Of a stretch of DNA of 32,000 bases, positions 1 through 32,000 are shown in pieces. Below the pieces are notes generated by a model. It was not told the origin of the DNA and made no database searches. It saw only the letters and a list, made by a program, of their open reading frames with translations. Origin of the DNA: Promethearchaeia archaeon (lineage in GTDB: Archaea > Asgardarchaeota > Lokiarchaeia > Sigyniarchaeales > SOKP01); the NCBI GenBank assembly GCA_046497275.1, contig JAWOFX010000054.1, positions 60,001 to 92,000 on the forward strand. Reading direction: 5' to 3'. The position numbers were made by a program, and so were the translations under genes. Positions within the stretch are counted from its first letter, which is position 1; each line of letters opens with the position of its first letter.

Positions 1-194
1 ATTTCAGATTCTTTATCTTCTATAGATGGTTCTTCAGGCTTAGTTTCCTTAATTTTTGGTGCTGGTTCTTCAGTCGACGATGGTTCAGTTTTTTCAATTT
101 GCGTTTCACTGGGGTTAATAATTTCAGATCCGCAGTTCTGACAGAATTTTTGATCTTCACTTTCTAATTTCGCTCCACACATTGGACAATACAT
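1..194 (-). CDS. Partial zinc-ribbon protein (N-terminal double CxxC followed by a Pro/Glu-rich low-complexity linker); runs off the window edge
   Basis: Manual translation from the ATG at 194: MYCPMCGAKLESEDQKFCQNCGSEIINPSETQIEKTEPSSTEEPAPKIKETKPEEP..., open to base 1. Not in the ORF track. Confidence 0.8.
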   Translation of the reverse strand, partial: MYCPMCGAKLESEDQKFCQNCGSEIINPSETQIEKTEPSSTEEPAPKIKETKPEEPSIEDKESE

Positions 195-365
195 TTGAGT
201 ATCACACTAGTTTTTTTAAAGTTCTGATTAATTCTAATTAAATTTAGATTTAATCTTTCTAATATTCTTATCTTAAAAAAGCTTTAATAAACCATTTTTT
301 GTTACTTAATTAAAAATTGTATTATAAATTATATTTCATGGAGTTAAAGGATAAAATTTATAGAT

Positions 366-1457
366 TTAAATTTTGAATTCTTGATCTATCTCTTTTTTCT
401 CATCTTCTGTAAATTTTTTCACTACTTTTGCAGGAGACCCTATTGCGATTGAATATGGTGGGATATCTTGAGTTACTACCGAATTTGCTCCAATAATAGA
501 TCCTTTACCTATTGTAACTCCTGGCATTATAAAAGAATATGCACCGATTCTAGCATTTTCACAGATTTTAATAGGAGCATAGCTAAAGGTTGTATGTCTT
601 AGTGTCATAGCATTATGAGTTATTAATTTCACTCCAATTCCACAACCACTTCCATCTTCGAATTCAATCAATTCAGGTAATAATGGATCAGGTACTGATC
701 TTTCTGAAATATGACAATTATCTCCAATCTTCATTCCTAAAAATTTAAATAAAATATTTCTAGCACGTGGCCATCCGGTTAGATAGGAAATGATTAATGA
801 TAATAAGTGATTAAATGCACCTTTGACAAACCAAGCTATTGAGAATCTTTCTTTTTGCAAATGGTTAGCTATTATTAACATCGGTATGGGAGTGAAAATA
901 TGCTGGTCGGTATATATATCTATATGCGTCATTTTTCCTTCAGTTCTTATTTCAAATTCAGGTTTTTCATGTTTCCATACATGACGGGCAGAAACCAAAT
1001 CTTTAAGAAACACGAAAAAATCGATGCTTACTAAAAATAAGATAACATTAAAACCGATATTGACAGGCATTAATAATAATAAGAACATAAATCTCGTATT
1101 CAAACTAATATCCTTATGAAACAAGATTCCAAAATATGCATAAGTTATTATTATAAAAGTTACAAGCACGATTCCGAAAAGACTAAATATATACATTATC
1201 GAACCGCTTAATTGTTTATTTTTTGCTATATTATATCCTAAGATAAATATTAGCATTAGAAGTACATATGTTATTAAAGTAATAGCATAGATATATAGTG
1301 AATAATCAAAAAAAAACAAGTAAAGAAGGGGAGCTATATTTTCATAAATTAAATCGATTATTGGAATATCAATAAAAATTCTATTAATTATAATTAAGAT
1401 TATGATAGATGCACTTAATAGTAGGAATAAAAAGGCAATTATGAAACTTTTTTTCAT
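366..1457 (-). CDS. Membrane-anchored hexapeptide-repeat (left-handed beta-helix) acyltransferase, probably a sugar O-acetyltransferase
   Basis: About 4 hydrophobic N-terminal segments, then MKIGDNCHIS...IKICENARIGAYSFIMPGVTIGKGSIIGANSVVTQDIPPYSIAIGSPAKVVK, typical LbH hexapeptide repeats and tail. Confidence 0.75.
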   Translation of the reverse strand: MKKSFIIAFLFLLLSASIIILIIINRIFIDIPIIDLIYENIAPLLYLFFFDYSLYIYAITLITYVLLMLIFILGYNIAKNKQLSGSIMYIFSLFGIVLVTFIIITYAYFGILFHKDISLNTRFMFLLLLMPVNIGFNVILFLVSIDFFVFLKDLVSARHVWKHEKPEFEIRTEGKMTHIDIYTDQHIFTPIPMLIIANHLQKERFSIAWFVKGAFNHLLSLIISYLTGWPRARNILFKFLGMKIGDNCHISERSVPDPLLPELIEFEDGSGCGIGVKLITHNAMTLRHTTFSYAPIKICENARIGAYSFIMPGVTIGKGSIIGANSVVTQDIPPYSIAIGSPAKVVKKFTEDEKKEIDQEFKI

Positions 1458-1582
1458 TTTTTTATTATTTAGTGATGTTAATTAAAATTTAGTTGAATTT
1501 AAAGAATAATAATTTAATAATAAATCTAATTTATTATTATTAAGATTAGCTTATTAAAGATTTATTTAATCTCAGAGAAATT

Positions 1583-2347
1583 ATGAATATGCAAATGGAA
1601 ATTGAGAACCCTAAAATTTCTGTTATAATACCGACTTATAATGAAGAAGAAAATATCAAAAGAACTTTATTAGCAATCAAAGATCAACAAACAAATATTC
1701 CTTATGAAATCCTTGTGAGTGATGGAGGGAGTACAGATAATACTGTGAAAATAGCTAGAAACTATGCTAAAGTTTATAACTCTCCCCAAAAAGGAAAAGT
1801 AAATCAATTAAATTATATTATTAAATATCTCAATAGTGATCTTTTCTTATTTTTAGACGCAGATACGCTTATTGATCCTTTTTTTATCCAAAAAATTTAT
1901 AATTTATTCGAGAAAGATGAGGAGCTTTTTGCTTGTAGCGCTCGTTACAAATATTATGACGGACAAGTTTTATCATTTAAAATGGGTTCATTAAAATTTA
2001 CTCTTACAGATTATTTTTTTCTAAACTTTTTATCACACACGTGGTATTTTTTTAAAGATCTATTTGGGTATCCAGAGCTATCAGGATGTAACATCGCGAT
2101 TCGCAAAAATGTATTACTTAAAGTAGGAAAATTTAAACAACCTCCAAATTCCTTAGGTATAGACAGAGTACTTTCAGAATCTGTTTTATATTATATTAAA
2201 AAAATCGGAAGAGGGAAAGTAAAAACGTTAAATTTCTTATCTGTACTAACAAGTGGAAGAAATTTAAGTACGCAGAGAAGTTTAAAACGCATTAATCAGT
2301 ATGTAAGGGAAAAAGAGACTTATCGTCAGTTAGTAAGATCAACATAA
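1583..2347 (+). CDS. Glycosyltransferase family 2
   Basis: ISVIIPTYNEE, SDGGSTDNT and FLDADT (DxD) motifs. Confidence 0.85.
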   Translation: MNMQMEIENPKISVIIPTYNEEENIKRTLLAIKDQQTNIPYEILVSDGGSTDNTVKIARNYAKVYNSPQKGKVNQLNYIIKYLNSDLFLFLDADTLIDPFFIQKIYNLFEKDEELFACSARYKYYDGQVLSFKMGSLKFTLTDYFFLNFLSHTWYFFKDLFGYPELSGCNIAIRKNVLLKVGKFKQPPNSLGIDRVLSESVLYYIKKIGRGKVKTLNFLSVLTSGRNLSTQRSLKRINQYVREKETYRQLVRST

Positions 2348-2393
2348 ATATTAATCATAAATTTTTACAAAAACTACAATCAATACTAATTTT

Positions 2394-3146
2394 ATGAAAA
2401 TTGCTCTCACTTTTGATGTGGAAAGAGATATTCCAAATCTTTTAGATACATATAATGGATTAGAAGTTGGTTTAGGAAAAATTATAGAAATCTTGGACAG
2501 ATTTGGAATTAAAGGAACGTTTTTTTGGAATGTTGACGCAGCACGGAAATTTCCAGATATTTTAAGATCTCTAACCCATAATGGTCATGAAATAGCTTCA
2601 CACGGTATGTATCATGAAAGATTAAAAAATTTAAAATTTGAAAAATGTAAAGAATTGATTTCTCAAAGTAAAAAAATTTTGGAAAATTTATCCAATTCAC
2701 AAATTTTCGGTTTTAGAGCTCCTTATTTGAAAGCTCCTAACTATTTATTTCAAGTTTTAGAAGAATCTGGATATAAATATGATTCTTCTTTAACCAAATT
2801 CAATAAAAATCAAGAAGATGATATACACAAATATCAAATTAAGGAATATCCTCCCTATAATTTTAATTTCTATTTTAGAATTTCTTTCTTAAATTTTATT
2901 TTAAAAAGAACACTTAAAAAACGCGAATTCACTGTATTATTCGCTCACCCTTGGGAGGCAATTGATATTAAGAAATTATTAAAGGAAAAAACAGACCGAA
3001 AAACTAGAATGAAAAATTTATTTTTAAGACCTGACAGATGGAAAAACACGGGCGAAGAATTTTTAATAAGATTTGAAAAATTCATTAAAGAATATATTTC
3101 TAAGGAATATAAATTTGTAATCTTAAAGCAAATCGATTGTATTTGA
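2394..3146 (+). CDS. Polysaccharide deacetylase (CE4/NodB family)
   Basis: LTFDVE, HEIASHGMYH, GFRAP, YDSS and HPWE motifs. Confidence 0.85.
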   Translation: MKIALTFDVERDIPNLLDTYNGLEVGLGKIIEILDRFGIKGTFFWNVDAARKFPDILRSLTHNGHEIASHGMYHERLKNLKFEKCKELISQSKKILENLSNSQIFGFRAPYLKAPNYLFQVLEESGYKYDSSLTKFNKNQEDDIHKYQIKEYPPYNFNFYFRISFLNFILKRTLKKREFTVLFAHPWEAIDIKKLLKEKTDRKTRMKNLFLRPDRWKNTGEEFLIRFEKFIKEYISKEYKFVILKQIDCI

Positions 3147-3278
3147 GTGAGAATATTTAAAAAATGAAGATTTTAAATAAATATCAACCTTTTATATGGG
3201 ATTAAGATTAATTTATATATCTTTTGGATAAAACAAAATATTAATAAAACCTTAAAATATCTTTAAAATATCATAAGC

Positions 3279-4037
3279 ATGAAAGTTATCATCTTAGCTG
3301 GTGGAAAAGGAACTAGATTAAGACCACAAACAAATAATATTCCAAAAGCACTTGTTAAAATTGGAAAACACCCTATTATTTGGCATATAATGAAATATTA
3401 CTCCCATTATGGTTTCAAGAAATTTATTATATGTCTTGGATATAAAGGGAAAGCCTTAAGAGATTATTTTTTAAATTACATTTATCAATTTAGTGATTTT
3501 ACTATAGATTTAAGGAGTTCTGATATCCACTTTCATAAGAAAACTAATGAAGATTGGAAAGTAACATTAGTAGATACAGGTTTGGAAACTACGAAAGGTG
3601 GAAGAATCAAACAAATTGAAAAATATTTAGATTCTGATATAAATTTACTAACTTATGCAGACGGTTTATCTAATATTAATATTAAAGAATTAGTAGACTT
3701 TCACAAAAGTCATAAAAGAATATTAACGATAACGGGAGTATCTCCTAATTCAAAATTTGGAAGGATTGTTGAAAAAGAAGGTAAGGTAATTAATTTTGAA
3801 GAAAAAGCAAGAAGTTCTCTGATTAATGGAGGATTTATGGTATTTAACAAAAAGCTATTAAATTACATAGATTTAGAGAGCGATCTTGAGAGAGACGTAT
3901 TCGATTATTTAGTAAATATAGGTGAATTAATGGTGTATAAACATAACGGAGAGTGGAAATGTATGGATACAGAAAAGGATTATTTAGAGTTAAATGAACT
4001 TTGGAATAATAAAGATGCGTTTTGGAGAATTTGGTAA
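3279..4037 (+). CDS. rfbF: Sugar-phosphate nucleotidyltransferase, glucose-1-phosphate cytidylyltransferase-like
   Basis: ILAGGKGTRL, PKALVKIG, WKVTLVDTGLETTKGGRIK, TYADG and HNGEWKCMDT match the RfbF pattern. Confidence 0.7.
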   Translation: MKVIILAGGKGTRLRPQTNNIPKALVKIGKHPIIWHIMKYYSHYGFKKFIICLGYKGKALRDYFLNYIYQFSDFTIDLRSSDIHFHKKTNEDWKVTLVDTGLETTKGGRIKQIEKYLDSDINLLTYADGLSNINIKELVDFHKSHKRILTITGVSPNSKFGRIVEKEGKVINFEEKARSSLINGGFMVFNKKLLNYIDLESDLERDVFDYLVNIGELMVYKHNGEWKCMDTEKDYLELNELWNNKDAFWRIW

Positions 4038-4179
4038 TTTAAAATATTTTTAAATTGATTTTAGAATGCTTAAAGCTGGAAAGTAAGAAACTGAATAAAG
4101 TATGCTATTCCATACGAATTACTAATAAATAAAAGGTCATAACATTTTTCTTATTATAAAAAAAATAGGTTTAATATCT

Positions 4180-4743
4180 GTGAATAGTCAAAATTATGAT
4201 CATTTTTTTAGATGTACAAAATGTCAAAAAAGAGGAGCGATATTTTTATTAAAAGTTAATAATAATCAGATCATTATAAAACAGAGATGTCCTCAGCACG
4301 GGGCAAGAAGTTTTAAAGTTCCATTAATAAAATTAGCGGAATATATAGAGTTAATTAAAGATTCAATCTTTCGATGCTATAAGTGCGGGGAAAAAACAAC
4401 TTTACAGAATATCAAATTTAGTGGACCATGGGCATTATTAAAAGGGTATTGTCCCACTCACAAAGATGGATTACCTGTCCAAAAGATTTGGAGTGCGATC
4501 TATATTACAGCGACTGAAATAGATATTGGCAACATTAAGAATATTATAATTTCTGAAAATCAAGAAGAATATCAACATAAAGAAAATAATATCGATAATT
4601 ATCATTCTAAATCTCTAGGAAATACTAAGAATGTTTCAAATCCAGAATCCAATATCCCAGAAATAAAGTTTTGTGCGAATTGCGGTACGAAAATAAGGGG
4701 TGAAGAACGTTATTGCTCTGTATGTGGTTCTAAAATTCGTTAA
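4180..4743 (+). CDS. Cys/His-rich metal-binding protein: two CxxC-x21-CxxH repeats plus a C-terminal CxxC-x10-CxxC zinc ribbon (paralogue 1)
   Basis: CTKC...CPQH, CYKC...CPTH, CANC...CSVC; GTG start; alignable along the N-terminal ~105 aa with 5202-5765. Confidence 0.75.
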   Translation: MNSQNYDHFFRCTKCQKRGAIFLLKVNNNQIIIKQRCPQHGARSFKVPLIKLAEYIELIKDSIFRCYKCGEKTTLQNIKFSGPWALLKGYCPTHKDGLPVQKIWSAIYITATEIDIGNIKNIIISENQEEYQHKENNIDNYHSKSLGNTKNVSNPESNIPEIKFCANCGTKIRGEERYCSVCGSKIR

Positions 4744-5201
4744 TCTCTATATTAATTTTAAAGTTAAGGATTGATGATTTAGAATAAATTAGCTTTATAA
4801 CGAATTTAGTGAATAAAAAAACACAATTTTAATAAGAAAGAGTAATCTTACACTGAACTTGAAGATTGAAAAGAGATTTTTTCTTTTTTATCTCTAATAA
4901 ATCCTTCTTAACATAAAGAATTTATATTAGATTGTTTTAAGAAATAATCTAATCTTATATGCATTCTTTATAAAACAAAATATTTAAATTCCTTAAACAG
5001 ATAAAAAAAGAATTTTAAATTAAACTCACTTGGAAATCAATAAAACGCGTTTTGGAAAATTTAGCTAATAATATTTCAATATATTTTAAATATACTTAAG
5101 GTAAAAACCAACAATAGAATAAATAGTTCTATTCTATACGAAATAGTAACAAATATAAGATGAATTTTTCTTATTTTTAATAAAAAGAAGGATTAATTTC
5201 T

Positions 5202-5765
5202 ATGTCAAATCAAGATTATAGCCAAGTTTTTAAATGCCCTGAATGTGGGACTGTTGGATCTATATATCTTTTAAAGGTAGATGGTGAAGATATAATAATA
5301 AAGCAGAGATGTCCCACACATGGAGGAAGAAGTTTTAAAATTTTATTAAGAAATTTAGACAAATATCTTCCTTATATAAATGACTCAATTTTCAGGTGCT
5401 ATGAATGTGGTAAAAAAGCCGATTTAGACCGACTTATCTTTACTGGACCATTTGCAAAATTAAGTGTTATATGTCCAACACACCAAAATAAGTTACCAGA
5501 CCAAAAAATTTGGAGTTTAGTTTATATGCTTGCAAAAGATATGATAACAAAGGAAGATGATGGCAACAATTTAGAAAAAGAAGACAACATTGAAGCCACC
5601 TCTGAGATAATAAAAGATAATGAAGAAATTATTAATACAGAAACAACTGAAAATCAAGAAATTATAAACAATTCTCTCTCTGATATGAAATTTTGTCCAA
5701 ATTGTGGTACGAAAATAACGGGGGAAGAAATTTATTGTGCTGGATGCGGCACCAAATTAATTTAG
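5202..5765 (+). CDS. Cys/His-rich metal-binding protein (paralogue 2)
   Basis: CPEC...CPTH, CYEC...CPTH, acidic linker, CPNC...CAGC. Confidence 0.78.
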   Translation: MSNQDYSQVFKCPECGTVGSIYLLKVDGEDIIIKQRCPTHGGRSFKILLRNLDKYLPYINDSIFRCYECGKKADLDRLIFTGPFAKLSVICPTHQNKLPDQKIWSLVYMLAKDMITKEDDGNNLEKEDNIEATSEIIKDNEEIINTETTENQEIINNSLSDMKFCPNCGTKITGEEIYCAGCGTKLI

Positions 5766-5905
5766 TCTATTTATATAAGAAATGTTATAAAAAATCAACT
5801 TTTTATTTTCATTTTTCTATAAACTGATAATATTTTTTAAAGAAAAACATTCATTAGATCATAAAGCTCTTAAAAAATTAGCATTAATCTTAAAAAGAAG
5901 AAATA

Positions 5906-7066
5906 ATGGATAACAATATAAAAGATCTAATTGATGAGGTGGAAAAGGAGAATGCTACACGTGCTCAAATGGAACATGAGAATAAATATCTTAAGGAAGA
6001 AATAAAGAGATTAAAGTTTACCATAAAAGAGCAGAGTATGATAATTGAGGATCAAGAAAAGAAAATTAGAAAGCAGAACATTATTCCCGATGATATTGAA
6101 ATCTTAAAGGAGATTATTCAAAAGCAACGAGAAAACTTGGAGAAAAAGAGCAGAAATATAGATAATCTTAAATTTAATATAGATAATTTAATAAATGAGC
6201 TCCAAGAACTAAGAAGGGAATCATCAGATAAGGTTTCTAAGGATGATTTGATTAGTGCTAACAGTAGAATTGAGGAATTAAAAGATATAAATTCTAAACA
6301 ATCAATAGAAATTAGTAAATTAAAATCTGAAATCGCTATTTTAGAAGAAAGACCCCAGCAAGATTTAATAAAGGATCAATTAACTAAGGCGGAAACAAGA
6401 ATAAAACAATTAGAAAGTAGAAATGAAGATTTAATTGCTCAAATAAACTATTTTCAAGATGAATTAGATAAATCCACTCTAACAATCAAATCAATTAACC
6501 AAACGAGAAATCAATTGTTAGATGAAATTCAATCATATAAAGAAAAGATAAAAGATTTGAACTCCGAAATTGAGTCAATGAAATCAGAAGTGAAAACAAG
6601 AGAACTCAAAAATAAGGAATTAGGAGAAATGAAAGAAAATTTAAATGAAAGAATAGAGAAATTAATTGACGTTTCTAAAGACTTTAAATATAAGTCTAAT
6701 TATAATCTTAGTTATCACCCTCTTGACAGATATTCTCCAATTCAATTAATAGAAAGATCCCTCAATTTAATGAATGAAGAAAATAAACAAAAAATAATTA
6801 ATTCTTTAATATCCGATTTATCTCATTCTAATTTAGAAATCAGAACTCTCGCGGTAATCATTTTGGGTATAGTGCGTTCTGATGCAGCTTTTAATGCATT
6901 AATAAAATTGAAGAATGATGATAATTGGATTGTTCGATATTATCTAGTTAAAACTTTAAGTAGATATGGTCAAAGGGAAGGATTAAGGGAAATAATGGTA
7001 GAGTTTTTAAAAGATAAAGATATCGATGTAAGGGAATTAGCCTTTTCTTACTTTAATAAGTTTTAA
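5906..7066 (+). CDS. Long coiled-coil protein with C-terminal HEAT-like repeats
   Basis: E/K/Q-rich heptad character over ~260 aa, then IRTLAVIILG, WIVRYYLVKTLSRYG and DVRELA helical repeats. Confidence 0.7.
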   Translation: MDNNIKDLIDEVEKENATRAQMEHENKYLKEEIKRLKFTIKEQSMIIEDQEKKIRKQNIIPDDIEILKEIIQKQRENLEKKSRNIDNLKFNIDNLINELQELRRESSDKVSKDDLISANSRIEELKDINSKQSIEISKLKSEIAILEERPQQDLIKDQLTKAETRIKQLESRNEDLIAQINYFQDELDKSTLTIKSINQTRNQLLDEIQSYKEKIKDLNSEIESMKSEVKTRELKNKELGEMKENLNERIEKLIDVSKDFKYKSNYNLSYHPLDRYSPIQLIERSLNLMNEENKQKIINSLISDLSHSNLEIRTLAVIILGIVRSDAAFNALIKLKNDDNWIVRYYLVKTLSRYGQREGLREIMVEFLKDKDIDVRELAFSYFNKF

Positions 7067-7158
7067 TTATCTAACATATAAAAAAAATTTTAAATAAAAT
7101 TTGATTATTTTATAAAAAAAGGCCAAAAATTTTTTTAAATTTTGGTTGTTCAAAATTA

Positions 7159-7434
7159 ATGATTATGAGAGATTTTCCAACCAATCGATGGAATTGGTCA
7201 GATGAGTTAGGAAAGTGGGTATATGCTGAAAGGGATCAAGATGGTAATATTAAATATACCTATCAAGTTAAACCTCCAAAGGAGTTTCTAATCCTAACTG
7301 AAAAATTAGAAGAGATGAATAAAAAATTAATGATCGCTAAAGATGCAGAAGAGAAAATGGAGATTTTTGAACAATTAATGGAAATTTCTAAGGAAATGAA
7401 CAACATGCGCAAAAAAAAGAATGATTCATCTTAG
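7159..7434 (+). CDS. Small hypothetical protein (Trp-rich N-terminus, helical C-terminus)
   Basis: 91-aa ORF with protein-like composition between AT-rich spacers; no recognised motif. Confidence 0.6.
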   Translation: MIMRDFPTNRWNWSDELGKWVYAERDQDGNIKYTYQVKPPKEFLILTEKLEEMNKKLMIAKDAEEKMEIFEQLMEISKEMNNMRKKKNDSS

Positions 7435-7620
7435 CCTTTCTGTTTTTTTAAGCAATATATGAGTTAAATAAATCATAATAATATAAAATTATGAGATATA
7501 AATTAATTTCTTAAAATCGTTATAAAATCCTTATAGATTTAATTGAGAATTATTAAATTGAAAGATAAATATTTAATTTATTTAAAACTCTACCTCAACT
7601 AATAATATTAGGTTATTCAA

Positions 7621-8424
7621 ATGAAAATCGCGGTATCTGGAAAAGGAGGAGTTGGCAAAACTCTTATTGCTGGAACATTAGCTAGATTATTTGCTAAAGA
7701 TGGTTATAATGTTTTAGCTATTGATAATGATTCTGCTATGAATTTAAGCTATACTCTTGGTATTGATCCCGAAGTCAAGAAAGATATAATACCAATTTCA
7801 GAGATGAAAGAGTTGGTAAAGGAAAGAACTGAAGTAAAAGGAGGAGGACCAGGAGTGTATAATATAAATCCTAGGGTTTCAGATATACCAGATAGATTTA
7901 AGGTTTCAGGTCCAGATAATCTGGAATTACTCGTTTTAGGCGGAATAGAAGAGCCTGCTACAGGATGTTTGTGTCCTGAAAATGCTCTTATCAGAACTTT
8001 ACTTCATAATTTATTCGTTAAGAGGGATGAAGTAATTATAGTAGATTTTGAGGCGGGATTAGAGCATTTGGGAAGAGGTACTGCTAAGGGTATAGATGTA
8101 ATGTTGGTGATTACGGAACCATCGCAAAAATCTCTGGATTTAAGCAAAAAAATAATTAATCTATCTAAAAAATTAGGAATTATTAATATATATTTGGTGG
8201 CAAATAAGGTTATAGATGATTCACAAGAGGAGATAATAAATAAAAGGACACAAAATTGGGAAGTTCCACTATATCATTCAGTTCCATATGATATAGAGAT
8301 AGGAAAAGCAGACCTAAATGGAGAACCTCCGTTAGATTTTAATTCCGATTCGAAAGCAGTACAATGTATCAAAACGCTATATCTAAAATTAAAACAATTA
8401 AAAGAAGAACTTTTTGATCTGTAG
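7621..8424 (+). CDS. cooC: CooC/AcsF-type nickel-insertion ATPase (MinD/Mrp-like)
   Basis: Deviant Walker A SGKGGVGKT, AIDND, metal-binding GCLCPEN, VDFEAGLEHLGRGTA. Confidence 0.85.
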   Translation: MKIAVSGKGGVGKTLIAGTLARLFAKDGYNVLAIDNDSAMNLSYTLGIDPEVKKDIIPISEMKELVKERTEVKGGGPGVYNINPRVSDIPDRFKVSGPDNLELLVLGGIEEPATGCLCPENALIRTLLHNLFVKRDEVIIVDFEAGLEHLGRGTAKGIDVMLVITEPSQKSLDLSKKIINLSKKLGIINIYLVANKVIDDSQEEIINKRTQNWEVPLYHSVPYDIEIGKADLNGEPPLDFNSDSKAVQCIKTLYLKLKQLKEELFDL

Positions 8425-8457
8425 GAATAAAAAGATCCTTTATTTTAATAAAAAAAT

Positions 8458-8706
8458 CTAAACTATATCTTTTAGATCTAAATCTAATTCTTCAGACATT
8501 TCTTCCCATTGAGAAATTGCTTCCATTGCTTGATCTTCATTCATAATCTCGATCGCGTATCCCGCGTGGACAATTACATATTTTCCTTTTTCAACATTTT
8601 GTACTAAAGCAATTATTACATTCTGTTTTATCCCATCAAAATCTACAGTTGCACTATTACCATCGGGAGAAATATCGATAATCTTTCCTGGTATTGCTAA
8701 ACACAT
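8458..8706 (-). CDS. hypC: Hydrogenase maturation chaperone HypC
   Basis: N-terminal MCLAIPGKI and YVIVHAGYAI. Confidence 0.95.
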   Translation of the reverse strand: MCLAIPGKIIDISPDGNSATVDFDGIKQNVIIALVQNVEKGKYVIVHAGYAIEIMNEDQAMEAISQWEEMSEELDLDLKDIV

Positions 8707-8823
8707 TATAATTTAAACTAATACGTTTATTAAGAAGAATAGTGGCGGACTAAAAATAAAATTACTGATTATATCTACAAAATACATAATTTTTAAAAAG
8801 AGATATCTTTGAAAATCTTCTTT

Positions 8824-9630
8824 TTATTGAGAATTATCTTGTGTTTGCTTCGAATAGTAATTAATTATATCGTTTAACCAATTAACAATATTCTTCTTAG
8901 ACAGAAATTCTATATTATTTCTCAATCTTATTAATTCTGTAAGAATGAAAGAGGGATCTAATGGTCTCTTATGTTCTACAATTTCGAATAAGTACTCATT
9001 TGTTTTGTTAATCAAATTTTTAACATCTTCCGAATTCACTTTGAAATCTAAATACTCCATACTCTCAAGTTTAGAGATTAGATTGATTAAATTAAAAATT
9101 GCACTCGTTTCATTTGATTTAAACCAATTCTCTAAATGAAAATTTGTGGTAGGAAATTCAAATTTAGGAAGGACTTCTTCATAAGAATTATTGATTTTAA
9201 TTATTGATTTAATGTTTTTGAATAGGAAAGAGGGACACCACGCATATAGTTGCTTAATTACATTAAAATCTTCCATTTCGGAACTAAAAATTATTTTATG
9301 ATTTGTTTTTAAGAATCCAAAGGGAATAAGACATAAATAAAAATTTTCATTCGAAATAAAAAATTTTCTTGGTATTGTAAAATTTAACTGATGTTCTACG
9401 TCAATTGGATTATTCAATAAATCAAAATTTAGAGAATCAGAAATATTATATATATAAGAAAGCAACCCTTCAAATCCATTTATCTCTATTCTTAATAAGA
9501 ATTTTTTTGAGGATATGTCCAATTCTGAACTTGATTTCGATTTAAACTTCAAATTAAGTATTAAATGAGAATAATTTTCTAAATTTGGAAATAACCAAGG
9601 AACACTATTAGATATATCTTTAGCTATCAT
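8824..9630 (-). CDS. Hypothetical protein
   Basis: 268-aa ORF in very AT-rich DNA; no recognisable motif. Confidence 0.55.
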   Translation of the reverse strand: MIAKDISNSVPWLFPNLENYSHLILNLKFKSKSSSELDISSKKFLLRIEINGFEGLLSYIYNISDSLNFDLLNNPIDVEHQLNFTIPRKFFISNENFYLCLIPFGFLKTNHKIIFSSEMEDFNVIKQLYAWCPSFLFKNIKSIIKINNSYEEVLPKFEFPTTNFHLENWFKSNETSAIFNLINLISKLESMEYLDFKVNSEDVKNLINKTNEYLFEIVEHKRPLDPSFILTELIRLRNNIEFLSKKNIVNWLNDIINYYSKQTQDNSQ

Positions 9631-9841
9631 TTCGCCATCAATGACTATATTATCTTTTCAAATCTTTCAATCTTTATATCAAGATTTCTTATCGAATTTT
9701 AAGATAAAAATTGATAATATGATATTTAAACTTTATACTAATATAAAAATTAATTTCCTAATCTATGTTTTCTAGATATTTGATTTAGTAAATTTGAGAT
9801 TATGATACTTTAATTCCATAGAATCAACTCCATCATTGACC

Positions 9842-9862
9842 AAAATAAAAAAAATAAAAAAA
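9842..9862 (-). terminator. Candidate archaeal U-tract terminator of the vhu/hdr operon
   Basis: Minus-strand T-rich run (forward aaaataaaaaaaataaaaaaa) about 20 nt after the hdrB stop. Confidence 0.4.
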
Positions 9863-9882
9863 TATTTAGAAATATATTCTGA

Positions 9883-10761
9883 CTACAAACCTAAAGGTGC
9901 TATATCTCTCAATCTGGTTCTATGGTATTTTAATCCGATATCATCTGGATTAGCTCCCATAGCCAAAGCATATAATTCCGTTAAATATATCACTGGAATG
10001 TTATAGTCTTGCTCAAATTCTTTTGAAAGATTTCTTTGGTTTGTATCAAACTGTTGAAAACAAGCTGGACAGTTAACCACGATTACATCGGCACCGGCTT
10101 TGATAATACTGTCTAATTTACGTTTAAGATTATGCATCCCAACTTCTTCGTATGCATTAGAAACAGCAGAACCACAGCATAATACTTCTTCTTCATAATC
10201 AATCACAGTAGCGCCTGTTGCAGCACTTAATTCTTTGAGAGTTTTTGGTCTCATAGGATCATCATTAGTTTCCATCCATTCATGTGGTCTCATATAATGA
10301 CACCCGGGATGACACGCAACTTTAAGTCCTTCGAGAGGTTTAGTTATTGCTGATTTAATTTTATCAATACCAATATCTTTCTTTAATACATCGACAAAAT
10401 GCCTCACATCAATAGATCCTTTGTATTCCTTCCCTATCTTCGCGAGTTCTCCATTAATATGTTCTTTTTTGATACTATCGTGTTCTAACTGATGTTGAAC
10501 TCCCCTAAGAGTATTAGTACATCCATTACATAAGGAAATTATGTCCTTATTCTCTTCTTCAGCTAAGCAGATATTTCTTGCTCCTATAGCAAGCCACCCT
10601 TCATCATCAAAACTCTTGAATCCTGTTGGGTCTGGGCAACAAGTAAAGGGAGCTTCTGAAGTTTCGATTCCTAATTTATCAAAAACATATCGAGTAGAAG
10701 CTTCGATGAATGGAATTCTATTACCAATTGTGCATCCTTCAAACATTTTATATTCTGTCAT
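9883..10761 (-). CDS. hdrB: Heterodisulfide reductase subunit B (two CCG domains)
   Basis: EGC...TCCP...CNGC and PGCH...LCCGS...CPAC motifs. ATG at 10761 is preferred over the track's GTG at 10773 because GGTGA just upstream looks like an RBS. Confidence 0.9.
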   Translation of the reverse strand: MTEYKMFEGCTIGNRIPFIEASTRYVFDKLGIETSEAPFTCCPDPTGFKSFDDEGWLAIGARNICLAEEENKDIISLCNGCTNTLRGVQHQLEHDSIKKEHINGELAKIGKEYKGSIDVRHFVDVLKKDIGIDKIKSAITKPLEGLKVACHPGCHYMRPHEWMETNDDPMRPKTLKELSAATGATVIDYEEEVLCCGSAVSNAYEEVGMHNLKRKLDSIIKAGADVIVVNCPACFQQFDTNQRNLSKEFEQDYNIPVIYLTELYALAMGANPDDIGLKYHRTRLRDIAPLGL

Positions 10762-10765
10762 TTGG

Positions 10766-11278
10766 TTATTCACCTTCCTTTAATTTTTGATTCACATTCA
10801 TATTATTCAGAAGTGTTTTCAATTCTTCCGTATCTGGAGCGATAATATCTGGTAAGCCCATTCCTTCTCTTCTTCTTTCAATAGCGGATTGTGAGGGAAT
10901 TGCCTTACCGTAATCATACACCGCTTTCGCTTGTTGATATATAAATTCGGGTCCGTTTCCTTTAGCGATACTTCTATTTTTTAGAAATGTGAAAATCTCT
11001 GTAAGTTCAATATTTTGTGGGCATACTTCATCACATGTATCGCATACAGTGCAACCCCAAATAGCGATTTCATCAGCATTAAAAATACTATCCTCATAAC
11101 CCAATAAAGCATTTAGAATATTACTTCTAGGATTATATCTGTATTGATAGAATTCATCAGTCACATATGATACAGGACAATTATCTGTACATCTATTGCA
11201 TTGATAACAGTATTTTATTACATCAGATCCTTGATGATAATCCATAACTTGTTTCCTAAATTCAAAATCTATAACCAT
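10766..11278 (-). CDS. hdrC: Heterodisulfide reductase subunit C (2x[4Fe-4S])
   Basis: CYQCNRCTDNCP and CTVCDTCDEVCP ferredoxin motifs; immediately upstream of hdrB. Confidence 0.9.
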   Translation of the reverse strand: MVIDFEFRKQVMDYHQGSDVIKYCYQCNRCTDNCPVSYVTDEFYQYRYNPRSNILNALLGYEDSIFNADEIAIWGCTVCDTCDEVCPQNIELTEIFTFLKNRSIAKGNGPEFIYQQAKAVYDYGKAIPSQSAIERRREGMGLPDIIAPDTEELKTLLNNMNVNQKLKEGE

Positions 11279-11282
11279 ATTT

Positions 11283-11290
11283 GATCACTC
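11283..11290 (-). promoter_or_regulatory. Shine-Dalgarno-like site for hdrC (GAGTGATC)
   Basis: GTGATC is complementary to the usual archaeal 16S 3' tail (GAUCACC). The same hexamer precedes ATGs at 23348-23353 and 27747-27752. Confidence 0.5.
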
Positions 11291-11331
11291 ATTTTTGTTT
11301 TTTTCTTGTTTTAATTTCTATGTAAATTTTA

Positions 11332-11404
11332 GTTGGTTATAACCCTTGCATGGGCAGTCATATCCAATCTATTATTTGTATTGGATATTTCATCCTAAAC
11401 CAAC
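11332..11404 (-). promoter_or_regulatory. SECIS-like RNA hairpin (eukaryote/Loki type) for vhuU
   Basis: Minus strand: AUGA(11393-11390), A, AUAUCCAAU(11388-11380), loop ACAAAUAAUAG, AUUGGAUAU(11368-11360), GA(11359-11358). Perfect 9-bp upper stem, AAA 12 nt after AUGA, and a possible 7-bp lower stem GUUGGUU(11404-11398)/AACCAAC(11338-11332). Confidence 0.8.
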
Positions 11405-11542
11405 GTTTAATTTACGCGAGTAAACCTCTTTGCCCTCCTCATCAACAACAGTGATGTGGGCGGCACATGATAGTCAGCAATCATAACAACGCACTATCAT
11501 TTCTAAAAGATTTACTACTCCTTCGTCTATATCCTCACTCAT
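11390..11542 (-). CDS. vhuU: Selenocysteine-containing small hydrogenase subunit VhuU (C-terminal Ni-binding peptide of a split large subunit)
   Basis: Manual translation: MSEDIDEGVVNLLEMIVRCYDC(U)LSCAAHITVVDEEGKEVYSRKLNVGLG*. The in-frame TGA at 11476-11474 occupies the first Cys position of the DPCxxCxxH motif that VhuA lacks. GTGAT RBS upstream and SECIS-like hairpin downstream. Confidence 0.92.
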
Positions 11543-11591
11543 TTTTGTTTATCACTTTATAATTTTTCTATTTTTTAACCTCTAAGCAAGT

Positions 11592-12896
11592 TTAATCTAT
11601 CCATGGATCTGGTAAATTCAGACCTTCTAAGGCTTTATCTTCAAAAACTTGTTTTGCTGTATGCATCAATGATTTTTCGATTCCTGCGATATTGTGATTC
11701 GTGGCAACTAACAGATTTAATTTCTTACAAATACCTTCTGCATCAGACCAAATATGATACAAGAGTAAGCCTCGTGGAGCTTCTGTGACACCTACCCCAT
11801 TTCCTTCTCTTGGTTCCACATCTAAGGTTTTGCAATCAGGATTCACAATATCAGGATCCTCTAACAAGGTTTTTATTTGTTCGATTGCTTCTACAGTTTC
11901 TATTAATCGCGCCCAATGATATGCGAATGTGTGATGAGAAACTTCTCCGACTTTGTCTCTAAATTGTTGCAAAGCATCTTGAGCTAAGGGAGTTGCCATT
12001 CTATCCGCAGCGTTGATCATTGCCAGACAATTTGCGCGGTATATTCCCTCTGGGTACCCAGCTGGTTTATAATACATGTGGGTTGCATATGAATGTTCGG
12101 GAATATGCTCACCTAAGGCATCAAGATAATTCTGTACCTTATAGTCAGTTTTCTCTCCTTCAGGTGAAACTATACGGATATCACCTTCATAGATATCATG
12201 AACGCCATTTTTAGCCATTCCCAAATAATATGTAGGAACGACTCCTACATTAGCCACAACATCCCAATAGTCTTCGACAACCTTTAAGCCTATATCGACT
12301 GTTTTCTTGGTAAATTCAATTTGTTCATCGACTTGTTTTAAAAATTTGTCCCGTGCATCTTCATCCATTGGTTTCTTCATCCCACCAACGATTGCAGAAA
12401 TCGGATGCACAGACTTTCCACCAATTTCTTGACAAAGTTTTTGTCCGAAATCCATCATCTTTAACGCCATTTTGCCAACATCGGGCATCTTGTTTATAAC
12501 ATGAACAACGTTGCGTTTTGCAGGATCAGCAAACGGTCCTAACAAGAAATCTGGTGCTGCCAATGCATAGAAATGTAATATATGAGAAGCATACTGCTTT
12601 GCGTTCATTATTAATTGTCGCAATTTATAGGCTGGTTCCGGAATCTCCACACCCCACGCATCTTCTACTGCTTTTGTTGGAGTAATGTGATGGGGAATAG
12701 GACAAATCCCACAAATTCTTGGCGTGATTCGGGGTACATGTTCACAATACCGTCCCTCTACAAATTTTTCAAAAAATCGAGTAGATGTGATATTGAATTG
12801 AACATCCTTAACCTTTCCATCATCGTCAATAACAACATGTAAATCCCCGTGACCCTCTAATCGGGTGACTGGTTCAACTTCTATTTCCTTAACCAT
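11592..12896 (-). CDS. vhuA: F420-non-reducing (group 3c) hydrogenase large subunit, split form lacking the C-terminal CxxC
   Basis: EPVTRLEGHG, RFFEKF, PRICGICP (N-terminal Ni motif), TEAPRG and VATNHN. Ends EGLNLPDPWID with no DPCxxCxxH. Confidence 0.92.
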   Translation of the reverse strand: MVKEIEVEPVTRLEGHGDLHVVIDDDGKVKDVQFNITSTRFFEKFVEGRYCEHVPRITPRICGICPIPHHITPTKAVEDAWGVEIPEPAYKLRQLIMNAKQYASHILHFYALAAPDFLLGPFADPAKRNVVHVINKMPDVGKMALKMMDFGQKLCQEIGGKSVHPISAIVGGMKKPMDEDARDKFLKQVDEQIEFTKKTVDIGLKVVEDYWDVVANVGVVPTYYLGMAKNGVHDIYEGDIRIVSPEGEKTDYKVQNYLDALGEHIPEHSYATHMYYKPAGYPEGIYRANCLAMINAADRMATPLAQDALQQFRDKVGEVSHHTFAYHWARLIETVEAIEQIKTLLEDPDIVNPDCKTLDVEPREGNGVGVTEAPRGLLLYHIWSDAEGICKKLNLLVATNHNIAGIEKSLMHTAKQVFEDKALEGLNLPDPWID

Positions 12897-12897
12897 T

Positions 12898-14229
12898 TTA
12901 TTTATGCACCTCTTCTGTAAATTGTTTATTCTTTGCTAAGGTGAATTTCTCAAAGGTACCAATATGATCTTTTACTTGAGCTAGCAATTCATCCTTAGAT
13001 AAAGCAACATTAAATCCTTTAATTGCTATATCGGCAAATCTTGATGCTTGATCCGCAACCCATTCTGTTTGACCATAACAGCCAGTGCAGGGAGCGTTGA
13101 CCTTAATACACATACCACCGCATCCTGCTCTTGTGACTGGTCCCATACAAATATATCCTTGTTCAATGAAGCATTCTTCTTGGTTAGGGAGTCCTTCATA
13201 ATCTCTTTTTACTTTTGTCATAGTGGATTTGCTACCAATAATTCTGGGACACGTATCGCAGACATTAGATATTTCATGGAAGTCTGGATTATTTTTTAGG
13301 TATCCCAATAGGTTCGTGGCTACTTGTTTTGCTTTATCATTTAACTGTGTTAAAGGTGTTTCTGCTTCTCCTTTATTTTTTATTTGCTTCAATATGTCCG
13401 CTGAGAGATCGAATCCTGCCATTAATGGAACATTCAAATATAAAGATAAGAATTCATACATGGCTTTCTTCTCTCCCGTAGTAATATTAGAAAGATCTCT
13501 GGTTTTCTCAATTAGTTTATCTGCTCGTACATGTGCTGTTTTTGATGGACCAAAACATCCTACACATGGACTACCATTGCCAGGACATTTTAATGAGCAT
13601 CCAACACTTGTAATCGGTCCGAAACAGAGAGTCCCCTTATCGAGAATGCATCCCTCTTCATTTAATGGACATTGAGTACAGAATGAATATTCTTCGTTTG
13701 GAAAATCCTTTTGTCCAAGTAAGAATTGGACGGCACTCACAATTTGCTCTGGTTTTGGAGGACATCCAGAAATATAGGCATCTACATCAATGATATCATC
13801 TACCACAACCACGTATTCTCTAAATCCTGGGACGTGTTCTGTTGGCTCTTTTGGATTTTCATCAGTGATGCTTTCGGCTTCATGGAATTTTCTATCAACT
13901 AATTCTTGCTTTTTCCATTCATTGGCTAAGCCATGAACATTGCCATAGCAAGCGCAACTGCCGAAATTAATTATTAATTGACATTTTTTCCTCATTAGTT
14001 CTACACTTTCGTAATCCTCATTTGTTCGAACAGAACCTTCAATGAACCCAACTAAGACTTCCCCGTCTTGACGTGCTTTTAATGAATCAAGTTTATAGTC
14101 AACAACTGCTGGCCAGTAAACAAATTCCAGTGCTGGAAGAATATCTAACAATCCTAAATGTGCATTCAATAAGGACTGATGACATCCCCAACAATCACTG
14201 AGTTGCATGAAAGCTACTTTTACTGCCAT
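12898..14229 (-). CDS. vhuG: Group 3c hydrogenase small subunit, extended by a duplicated 8-Cys Fe-S module
   Basis: Proximal ligands C13/C16 (SDCWGC), C92 (GSCA) and C156 (SGCPP); two Cys-rich C-terminal modules (aa 184-225 and 324-384); 443 aa. Confidence 0.88.
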   Translation of the reverse strand: MAVKVAFMQLSDCWGCHQSLLNAHLGLLDILPALEFVYWPAVVDYKLDSLKARQDGEVLVGFIEGSVRTNEDYESVELMRKKCQLIINFGSCACYGNVHGLANEWKKQELVDRKFHEAESITDENPKEPTEHVPGFREYVVVVDDIIDVDAYISGCPPKPEQIVSAVQFLLGQKDFPNEEYSFCTQCPLNEEGCILDKGTLCFGPITSVGCSLKCPGNGSPCVGCFGPSKTAHVRADKLIEKTRDLSNITTGEKKAMYEFLSLYLNVPLMAGFDLSADILKQIKNKGEAETPLTQLNDKAKQVATNLLGYLKNNPDFHEISNVCDTCPRIIGSKSTMTKVKRDYEGLPNQEECFIEQGYICMGPVTRAGCGGMCIKVNAPCTGCYGQTEWVADQASRFADIAIKGFNVALSKDELLAQVKDHIGTFEKFTLAKNKQFTEEVHK

Positions 14230-14620
14230 TTTTCATCATTTAAAATTTGTTTTTTTGTTTTAATTTTAATTTTTAATTTCCTAGTTAATTGCAAATAGGA
14301 TGTTTATAATGTATTAAGCAATTTATTAAAAAATTACTCCTATATTATCGAAAAATTACCCTAGCACTTAAGAAAGGAATAATTATTCATAAAAATACTA
14401 ATAAACTTTTTCAAATAGTGAATCAATATTCAAATGTTCATTAATATGCATATTTGAGTAAATAGAGAAAAGAGTTTGGTTGTAAAGCAATAATCTAATA
14501 TTTCGATCTTTAATGTCGTGAATTCAATTTCACTACTTTATAATTATAAGAAATTTTGAAAATATAAAAATGATTTGAATTTCGATGAATAATCAGAGTC
14601 TTTAAGACTTCTTGGAAATT

Positions 14621-15715
14621 TCATTCATCATTGTATTTATAATATATACTACACGATCCTTCTTGCGAGACCATACAAGGACCAATGGGATTGAGGGGAG
14701 TACATACTTTTCTAAAAAGTTTACATTCATAAGGATAAATTTTCCCTGTCATAACAAGATGGCATGAACACCCCAGAGGAATATCTTGAGCATTTTTAAT
14801 AGAAATATCAAACTTTTTATCAGCATCAAACTTTGAATATTGATCTCGTATTTCTAACCCTCCGTCCATAATCCTTCCAATGCCTCGCCATGGAGATGAG
14901 ACAGATTTGAATACATCTGAAATGATTGATTGTGCAATTGTATTGCCTTCTGGTTTCACGACTCGTTTGTATTCGTTTATTGTTTTATGATCTTGATTCT
15001 TGATTTGGTTTAAAAGTATTAAAATTGAAAGGAGAACATCATTAGGTTCAAAACCCGCTACCACATTCGGAACTTTATACGAATCAGAAAATAATTTGAA
15101 TGGTTTGAGCCCAATTATTGTCGCAACATGACCCGGAGAAATAAACCCATCTATATTTAATCTATCAATACTAATTAAAAGTTCTAAGGCGGCAGGAATG
15201 AGTTTATGTGCGCAAATAACAGAAAAGTTGGAAGGAGGAGTGTTTTTTATCTCATATCCAATTAAAGGAACCGTTGTTTCAAATCCTATAGCAAAAAATA
15301 TTACTTCTTTATTAGGATTTTCTCTGGCAATTTTAACTGCATCATTTGGTCCATAGACAATTCTAACATCAGCACCTTCAGCTTTTAATTCTGCCAATGA
15401 TATATTTGTAGCCGGAACTCGTATCATATCCCCGAAAGAAGTTATGATTGTATCATCTCTCTTTCCCAATTGGATTGCTTTATCTATATCTGCTGCGGGA
15501 CATACGCAAACTGGACATCCGGGGCCAGAAACTATCTCTAAATCCTCAGGAAGAAGTGATCTAAGTCCAAATTTAGATATTGTGTGTTCGTGTGTTCCAC
15601 ACACATGCATTAGCTTTATAGTTTTACCTAAAGAATTCATATGAGAATTAATCAAATTCACGATCTTTTTTGTGAAATCTTTATTTCTTAAAACTTGTAG
15701 ACTAGGAATTTCCAT
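14621..15715 (-). CDS. hypD: Hydrogenase maturation protein HypD
   Basis: MHVCGTHE, GPGCPVC, GFETT, PGHV and C-terminal GPCMVSQEGSC. Confidence 0.95.
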   Translation of the reverse strand: MEIPSLQVLRNKDFTKKIVNLINSHMNSLGKTIKLMHVCGTHEHTISKFGLRSLLPEDLEIVSGPGCPVCVCPAADIDKAIQLGKRDDTIITSFGDMIRVPATNISLAELKAEGADVRIVYGPNDAVKIARENPNKEVIFFAIGFETTVPLIGYEIKNTPPSNFSVICAHKLIPAALELLISIDRLNIDGFISPGHVATIIGLKPFKLFSDSYKVPNVVAGFEPNDVLLSILILLNQIKNQDHKTINEYKRVVKPEGNTIAQSIISDVFKSVSSPWRGIGRIMDGGLEIRDQYSKFDADKKFDISIKNAQDIPLGCSCHLVMTGKIYPYECKLFRKVCTPLNPIGPCMVSQEGSCSIYYKYNDE

Positions 15716-15842
15716 TTTTAGTATATTAGAGCAAAATAATGCGCTATTTATCTATTTAATAGAATTATCATTGAAATATAAATAAAATCTGTATATAGCA
15801 TAATATAAAACTATGAATAACAAATATGACCTAAAAATTGGA

Positions 15843-16892
15843 TTAACAAATTCTCGGTATTGGTTCTCCTAATGGCATATCAATAAATCGAGTTCCACCC
15901 ACAATTGTCTCTAATAAAACTCTTTTTGGATTTTCTTTCTTAACATCCCCTATAATTTTCGCATCTTCTCCATTTTTAATCGATTGAATTTTCTGTAGAA
16001 TATCCTGAGCATATTTGGGATCAACTGCTAATAAAGCTCGTCCTTCACTGGCAATATTGTAAGGGTCTAATCCCAACATATCACATATAGCCCTCACTTG
16101 ATTTTTAATCGGAACTGTCTCTTCCTTTATCCAAATACTCACATTAGATTTACTTGCCCAATGGTTTAAAGCACCTGAAATTCCTCCTCGTGTAGGATCT
16201 TTCATCGCATGAATATGATTTTTATTAATATAAGGTCTTAGATTTTCAATGATATCTGTCAATAAATTTACATCTGATTTTAAGTCAGTTGATATATTTA
16301 AACCTTCTCGTTTTGCCATTAATGAAGTTCCATGGTCGCCAATTGTGCCTGTTATAATGATTTTATCTCCACTTTTTAAGTTATCATCGGTTATTCGCAG
16401 ATTTTTATCCTTAAATCCTATTCCCGAGGTTGATATAATGATTTCATTTAGACTGTTTTTGGGCATTACTTTTGTATCCCCTGCAATTATTCCAATATTA
16501 CCTTCCTCGGCAGTTTTATTAAATGATTTCACAATTTTTTCAAGTTTAGCAAACTCAAATCCCTCTTCGATTATAAAAGAAGATGTTAATGCAATAGGAG
16601 TGGCACCCATCATTAATAGATCATTTACCGTTCCACATATACTTAATTTGCCCAAATCTCCTCCTGGAAAAAACAATGGATATACCGTATGACCATCTGC
16701 GGTTACTACAATTTCCTTATCATAATTTTCAAGTGGAATAGTTGCCCCATCATCCAACTCTTCAACTCCTATTCCATATGAAATTTTCTTTTTTTTTATA
16801 TCCTTTGTAATGAACTTTATTAGTTCCTCTTGAAGGATCCCACCAGCCCCATGTGCTAATCGAACTTTCGAAAGATTTTCCTCTCTATCCAT
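15843..16892 (-). CDS. hypE: Carbamoyl dehydratase HypE
   Basis: AHGAGG, PLFFPGGDLGKLSICGTVNDL, DPTRGG and C-terminal PRIC. Confidence 0.95.
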   Translation of the reverse strand: MDREENLSKVRLAHGAGGILQEELIKFITKDIKKKKISYGIGVEELDDGATIPLENYDKEIVVTADGHTVYPLFFPGGDLGKLSICGTVNDLLMMGATPIALTSSFIIEEGFEFAKLEKIVKSFNKTAEEGNIGIIAGDTKVMPKNSLNEIIISTSGIGFKDKNLRITDDNLKSGDKIIITGTIGDHGTSLMAKREGLNISTDLKSDVNLLTDIIENLRPYINKNHIHAMKDPTRGGISGALNHWASKSNVSIWIKEETVPIKNQVRAICDMLGLDPYNIASEGRALLAVDPKYAQDILQKIQSIKNGEDAKIIGDVKKENPKRVLLETIVGGTRFIDMPLGEPIPRIC

Positions 16893-16973
16893 ATTAAATA
16901 AAAAGAATATAACAAAAAGAATTTTTAGCTAAAATAATCTAATTTATAAAAAAATAGACTTTATTTTAATTGA

Positions 16974-19370
16974 ATGAGTAAAAATACCCTTCAAACTGTG
17001 GAAATCAATATAACAGGAATTGTGCAAGGAGTTGGGTTTCGACCTTTCCTCTTTAATTTGGCACGTGAACATAATCTCAATGGATACGTACTAAATAGAG
17101 GAAATGCAGGTGTGAGATTAATTTTACAAGGAAACTCAAATCATATTTCACAATTTATTGAAGATATTGAGGAAAAAAAGCCAAGAATCGCTTATATTGA
17201 AAATATTGATGTTAATGAATTAAAGAACTCTGAAGAATATTCAAAACTTAAAATTAAGAAAAGTGAACAAGGAAGAGGGATTAGTTTAACCTTACCTGCG
17301 GATGTTGCAGTATGTGAAAAGTGCTTAAAAGAGATGAGAAACCCGAGTTTGAATAGATATTATCAATACCCATTTATCGCATGTGCTGTATGTGGACCAA
17401 GATTTACATCGGTAAAATCCTTACCTTACGATAGAAAACGAACTACAATTGAGGAGTTTCCTTTTTGTGCAGAATGCCTAAATGAATATAGAGATTTTGA
17501 CAATAGACGATTTCATGCCCAAACTTATAGTTGTGCTAAATGCGGTCCAAATTATCAACTTTTTGATAGAGAAGGAAAATTAATTAAAGAAAAAGCCATT
17601 TCAGAAATTCTCGAAGAGTCCACTAATCGCATTAAAAATGGAGAGATTGTAGCGGTAAAAGGTATTGGAGGGGTTCATTTAGTATGCTTAGCAGATAATG
17701 ATGAGATCATATTAAAACTTAGGAAACGTAAAAAAAAGAGAAAATACAAACCATTTGCCTTAATGGTCCCGAATCTCGAAATAATAAATGATTATTTTAT
17801 AATATCAGAGAAAGAAAAAGAAATTATACAATCTTTTAGAAGGCCTATCGTTTTGTTAAAAAAGAGTTATAAATTCCCTCAATCAAATATTAGTGAATTG
17901 GTAGCTCCTGGATTAAATAATATTGGATTTATGTTACCATATACTGGCATTCATCACCTCCTTTTTGACTATATAGGCAAAAAACCATTAATCTATACAA
18001 GTGGGAATAAATCAAATATACCAATGGGAATAGAAAATGAGAAAATTGTAAACCAATTAAATGAAGTTGCGGATTTTTTTCTTCTGCATGACAGGAAAAT
18101 ATATCAGAGAGCTGATGATAGTGTTTTAAGGATTCATAATAATAAAGTTAAATTGATTAGAAGATCACGAGGCTATGTTCCAGAATATATACCTCTTCCA
18201 TTTGAAGTTGAAATTCCTGGAGCCTTAGCAACGGGTCCTGAACTAAATGTAACGGGAGCTGTTTTGAGGAGAAATCGTATATTTCCAACTCAACATATTG
18301 GAAATATTAATAATCTTGAAACTTTTGATTTTTTAAAAAACGCTTTATTTCATATGAAAGAACTACTTCAAATTAAAAATGAAGAAATAAAATTTATTGC
18401 TTGTGATGCTCATCCTGTATTTATTACTTCCCAATTTGCTAAAGAAACATCTGAAAAGTTTGAAATTCCTATATATCCAGTTCAACATCATTACTCTCAT
18501 ATCTTAGGTTTGATGGCAGAAAACAATATAAAACCAAAAGAGAAAATTATTGGAATTAGTACTGATGGAGTTGGGTATGGTGATGATGGGAATATCTGGG
18601 GCGGAGAGATATTACTTTGTAATTACGATAATTTTCAGAGACTTGGTCATTTAGAGTACCAACCTATGATAGGAGGAGATAGATGTGCCAAATATCCCGC
18701 TAGAATGGCTGCTTCAATTCTATTGAAAATTAAGGGGATTGGAGAGGCTCGAAAAATTTTTAAAAAAATCAAGCTGGCAAAAGATTTGGAATATGGAGAA
18801 TCAGAATTAGACACCCTTATAAATCAATTCTCAAGGGCAGATTATAAGTTTCCTGCTGAAAATATACCTTTATCAAGCTCCACAGGAAGAATTTTTGATA
18901 CCGTATCATATTTATTAGGGGCATGCAGTATTAAGACCTATAGGGGGGAGCCAGCCATGAGATTGGAAGGATTAGCAACGAAAGGAAATGCTGAAAATGT
19001 TAATTTAGAGATAAATTATTCGAATAAAAAGGGAATTTCAATAATCAATACTTCAAAATTGATAATGAATATTTTAGAATTGATTAAAAATAATCAAAAT
19101 AAAAAGGCAGACATAGCCGCAAAATTCCAAGAAGAAATTGGAAAAGCTTTTGCGAGTGTTGCAATAGAACACGCCAAGAAATTCGATATAAAAAAAATAG
19201 GTCTTTCTGGGGGTGTCGCCTATAATTTTGCCTTTTCTAGCAAAGTGAAAGAAGAGATTTTAAATGCTAAATTTGAATTTTTAGAACATAACAAAATACC
19301 TCCTGGAGATGCAGGTATTAGCTCTGGGCAATTAATAAACGGAATCTTCAGATATAAGGAATATTTTTAA
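16974..19370 (+). CDS. hypF: Carbamoyltransferase HypF
   Basis: Acylphosphatase-like GIVQGVGFRPF, Zn fingers (CEKC, CAVC, CAEC, CAKC), KGIGG, QHHYSH, DGVGYGDDG, GDAGISSGQ; divergent from hypE. Confidence 0.95.
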   Translation: MSKNTLQTVEINITGIVQGVGFRPFLFNLAREHNLNGYVLNRGNAGVRLILQGNSNHISQFIEDIEEKKPRIAYIENIDVNELKNSEEYSKLKIKKSEQGRGISLTLPADVAVCEKCLKEMRNPSLNRYYQYPFIACAVCGPRFTSVKSLPYDRKRTTIEEFPFCAECLNEYRDFDNRRFHAQTYSCAKCGPNYQLFDREGKLIKEKAISEILEESTNRIKNGEIVAVKGIGGVHLVCLADNDEIILKLRKRKKKRKYKPFALMVPNLEIINDYFIISEKEKEIIQSFRRPIVLLKKSYKFPQSNISELVAPGLNNIGFMLPYTGIHHLLFDYIGKKPLIYTSGNKSNIPMGIENEKIVNQLNEVADFFLLHDRKIYQRADDSVLRIHNNKVKLIRRSRGYVPEYIPLPFEVEIPGALATGPELNVTGAVLRRNRIFPTQHIGNINNLETFDFLKNALFHMKELLQIKNEEIKFIACDAHPVFITSQFAKETSEKFEIPIYPVQHHYSHILGLMAENNIKPKEKIIGISTDGVGYGDDGNIWGGEILLCNYDNFQRLGHLEYQPMIGGDRCAKYPARMAASILLKIKGIGEARKIFKKIKLAKDLEYGESELDTLINQFSRADYKFPAENIPLSSSTGRIFDTVSYLLGACSIKTYRGEPAMRLEGLATKGNAENVNLEINYSNKKGISIINTSKLIMNILELIKNNQNKKADIAAKFQEEIGKAFASVAIEHAKKFDIKKIGLSGGVAYNFAFSSKVKEEILNAKFEFLEHNKIPPGDAGISSGQLINGIFRYKEYF

Positions 19371-19538
19371 GAATCCTATTATCGAAGGTTTTTAATTACT
19401 AAATACTATTTTTGAAGAATTTATTTTTTTAGAAAAGATTGTATATAATATAGTTAAATTCTACTCATTCTCATCATAAGAGTTTAAGGATTTAAATAAA
19501 AAGAAGTTGAAATATAAACTAAAACTTAAGTGAAAAAA

Positions 19539-20276
19539 ATGGTTGAAATTATTGAATACGTAAATGGTTTTTTAACGATTCTTTTCGTTGTTATCTCCGT
19601 ATTAATTGGATTGATAATTATAAATAAATATCGTGGAAAGAAGCAAAAACAATTCCTCTATTTTGGTCTATTCTGGGCTGGAATGACAACACCATGGTGG
19701 CCTCAAATCGTAATATTCCTGAATTTTTTAATCACTGGAATGGTAATTGAAATGGATTTCTGGGTTATATTAGGAGTCGCCTTCCTACCCTTTACAGTAA
19801 TCGTGGGAGTAATGGCTTATTTAATTGTCTTACCTATTAAACCAAATAAAAAGAATATCATTAGAGCGATAACCTATACTCCAAATATTCTCTATGAAAT
19901 TTTCTTACTGATTGCAATATTCTTAAATAATATTACTATTTGGATAGCTGATCACGATCCTTTAGCAGAAGGAGGAGCTTTTATAATTGATTGGTCTTAT
20001 TTTAGTATTCCATACTTTATTTTAAGTCTTATATTTTTCTTAATCTTTGGAATTTGGTTTTCAAGATTATCAATGAAATCAGATAACTCAGAGGTAAGAT
20101 TAAAAGGAAAATTCTTATTTATCGCTTTTATCTCGTTTGCTATTGGAACTATGATAGATTTTATAATCCCTGATCCGATAATTTATACGATAGCAAGACT
20201 CATACTGCTTTCAAGTTCACTCGAATTTTATATGGGGTTGCTGCTTCCGAAGTGGGTTACTAGATCTCGAACTTAA
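19539..20276 (+). CDS. Stand-alone seven-transmembrane protein of unknown function
   Basis: Seven hydrophobic segments with short loops and no soluble domain. ATG at 19539 used; the track starts at GTG 19530. Confidence 0.7.
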   Translation: MVEIIEYVNGFLTILFVVISVLIGLIIINKYRGKKQKQFLYFGLFWAGMTTPWWPQIVIFLNFLITGMVIEMDFWVILGVAFLPFTVIVGVMAYLIVLPIKPNKKNIIRAITYTPNILYEIFLLIAIFLNNITIWIADHDPLAEGGAFIIDWSYFSIPYFILSLIFFLIFGIWFSRLSMKSDNSEVRLKGKFLFIAFISFAIGTMIDFIIPDPIIYTIARLILLSSSLEFYMGLLLPKWVTRSRT

Positions 20277-20411
20277 TAATCTTTATATAAAAGTAAATTC
20301 TAATAGAAACTTTTTTTTTATACTTAATTTTTTCATACTTAATATTTCAAATCTGAAAATAACATATTTCAAAATAAAAAATCAATTAAAACTAATTCTA
20401 AAATAGTAAAA

Positions 20412-21977
20412 ATGCAAAAATTAAATCAATCAATTGAAGAAGAATATGATGCTGCAATTATTGGCGCCGGTAATGGGGGATTAGTCGCTGCTACCCAGTT
20501 GGCTTTAGAAGGTAAAAAGATAATTCTCTTTGAACAACATAATGTGCCTGGAGGCTTTGCAACGAGTTTTGTAAGAGGTAGATTTGAATTTGAAGCATCT
20601 CTTCATGAATTATGTGATTATGGTCCAGAATCAAATAAAGGAGGGATAAGGAAATTATTTGAAGAACTAGGCATTGATATTCCCGTAGAAAAAGTTCCAG
20701 AAGCCTACCATTTAATAATAACTTCACCTGATGAGAATTTAAATATTACAGTTCCATTTGGAGTTAATGATTATATTAACTGCATCATTAAACAAGTACC
20801 CGAAAGTGAAAAATCAGTAAAGAAATTCATAAAACTTTGCCAAGAAGTTCACGAAGCGTTAAATTATATCAGAGAATCAAAAGGTAATGCAGATAAAAAG
20901 ATTCTTATGAGTGAATATGGAAATTTCTTAAGAACCGCAGCTTATAGCCTTGATGATGTATTAAATGCACTAAAAATCTCAAAAAAGGCTCAAGATATTA
21001 TAAAAGGATATTGGGTATACTTAGCAATTCCTACAAGTAGAATAAATTTTACTATATATGCCGCAATGTTATATTTTTTCTTGATCAGAGGTGCATATAT
21101 CCCAAAACACCGTTCCTCAGGATATACGATGGCTTTAGAGAAAAGAATAAGAGACCTTGGAGGGAGAATAGAATTTAACACGAAGGTAGAAAAAATTGTT
21201 GTTAAAGATGGAAAAGTCACAGGATTAGAAACATCTCAAGGTGACAAAATCAAAACGAATTTTATCATCTCAAATGCATCTCCTACATTAGTATATAATA
21301 ATCTAATTTATCCTGATTCAGAACGACCAGATATAGGATATCAATTTGTAAATGCACGAAGACATGCTGTAAGTTGTTTTGTGGTATATTTGGGCTTAAA
21401 TAAGTCAGTAGAAGAACTAGGTATAAAAAATTATAGTTATGTTATCTCAGAAAGTACAGATACGGGAGAGATGTATGAATCATTTAAAAATTTAGAATGC
21501 CCTAGAATTCAAGCTACTATTTGTATGAATAACACTATAGAAGATGCCTCTCCTCAAGGCACCTCCATTTTGATTATCACATCCTTTTTCCGACCAGAGG
21601 CATGGTCTGGGATCGATGAAAATGAATATTTCATTTTAAAAAATAAGTTCGCCATGGAATTAATCGAAAAATTTGAAAAAGCAACTAATACTTCAATTTC
21701 AGAAAGTATTGAAGAAATGGAAATTGCTACACCAGAAACTTATTCCAGATATACAGGCACCTATAAAGGGGTTACATATGGTTATGAAGTTGATTCTTGG
21801 GATTCAACACTTCCAAGATTAATGAGAATGAGCGAAGAGAGATTTATCGAAGGGCTAAAAATATGCGGAGGATTTTCTTTTCAAGGTGTAAGCTATACTA
21901 ATTCACTTTTATCTGGACAAATCACGGCACTATTAACTTTACAAGATTTAATGAATGAGGAGGTTGACAATGAGTAA
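20412..21977 (+). CDS. FAD-dependent oxidoreductase, phytoene desaturase/retinol saturase family
   Basis: AIIGAGNGG Rossmann motif, FEQHNVPGGFATSF.RGRFEFEASLH, IATPETYSRYT...G..YG. Confidence 0.8.
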   Translation: MQKLNQSIEEEYDAAIIGAGNGGLVAATQLALEGKKIILFEQHNVPGGFATSFVRGRFEFEASLHELCDYGPESNKGGIRKLFEELGIDIPVEKVPEAYHLIITSPDENLNITVPFGVNDYINCIIKQVPESEKSVKKFIKLCQEVHEALNYIRESKGNADKKILMSEYGNFLRTAAYSLDDVLNALKISKKAQDIIKGYWVYLAIPTSRINFTIYAAMLYFFLIRGAYIPKHRSSGYTMALEKRIRDLGGRIEFNTKVEKIVVKDGKVTGLETSQGDKIKTNFIISNASPTLVYNNLIYPDSERPDIGYQFVNARRHAVSCFVVYLGLNKSVEELGIKNYSYVISESTDTGEMYESFKNLECPRIQATICMNNTIEDASPQGTSILIITSFFRPEAWSGIDENEYFILKNKFAMELIEKFEKATNTSISESIEEMEIATPETYSRYTGTYKGVTYGYEVDSWDSTLPRLMRMSEERFIEGLKICGGFSFQGVSYTNSLLSGQITALLTLQDLMNEEVDNE

Positions 21978-23199
21978 AGAAGAACGTGAATTAAAGGTTA
22001 AAATTAAAGGAAAAATACGAGATTTATTAGCATTTTCTAAATTAACTTCCAAACGAGAAAAAAAGATAGATAAAGCTTCCGCAGAACCTATAGAAGCCGA
22101 TTTTTTAAAAGATTTAGCAAAGAACCTACATCCTAATTATCAACATTTAATAATAGATAAAATAATCAAGGAGACTAAATATTCACAAACTTTTCGACTT
22201 ATTGCAGATCCTGAGTCGGAAACTAAAAAACCAGCCTATTTCCGCGCGGGTCAATATCTTAGCTTAAAAGTGAACGTAAATGGATATGATATAACTAGGC
22301 CATATTCGATTTCTTCATCACCTACAGATGCTACTCGGGGTTTTTATGAAATCACCATAAAAAAAGAAGAAAATGGATTTTTAACTAATTATATCTGGGA
22401 AAATTGGAGAGAAGGGACAAAAGTTATAAGTTCCGGTCCTGAAGGCTTCTTTTATTACCAACCATTAAGGGATTCGAAGAATATTATTGGAATTGCTGGA
22501 GGATCTGGGATAACCTCATTTCGTTCAATTGCTAAGGAAATTACAGAAGGAAATCTTGATATTAACTTAACGATTCTTTACGGATGTTCTGATGAAGAAG
22601 ATATTCTATTTTATGAGGAATTAAAAGATTTAGAGAGTAAATTTCCAGAAAAAATAAAATTAGTAATTGCGCTCAGTTGTGAAGAGATTACTATGGAAGG
22701 TTGCGAAAAAGGTTTTATAAGCTCTGATATAATACAAAAATACGCTGATATTAGAAATAATACATTCTTTATCTGTGGACCACAGATGATGTACGATTAT
22801 TTAGACAGTGAGATTGATAAGTTAAAAATACCTGAAGAACAAATTCGAAAAGAAGTATATGGAGAAGTCAAAAATGTTTTAAAATTTCCAGACTATCCGA
22901 GAGAAAATATAGAAAAAGTTTTTAATATAAAAGTCCATATAGGTAATGTTTTAAAAGAGATTCCTGCAATGGCGACAGAAACAATTCTAGTGTCAATGGA
23001 GAAAGCAAAAATTAGGGCTCCCTCCAGTTGCAGATCCGGAGAATGTGGTTTTTGCCGCTCTTATCTTGTTTCTGGAGAGATATTTGTCCCACATAAATCT
23101 GATAATAGAAGGGCAGCGGAAAAAGAGTTTAATTATTTTCATCCGTGTTCATCTTATCCTACATCAAACTTAGAAATAGTTGTTCCAAGGAAAAAGTAA
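21970..23199 (+). CDS. Ferredoxin-NADP reductase-family flavoprotein with C-terminal [2Fe-2S] domain
   Basis: FRAGQY, RPYSISS, IAGGSGIT, FICGP, CRSGECGFC...HPC. ATG at 21970 overlaps the upstream stop and follows GAGGAGG. Confidence 0.82.
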   Translation: MSKEERELKVKIKGKIRDLLAFSKLTSKREKKIDKASAEPIEADFLKDLAKNLHPNYQHLIIDKIIKETKYSQTFRLIADPESETKKPAYFRAGQYLSLKVNVNGYDITRPYSISSSPTDATRGFYEITIKKEENGFLTNYIWENWREGTKVISSGPEGFFYYQPLRDSKNIIGIAGGSGITSFRSIAKEITEGNLDINLTILYGCSDEEDILFYEELKDLESKFPEKIKLVIALSCEEITMEGCEKGFISSDIIQKYADIRNNTFFICGPQMMYDYLDSEIDKLKIPEEQIRKEVYGEVKNVLKFPDYPRENIEKVFNIKVHIGNVLKEIPAMATETILVSMEKAKIRAPSSCRSGECGFCRSYLVSGEIFVPHKSDNRRAAEKEFNYFHPCSSYPTSNLEIVVPRKK

Positions 23200-23362
23200 T
23201 AAACTATACTTCTTTCTTTTTTTTAAATATTAATCTAACCGCTATTCTATAAATATAGATAGATTAAAATAATTAAAAATCGCCATATTAGGAATTTATA
23301 TATATTTCAAAAATAAATATAATTAAAACCAAATCTCACAAGTTTTTGTGATCATTTTTCCC

Positions 23363-24673
23363 ATGAAAGAATCCCCTCCTTTGGACGAAATAATTGAGAT
23401 AATTAGAGAAGAACAAGATTTAGATTCAGTAATCGGTCTTATTTGTTTAAATTATATTATCATACATAGTCCAGTTGATGAGATTTTGCTCTTTATTGAA
23501 AGAAAAGGTATTAAAATTCCAATTAAAAGGGTATACACAAGATTAGAACTACTAAGATATATTTGTCTTCATTATTATGAGCAGTTTAATACTAATGAAC
23601 AGATTCAAGATCTTTATGATAATTGTCTCGATTATATCGGTTTTGAAATGACTAGTGATAAAGATCTCAAATTTTATCTATATAAGAATGATTTTATTGC
23701 TAAGCAAGACCTCATTGATGCCTTTAGTGATTGGGCAGCAGATTTAGGGATTACGGTATATGACGCAAGATCTGTAGATGATGAATATAAAATAGATCTT
23801 TATTTGGTCAGAAGGACTCCTTTGCTCAGGAGTGAAACTGTGTTCGTCAGAACGGGCCATGAAATTAATCAAAAAAAATATGAAAAAGTCTTAGAACTCA
23901 TTAAAAAATCCTCGAAATTAGCAACATGGAACGTATTTTTAACCACTCCACTCGCGATATATAAAATTGGATTAAGAAAATTCATAAAAGATATGGAACG
24001 GGAGAATGTATGGTTATATATAATAGATCCAATAAATAAGCAAATTTATGGGATTACCAAGGGAAAAAAATCTAAAGATTACGATTCTGATTTAAGAGAT
24101 GAATATATAGAAAAATTGCCACGAGAACCTATTAGGGCTCAAACACGATTGAAAGAGATTTCAACCTTTCAATTTGAAGAGGGTAAATCTTATTCTCCAA
24201 AAAATTTTTACATGTTCGATTTGCTTGATGTATTAGAACATGATAAATTTGTGAGTGCACCTAAAAAAGAATCAACTTATTCCAAAATATTCCGAAATTT
24301 AATGATCATGGAAAGAAAATCTGGGATCCCCGTTTTTTCATATTCTAGTGAACGAGTGAAGGATCAAATATTGTTTTCTGGATTTTTATCAGCTATGGAT
24401 GATTTTGTTTCTCAAATAGGAGAAACTACAGCATTAAAAGAAATTAATTATAAAGGATTTTATGTCCAAGCCGCTTATGGAAAATCTATCAAATTAGCTT
24501 TATTTCTTTCAGAAGCGGCTGATAAGAGCTTAAAGGAACGAGTTGATTTCTTGCTCAATTACTTAGAAAAAAAATATAAAAAAGAAATTGAGCAATTTAG
24601 AAAAACTGGTGAGACTTCGATTTTCAAAGATAAAGAGATCCTCCCGATCGTCAAGCAATTTCTGAATATCTAA
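23363..24673 (+). CDS. Unknown N-terminal/central domains fused to a C-terminal longin-like domain (paralogue 1)
   Basis: C-terminal NLMIMERKSGIPVFSY...LFSGFLSAMDDFVSQ...EINYKGFYV...LALFL resembles archaeal longin/sigma-like domains as recalled. The track's GTG start (23348) coincides with a GTGATC RBS, so the ATG at 23363 is preferred. Confidence 0.65.
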   Translation: MKESPPLDEIIEIIREEQDLDSVIGLICLNYIIIHSPVDEILLFIERKGIKIPIKRVYTRLELLRYICLHYYEQFNTNEQIQDLYDNCLDYIGFEMTSDKDLKFYLYKNDFIAKQDLIDAFSDWAADLGITVYDARSVDDEYKIDLYLVRRTPLLRSETVFVRTGHEINQKKYEKVLELIKKSSKLATWNVFLTTPLAIYKIGLRKFIKDMERENVWLYIIDPINKQIYGITKGKKSKDYDSDLRDEYIEKLPREPIRAQTRLKEISTFQFEEGKSYSPKNFYMFDLLDVLEHDKFVSAPKKESTYSKIFRNLMIMERKSGIPVFSYSSERVKDQILFSGFLSAMDDFVSQIGETTALKEINYKGFYVQAAYGKSIKLALFLSEAADKSLKERVDFLLNYLEKKYKKEIEQFRKTGETSIFKDKEILPIVKQFLNI

Positions 24674-24757
24674 ATCTTTTAATTAATTATAAAATAATCT
24701 TATAAATTGATTAATCACATTATTCTAATTAATACACGATAATATGTTTTGTAAAAA

Positions 24758-26056
24758 ATGGAACCTTTAAATAATAATTTCCAAGAATTAAAGGATAATT
24801 TTGAAAAGAAACATGGATTATTATGCCTAAACTGCTTATTTAATAAGAGTAGATTTGAAGAAATCGAACAATTTATTGAAAAACATAATATACCTACTTT
24901 AGAATCTGATGTTAAACCTTCAAAGTATGACTTGCTTAAAAGTATTGCGTCTTATTTTTATCAAAAATACAAAGATAATGCAGAAATACAATCAAATTAT
25001 AAAGATCCTCTCTATTATATTGGGAATAAAGTACTTGAAGATGAAAAATTAAAACATTACCTCACACGTTTCGATTTTTTCGCACGGCAAGATCTCATTG
25101 ATGCCTTTAGCGATTGGTGTGCTGATTTGGGCATAAGCGTATATGACGCGTCAAAGATTAACAATAAGAATATTGATCTTTATCTTATTAGACGTACACC
25201 TCTGTTGAGGAGTGAAGCTGCATTTGTTAGAACTGGTGCTCAACTTGATGAAGAAAATTATAAAAATACCTTTTATTTGATCAATGAAGCATCAAAATTA
25301 GCTACTTGGACTGTATTTGTCACGACACCGTTGGGCGTATATAATATAGGATTAGAACGTATGGTCTCTGATATGGAAAAACTTAATACTTGGTTATATG
25401 TTATTAATCCACTACACAAAGAGATTCATGGAATTACAAAGGGGGGAAAAAGTAAGGATTACGACTCTGATTTAAGAGACAATTTTATTGAAAAATTACC
25501 TAAGGAACCCATAAGAGCACCCTCAAAAGTAATTGAAATTTCAAAATATGAATTTGATGATGATATTTCCTATAAACCAAAGAATTATTCCTTATTTGAA
25601 ATATTTACTGAAGAAGAAATGCAGGAAATTCAAGAAGAGAGTAAGAGTGAACATAAATATAGGAACATTTTCCGTAATTTAATGATTATAGATAAAGATG
25701 CGGGATTACCCTTAATTTCCTATACAAGCGAAGAAAAACCTTTAGATAAAGTGTTGATATCAGGTTTTCTCACTGCAATGGATAATTTTGTATCTGAGAT
25801 TGGAGGAGAATCTGCTATGAAAGATATAAATTATAAAGGTTTGTATGTTCAAGCATCTTATGGGAAAAATATTAAAGCAGCATTATTTCTTTCTGATCCC
25901 GCGGATAAAAGTTTGAAAGAGCGATTAAATTATTTAGTTAATTATATTGAAACCCATTATAATAATGAAATACAAGAATTCAGAAAAACAGGAGACACAT
26001 CAAATTTTGATGAAAAAAAGATAAATCCATTAATTATTGAAATTCTTGATATGTAA
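24758..26056 (+). CDS. Longin-like fusion protein (paralogue 2)
   Basis: Shares long near-identical blocks with the upstream gene (QDLIDAFSDW.ADLG, IDLYL.RRTPLLRSE, KSKDYDSDLRD, IFRNLMI, SGFL.AMD.FVS). Confidence 0.65.
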   Translation: MEPLNNNFQELKDNFEKKHGLLCLNCLFNKSRFEEIEQFIEKHNIPTLESDVKPSKYDLLKSIASYFYQKYKDNAEIQSNYKDPLYYIGNKVLEDEKLKHYLTRFDFFARQDLIDAFSDWCADLGISVYDASKINNKNIDLYLIRRTPLLRSEAAFVRTGAQLDEENYKNTFYLINEASKLATWTVFVTTPLGVYNIGLERMVSDMEKLNTWLYVINPLHKEIHGITKGGKSKDYDSDLRDNFIEKLPKEPIRAPSKVIEISKYEFDDDISYKPKNYSLFEIFTEEEMQEIQEESKSEHKYRNIFRNLMIIDKDAGLPLISYTSEEKPLDKVLISGFLTAMDNFVSEIGGESAMKDINYKGLYVQASYGKNIKAALFLSDPADKSLKERLNYLVNYIETHYNNEIQEFRKTGDTSNFDEKKINPLIIEILDM

Positions 26057-26217
26057 ATAGATATCTCATTTTAAAATATTAATAATTGCTCTATTTATAA
26101 ACTCTTATTACCTTATACTAAAGAAAAATAATTTATTTCATTTAATTCTATTAATAGTATAAATTTTTATAATATTTACTTAATTAAGCGGGAATATTTA
26201 CAAAAGTATAAATTATT

Positions 26218-27036
26218 ATGGTGTTAACTAAACGAATAATTCCCTGTCTCGATGTCACTGAAGGAAGAGTGGTGAAAGGAGTCAAATTCGTTGAAATCAG
26301 AGATGCTGGTGATGCTGTTGAATTAGGGAAATTTTATGATGGGCAAGGAGCAGATGAATTAGTATTCTTAGATATAACTGCTTCTTCTGATAAACGAAAA
26401 ATTTTGATAGATCTAGTTGAGAGAACTGGAGAACAAATTTTCATCCCATTTACCGTAGGAGGAGGAGTTCGGAGTGTTAAAGATATAAAAGAAATACTTA
26501 GGTCTGGTGCTGATAAAATTTCAATAAACACTGCGGCTGTGAAAAATCCAACTATCATCACAGAAGGAGCTAAAATTTTTGGATCTCAATGTATCGTTAT
26601 AGCAATTGATGCAAAAAGAGTGTATGTTAAAAATCCTAAAGATTCTCCCGATAAGAAAGTGATTGAACTGATGGATGATAAATTTTGTTGGTGGGAAGTG
26701 TATATCAATGGAGGTAGAACACCCACTGGAATCGATGCTATTAATTGGGGAGAAAAAGTACAAAACCTTGGGTCTGGGGAAATATTATTAACAAGCATGG
26801 ATCGCGACGGAACGTATGATGGATATGATTTAGAACTCACAAAAATATTTAGTGAAAATTTAGATATACCTATTATAGCTTCAGGTGGAGCAGGCAAACC
26901 CCAGCATATCGTTGATGCATTTAAAGAGGGAAAAGCTGACGCTGCGTTAGCCGCATCAATTTTCCATTATGATGAATATTCCATCAAAGAAGTCAAAATG
27001 ATTTGTAAAAGAAATGATATTCCTATGAGGATTTAA
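26218..27036 (+). CDS. hisF: Imidazole glycerol phosphate synthase cyclase subunit
   Basis: [51 protein letters not shown]. Confidence 0.96.
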
Positions 27037-27038
27037 AA

Positions 27039-27668
27039 ATGACTTTTTATATCGCAATAATAGATTATGGTATCGGCAATTTAAAAAGTGTCAGTAAAAT
27101 AATAACATATCTTGGAGAGAAAAGCATAATAACTTCCGATCCTGGTATAATCTTTAATGCTGATGGAATTATTCTTCCGGGTGTAGGAGCATTTGGAGAT
27201 GGAATAAAAAATCTAAAAGAAAAGGATTTAATCTCTATTATTCATGATGTAGTTAACGATAATAAACCATTGTTCGGCATTTGTTTAGGAATGCAATTGC
27301 TTTTCACAAAAAGTTATGAAATGGGAGTAAATAAAGGTTTGAATTTAATAAAAGGTGAGATTAGAGCCTTTAATAAACAAAATGTAGATAAAGTTCCACA
27401 AATTGGCTGGAATAGTGTTAATTTCAAAAAAAAAAATCACTTTCTGATTAAAGGAATTCCAGATAACTCATATTTCTATTTTGTTCATAGCTATTATTGC
27501 ATTCCTGAATATGAAGAAGATATTTTGGGTTTAACTCAATATGGACAAAAAATGTTTTGTTCAATGATTTGTAAAGAAAACATTATTGGAACCCAATTTC
27601 ATCCAGAAAAATCAAGTAAATATGGTAAAAAAATATATGAAAATTTTATTTCATTTTGTAAAAAATAG
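27039..27668 (+). CDS. hisH: Imidazole glycerol phosphate synthase glutaminase subunit
   Basis: IDYGIGNL, LPGVGAF, GICLGMQ, YFVHSY, QFHPEKS. Confidence 0.96.
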   Translation: MTFYIAIIDYGIGNLKSVSKIITYLGEKSIITSDPGIIFNADGIILPGVGAFGDGIKNLKEKDLISIIHDVVNDNKPLFGICLGMQLLFTKSYEMGVNKGLNLIKGEIRAFNKQNVDKVPQIGWNSVNFKKKNHFLIKGIPDNSYFYFVHSYYCIPEYEEDILGLTQYGQKMFCSMICKENIIGTQFHPEKSSKYGKKIYENFISFCKK

Positions 27669-27757
27669 ATTTCATATCATACTCTATTAATAATCGTATT
27701 TTTTAAATCTCTTAACCTAATTTTTAATAATTTACTTAAATTCTATGTGATCATCTT

Positions 27758-29215
27758 ATGGGAGGTCTCTTCGGAGTTGTATCAAATAATGATTGTGTTA
27801 ATGATCTATTTTATGGAACAGATTATCATTCACATTTAGGAACAGTGAGAGGAGGACTAGCGGTTAAAAATTCAGGGGGATTACAAAGATATATTAAAAA
27901 TATCACTACTTCTCAATTTCGATCTAAATTTGAAGATGATATATCTAAAATGCATGGAAACAAAGGAATCGGAGTAATTAGTGATTATGATGATCAACCA
28001 TTAATTATAAAGTCTCACTTGGGAGTTTTTGGGATAGTAACAGTAGGAAAGATCATTAATATAGGAAGTTTGGCTGAAAAAATCTTAAAAAATGGAATTA
28101 CTTTTTCTGAAATGCATGGAGGGGAAATTAACCCTACCGAGATGGTTGCAACATTGATTAGTCAAGAAAATACTTATGAGGAAGGAATCAAAAAAGTTCA
28201 TAATGAGATTGATGGATCTTGTACACTACTTATTTTAACTGATAAAGGAATATATGCTGCAAGAGATAAATTTGGTAGAACACCATTAATAATAGGCAAA
28301 AAAAAGGAAGCATATGCAGCAACAATGGAAACTTGTGCATTTCCTAATTTAGGATACAATATAGAGAAGGTTCTCGGACCTGGTGAAATAGTTTTTATAA
28401 ATGAAAAAGGGATTACACAAAAAATACCACCTGGAAAAAAAATGCAAATTTGTTCCTTTTTATGGGTTTATTATGGTTATCCCGCATCGAGTTATGAAAA
28501 TATTAATGTTGAAGAAGTGCGTTATAAATGTGGTAAAAATCTAGCTAAAAATGACACTATCGATATTGATATCGTAGCGGGAATTCCTGATTCTGGAACT
28601 GCTCATGGGCTTGGTTATGCCAAACAATCGGAAGTAAATTTTTTAAGACCTTTTGTAAAATATACTCCAACATGGGCAAGAAGCTTTATGCCTCAAGATC
28701 AAAAGATACGTGATAATATTGCAAAAATGAAATTGATTCCCATAAAAGAGCTTATAAATGGAAAACGGATTTTATTCTGTGAAGATTCAATTGTAAGAGG
28801 TACTCAACTTAGAAAGACAATAAAAAGACTTTATGAATTAGGTGCAAAAGAAATCCATATGAGACCTGCATGTCCTCCTTTAATATTTGATTGTCCATTT
28901 CTTAATTTTTCCCGATCGAGATCAGAGTTAGACCTTGCTGGTAGGAGAGCAATCAATAAATTAAATGGCGAGAATATTGTTAATCCATTTGAATATAGTG
29001 ACCCTAATTCAGAAAAATATAGAAAAATGGTTGAAATGATACGCAAAGAATTAAAATTGACAAGTCTTAAATATCAAACACTTGAAAATTTAATAAATGC
29101 AATTGGGTTACCAAAAGAAAAATTATGCACTTATTGTTGGAATGGAAAGGGGCTAAGTTTTAAATTGGAATTGATAGATTCAGAAAAAGATGAATTAGAA
29201 ATATTAAATGAATAA
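27758..29215 (+). CDS. Amidophosphoribosyltransferase-like protein lacking the N-terminal catalytic Cys
   Basis: Starts MGGLFG instead of (M)CG.FG. Retains RDKFGRTP, GIPDSG, CEDSIVRGT and the Fe-S Cys set (ICSF, DCPF, CTYC). Confidence 0.8.
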   Translation: MGGLFGVVSNNDCVNDLFYGTDYHSHLGTVRGGLAVKNSGGLQRYIKNITTSQFRSKFEDDISKMHGNKGIGVISDYDDQPLIIKSHLGVFGIVTVGKIINIGSLAEKILKNGITFSEMHGGEINPTEMVATLISQENTYEEGIKKVHNEIDGSCTLLILTDKGIYAARDKFGRTPLIIGKKKEAYAATMETCAFPNLGYNIEKVLGPGEIVFINEKGITQKIPPGKKMQICSFLWVYYGYPASSYENINVEEVRYKCGKNLAKNDTIDIDIVAGIPDSGTAHGLGYAKQSEVNFLRPFVKYTPTWARSFMPQDQKIRDNIAKMKLIPIKELINGKRILFCEDSIVRGTQLRKTIKRLYELGAKEIHMRPACPPLIFDCPFLNFSRSRSELDLAGRRAINKLNGENIVNPFEYSDPNSEKYRKMVEMIRKELKLTSLKYQTLENLINAIGLPKEKLCTYCWNGKGLSFKLELIDSEKDELEILNE

Positions 29216-29272
29216 ATTAATCCACATTTAGAAAAAATTCGCCGTGGTATTAACATCAGTTAATTTTTAATA

Positions 29273-30793
29273 TCAATTTCGTGATGATGTTATAGATTTT
29301 TCTATTCCTTTAAGTTTTTCTACAGATTTCAATGGATATCGACCTGTTAAACATGCCTTACATAAATCACTTTTTAATCCTATAGCATCTTTTAGATCAT
29401 CAATGGTTTGATATAACAACGAATCAGCTCCTATAATTTTCTTTATTTCTTGAATGCATTCATCCCCCTTATATTGTTGCAAACATTTCCCAGCGATAAG
29501 CTCAGTACGAGTAGGAAAATCAATACCCATATAGCAAGCACTAATTATTGGAGGACAACTAATTCGAACATTAACAGATTTTGCCCCTGCTTTTTTTATA
29601 AGGGATATTATTTGTTTGGTTGTAGTCCCTCTGACAATTGAATCATCTATTAAAATTACATCCTTTCCATTCACAACACTTTTTATGGGATTTAATTTTT
29701 CTTCCACCGCACTTTTACGTTTCTGTTGCCCCGGCATAATAAATGTACGCCAAACATATCTATTTTTCATCAAACCCTCACCATATGGTAATTTTGCCTC
29801 GTTAGCATATCCAACAGCTGCACTCCTTCCTGAATCTGGAACAGGCACCACTATTGCATTTTCCTTAAATTGAGGATCTTTTAATTTAGGATCACGTTGA
29901 GCTAATTTTTTTCCCATACGTAACCTCGCTTCTGCGACTGATACTCCATCAATTACAGAATCAGGTCGAGCAAAATATACAAATTCAAACATGCATACTG
30001 CTGTTTTTTCCGTTTTTAGGATGAGTTCAGAATGAATCTCTTTTTGATGACTTAAATGAATAATCTCACCTGGTTTTACGTCTCTTATAAAATCTGCTCC
30101 TACAGAATCAATTGCACAAGATTCTGAGGCAACGAAATAGAGATTTCTATTCTCTGTTCTCTTTTCTCCTATACATAGTGGTTTAAATCCTAAAGGATCT
30201 CGCATTGCATAAATGTCACCATTTGGTGTTAACAAAATAAGAGAATATGCACCATCTAAGAATTTACTCATTAGCTTCAAGATTTCTGGCCAATTTTCAC
30301 TTCCGAGAGATATAGAAGCAATTAATTGAGCAATTACTTCTGTATCTGTTTTAGTAACAAATACCCTTCCCATATCTTCCATTTTAGCCTTTATTTCAGC
30401 ATAGTTTGGAATCGTTCCATTAAATGCGAAAGAAAACTCAATTTCATTATTATTAAAATGATAAGGTTGAATATAATCTTGAGAATAATACTCTTCAGAG
30501 CCAGTAGTGGCATAGCGATTGTGTCCAATTCCCACATTGCCCCAATATTGAGATAATTTTTTACTATCCAATACCTTTGACACTAATCCTTTTTGCTTAT
30601 ATGTATAAATTTTTCCTCCTGTTTTTAAAACTGAAATCCCAGTTGATTCTTGCCCTCGATGTTGTAGAGCGATTAAGCCCTTATATAGATATTTTGACAC
30701 CGAAAATCCAATATCATCGCATGTAACTCCAAAAATAGCACAATGCTCTTTTGGTTTATCCTTAACAGAATAATCTAATTGATTTATGCGCAT
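29273..30793 (-). CDS. purF: Amidophosphoribosyltransferase (canonical, with propeptide)
   Basis: 17-aa propeptide then CAIFG, LQHRGQES, GHNRYAT, RDPLGFKP, PDSG, IDDSIVRGTT, CKAC. Confidence 0.95.
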   Translation of the reverse strand: MRINQLDYSVKDKPKEHCAIFGVTCDDIGFSVSKYLYKGLIALQHRGQESTGISVLKTGGKIYTYKQKGLVSKVLDSKKLSQYWGNVGIGHNRYATTGSEEYYSQDYIQPYHFNNNEIEFSFAFNGTIPNYAEIKAKMEDMGRVFVTKTDTEVIAQLIASISLGSENWPEILKLMSKFLDGAYSLILLTPNGDIYAMRDPLGFKPLCIGEKRTENRNLYFVASESCAIDSVGADFIRDVKPGEIIHLSHQKEIHSELILKTEKTAVCMFEFVYFARPDSVIDGVSVAEARLRMGKKLAQRDPKLKDPQFKENAIVVPVPDSGRSAAVGYANEAKLPYGEGLMKNRYVWRTFIMPGQQKRKSAVEEKLNPIKSVVNGKDVILIDDSIVRGTTTKQIISLIKKAGAKSVNVRISCPPIISACYMGIDFPTRTELIAGKCLQQYKGDECIQEIKKIIGADSLLYQTIDDLKDAIGLKSDLCKACLTGRYPLKSVEKLKGIEKSITSSRN

Positions 30794-30925
30794 TTTAACA
30801 AATAGAACAAGAGAAAACTTTTCTAACTCTTGTTAATTATAATAATTATAATTTTACAATTAATTTAGTGTTTTATAATTTTTATTAATTAGTTTAATAC
30901 TTAATTAATAAACTATAAGAATTTC

Positions 30926-31615
30926 GTGATTAAAATAAGCTCAGAAAGGAAATATTTAGCATTCTTATTATTAATTGGAGGAGAAAGTAAAAGATTTGGC
31001 GAAGATAAAGGATTATTTAAAATTGGCAACAAACATTTAATTGAATATCAAATTGATACTTTAAATGAATTCAATTATGATTTATTTTTAGTTGCTCACT
31101 CTAAACACCAAGTTAAAAAATATATTGATAATATCAATTATAAGAATATCACTGGCTTTATAGTAGATGAATCAAACGAATTTTTTAAGCAAGATATCAG
31201 ATCACCCATGCTTGGATTATATTCTTCTTTTAAAGAATTACAAAAACATTCGTATCAAAAATGTTTTGCTATTTCTTGTGATATGCCATTTATTCACCTC
31301 AAAGTGGTTGAATTTTTAATAAATAAATCTTTTAATTTTGATTGTTGTATGCCTATTTGGAATAATAACTATATTGAACCATTATTTACTATTTATCCAG
31401 TAAAAAAAGCTTTTTATAGCGCACGAGAAAATTTAAATAATAAACAATTTAAGCTAACTAATTTAATTAAACCTAATTGGAAAGTAAATTTTATTTCAAT
31501 AGAAAACACCATTAAACATCTTGACAAAAATCTTCTTACTTTTATCAATATCAATCAAAAAGAGGATTTAGAAGATTTAAGCTTAGATTTATTTAAAAAG
31601 TATAAAGAAAAATAA
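30926..31615 (+). CDS. mobA: Molybdenum cofactor guanylyltransferase-like protein
   Basis: LLIGGESKRFGEDK (cf. LAGG.S.R.G.DK), ISCDMPF, IEPLFTIY, FININQKEDL; GTG start. Confidence 0.7.
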   Translation: MIKISSERKYLAFLLLIGGESKRFGEDKGLFKIGNKHLIEYQIDTLNEFNYDLFLVAHSKHQVKKYIDNINYKNITGFIVDESNEFFKQDIRSPMLGLYSSFKELQKHSYQKCFAISCDMPFIHLKVVEFLINKSFNFDCCMPIWNNNYIEPLFTIYPVKKAFYSARENLNNKQFKLTNLIKPNWKVNFISIENTIKHLDKNLLTFININQKEDLEDLSLDLFKKYKEK

Positions 31616-31645
31616 AAAAATAAGATTAAATTTTAATAGTTTAGT

Positions 31646-32000
31646 TTAGTAGAAGTCTTCTCTTGGTAGGACTCCGCTAATAATCCCGAGAACGCCACCC
31701 GCTAATAATAAGTAAACACCTAAACCTGCATCTCCCAAATTAACTAAAAACGGAAATACATCGCCATATTGTTCACCTATAGAAGCAAGAACGAATAGTA
31801 AATAGAGTGGTCCAGATGTTCCTCCAAAAATATCAGGAACATATAATGCCAACATAAAAACTAAACCTAAAGTCAGTGGAAAGAGAGAGAAAATTATTAT
31901 TACAGCTCTGCTTTTTATACCAATTAATTGTAGGACTCCTGAGGCTAACCAAATTATGAATAATATAACAAAGACCCAATATAATATTATATTTATTCCA
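31646..32000 (-). CDS. Partial multi-pass membrane protein; start lies beyond the window
   Basis: The frame of the track's 69-aa ORF stays open to base 32000 (...INIILYWVFVILFIIWLASGVLQLIGIKSRAVIIIFSLFPLTLGLVFMLALY...LPREDFY*). Confidence 0.7.
   Translation of the reverse strand, partial: GINIILYWVFVILFIIWLASGVLQLIGIKSRAVIIIFSLFPLTLGLVFMLALYVPDIFGGTSGPLYLLFVLASIGEQYGDVFPFLVNLGDAGLGVYLLLAGGVLGIISGVLPREDFY

Follow-up and report, generated by a model that had tools for sequence, protein, structure and literature searches.

Overlap of the vhuU stop codon with the core of a probable lokiSECIS in an Asgard archaeon is best seen as a frozen compact arrangement

Introduction

The short hydrogenase gene vhuU of an Asgard archaeon carries two in-frame UGA triplets, one at codon 23, where it is predicted to be read as selenocysteine (Sec), and one at its end, where it forms part of the core of the SECIS element that would recode the first. 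This arrangement raises the question of whether the overlap between stop codon and SECIS core is a device selected to control decoding, or a compact layout that has become difficult to change. An initial annotation of the locus favoured a self-limiting design, in which the hairpin would be intact while the first UGA is recoded and unfolded by the time the ribosome reaches the second, with the C-terminal tail of the protein doubling as the spacer between Sec codon and SECIS.

Both the stop-in-core overlap and the core of this mechanism are already published for Lokiarchaeota. Mariotti et al. (2016; Mol Biol Evol 33:2441, PMC4989117) reported that the AUGA motif of the Loki VhuU.1 element doubles as a stop codon, and that the proximity of the SECIS precludes recoding of such stops, which amounts to a minimal-distance requirement; Huang, Xiao and Zhang (2024; ISME J 18:wrae111, PMC11227280) found that UGA stops in Lokiarchaeia often overlap AUGA. 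The initial annotation had itself noted that eukaryote-like SECIS elements and Sec-containing VhuU had been reported from this group. To the published overlap we add a count of its occurrence (121 of 126 homologues), natural exceptions without it, an account of the 84-nt length as a protein constraint, and a three-helix architecture. Because the element class has been argued to link archaeal and eukaryotic selenocysteine decoding, its correct annotation matters; without a SECIS annotation, vhuU is missed and the hydrogenase looks broken. With high probability the element belongs to the published lokiSECIS class (Asgard type-I eukaryote-like SECIS) as its vhuU representative. It is built of three helices, and its overlap is best explained as one frozen by a double constraint and not as a required control device.

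Results

vhuU is the predicted nickel-binding piece of a split hydrogenase subunit

In the window (the whole 32,000-nucleotide stretch of DNA analysed here), vhuU comprises 50 codons on the minus strand (Table 1), and its translation, with the TGA of codon 23 read as U, is MSEDIDEGVVNLLEMIVRCYDC-U-LSCAAHITVVDEEGKEVYSRKLNVGLG, including the core stretch ...RCYDC-U-LSCAAH...NVGLG. The protein aligns to residues 423-449 of MvhA (..MEMVIRAYDPCLSCATH), which places U23 opposite the first Cys of the DPCLSCATH nickel site, and a solved VhuU chain of 27 amino acids (PDB) matches residues 5-30. TGA occupies the Sec position in all 121 vhuU homologues. As expected of VhuU, the small Sec subunit of the F420-non-reducing [NiFeSe] hydrogenase, the protein is encoded by a separate short open reading frame after vhuA and carries the D-x-U-x-x-C-x-x-H ligands (here DC-U-LSCAAH); vhuA itself, just upstream, matches only the N-terminal part of Pfam NiFeSe_Hases. 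On these sequence matches, vhuU is the predicted C-terminal Ni-binding piece of a split [NiFeSe] hydrogenase large subunit.

The hdrC-like gene begins 112 nt past the vhuU stop, such that the SECIS sits inside a vhuG-vhuA-vhuU-hdrC-hdrB gene row, which is in turn surrounded by hypC, hypD, hypE and hypF. The other four genes of the row end in TAA or TAG (Table 1), as the initial annotation had noted. The VhuG-like small subunit is 443 amino acids long, with only its first 167 residues matching Pfam Oxidored_q6.

Four metatranscriptome libraries, drawn from salt-lake samples in three studies, hold contigs that span vhuA, vhuU, the SECIS and hdrC; contigs of this kind show that the sequence is present in the RNA libraries, but they neither prove a single transcript nor exclude DNA carry-over. 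The whole vhuG-hdrB row (window 9842-14305) occurs at 99-100% identity in contigs of four salt-lake metatranscriptome libraries. This assigns the organism itself, or a strain very close to it, to a salt-lake habitat. Further metatranscriptome contigs match positions 11352-11404 only and correspond to the SECIS of related strains. Immediately beyond the row, contig cover vanishes in each of the four runs; no weight was given to this, as absent cover in contig data is not evidence.

Table 1. Features of the vhuU SECIS element and its gene row, in window coordinates
Feature	Position	Strand	Description
vhuG	14229-12898	minus	stop TAA
vhuA	12896-11592	minus	stop TAA; Pfam NiFeSe_Hases, N-terminal part
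vhuU	11542-11390	minus	stop TGA (11392-11390)
Sec codon UGA (codon 23)	11476-11474	minus	aligns with first Cys of DPCxxCxxH
Helix I, 5' arm	11404-11398	minus	GUUGGUU; coding, inside Val-Gly-Leu codons of vhuU
AUGA of core	11393-11390	minus	A11393 plus vhuU stop UGA
Extra A between AUGA and stem	11389	minus	one-nucleotide variant
Helix II, perfect 9-bp stem	11388-11380 with 11368-11360	minus	ATATCCAAT with ATTGGATAT; published lokiSECIS hairpin
Apical loop, 11 nt	11379-11369	minus	ACAAATAATAG (ACAAAUAAUAG); A in 4 of first 5 bases, AG at end
3' GA of core	11359-11358	minus	partner of GA in AUGA; putative tandem sheared G.A pairs
Helix III hairpin	11355-11342	minus	GCCC-AUGCAA-GGGU; on 3' (non-bulged) strand between GA and helix I
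Helix I, 3' arm	11338-11332	minus	AACCAAC; pairs with 11404-11398
hdrC-like	11278-10766	minus	stop TAA; Pfam Fer4 dicluster families; 112 nt downstream of vhuU stop
hdrB	10773-9883	minus	stop TAG; Pfam CCG

Three helices surround an AUGA...GA core

The element downstream of the Sec codon folds into three helices, and this fold is the minimum-free-energy structure given by RNAfold (-20.1 kcal/mol, z = -3.5); the helix II hairpin alone is predicted at -8.5 kcal/mol (z -3.3). The three-helix structure is beyond chance. The limits that the initial annotation had set for the element, 11332-11404, coincide with the exact outer ends of helix I, and its description of the sequence proved accurate throughout, from the AUGA, perfect 9-bp stem and GA to the lower-stem 5' arm lying in coding sequence (GTTGGTT, within the last vhuU codons); the distance from the Sec codon to the element, put at about 80 nt, measures 84 nt to the vhuU stop. 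Hairpin III, between the 3' GA and helix I, is absent from that description. Given the extra A before the stem, the tandem G.A register in this element would require either an A.A pair or a bulge. The kink-turn geometry that we assign to the core is a putative one.

By the definition of Mariotti et al. (2016; PMC4989117), a lokiSECIS opens with AUGA, continues into a stem of 9 bp whose 11-nt loop begins with an A-rich stretch and ends in AG, and closes with GA, or AA in VhuU. The element in the window has AUGA 5' of the stem (with one extra A), a 9-bp stem, an 11-nt loop that is A-rich at its start and ends in (A)G, and GA 3' of the stem. It is located at the 3' end of vhuU, whose in-frame UGA falls at a catalytic Cys position, and the genome encodes Sec machinery. 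A cmscan search of the whole window, a check that the initial annotation had proposed, returned no Rfam SECIS family at E <= 10, only weak snoRNA-like noise. SECISearch fails on these Asgard elements in both published surveys (Mariotti et al., 2016, PMC4989117; Huang et al., 2024, PMC11227280).

Inspection of the coding part of vhuU revealed no other candidate Sec signal, its RNAalifold consensus reaching -3.1 kcal/mol. A short hairpin of 5 bp, 8-22 nt past the Sec codon, could form in 78-100% of homologues; it lies within the invariant LSCAAH codons and shows no two-sided change. In the minimum-free-energy fold, codons 8-13 (GAGUAGUAAAUCUUUU) can also pair with codons 37-43 (AAAGAGGUUUACUC) in a long-range helix (window 11405-11521, minus strand) that contributes to the -58 kcal/mol of the whole mRNA. 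As a functional element this helix was rejected, for it is absent from the RNAalifold consensus of 121 relatives and is probably incidental.

The helices covary and constrain the last codons of vhuU

Of 135 genomes of the same family, 113 contain the region according to a DNA search, and conservation was assessed on 126 homologous vhuU 3' regions from this family, 123 of them distinct sequences in a MAFFT alignment. Pairing is retained in 98.5% of cells in helix I, 95.8% in helix II and 91.4% in helix III (95.8% overall), and 12 of the 20 pairs have changed on both sides, including three of seven in helix I and eight of nine in helix II; helix III shows almost no two-sided covariation within vhuU. 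The compensatory changes in helix I (UA to CG in 58 sequences, UA to AU in 19) are each matched on the coding arm. None of 500 shuffles paired as well as the observed alignment, and sliding the 3' partners left 20-50% paired.

The imprint of helix I is visible in codon choice. Among the 121 homologues the Val codon is GTT or GTA, the Gly codon GGT or GGC only, and the Leu codon TTA in 111; the last Gly codon of vhuU is GGA, which yields AUGA, or GGT, which yields UUGA, while Gly elsewhere in the gene uses all four synonyms. The synonymous sites of the last four codons are therefore restricted in the way that pairing requires, which counts in favour of a SECIS.

The dinucleotide after the stem is GA in 71 and AA in 52 of the 123 sequences, and the core takes four forms: AUGA-stem-AA (52), AUGA plus one nucleotide-stem-GA (38, the type in the window), AUGA-stem-GA (26) and UUGA-stem-GA (7). 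The one-nucleotide core insertion co-occurs with a 3' GA only, never with AA, a pattern that may be phylogenetic. In 36 of the 123 sequences the helix II pair next to the core is U.U or otherwise non-standard, which would fit the 3b.3n position of a kink-turn, and this too may reflect phylogeny.

The stop codon overlaps the core in most homologues, with natural exceptions

The core UGA is the stop codon in 121 of the 126 family homologues, always at a distance of exactly 84 nt from the Sec codon. In four of the remainder (L081, L129, L131 and L132) a duplicated TA (..UUA UAG G-AUGA) introduces a UAG one codon before this position and leaves the AUGA in place, and one has a premature TAA. Outside the family the overlap is kept, again at exactly +84, in 21 of 25 homologues, 19 of them from a GC-rich family and one from another family, both outside the class of the window. 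In a sister family, three genomes, each a single contig, end vhuU with TAA at +84 and apparently have the SECIS further downstream; a geometry scan placed the AUGA core 27 nt further on in one of these (L190) and scored no such core in the other two. A fourth genome (L192) has TAA at +90 and an AUGA core 18 nt downstream. These results, together with the covariation of the helices, bear out the conservation that the initial annotation had proposed to look for, and they show at the same time that lineages with UAG stops or apparently displaced cores keep a Sec-containing vhuU without the overlap, which indicates that the overlap is dispensable.

Two further elements of the proposed design fared less well. 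The in-frame TAA at 11374-11372, five codons past the vhuU stop, is present as the initial annotation described, but as a backup stop it is not conserved: across the 121 homologues the distance from the core UGA to the following in-frame stop varies between 2 and 64 codons and is five codons in only six, so that the TAA in the loop appears incidental. The idea that the C-terminal tail serves as the spacer between Sec codon and SECIS did not hold, as the 28-codon length from Sec to stop is unchanged where the SECIS has moved, and Cys-type MvhA precursors extend to a comparable degree, by about 23 residues, beyond the His. The tail is thus an inherited protein feature rather than a SECIS spacer.

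The genome encodes selenocysteine machinery and further elements of the same geometry

The initial annotation had suggested looking for selenocysteine machinery in the genome, and this is present: a tRNA-Sec above the Rfam threshold, SepSecS (381 bits), a full-length PSTK-like gene, an EFsec-like gene, and a Sec-containing SelD with one in-frame TGA. The tRNA-Sec appears at the ends of two contigs (C33:11-129 and C165:63-181), beside SepSecS in one case and the EFsec-like gene in the other, and the two copies are probably one locus split by the assembly. At 119 nt the match exceeds the 91 positions of the model, as an intron or a long insert would explain.

A strict structural pattern finds five elements in the 3.85 Mb genome against 1-3 in reversed or shuffled genomes, a count that is weak alone and convincing only with gene context. 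Two of the five follow vhuU paralogues, one follows a small open reading frame with a UGA, and two lie directly after VhuD-like genes, each of which carries two in-frame UGAs; the comparison with hairpins after vhuD that the initial annotation had called for thus revealed elements of the same geometry. Across the family, a degenerate motif (ATGA-N9-AAAAA-N4-AG-N9-GAC) occurs 104 times in 46 genomes against 5 times for a reversed control; its N9 arms are complementary (<=1 mismatch) in 28 occurrences, from the fetched loci and two contigs of the window's own genome, and appear complementary in most of the matches listed.

Several of the genomic elements differ in their surroundings. The second vhuU (C100:67390, L002) has the same stop-in-core SECIS at 85% DNA identity, with a C-G to U.G change in helix II, and a T-rich tract takes the place of hdrC downstream of it. 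Another lokiSECIS lies on the same strand some 9 kb further downstream (C100:58512), after the small open reading frame, which encodes ...GEPSG-U-AY.... At C109:18331, a VhuD-like gene with two Sec codons has its stop UGA immediately before the AUGA core (..AAU UGA AUGA..), an arrangement that is a second kind of stop/SECIS near-overlap in the same genome.

Predicted folds of SECIS elements of other genes share the three-helix layout

The folds predicted for SECIS elements of other genes show the layout seen after vhuU, with helix sequences that are unrelated to it. Helix I is followed by 4-9 nt that contain the AUGA, then by helix II, by GA with another 1-5 nt, by helix III and, after 0-4 nt, by the return strand of helix I. 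Examples of helix I in these elements are CCGAAU/AUUCGG, CCUCC/GGAGG, UGUGU/ACACA and UCCAAA/UUUGGA. In an explicit helix search, helices I and III were both found in 19 of 26 distinct other-gene elements, compared with 13.5% when the flanks were shuffled and 31% when the 5' and 3' flanks were taken from different elements, many of which are homologous. This search replaced an automated parse of constrained minimum-free-energy folds, which proved too crude (16 of 26 against 26% in shuffles). The GC-rich vhuU elements from outside the class fold alike, with a helix I of 9-10 bp and a ...CGCAAG... hairpin.

Discussion

A model for decoding and termination

From the fold, its conservation and the position of the in-frame UGA, we infer that Sec is inserted at codon 23 of vhuU under the direction of this element. 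The SECIS RNA would present three helices arranged around a core of kink-turn type formed by AUGA and GA. With the Sec codon in the ribosomal A site, the element starts 72 nt downstream and would be free to fold, and the folded form would recruit the Sec-specific elongation factor through a putative adaptor. The size of the ribosome footprint is established and provides the basis for the geometry at the second UGA: once the A site holds the stop codon, the mRNA channel would contain both the coding arm of helix I (-12 to -6) and the first arm of helix II (+5 to +13, counted from the first stop base). Helices I and II would then be melted, the signal would be lost, and the UGA would be read as stop. 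That melting occurs at the stop follows from geometry, by the same argument as in the published minimal-distance model (Mariotti et al., 2016); this part of the self-limiting design is sound, whereas its interpretation as a selected device is at odds with relatives that lack the overlap.

Alternative readings of the element and its overlap

If the overlap had been selected as an adaptive device, so that only the first UGA is recoded and ribosome traffic is limited, with the loop stop as backup and a cleavable tail that evolved as a spacer, then the overlap and its exact 84-nt spacing in 121 of 126 family members and 21 of 25 more distant homologues would be readily understood, as would a geometry that forces the element to melt before termination. 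We nevertheless regard such selection as unlikely, for Sec-vhuU persists without the overlap in the UAG variants and in the displaced-core genomes, the backup stop is not conserved, and the tail has the same length where the SECIS is displaced and a similar one in Cys-type MvhA. Moreover, a change of UGA to UAA or to UAG destroys the core G; since this G serves both stop and core, single mutations are doubly penalised, and conservation of the overlap requires no special benefit. The double constraint explains the conservation just as well as a selected device would, and the overlap is best read as a compact layout of long standing that this constraint has frozen, rather than as a required means of control.

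A more radical departure would be that the structure is no SECIS at all but some other kink-turn or hairpin, such as an L7Ae-bound regulatory or stabilising site, an RNA processing site or a terminator, that accompanies selenoprotein genes without acting in recoding. The Loki vhuU.2 SECIS gave background activity only in Methanococcus maripaludis, the one experimental test of a Loki SECIS (Peiter et al., 2025), the window holds no Rfam SECIS match, and a T-rich tract follows the element in paralogues without a downstream hdrC. This reading is nonetheless very improbable, given that elements of the exact geometry are few per genome (five here), that those examined directly follow genes with in-frame UGAs at catalytic Cys positions (two vhuU and two VhuD-like genes), that the element is retained whether it lies within the operon or at an operon end, and that no other candidate Sec signal was seen in the vhuU coding sequence. 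Least probable of all is that the core UGA is itself decoded, by Sec insertion or readthrough, to extend VhuU as far as the loop TAA. The nearby TAA in the window would fit such an extension, but its length would range from 2 to 64 codons among the 121 homologues, the frame shifts with the one-nucleotide core variants, and four relatives terminate on UAG before the core; the tail is in any case presumably removed after the His, the solved VhuU chain having 27 residues. Among these readings, a lokiSECIS with a frozen overlap is the one that we retain.

A possible three-way junction

The helices beyond the published stem-loop suggest a broader, more tentative proposal. Asgard type-I SECIS elements might be k-junction-like three-way junctions, in which helix I often reaches into coding sequence, a conserved hairpin on the 3' strand often has a loop of GCAA/GCGA type, and both belong to the functional unit as a platform for a SECIS-binding factor. 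The k-junction (Wang et al., 2014, NAR, PMC4005666; 2023, RNA, PMC10573300) has a helix at the place equivalent to that of helix III in the window, after the 3' GA; the AUGA-strand loop here is of 6 nt rather than 3, and the likeness is one of secondary structure only. The tested Loki vhuU.2 element has a predicted energy of -6.9 kcal/mol, about the size of the bare hairpin here and well short of the roughly -20 of the junction. The background activity of that element may reflect either the helices that it lacked or a factor absent from the host. Should the junction be the functional unit, the hairpin tested in M. maripaludis was incomplete, and the full three-helix element may be needed in reporter constructs and in searches for binding proteins.

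Comparison with known SECIS elements

The closest known relative is the lokiSECIS of VhuU.1 (Mariotti et al., 2016), with which the window element shares the AUGA, the 9-bp stem, the 11-nt loop, the GA/AA, its place at the end of vhuU and the use of AUGA as stop; it differs in the extra A before the stem and in a 3' GA where the paper gives AA for VhuU. Huang et al. (2024; PMC11227280) describe [U/C]GG_C[C/U][A/G] pairs in the lower stem of frhA and vhuU elements, and GUUGGUU/AACCAAC of the window matches the frhA lower-stem pairs of this Asgard type-I eSECIS-like group. We did not find the three-helix architecture described in the text of either paper: that of Mariotti et al. presents a single stem-loop, without a helix I in coding sequence or a third hairpin, and that of Huang et al. 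has no helix within the 3' strand of the 'internal loop', nor a per-family count of the overlap or its exceptions. The architecture may thus be an addition to the published stem-loop picture.

Eukaryotic SECIS elements (Rfam SECIS_1 and related; the SBP2-bound kink-turn) share with the window element the AUGA...GA core, unpaired loop adenines, the succession of helix I, internal loop and helix II, and a distant upstream UGA. The window element is set apart by its 9-bp helix II, a third helix on the 3' strand, its overlap with coding sequence, its location within a gene row and the lack of an Rfam match. To our knowledge, no SBP2 is known in Asgard archaea. The SECIS of methanogens (Peiter and Rother, 2022; Peiter et al., 2025) is likewise a 3'-UTR element near the stop codon in the same gene family, and the distance from UGA to SECIS is 88 nt in M. 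maripaludis fruA as against 84 nt in vhuU of the window; its core, with a GAA/A bulge and GC-rich stems, differs from the one described here.

Follow-up and report, generated by a model that had tools for sequence, protein, structure and literature searches.

We report here that the minus-strand frame lying downstream of vhuA in an Asgard archaeal contig is very probably the Lokiarchaeia vhuU gene, in which UGA codon 23 is read as selenocysteine (Sec) by means of a lokiSECIS element, completing a group 3c [NiFeSe] hydrogenase. The gene is located in a window of 32,000 nucleotides (the whole stretch of DNA that was analysed, with a G+C content of roughly 27-39%) that comes from a 3.85 Mb draft genome, and the host is a Lokiarchaeia/Promethearchaeota MAG, i.e. 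a non-methanogenic Asgard archaeon and no Methanococcus. A preliminary description of this DNA had proposed a hidden selenoprotein VhuU completing a split hydrogenase, and this proposal was confirmed as real, as correctly interpreted and as already known for Loki-type Asgard archaea. Indeed, the accessible text of Mariotti et al. 2016 (PMC4989117) describes a Lokiarchaeota VhuU family with its Sec codon and the lokiSECIS, and the accessible text of a 2024 survey (PMC11227280) reports the FrhA/MvhA/VhuU selenoprotein family in 68.3% of the Sec-using Asgard archaea. The features of the locus are collected in Table 1.

Table 1. Genes and RNA element of the vhu-hdr-hyp region, in positions of the window
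Feature	Positions	Strand	Basis
vhuU CDS	11390-11542	-	50 codons + stop; VhuU NF041786 match
lokiSECIS (type I eSECIS-like)	11326-11407	-	model R1, covariation
vhuA, group 3c [NiFe] large subunit without C-terminal Ni-binding segment	11592-12896	-	NCBIfam, PDB
vhuG-like small subunit, 443 aa	12898-14229	-	VhuG 9sfi_I in two stretches; Pfam Oxidored_q6
hdrC-like 4Fe-4S dicluster subunit	10766-11278	-	TIGR03290 E 1.6e-22; Fer4 families
hdrB-like subunit (CCG domains)	9883-10773	-	TIGR03288 293.7 bits; PF02754
hypD, hydrogenase maturation	14621-15715	-	over curated cut-off
hypE	15843-16892	-	over curated cut-off
hypF	16974-19370	+	over curated cut-off
hypC	8458-8706	-	over curated cut-off
268-residue ORF between hdrB and hypC	8824-9630	-	ORF only

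The vhuA ORF encodes 434 aa with the N-terminal Ni motif RICGICPIPHH and ends in ...LPDPWID, before the second Ni-binding motif: as first claimed, the CxxC is missing, and D-P-C-x-x-C-x-x-H is absent from the C-terminus of the protein. Forty-nine nt separate its stop from the start of vhuU. This second frame, which had been proposed to supply the motif as DC-TGA-LSCAAH, does so with exactly the proposed limits, its ATG being at 11542-11540, the in-frame TGA (codon 23) at 11476-11474, the codon of His29 at 11458-11456 and the terminal TGA stop at 11392-11390. With TGA written as U, the 50 residues read MSEDIDEGVVNLLEMIVRCYDC-U-LSCAAH followed by ITVVDEEGKEVYSRKLNVGLG; the peptide thus leads from its initial M to VRCYDC-U-LSCAAH and closes with a tail of 21 residues (ITVV...NVGLG) after His29, the expected site of maturation cleavage by analogy with known systems. 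Between 11279 and 11591 the minus strand has no listed ORF of at least 30 aa under translation table 11, so that the gene would escape a standard ORF caller, and it is plausible that vhuU had been missed in this way.

The identity of the two products was established from profiles and solved structures. The NCBIfam VhuU profile NF041786 matches the small peptide with an E-value of 7e-16 and 57.7 bits, under its curated equivalog cut-off of 70 bits, and the NCBIfam VhuA profile matches VhuA over positions 3-417/418 with 488 bits, under its curated cut-off of 800 bits. As NF041786 fits methanococcal sequences, according to its description and to the controls used, we filed vhuU as a divergent orthologue, as is also done in the accessible text of PMC4989117. 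VhuA aligns with PDB chain 9sfi_g (E 6e-130, over 3-417/418) and residues 5-30 of VhuU with the 27-aa VhuU chain 9sfi_M, so that each of the two proteins has its own counterpart (chains g and M) in the Vhu structure 9SFI, which is presented in the accessible text of PMC13518236 as the Methanococcus maripaludis Hdr-Vhu-Fwd assembly. The position of the UGA is that of the selenocysteine in the solved VhuU, where the residue is written X (9sfi_M). On the fused 473-aa MvhA 5odc_F, VhuA covers residues 3-414 and VhuU residues 422-453; end to end, the two ORFs thus make up a whole group 3c large subunit. For the C-terminal segment R-x-Y-D-P-(C/U)-x-x-C-x-x-H, VhuU aligns with 5odc_F 422-449 and 9sw2_F 423-448; it retains Arg, Asp, Sec/Cys, Cys and His and has Cys in place of Pro. 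As expected of a VhuU, it is a separate small ORF accompanying a truncated VhuA, with an in-frame UGA where the motif has its first Cys. Among the species-representative genomes, 80 relatives of VhuA (82-91% identity) were retrieved, most of them from Promethearchaeota/Promethearchaeia (Loki-type Asgard), the remainder being labelled uncultured archaeon, other Asgard lineage, Thermoplasmata and, in one case, a bacterium.

Comparison of related loci argues that UGA codon 23 is decoded. In all the 76 related loci that reach that far, vhuA is followed by a small ORF whose TGA stands at this very codon, and the paralogue of vhuU on contig C100 of the same genome has TGA there too; such conservation of the codon (76/76) means that the ORF is not a chance one. 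Of the distinct sequences, 77/77 have TGA at the Sec position, and the two Cys codons flanking it are mixtures of TGT and TGC. The codons past the TGA are clearly under purifying selection, change being concentrated at third positions: variability at codon positions 1/2/3 is 0/0/0.24 in LSCAAH and 0.11/0.03/0.34 in the 21-codon tail. UGA nevertheless still serves as a stop in this genome, as it terminates 3 of the 28 large ORFs of the window, so there is no global reassignment. The idea that an error of assembly or sequencing turned a TGC or TGT into this TGA, the product being an ordinary Cys-type peptide, found no support even though the window comes from a draft of 188 contigs, and its probability is practically nil: the TGA is shared by all 77 distinct sequences, from independent assemblies, next to Cys codons that do mix TGT and TGC, and a D-C-TGA-L-S-C-A-x-H pattern is present in 138 of 400 genomes of the phylum. 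It could also be argued that the TGA is a true stop, with the large subunit a split pseudogene in decay and the frame after it a relic, given that the vhuU frame is interrupted under table 11 and that only two of the four Ni-Fe ligands are in VhuA itself. We consider this extremely improbable, since the post-TGA codons are under purifying selection, the arrangement is kept in 76 loci of many MAGs with two copies per genome, a covarying SECIS lies downstream and hyp maturation genes surround the operon.

The SECIS that would direct Sec insertion at codon 23 begins 83 nt 3' of this codon and scores 94.8 bits (E 6.5e-21) with model R1. Its AUGA core (11393-11390) contains the vhuU stop codon as its UGA and is followed by one extra A, then by a perfect 9 bp helix II (11388-11380 with 11368-11360) closed by an apical loop of 11 nt (ACAAAUAAUAG, 11379-11369), and by GA at 11359-11358. 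Helix I, the lower stem, pairs the Val-Gly-Leu codons GUUGGUU (11404-11398) with AACCAAC (11338-11332) in the 3' UTR. This is the lokiSECIS layout (AUGA, a stem of about 9 bp, an 11-nt loop with an A-rich start and an AG end, then GA or AA) of the accessible text of PMC4989117 and PMC11227280, and the lower stem shows the pairs U/C-GG with C-C/U-A/G that are reported for frhA/VhuU genes in the accessible text of PMC11227280. Over 76 distinct sequences, helix II is 95.6% paired with compensatory changes in 8 of its 9 pairs and helix I 98.5% paired with compensatory changes in 5 of 7, these counts being taken from a model-guided alignment, which leans towards the model; in controls with the 3' partner slid by one to three columns, pairing was at most 50%. 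In the Val and Gly codons it is the synonymous third positions that covary with the UTR arm (GUA...UAC, GGC...GCC, GUC...GAC), and the pairing of helix I may account for the near invariance of the last part of a tail whose cleavage is expected. MAFFT had misregistered helix I in three relatives that stop at UAG, an error that the model-guided alignment corrected. Folding of the 3' region as a single sequence recovers helix II and not helix I, which comes from comparison only. An Rfam scan of 10700-11700 with E-values up to 10 returned no SECIS family and only chance snoRNA, CRISPR and miRNA matches; we therefore take the Loki element to be outside what this library recognises.

In the whole genome, model R1, which was built from the compared sequences, finds exactly three elements, namely those of both vhuU copies and one behind an hdrA-vhuD pair; the lokiSECIS layout occurs 3' of two vhuD genes, each with two in-frame UGA codons. 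The SECIS of SelD was not found with model R1, and the accessible text of PMC11227280 ascribes to selD genes mainly another form, type II. A bacterial-type SECIS located right after the UGA was also considered and dropped, since SepSecS was found and SelA is absent.

Two further observations concern this region of RNA. First, in locus L032 (L032:4845-5058) a TAA stop 7 codons past the motif His shortens the tail and the downstream SECIS is retained, and in L067, L070 and L098 (near 4980-5066) a 2-nt insertion creates a UAG stop and puts the AUGA out of frame, the lower stem still pairing. Taken together, these loci suggest that the protein sequence of the tail is dispensable, as it seems, and that it is the RNA that is kept. 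Second, a third hairpin, short and G+C-rich (11355-11342, minus strand; GCCC, a six-base loop holding GC, GGGU) lies between the GA and the lower stem, inside the latter, making a three-way junction. By a fixed definition it is present in 8 of the 28 strict lokiSECIS-like matches in the genome, including both vhuU and both vhuD, as compared with 7 of 1105 looser matches and 0.7% of random positions; outside the window it is seen at L114:1549-1563 and near C109 18331, C100 58512, C167 665, C124 11486 and C185 9275. Because its stem is almost constant, the hairpin cannot be confirmed by covariation. The searchable text of PMC4989117 and PMC11227280 (without figures and supplements) contains no mention of this hairpin.

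The genome possesses the archaeal/eukaryal Sec system, as had been predicted from the recoded codon: tRNA-Sec, PSTK, SepSecS, SelB/EFSec and SelD are present, and SelA was not found. The tRNA-Sec scores 49.4 bits in Infernal for an Rfam threshold of 47 and SepSecS 486 bits, over its cut-off. A SelB/EFSec-like gene (233.9 for a cut-off of 242.25) adjoins tRNA-Sec and a PSTK-like gene scores 173 for a cut-off of 290.5, both matches being under their cut-offs yet full-length or appropriately placed. SelD, over its cut-off, has one in-frame TGA and is therefore itself a Sec-containing protein (G000:C114:629-1420, minus strand, L013). The tRNA-Sec match is found at the ends of two contigs, C33 (L001:11-129) and C165 (L002:63-181), with SepSecS beside it on one and the SelB/EFSec-like gene on the other, and the two contigs are probably continuous at this point, as parts of one Sec gene cluster. 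The match found by Infernal spans 119 nt for a 91-position model and is missed by ARAGORN, which makes an insertion or an intron possible; within the window ARAGORN called no tRNA. A weaker second PSTK-like match (C35:1794-2345, L103), broken by TGA and TAA, may be a decayed copy. Both objections named in the preliminary description, a TGA misread for TGC/TGT and a genome without tRNA-Sec, SelB and SelD, are answered by the results given so far.

In other organisms short of selenium, UGA is known to be read through at a low level as Cys or Trp, and on this ground codon 23 could be thought to be read, by near-cognate decoding, as a standard amino acid instead of Sec. We regard this as very unlikely in view of the dedicated covarying SECIS at the expected distance, of the complete Sec pathway that includes a Sec-containing SelD, and of the coincidence of the codon with the Sec site of the solved M. 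maripaludis VhuU.

Compared with known systems, the closest is Lokiarchaeota VhuU.1 with its relatives which, as far as they are described in the accessible text of PMC4989117 and PMC11227280, share with the present gene about 50 codons with one Sec, the host clade, the AUGA, the 9-bp stem, the 11-nt loop with an A start and an AG end, and the lower-stem pairs; in both, the AUGA lies within the CDS and doubles as the stop codon through its UGA. Nothing of substance separates them: here GA and not AA follows the upper stem, both versions being found in relatives, and one extra A stands between AUGA and the stem. The likeness to Methanococcus VhuU (M. voltae, M. maripaludis), which had also been put forward, holds in part. 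It holds for the small separate gene after a truncated vhuA and for the C-terminal Ni motif, in which Sec takes the place of the first Cys and x-S-C-A-A-H comes next; the solved methanococcal chain M, with its 27 residues, has no long tail like the 21-residue one encoded here. It does not hold for the sequence before Sec, which is R-C-Y-D-C-U in the present gene and R-A-Y-D-P-U in Methanococcus, nor for the SECIS, eukaryote-like in the former (lokiSECIS) and of methanococcal type in the latter. Moreover, the methanococcal enzyme feeds CoM-S-S-CoB reduction in a methanogen, whereas the Loki host is a non-methanogenic Asgard archaeon. MvhA of Methanothermococcus thermolithotrophicus (5ODC) belongs to the same group 3c, VhuA and VhuU together covering 3-453 of its 473 residues, but it is one polypeptide with Cys for Sec and a D-P-C motif. 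The periplasmic [NiFeSe] enzymes of the HysA type (5JSH) also have Sec as the terminal Ni ligand in a C-terminal motif; the match is weak, the alignment with VhuA being good in the N-terminal third only, and HysA is a fused bacterial group 1 enzyme with a bacterial SECIS within its CDS.

The residue directly before Sec sets the Loki peptides apart. In their R-C-(Y/F)-D-C-U motif, Cys22 (11477-11479, minus strand) precedes Sec immediately and is invariant in the 77 sequences, and Cys19 (11486-11488, minus strand) stands in place of Ala, whereas the solved relatives all have R-A-Y-D-P-(C/U). At the DNA level, the D-P-U version was found in 2 genomes only (L115 and L116, from one genus), against the 138 genomes with D-C-U, and reversed-pattern controls over the phylum genomes gave no matches. 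Since a Cys replaces the Pro of D-P-C/U, the geometry of the active site may differ from that of the solved enzymes. We tentatively suggest, as a possibility that we ourselves find doubtful, that the Asgard VhuU motif is systematically unlike that of every characterised [NiFe] or [NiFeSe] hydrogenase and that its Cys-Sec dyad could act as a redox lock or as an aid to metal insertion. If the dyad formed a reversible selenenylsulfide, like the Cys-Sec pair of thioredoxin reductase, such a lock could protect or gate the Ni-Se site. The dyad is not mentioned in the searchable text (figures and supplements apart) of PMC4989117 and PMC11227280.

The genes surrounding vhuU are those of a group 3c Mvh/Vhu hydrogenase with its heterodisulfide reductase partners. 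On the minus strand the order is hypD, vhuG-like, vhuA, vhuU, hdrC, hdrB, the 268-residue ORF (without match in Pfam or NCBIfam) and hypC, with hypE and hypF just outside the operon; the hdrC-like gene lies directly 3' of the vhuU SECIS. The set of genes of such a complex, with the N-terminal VhuA motif R-x-C-G-x-C-x-x-x-H, VhuG-like, hdrC, hdrB and VhuD, is present in the genome, hdrA-vhuD being on contig C171, a further vhuD on C109 and a gene for a HycI-family protease on C168. The two stretches by which the vhuG-like protein aligns with VhuG are 3-192 (with 5-185 of 9sfi_I) and 323-431 (with 176-276). We also observed that this protein is longer (443 aa, and 443-492 aa in relatives) than the solved VhuG/MvhG (288-308 aa) and holds a Cys-rich insert of about 130 residues, roughly 193-322, in which the Fe-S cluster-binding motif C-x2-C ... 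C-x-G-P ... G-C-x3-C ... C-x2-C is repeated; the sequence suggests at least one extra cluster. The hydrogenase-hdr operon (10001-14000) has a G+C of 0.35-0.39, its flanks 0.26-0.31.

The same genome harbours a second vhu operon (L108:3824-6860, minus strand, i.e. G000:C100, about 67320-70360), whose VhuA is 96% identical and whose order is vhuG-vhuA-hdrC-hdrB-vhuU, vhuU and its SECIS being placed after hdrCB, about 1.5 kb from vhuA. Each of the two layouts is seen again in relatives (e.g. L022, L025, L028, L030, L043, L048, L050, L068), sometimes within one MAG, and the occurrence of vhuU-SECIS in two operon layouts as a mobile module might repay a specialist's look; no mention of the two layouts was found in the searchable text of PMC4989117 and PMC11227280, which excludes figures and supplements. 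A search of the genome with PF00374 gave no [NiFe] large subunits beyond the two vhu copies. On that evidence, the [NiFe] hydrogenases of this genome are selenium-dependent.

By homology with these systems, we propose the following scheme for Sec insertion into VhuU, its processing, its assembly and the catalytic direction of the enzyme. The Sec machinery of archaeal/eukaryal type, whose genes lie elsewhere in the genome, would supply charged tRNA for delivery by the EFSec-like factor, and codon 23 would be translated through under the direction of the SECIS. Termination would then occur at the UGA within the SECIS core, which fits the minimal-distance argument made in the accessible text of PMC4989117. 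The peptide would dock on VhuA, as in the solved methanococcal enzyme, Sec23 and Cys26 of VhuU binding the Ni-Fe centre with Cys62 and Cys65 of VhuA, and the 21 residues after His29 would be cut off by a HycI-type protease. The predicted partners are VhuG and HdrCB, from the same operon, and HdrA-VhuD, encoded elsewhere and also selenoproteins, and the complex would be an H2-dependent or H2-evolving, electron-bifurcating one. Since the host is no methanogen, its likely role is not in methanogenesis but is that of a Mvh/Vhu-HdrABC bifurcating or confurcating H2 enzyme, such as is proposed for Asgard syntrophs in the accessible text of PMC7015854.

With respect to Mariotti et al. 2016 and the 2024 Asgard selenoproteome survey, in so far as their accessible text goes, the Cys-Sec dyad, the two-layout vhuU-SECIS module and the third hairpin might merit a specialist's look; otherwise the discovery adds nothing to them. 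For the organism, it indicates that H2 metabolism is selenium-dependent. Without Sec-aware gene calling both large subunits look truncated, and the organism would wrongly be taken to have no functional H2 enzyme. According to the accessible text of PMC7015854, H2 metabolism is central to models of Asgard syntrophy and of eukaryogenesis.

Follow-up and report, generated by a model that had tools for sequence, protein, structure and literature searches.

The hydrogenase peptide VhuU encoded in a 32,000-nucleotide stretch of DNA from a Promethearchaeia archaeon (the window) carries a cysteine, C22, directly before the selenocysteine that occupies the terminal Ni ligand position, U23, where other hydrogenases have a near-invariant proline. 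A preliminary description of this DNA held that this Pro-to-Cys change beside the Ni-ligating Sec makes the active-site peptide non-canonical, and for the C-terminal Ni-binding motif the comparison with relatives bears that out. The sequences of the relatives make it very probable that the substitution took place in, or close to, the common ancestor of the Asgard Vhu clade and was then kept by purifying selection, as a clade-wide selected substitution. D-C-U marks a variant form of a known enzyme, shared across the clade; it is neither a new type of system nor particular to this window.

The vhuU gene, its recoding signal and its operon

In this [NiFeSe] hydrogenase the large subunit is split, and VhuU is its Sec-bearing C-terminal part. 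The features of the gene and of its neighbourhood are:

11390–11542, minus strand: vhuU, 50 codons plus the UGA stop (from translation, relatives and solved C-termini)
11465–11488, minus strand: the peptide C19-Y-D-C22-U23-L-S-C26 (from the sequence)
11486–11488, minus strand: C19 codon, TGT; Ala, Ser or Cys in other group 3 enzymes
11477–11479, minus strand: C22 codon, TGC; takes the place of the near-invariant Pro of D-P-C/U
11474–11476, minus strand: U23, UGA read as selenocysteine; terminal Ni ligand position
11465–11467, minus strand: C26 codon, second (bridging) ligand of U-x-x-C; invariant in 134/134 DNA versions
11456–11458, minus strand: H29 codon, motif end and expected maturation-protease cleavage point, as judged from the family
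11332–11404, minus strand: lokiSECIS, overlapping the vhuU stop codon, with compensatory changes (described by Mariotti 2016)
11592–12896, minus strand: vhuA, large subunit without C-terminal CxxC, 434 aa (PF00374, 5.2e-28)
12898–14229, minus strand: vhuG, small subunit, 443 aa (PF01058)
10766–11278, minus strand: hdrC, directly downstream of vhuU (Pfam)
9883–10773, minus strand: hdrB, downstream of vhuU after hdrC (Pfam)
8458–8706, minus strand: hypC (Pfam)
14621–15715, minus strand: hypD maturation gene (Pfam)
15843–16892, minus strand: hypE maturation gene (Pfam)
16974–19370, plus strand: hypF maturation gene (Pfam)
G000:C100:67390-71765, elsewhere in the same genome: second Vhu-Hdr operon, in the order vhuG-vhuA-hdrC-hdrB-vhuU

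The vhuU reading frame runs from the M1 codon at 11540–11542 to the stop UGA at 11390–11392. The reverse complement of 11465–11488, TGT TAT GAT TGC TGA CTA TCA TGT, reads C19 Y20 D21 C22 U23 L24 S25 C26, in agreement with the preliminary description, which had placed C19, C22, U23 and C26 in this peptide. VhuU can be aligned with the C-terminal ends of MvhA (5odc_F, 9sw2_F) and FrhA and with the solved 27-residue VhuU chain 9sfi_M, and the peptide is therefore the VhuU of a group 3c large subunit. As is typical of VhuU, the ORF of about 50 codons follows a truncated large-subunit gene and has UGA at the terminal Ni-ligand position. The C-terminal family motif D-P-[CU]-x-x-C-x-x-H is present at D, U, C and H, with C at the position of P; since all four metal ligands are intact, the enzyme is still placed in the hydrogenase family, as a motif variant. 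Going by its genes, the system is almost certainly a group 3c (Mvh/Vhu-type, Hdr-linked) [NiFeSe] hydrogenase of an Asgard (Promethearchaeota) archaeon. H29 is the predicted last residue of mature VhuU; the 21 residues beyond it would be an extension that the protease removes, and they are present and conserved among relatives.

The lokiSECIS consists of AUGA, a perfect 9-bp stem (AUAUCCAAU / AUUGGAUAU) with an 11-nt loop that is A-rich at its start and has AG at its end, and then GA. The UGA within its AUGA is the vhuU stop codon. In a lower helix the last vhuU codons, GUUGGUU (part of N-V-G-L-G), pair with AACCAAC 60 nt downstream, and a small conserved GCCC/GGG hairpin lies between the two strands; the conservation of the last residues of the cleaved-off extension is probably due to this pairing. 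Among 16 diverse relatives, 12 of the 17 predicted pairs exhibit changes on both sides that keep the pairing. The genome also encodes SepSecS (381 bits), and a tRNA-Sec lies on the same contig as vhuU (49.4 bits, above the Rfam cut-off); the Rfam model found this tRNA whereas ARAGORN found no tRNA-Sec. The gene is present in 58 of 61 related genomes, each time with a single in-frame TGA. On the strength of the lokiSECIS, SepSecS, the tRNA-Sec and the single in-frame TGA in relatives, we read the UGA of vhuU as a genuine Sec codon. The lokiSECIS, including its overlap with the stop codon in VhuU.1, was reported by Mariotti et al. 2016 (PMC4989117); the Lokiarchaeota VhuU described there belongs to the same gene family and has the same signal, AUGA/stop overlap included, and the gene itself does not differ from the vhuU of the window.

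The order on the minus strand is vhuG, vhuA, vhuU, hdrC, hdrB, with hypC, hypD, hypE and hypF on the flanks. No vhuD/mvhD or hdrA was found among the window ORFs scanned with Pfam. The N-terminal motif of VhuA, R-I-C-G-I-C-P-I-P-H-H, is intact, its C62 and C65 are invariant among 74 aligned sequences, and the proton-transfer Glu is present in V-T-R-L-E-G-H. The AlphaFold model of a fused relative, L051, rather than of the window protein, has 7t2r_D and 5odc_F as its best structure matches (TM 0.85/0.93 against 5odc_F). VhuG is long for a small subunit at 443 aa, and it contains an internal repeat of a Cys-rich Fe-S module (residues ∼190–241 versus 349–400, 33% identity, E = 1e-12). Two ORFs beside the hyp and hdr genes, 8824–9630 (minus strand, 268 aa) and 19530–20276 (plus strand, 248 aa), have no Pfam match.

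The second Vhu-Hdr operon is 96% identical to that of the window in VhuA, as compared to 84% in VhuU, 62% in HdrB, 56% in HdrC and 49% in VhuG. This disparity in sequence identity points to recent gene conversion of vhuA between operons that are themselves old paralogues. The two gene orders are each found repeatedly in the family, with hdrB before vhuU in L004, L005, L008, L010, L017–L020 and L029.

Cysteine before selenocysteine in Asgard archaea

The preliminary description had taken proline to be strongly conserved in the canonical motif, and the relatives outside the Asgard archaea agree. A search of the full library with a natural fused D-C-C relative as query yielded 84 full-length non-Asgard homologues with a complete motif, of which 82 have D-P-C, two D-L-C and none D-C-C. 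Position by position, these relatives have R (83/84), then A (46), C (12) or S (11), then Y (63) or F (20), then D, then P (82/84). Several truncated homologues end in ...Y-D-P, as expected of D-P-U selenoproteins cut at UGA, and the solved relatives are all D-P-C or D-P-U (R-A-Y-D-P-C type).

Within the family of the window gene, all 30 loci and the second copy in the same genome have R-C-[YF]-D-C-U-L-S-C-A-A-H. For an unbiased view we scanned 400 Asgard genomes with a 30-nt degenerate pattern for [YF]-D-x-U-x-S-C-x-x-H that leaves the residue before U free. The pattern matched in 195 of the 400 genomes, and a reversed control pattern gave 0 matches. Among the 150 matches listed, Cys (TGT or TGC) precedes Sec in 146, so that C22 is conserved where the preliminary description had asked for an alignment of relatives; the exceptions are Pro, Asn and Phe. 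Cys also predominates before Sec in the class's other families, the exceptions being Pro in two genomes of one genus, Asn in one and Phe in three, and in a distant family from five further genomes Cys precedes Sec in 10/10. A Cys-type pattern applied to the same 400 genomes found D-P-C in 146 of the 150 matches listed and D-C-C in only two, both of which are Sec-to-Cys versions of VhuU itself. The other Asgard hydrogenases thus keep D-P-C, and the change is specific to the VhuU orthologue, not a compositional habit.

A scan for the D-C-U pattern in one genome per species (185,579 species) found at least 118 stretches, almost exclusively in Asgard-labelled MAGs. The titles of the matches name Promethearchaeota, Thor-, Hel-, Hod-, Jord- and Atabeyarchaeia MAGs or 'uncultured archaeon', Loki- is also covered, and a Promethearchaeum-labelled MAG is among them. 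Five matches have bacterial labels, and of the four inspected one (L093) is a chance match, one (L064) is apparently a contig of an Asgard genome, and two (L059, SLSH01000336.1; L085, DATKTW010000156.1) carry an Asgard-type vhuU, which makes it probable that these two are mis-binned or mislabelled. The bacterial labels include Bacteroidales (L059), Nanopelagicaceae (L085) and Mariniphaga (L104, DASRQG010000184.1, matched by the pattern).

The codons of C22 were counted in 134 distinct DNA versions, a sample enriched for D-C-U since it was partly fetched by that pattern; 127 of these encode Cys, 86 as TGC and 41 as TGT. The use of both codons indicates that the residue is kept through synonymous turnover. 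VhuU identity drops to ∼40% across the phylum, yet Cys before Sec stays at ∼97%. Three independent Sec-to-Cys versions (L045, L051, L175) also keep Cys at position 22. In a quick maximum-likelihood search with SH-aLRT as the only support measure, 34 Asgard VhuA fall into a single clade (SH-aLRT 100) to which none of the 40 D-P-C representatives belongs, and the Pro, Phe and Asn exceptions are nested inside this clade or basal in it, a placement that points to one early gain of Cys and a few later losses. That the motif is an artefact or belongs to a pseudogene has practically no probability: conservation extends to the ORF, the SECIS and the operon, and nothing was seen in support of an artefact. 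The sequencing error that the preliminary description had named as a possible objection does not apply, as more than 120 distinct DNA versions, taken from assemblies made independently, share the motif.

Position 19 behaves differently. The preliminary description had presented the change of Ala to Cys at this position as part of the departure from the canonical motif. The Cys is indeed there, but it is not unusual, occurring as R-C-[YF]-D-P-C in the 12 of 84 non-Asgard relatives counted above. Several Asgard families that keep C22 have N, I, S or G at position 19; in the D-C-U-biased sample C19 is found in 121 and C22 in 127 of the 134 Asgard DNA versions. Of the two cysteines in the CxxC proposed earlier, C19 is the less conserved. 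With position 19 polymorphic inside and outside the Asgard archaea, the alignments identify the C22-U23 dyad as the conserved novelty, rather than a CxxC, and C19 as a frequent but optional neighbour. In the L051 model position 19 is the last residue of helix 451–463 and positions 21–22 lie in the following loop, in a region where the model is uncertain (pLDDT ∼67 at the motif, under 50 after it).

Two cysteines of VhuA, C155 (12430–12432, minus strand) and C390 (11725–11727, minus strand), are nearly Asgard-specific, being present in 31/34 and 27/34 Asgard VhuA versus 1/40 each in other group 3 enzymes. C390 appeared to co-vary with C19 in the first 34 VhuA/VhuU pairs, and this was gone in a wider sample, which contained 66 (C,C), 32 (C,non-C), 4 (non-C,C) and 8 (non-C,non-C) pairs; with these counts we take the initial association to be a lineage effect. 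C155 was rejected as a partner of C22, since the Pro and Phe exceptions still have it and some D-C-U lineages have lost it. No interpretable VhuA column changed consistently in all three lineages that lack C22. The His of P-R-G-x-x-x-H, invariant in 40/40 non-Asgard enzymes, is Tyr in 30/34 Asgard VhuA (Y380 in the window, 11755–11757, minus strand); His, Asn or Asp adjoins this Tyr, and four lineages outside the order keep His. The change from His to Tyr does not coincide with that from Pro to Cys, as the N-C-U lineages keep His.

A metagenomic large-subunit homologue (L178:296-1687) has ...L-L-E-M-T-V-R-C-F-G-W as its last residues before a TAG, and the 56 bases left downstream on its short contig encode no CxxC. 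This homologue (P0006/L178) looked at first like another variant of the motif and was set aside; it may be degenerate or split in a different way.

Possible roles of the cysteine beside selenium

As possible functions the preliminary description had offered a selenenyl-sulfide or disulfide for protection or redox switching, a hand-off site for Ni or Se during maturation, and altered Ni coordination. Our tentative preference, drawn by analogy, is that C22 serves as a protective, resolving thiol beside the Ni-bound selenolate. U23 and C26 would bind Ni as in other enzymes, and C22 would be a second-sphere thiol, not a normal Ni ligand, yet within reach of selenium; the residue immediately preceding a ligand does not readily coordinate that metal as well. 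On oxidation of the selenolate to Se-OH, the adjacent C22 thiol would condense with it to form a selenenyl-sulfide, which would prevent over-oxidation to seleninate. The Se-S bond would be easily re-reduced, perhaps through C19, the last residue of the helix before it, and reactivation would be quick. In thioredoxin reductase a selenenyl-sulfide forms between neighbouring Cys and Sec residues, as an eight-membered ring, and in the Desulfovibrio [NiFeSe] enzymes Sec is mobile and is oxidised in air. We favour the protective thiol on account of this selenium and thiol chemistry, of the engineered second-sphere Cys V74C, which speeds reactivation after O2 (PMC11023054), and of the Cys-Sec selenenyl-sulfide shuttle proposed in HdrA of the same super-complex (PMC13518236). 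Several observations count against it. No partner Cys co-varies with C22, and the Phe, Asn and Pro lineages keep Sec and the rest of the motif, so that a thiol at position 22 is dispensable. In an extended D-x-U stretch, moreover, the side chain at i−1 normally points away from that at i. Pro is equally conserved elsewhere without such chemistry, and conservation alone is thus no proof of a chemical role.

Almost as probable as a protective thiol is an explanation by structural or electronic tuning alone. Here the loss of Pro would be what matters, through a backbone N-H beside the selenolate and a relaxed geometry; Cys would be a small residue fixed in the ancestor, its thiol chemically idle. 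The lineages with Phe, Asn or Pro at position 22, the lack of a co-varying partner and the conservation of Pro in other enzymes all fit this explanation, as does the persistence of C22 whether the ligand is Sec or Cys, and further clade-specific substitutions at conserved sites indicate that the whole active-site shell has drifted. It accounts less well for the retention of one residue at ∼97%, through synonymous turnover, in a peptide that is otherwise so divergent, and a free thiol beside a selenol is reactive whether selected for or not. We consider it rather improbable that the cysteines handle metal during maturation, with C19, C22, U23 and C26 of the free peptide forming a four-chalcogen site that captures Ni from HypA/HypB, or holds it, before VhuA docking and cleavage of the extension. 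VhuU is a separate small peptide that needs metallation and assembly, hypCDEF surround the operon, most Asgard versions in the D-C-U-biased sample have both C19 and C22, and CxxC-type Ni sites are known in HypB; but the equally split methanococcal VhuU (9sfi_M) has A and P at these positions, the fused Asgard L051 has C22 with G at position 19, and several lineages lose C19 and keep C22. There is very little chance that a UGY codon is kept before UGA for better Sec insertion or less termination and not for the residue it encodes. Codon context does affect UGA recoding in other systems and the C22 codon lies directly 5' of UGA, yet TGT and TGC are both in use, other lineages manage with a codon for Phe, Asn or Pro, and the three D-C-C versions, which arose independently from UGA, retain Cys 22 and largely exclude such an effect.

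The protective thiol might be taken a step further. In Asgard Vhu the Cys-Sec pair, together with C19, could act as a redox relay at the Ni site in which a selenenyl-sulfide reversibly lifts Se off Ni on oxidation; this more specific proposal we regard as doubtful. If true, the relay would be a natural self-protecting on/off switch, and we know of no such switch in any [NiFe] or [NiFeSe] hydrogenase.

Relation to known enzymes and significance

The nearest solved counterparts share the architecture and not the cysteine. Methanogen VhuU (9sfi_M) is likewise a split Sec peptide that completes VhuA, with the motif R-x-Y-D-x-U-x-S-C-A-A-H; it has A and P where the window protein has C19 and C22, and its SECIS type differs. 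MvhA of Methanothermococcus thermolithotrophicus (5odc chain F, group 3c [NiFe]) has the same fold and an Hdr-linked context, but is unsplit, with Cys for Sec in R-A-Y-D-P-C-L-S-C-A-T-H.

In the periplasmic [NiFeSe] enzymes, Se-S bonds involve an extra sulfur on another ligand, not a vicinal Cys. These enzymes, from Desulfovibrio vulgaris Hildenborough and Desulfomicrobium baculatum (5jsh, 1cc1), also use Sec as the terminal Ni ligand, where it guards against irreversible oxidation; unlike the window enzyme they belong to group 1a, are unsplit and have D-P-U. The G-C-U-G centre of thioredoxin reductase has adjacent Cys and Sec able to form the selenenyl-sulfide ring, as C22-U23, but it sits on a flexible, metal-free tail and is reduced by a partner CxxxxC/FAD, whereas the Sec of the window protein is a buried Ni ligand. 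Membership in the thioredoxin-reductase family was rejected, as C22-U23 is internal to the metal-binding motif of a hydrogenase fold, and the analogy is a chemical one only. The V74C variant of the Solidesulfovibrio fructosivorans [NiFe] hydrogenase (4ueq; PMC11023054) resembles C22 in having an extra Cys in the second Ni sphere; it differs in being engineered, in lying next to the N-terminal CxxC and in belonging to a group 1 enzyme.

The gene was described in 2016 together with its Sec and SECIS, and the Pro-to-Cys substitution has apparently not been discussed. The motif is described only as UxxC in PMC4989117, PMC11227280, PMC13188914 and PMC11291895, and we found no mention of the Cys-for-Pro change in the literature searched, which did not extend to supplementary alignments or subscription journals.

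The residue before the Ni-ligating Cys or Sec ranks among the most conserved positions of [NiFe] hydrogenases. A phylum-wide natural Cys at this position provides a defined target for the question of how the protein shell controls O2 damage and reactivation of a Ni-Se site, with a bearing on hydrogenase engineering and selenoprotein chemistry. The question is directly testable, as cultured Asgard relatives carry the same motif (the Promethearchaeum-labelled MAG is among the matches) and Methanococcus maripaludis, which has the D-P-U version, can serve as a Sec-competent host amenable to genetic manipulation. This enzyme is, moreover, the Hdr-linked hydrogenase of the closest archaeal relatives of eukaryotes, a lineage whose syntrophy models give H2 exchange a central place.

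Follow-up and report, generated by a model that had tools for sequence, protein, structure and literature searches.

A hydrogenase small subunit with a duplicated cluster-binding module in Lokiarchaeia, and its association with dedicated HdrC'B' genes

Here, we report a [NiFeSe]-hydrogenase small subunit from a Lokiarchaeial genome in which the 8-Cys module for the medial and distal [4Fe-4S] clusters occurs twice. The gene, designated vhuG-long, was analyzed within a stretch of 32,000 nucleotides (hereafter the window), where it is the first of a tight set of five genes in the order small subunit, large subunit, vhuU, hdrC', hdrB' (Table 1). Judging from its 20 conserved Cys ligands, the protein should carry five [4Fe-4S] clusters; MvhG has three (PMC5861303). 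A previous reading, made from the sequence only, had proposed up to five clusters, and this agrees with the conserved ligands, the occupancy of the sites being a prediction. A literature search lacking most subscription journals returned no description of the doubled module.

Table 1. Coordinates in the window of the hydrogenase genes and of the parts of the small subunit
Feature	Coordinates	Strand	Description
vhuG-long	12898..14229	minus	[NiFeSe]-hydrogenase small subunit, 443 aa, 20 conserved cluster-ligand Cys (ORF and translation)
N-terminal NuoB-like domain, residues 1-183	13681..14229	minus	proximal-cluster Cys 13, 16, 92, 156; aligns to MvhG 2-189
Module 1, residues 184-225	13555..13680	minus	inserted 8-Cys module; two extra [4Fe-4S] clusters predicted
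Linker, residues 226-323	13261..13554	minus	Cys-free, helical, belongs to the inserted domain
Module 2, residues 324-384	13078..13260	minus	canonical MvhG-type medial/distal 8-Cys module
C-terminal tail, residues 385-443	12901..13077	minus	MvhG-tail equivalent; aligns to MvhG 246-290
vhuA	11592..12896	minus	large subunit, 434 aa, without C-terminal Ni-binding motif; Pfam NiFeSe_Hases
vhuU	11390..11542	minus	50 codons, in-frame TGA (Sec) at 11474-11476, RCYDCULSCAAH (ORF list, TGA read as U)
hdrC'	10766..11278	minus	170-aa 2x[4Fe-4S] subunit; Pfam Fer4_8; eight invariant Cys
hdrB'	9883..10773	minus	296 aa, two CCG domains; Pfam CCG, E 7e-30, two stretches

Domain layout of the small subunit

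Residues 13-167 of the protein matched Pfam Oxidored_q6 (PF01058, NuoB-like; E 6.4e-24), and its best solved relatives were MvhG/VhuG (E 2e-54). The 443 residues include 22 Cys in total. Eight of them make up module 1 (residues 184, 187, 194, 202, 211, 215, 222 and 225) and eight more module 2 (324, 327, 353, 361, 370, 374, 381 and 384), exactly where the sequence-only reading had placed two such modules, both within 13072-13680; the Cys-free linker that it had put at about 95 residues was also found, as a stretch of 98 residues without Cys between 225 and 324. Cys spacing is the same in the two modules (2, x, 7, 8, 3, 6, 2) except for the gap between the second and the third Cys: in module 2 it spans 25 residues, 19 more than the 6 of module 1. 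The spacing is of the hydrogenase small-subunit type and not that of the CxxCxxCxxxCP Fer4 motifs, and no Fer4 family of Pfam matched the small subunit at E 0.01 or better. When module 1 with the linker was compared to module 2 with the tail by profile-profile alignment (hhalign), the probability was 99.2% (E 7.4e-20, 75 columns), and the alignment extended approximately 25 residues beyond the last Cys, into the next helix. The two modules thus go back to the duplication of a cluster-binding domain, and their similarity is not due to chance.

The solved MvhG/VhuG chains (5ODC chain E, 9SFI chain I and 9SW2 chain E; group 3c) have 288, 299 and 308 aa, consistent with the standard form of about 300 aa, one module and three clusters that had been assumed for comparison (PMC5861303). 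They share with vhuG-long the NuoB-like N-domain with four proximal Cys, the 8-Cys medial/distal module with its KRDYEG loop, and the C-terminal tail, but their alignment to it is split into two segments (residues 3-192 and 321-432 of vhuG-long). MvhG 174-245, KRDYEG loop included, corresponds to module 2 position by position, and the Cys of this module are invariant in the canonical short forms too. An AF2 model built from a 125-row alignment was confident throughout (pLDDT 93.4, pTM 0.88); an earlier run on 44 close homologues, with pLDDT 61, was discarded. On superposition with MvhG 5odc_E using VIA-align, 290 of 298 residues were matched (Z 31.8, rmsd 2.5 A), spanning model residues 3-443, so that some 140 residues are left over as an insert. 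The approximately 300 residues that superpose on MvhG come from the N-domain, module 2 and the tail, which thus reproduce its whole fold, and residues 184-323 (module 1 and linker) therefore constitute an inserted domain. According to the model, a second copy of the cluster-binding C-terminal domain is therefore not appended at an end of the protein; it is placed between the NuoB-like domain and the canonical module. The linker, for which neither alignment nor superposition gave a counterpart in solved MvhG, is predicted to form four helices (236-244, 251-264, 279-286 and 298-312).

Among solved structures, module 1 was best matched by SHI delta, from the soluble hydrogenase I of Pyrococcus furiosus (group 3b; 9E1J, 9NEZ), with E 4e-11 versus 2.5e-7 for MvhG. 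It has the short-loop form of group 3b subunits, with the same short distance between the second and third Cys, and module 2 has the 3c-type loop. Module 1 could derive either from a group 3b-like acquisition or from an internal duplication, its roughly 50 alignable residues being too short for a tree; the closer match to SHI delta may perhaps only reflect the missing 19-residue loop. SHI delta differs from vhuG-long in having only one module, with three clusters in total, and in delivering its electrons to a beta/gamma NADPH module, not to Hdr subunits.

The small subunit also has an extra Cys, C94, two residues past the proximal ligand C92 (window 13948-13956 for residues 92-94; GSCACYG). 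It is kept in 115 of the 121 close homologues described below and in most of the diverse long forms, and solved MvhG has Ala-Phe at this site (gtcaafgg). C94 could modify the proximal cluster.

Conservation and distribution of the long form

In 121 close homologues (66-91% identity), all 16 module Cys were invariant, and the proximal ligands C13, C16, C92 and C156 were invariant or nearly so. An exhaustive search of 1.84 billion representatives identified 12 full-length long-form clusters (427-487 aa, 39-54% identity), as well as canonical forms of 290-340 aa without the insert. All 20 ligand Cys were kept in 170 of 213 long forms, and in approximately 36 others (about one sixth) C211, C215, C222 and C225 alone were missing, so that four clusters are predicted for these. 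The remaining ligands of module 1 (C184, C187, C194 and C202) were invariant in every long form, down to 36% identity, and all Cys of module 2 were invariant as well. Degeneracy of one module in orthologues, which the sequence-only reading had named as evidence against a functional duplication, thus affects only this minority, and the window's own orthologue group keeps every Cys. The four- and five-cluster patterns did not correlate with the presence of the large subunit or of hdrA/mvhD, both being found in several contexts.

These patterns bear on the possibility that the insert is off the main electron path, either as a structural or oligomerisation domain or as a redox buffer or sensor with a protective or regulatory role, the canonical three clusters being the wire. 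It would be compatible with the long forms in which half of the eight Cys of module 1 are gone although the gene is kept, and with the lower conservation of module 1 and the linker in the close homologues (63% and 53% identity to the window protein) compared to module 2 (83%). However, the first four Cys of module 1 never vary among long forms, and the window's orthologue group keeps all eight without exception; a domain of purely structural function would have no need for such Cys. Overall, we consider a position off the electron path improbable.

The duplication might also be an assembly artefact, or a decaying pseudo-domain restricted to this contig, and nothing was found in favour of either. 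An RNA-library contig from another study spans 12790-14305, and thereby the whole gene, and does not differ from it at any position. In DNA contigs from a third study, 12790-13445 shows 0 differences and 13446-14700 shows 2; the only one inside the gene is G>A at 13548, in the third position of a valine codon. Since independent contigs reproduce vhuG-long, an assembly artefact is excluded. In addition, more than 200 long forms occur in independent assemblies, the closed genomes CP070831.1 and CP042905.2 among them, and the AF2 model is confident over the entire protein. We give this explanation practically no weight.

Every named member of the long form belongs to an Asgard archaeon. Among 301 species-representative genomes of the phylum, full-length matches were confined to the class of the window, where they were found in 72 of 77 genomes (by family, 64/68, 7/7, 1/1 and 0/1); the remaining 224 genomes gave matches to the N-domain only, in frames of about 305 aa (best E 1e-21 to 1e-59). 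Genomes commonly have two to four long-form paralogues. The window's genome has two, the second one on contig C100 (49% identical, with all 16 Cys). In a FastTree phylogeny computed without the insert columns, all long forms fell on one side of a branch with support 91. Four-cluster forms were basal or scattered in this tree, whose rooting is uncertain; an ancestor with the full 8-Cys module and later losses would fit the homology of the modules better.

The cultured Promethearchaeum syntrophicum MK-D1 also encodes a long form (DSAG12_03954, 450 aa), which is of the four-cluster type and stands in the gene order G-hdrC'-hdrB'-large subunit (G denoting the small-subunit gene). The enzyme was termed MvhADG-HdrABC and described as the sole hydrogenase of this organism (PMC7015854). 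In MK-D1, tusA, a sulfur-transporter gene, two dsrE and dsrH precede the long-form operon on the same strand (CP042905.2, positions 5255-7595 of locus L084), which hints at a protein persulfide or another sulfur-relay species as the substrate of HdrC'B'. No TusA or DsrE genes were found in the window.

Gene context of long and short forms

The five genes of the window are closely packed, vhuA beginning 2 bp downstream of vhuG-long, and RNA-library contigs bridge this junction. Among solved chains, the large subunit is nearest to VhuA/MvhA (9sfi_g, E 6e-130; MvhA 5odc_F, E 1e-106), and its assignment to group 3c is putative; a 2024 preprint (10.1101/2024.07.04.601786) defined the new Asgard groups 3e-3l from large subunits only. 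The Sec-containing VhuU that follows belongs to a described family (PMC4989117), and its gene is conserved beside vhuA in related loci. In its motif RCYDCULSC (window 11465-11488) a Cys replaces the usual Pro before Sec, with another Cys three residues upstream, and the motif is kept in paralogous and orthologous copies of vhuU (78-84% identity, tblastn). Upstream of the operon are hypD and hypE, with hypF divergent. Downstream of hdrB', a 268-aa ORF (8824-9630, minus strand) had no Pfam match, and was not counted in the operon, whose RNA contigs end before it. The adjacent ORFs 23348-24673 (441 aa) and 24758-26056 (432 aa) had no Pfam match either, and a scan of the window with Rfam gathering thresholds found nothing.

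Between 57 and 97% of the operon's words were present in 12 metatranscriptome runs from three salt-lake studies. RNA contigs from three runs, one per study, cover approximately 9.85-14.3 kb and almost nothing outside, and the coverage by a DNA run continues evenly into the flanks. The five genes may thus be expressed as a unit, the contigs being no proof of a single transcript.

The vhuA of the window and its copy on contig C100 (C100:69061-70359, the same as L011:9061-10359) share 96% of their protein and 87% of their DNA sequence. The partners have diverged more: the HdrC' proteins are 56% and the HdrB' proteins 62% identical, and the small subunits have the 49% given above. Two vhuA copies in another genome are 83% identical. 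These comparisons suggest that the large-subunit gene has undergone gene conversion or was recently duplicated anew. The paralogous operon on C100, of the order G-A-C'-B'-U (A, large subunit; U, vhuU), has its own vhuU after hdrB' (L011:7390-7539), which was missed by the ORF list and detected by tblastn only.

We compared 27 unique long-form loci with 12 short-form loci from other Asgard classes. The long forms were found in the arrangements G-A-U-C'-B' (3 loci), G-A-C'-B'-U (2), G-C'-B'-A-U (3) and G-C'-B' without a large subunit (4); divergent, head-to-head, from hdrC-B-A-mvhD (6) or co-oriented behind such a cluster (1); followed by an HdrC-like ferredoxin (2); as orphans with no hdr gene nearby (5); and at a contig end (1). 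Hence hdrC'-hdrB' belongs to the operon in 12 of 27 loci, and an hdrC-type gene lies within 3 kb of the long G in 20. No long-form locus had mvhD directly upstream (0/27), in contrast to every short-form locus (12/12, in the order mvhD-G-A(-U)); this difference corresponds to about one evolutionary split, between one class and two families of other classes, and its counts are thus not statistically independent. The HdrC' beside a long G and the HdrC of hdrCBA-mvhD clusters are two sequence types, about 28% identical. In 19 of 27 loci, no large-subunit gene was present in the gene cluster or in the flanks covered. Paralogues without a nearby large subunit (L017, L052-L055; L016, L019, L056, L066) are orphans or have hdrC'-hdrB' only, and either share a large subunit encoded elsewhere or work outside hydrogenase.

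The sequence-only reading had supposed that the duplication could compensate for a missing VhuD/HdrA. The window's operon has no FlpD gene, and in this the linkage survey agreed with it, the long form being tied to hdrC'-hdrB' in place of an upstream mvhD. An absence at the level of the genome was rejected: we found 12 FlpD/MvhD matches elsewhere in the window's genome, four of which (contigs C124, C171, C109 and C24) have two in-frame TGA, as expected for Sec-VhuD, and hdrA-vhuD pairs elsewhere in Lokiarchaeota are always tandem (PMC4989117). Paralogues with the same duplication also adjoin hdrC-hdrB-hdrA-mvhD clusters in the six head-to-head loci. Compensation, as it had been stated, is therefore wrong.

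The same observations raise the possibility that the five-cluster subunit still works in a classical complex, bifurcating or confurcating, whose HdrA and VhuD come from other loci. In that case the insert would serve as another exit or as a docking platform, on a branch to ferredoxin, polyferredoxin or a further Hdr module, and would not replace MvhD. Besides the FlpD/MvhD matches, the tandem hdrA-vhuD pairs and the seven loci beside hdrC-B-A-mvhD (six divergent, one co-oriented), this reading has in its favour that MK-D1, which produces H2 and has a single hydrogenase with a small subunit of the long form, needs a ferredoxin-linked route (PMC7015854). It is opposed by the absence of mvhD directly upstream of any long form, by the HdrC'B' of the operon being of another sequence type than the HdrCB travelling with HdrA, and by the three loci with hdrC'B' between the small- and large-subunit genes. 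We regard a classical complex as a serious, if somewhat doubtful, candidate.

Electron route and related systems

The best explanation, to which we give an even chance, is that of a five-cluster small subunit in which the extra clusters would extend the relay beyond the distal cluster to the dedicated HdrC'B'. In all small subunits the chain leaving the N-domain first reaches the CxxC of the distal cluster. In the long form, C184 and C187 occupy this position in the sequence, and the insert leads the chain back to C324 and C327, the canonical distal ligands; with this entry and return, both ends of the insert adjoin the distal cluster, as far as chain topology tells. A linear wire could thus run from the proximal to the medial and distal clusters, then to the C184 cluster, the C211 cluster and HdrC'B'. 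The cluster of C184, C187, C194 and C202 would be the obligatory next relay and that of C211, C215, C222 and C225 a dispensable terminal one. Together they would occupy the place that the separate [2Fe-2S] adaptor MvhD/VhuD has in methanogen enzymes, and electrons would pass to the HdrC'-HdrB' pair of the same operon. We infer the occupancy of the clusters, their order and the contact with HdrC'. Given an invariant first half of module 1, a second half that can be lost, and the exchange of mvhD for hdrC'B', a linear extension is the most economical reading. The sequence-only reading had also envisaged an extended or branched wire, and an extended one is compatible with the data, module 1 being well folded in the AF2 model (pLDDT 93) with its Cys conserved, in contrast to the compensation that had been attached to it.

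Several points count against the linear extension to HdrC'B'. The 12 FlpD domains and the six head-to-head loci leave room for the classical HdrA/MvhD complex. Five long-form genes are orphans without a nearby hdr gene. Finally, a direct route from H2 to a disulfide conserves no energy and cannot run to H2 evolution, which is the direction proposed for the cultured MK-D1 (PMC7015854).

Compared to MvhG/VhuG, the long form has an insert of 8-Cys module plus four helices, amounting to 443 aa versus 288-308, and the window does not have the mvhDGA/vhuDGAU gene order, its operon carrying hdrC'-hdrB' and no adjacent mvhD. The insert resembles MvhD/VhuD, the [2Fe-2S] adaptor between MvhG and HdrA, in adding, with about 140 residues, a redox module beyond the distal cluster, and would take over its role. 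In contrast to this adaptor, it is a second copy of the 2x[4Fe-4S] module of the small subunit rather than a FlpD fold, and its position is internal, not terminal. Bacterial proteins of about 483 aa in the ESM Atlas, mostly from Myxococcota, fuse PF01058 with PF02662 (MvhD/FlpD), indicating that the attachment of an adaptor to the small subunit is a recurring solution.

HdrD of HdrDE and the HdrA-independent CCG-domain reductases combine an HdrC-like ferredoxin with an HdrB-like CCG part in a simple wire, without flavin bifurcation, and HdrD may serve as a working analogy for VhuGAU-HdrC'B'. HdrD is a single fused, membrane-associated protein fed by cytochrome b; in contrast, C' and B' are here separate and soluble, and the donor is putative. 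A further step would be that the long small subunit and HdrC'B' are a self-contained module needing neither HdrA nor MvhD. Joined by VhuAU, this module would act as a soluble H2:disulfide (or persulfide) oxidoreductase of the non-bifurcating kind, and the copies without a large subunit nearby would be scaffolds of hydrogenase origin, now serving as stand-alone electron-input subunits for Hdr-type reductases. We find this rather unlikely.

The hydrogen metabolism of Lokiarchaeia is central to models of eukaryote origin based on syntrophy, and its enzyme is routinely annotated as the methanogen-type MvhADG-HdrABC. Our results show that this class departs from it in the small subunit, in the gene order and in the associated HdrC/HdrB: there are one or two extra predicted [4Fe-4S] clusters, mvhD is outside the operon, and a dedicated hdrC'B' is inside. 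This architecture alters which electron paths, direct, bifurcating or branched, are plausible. One family member is found in a cultured organism, and in-situ RNA data are available for the operon of the window. If the reading as a self-contained module is true, the MvhADG-HdrABC assumed for the hydrogen metabolism of Lokiarchaeia and MK-D1 would be a different machine.
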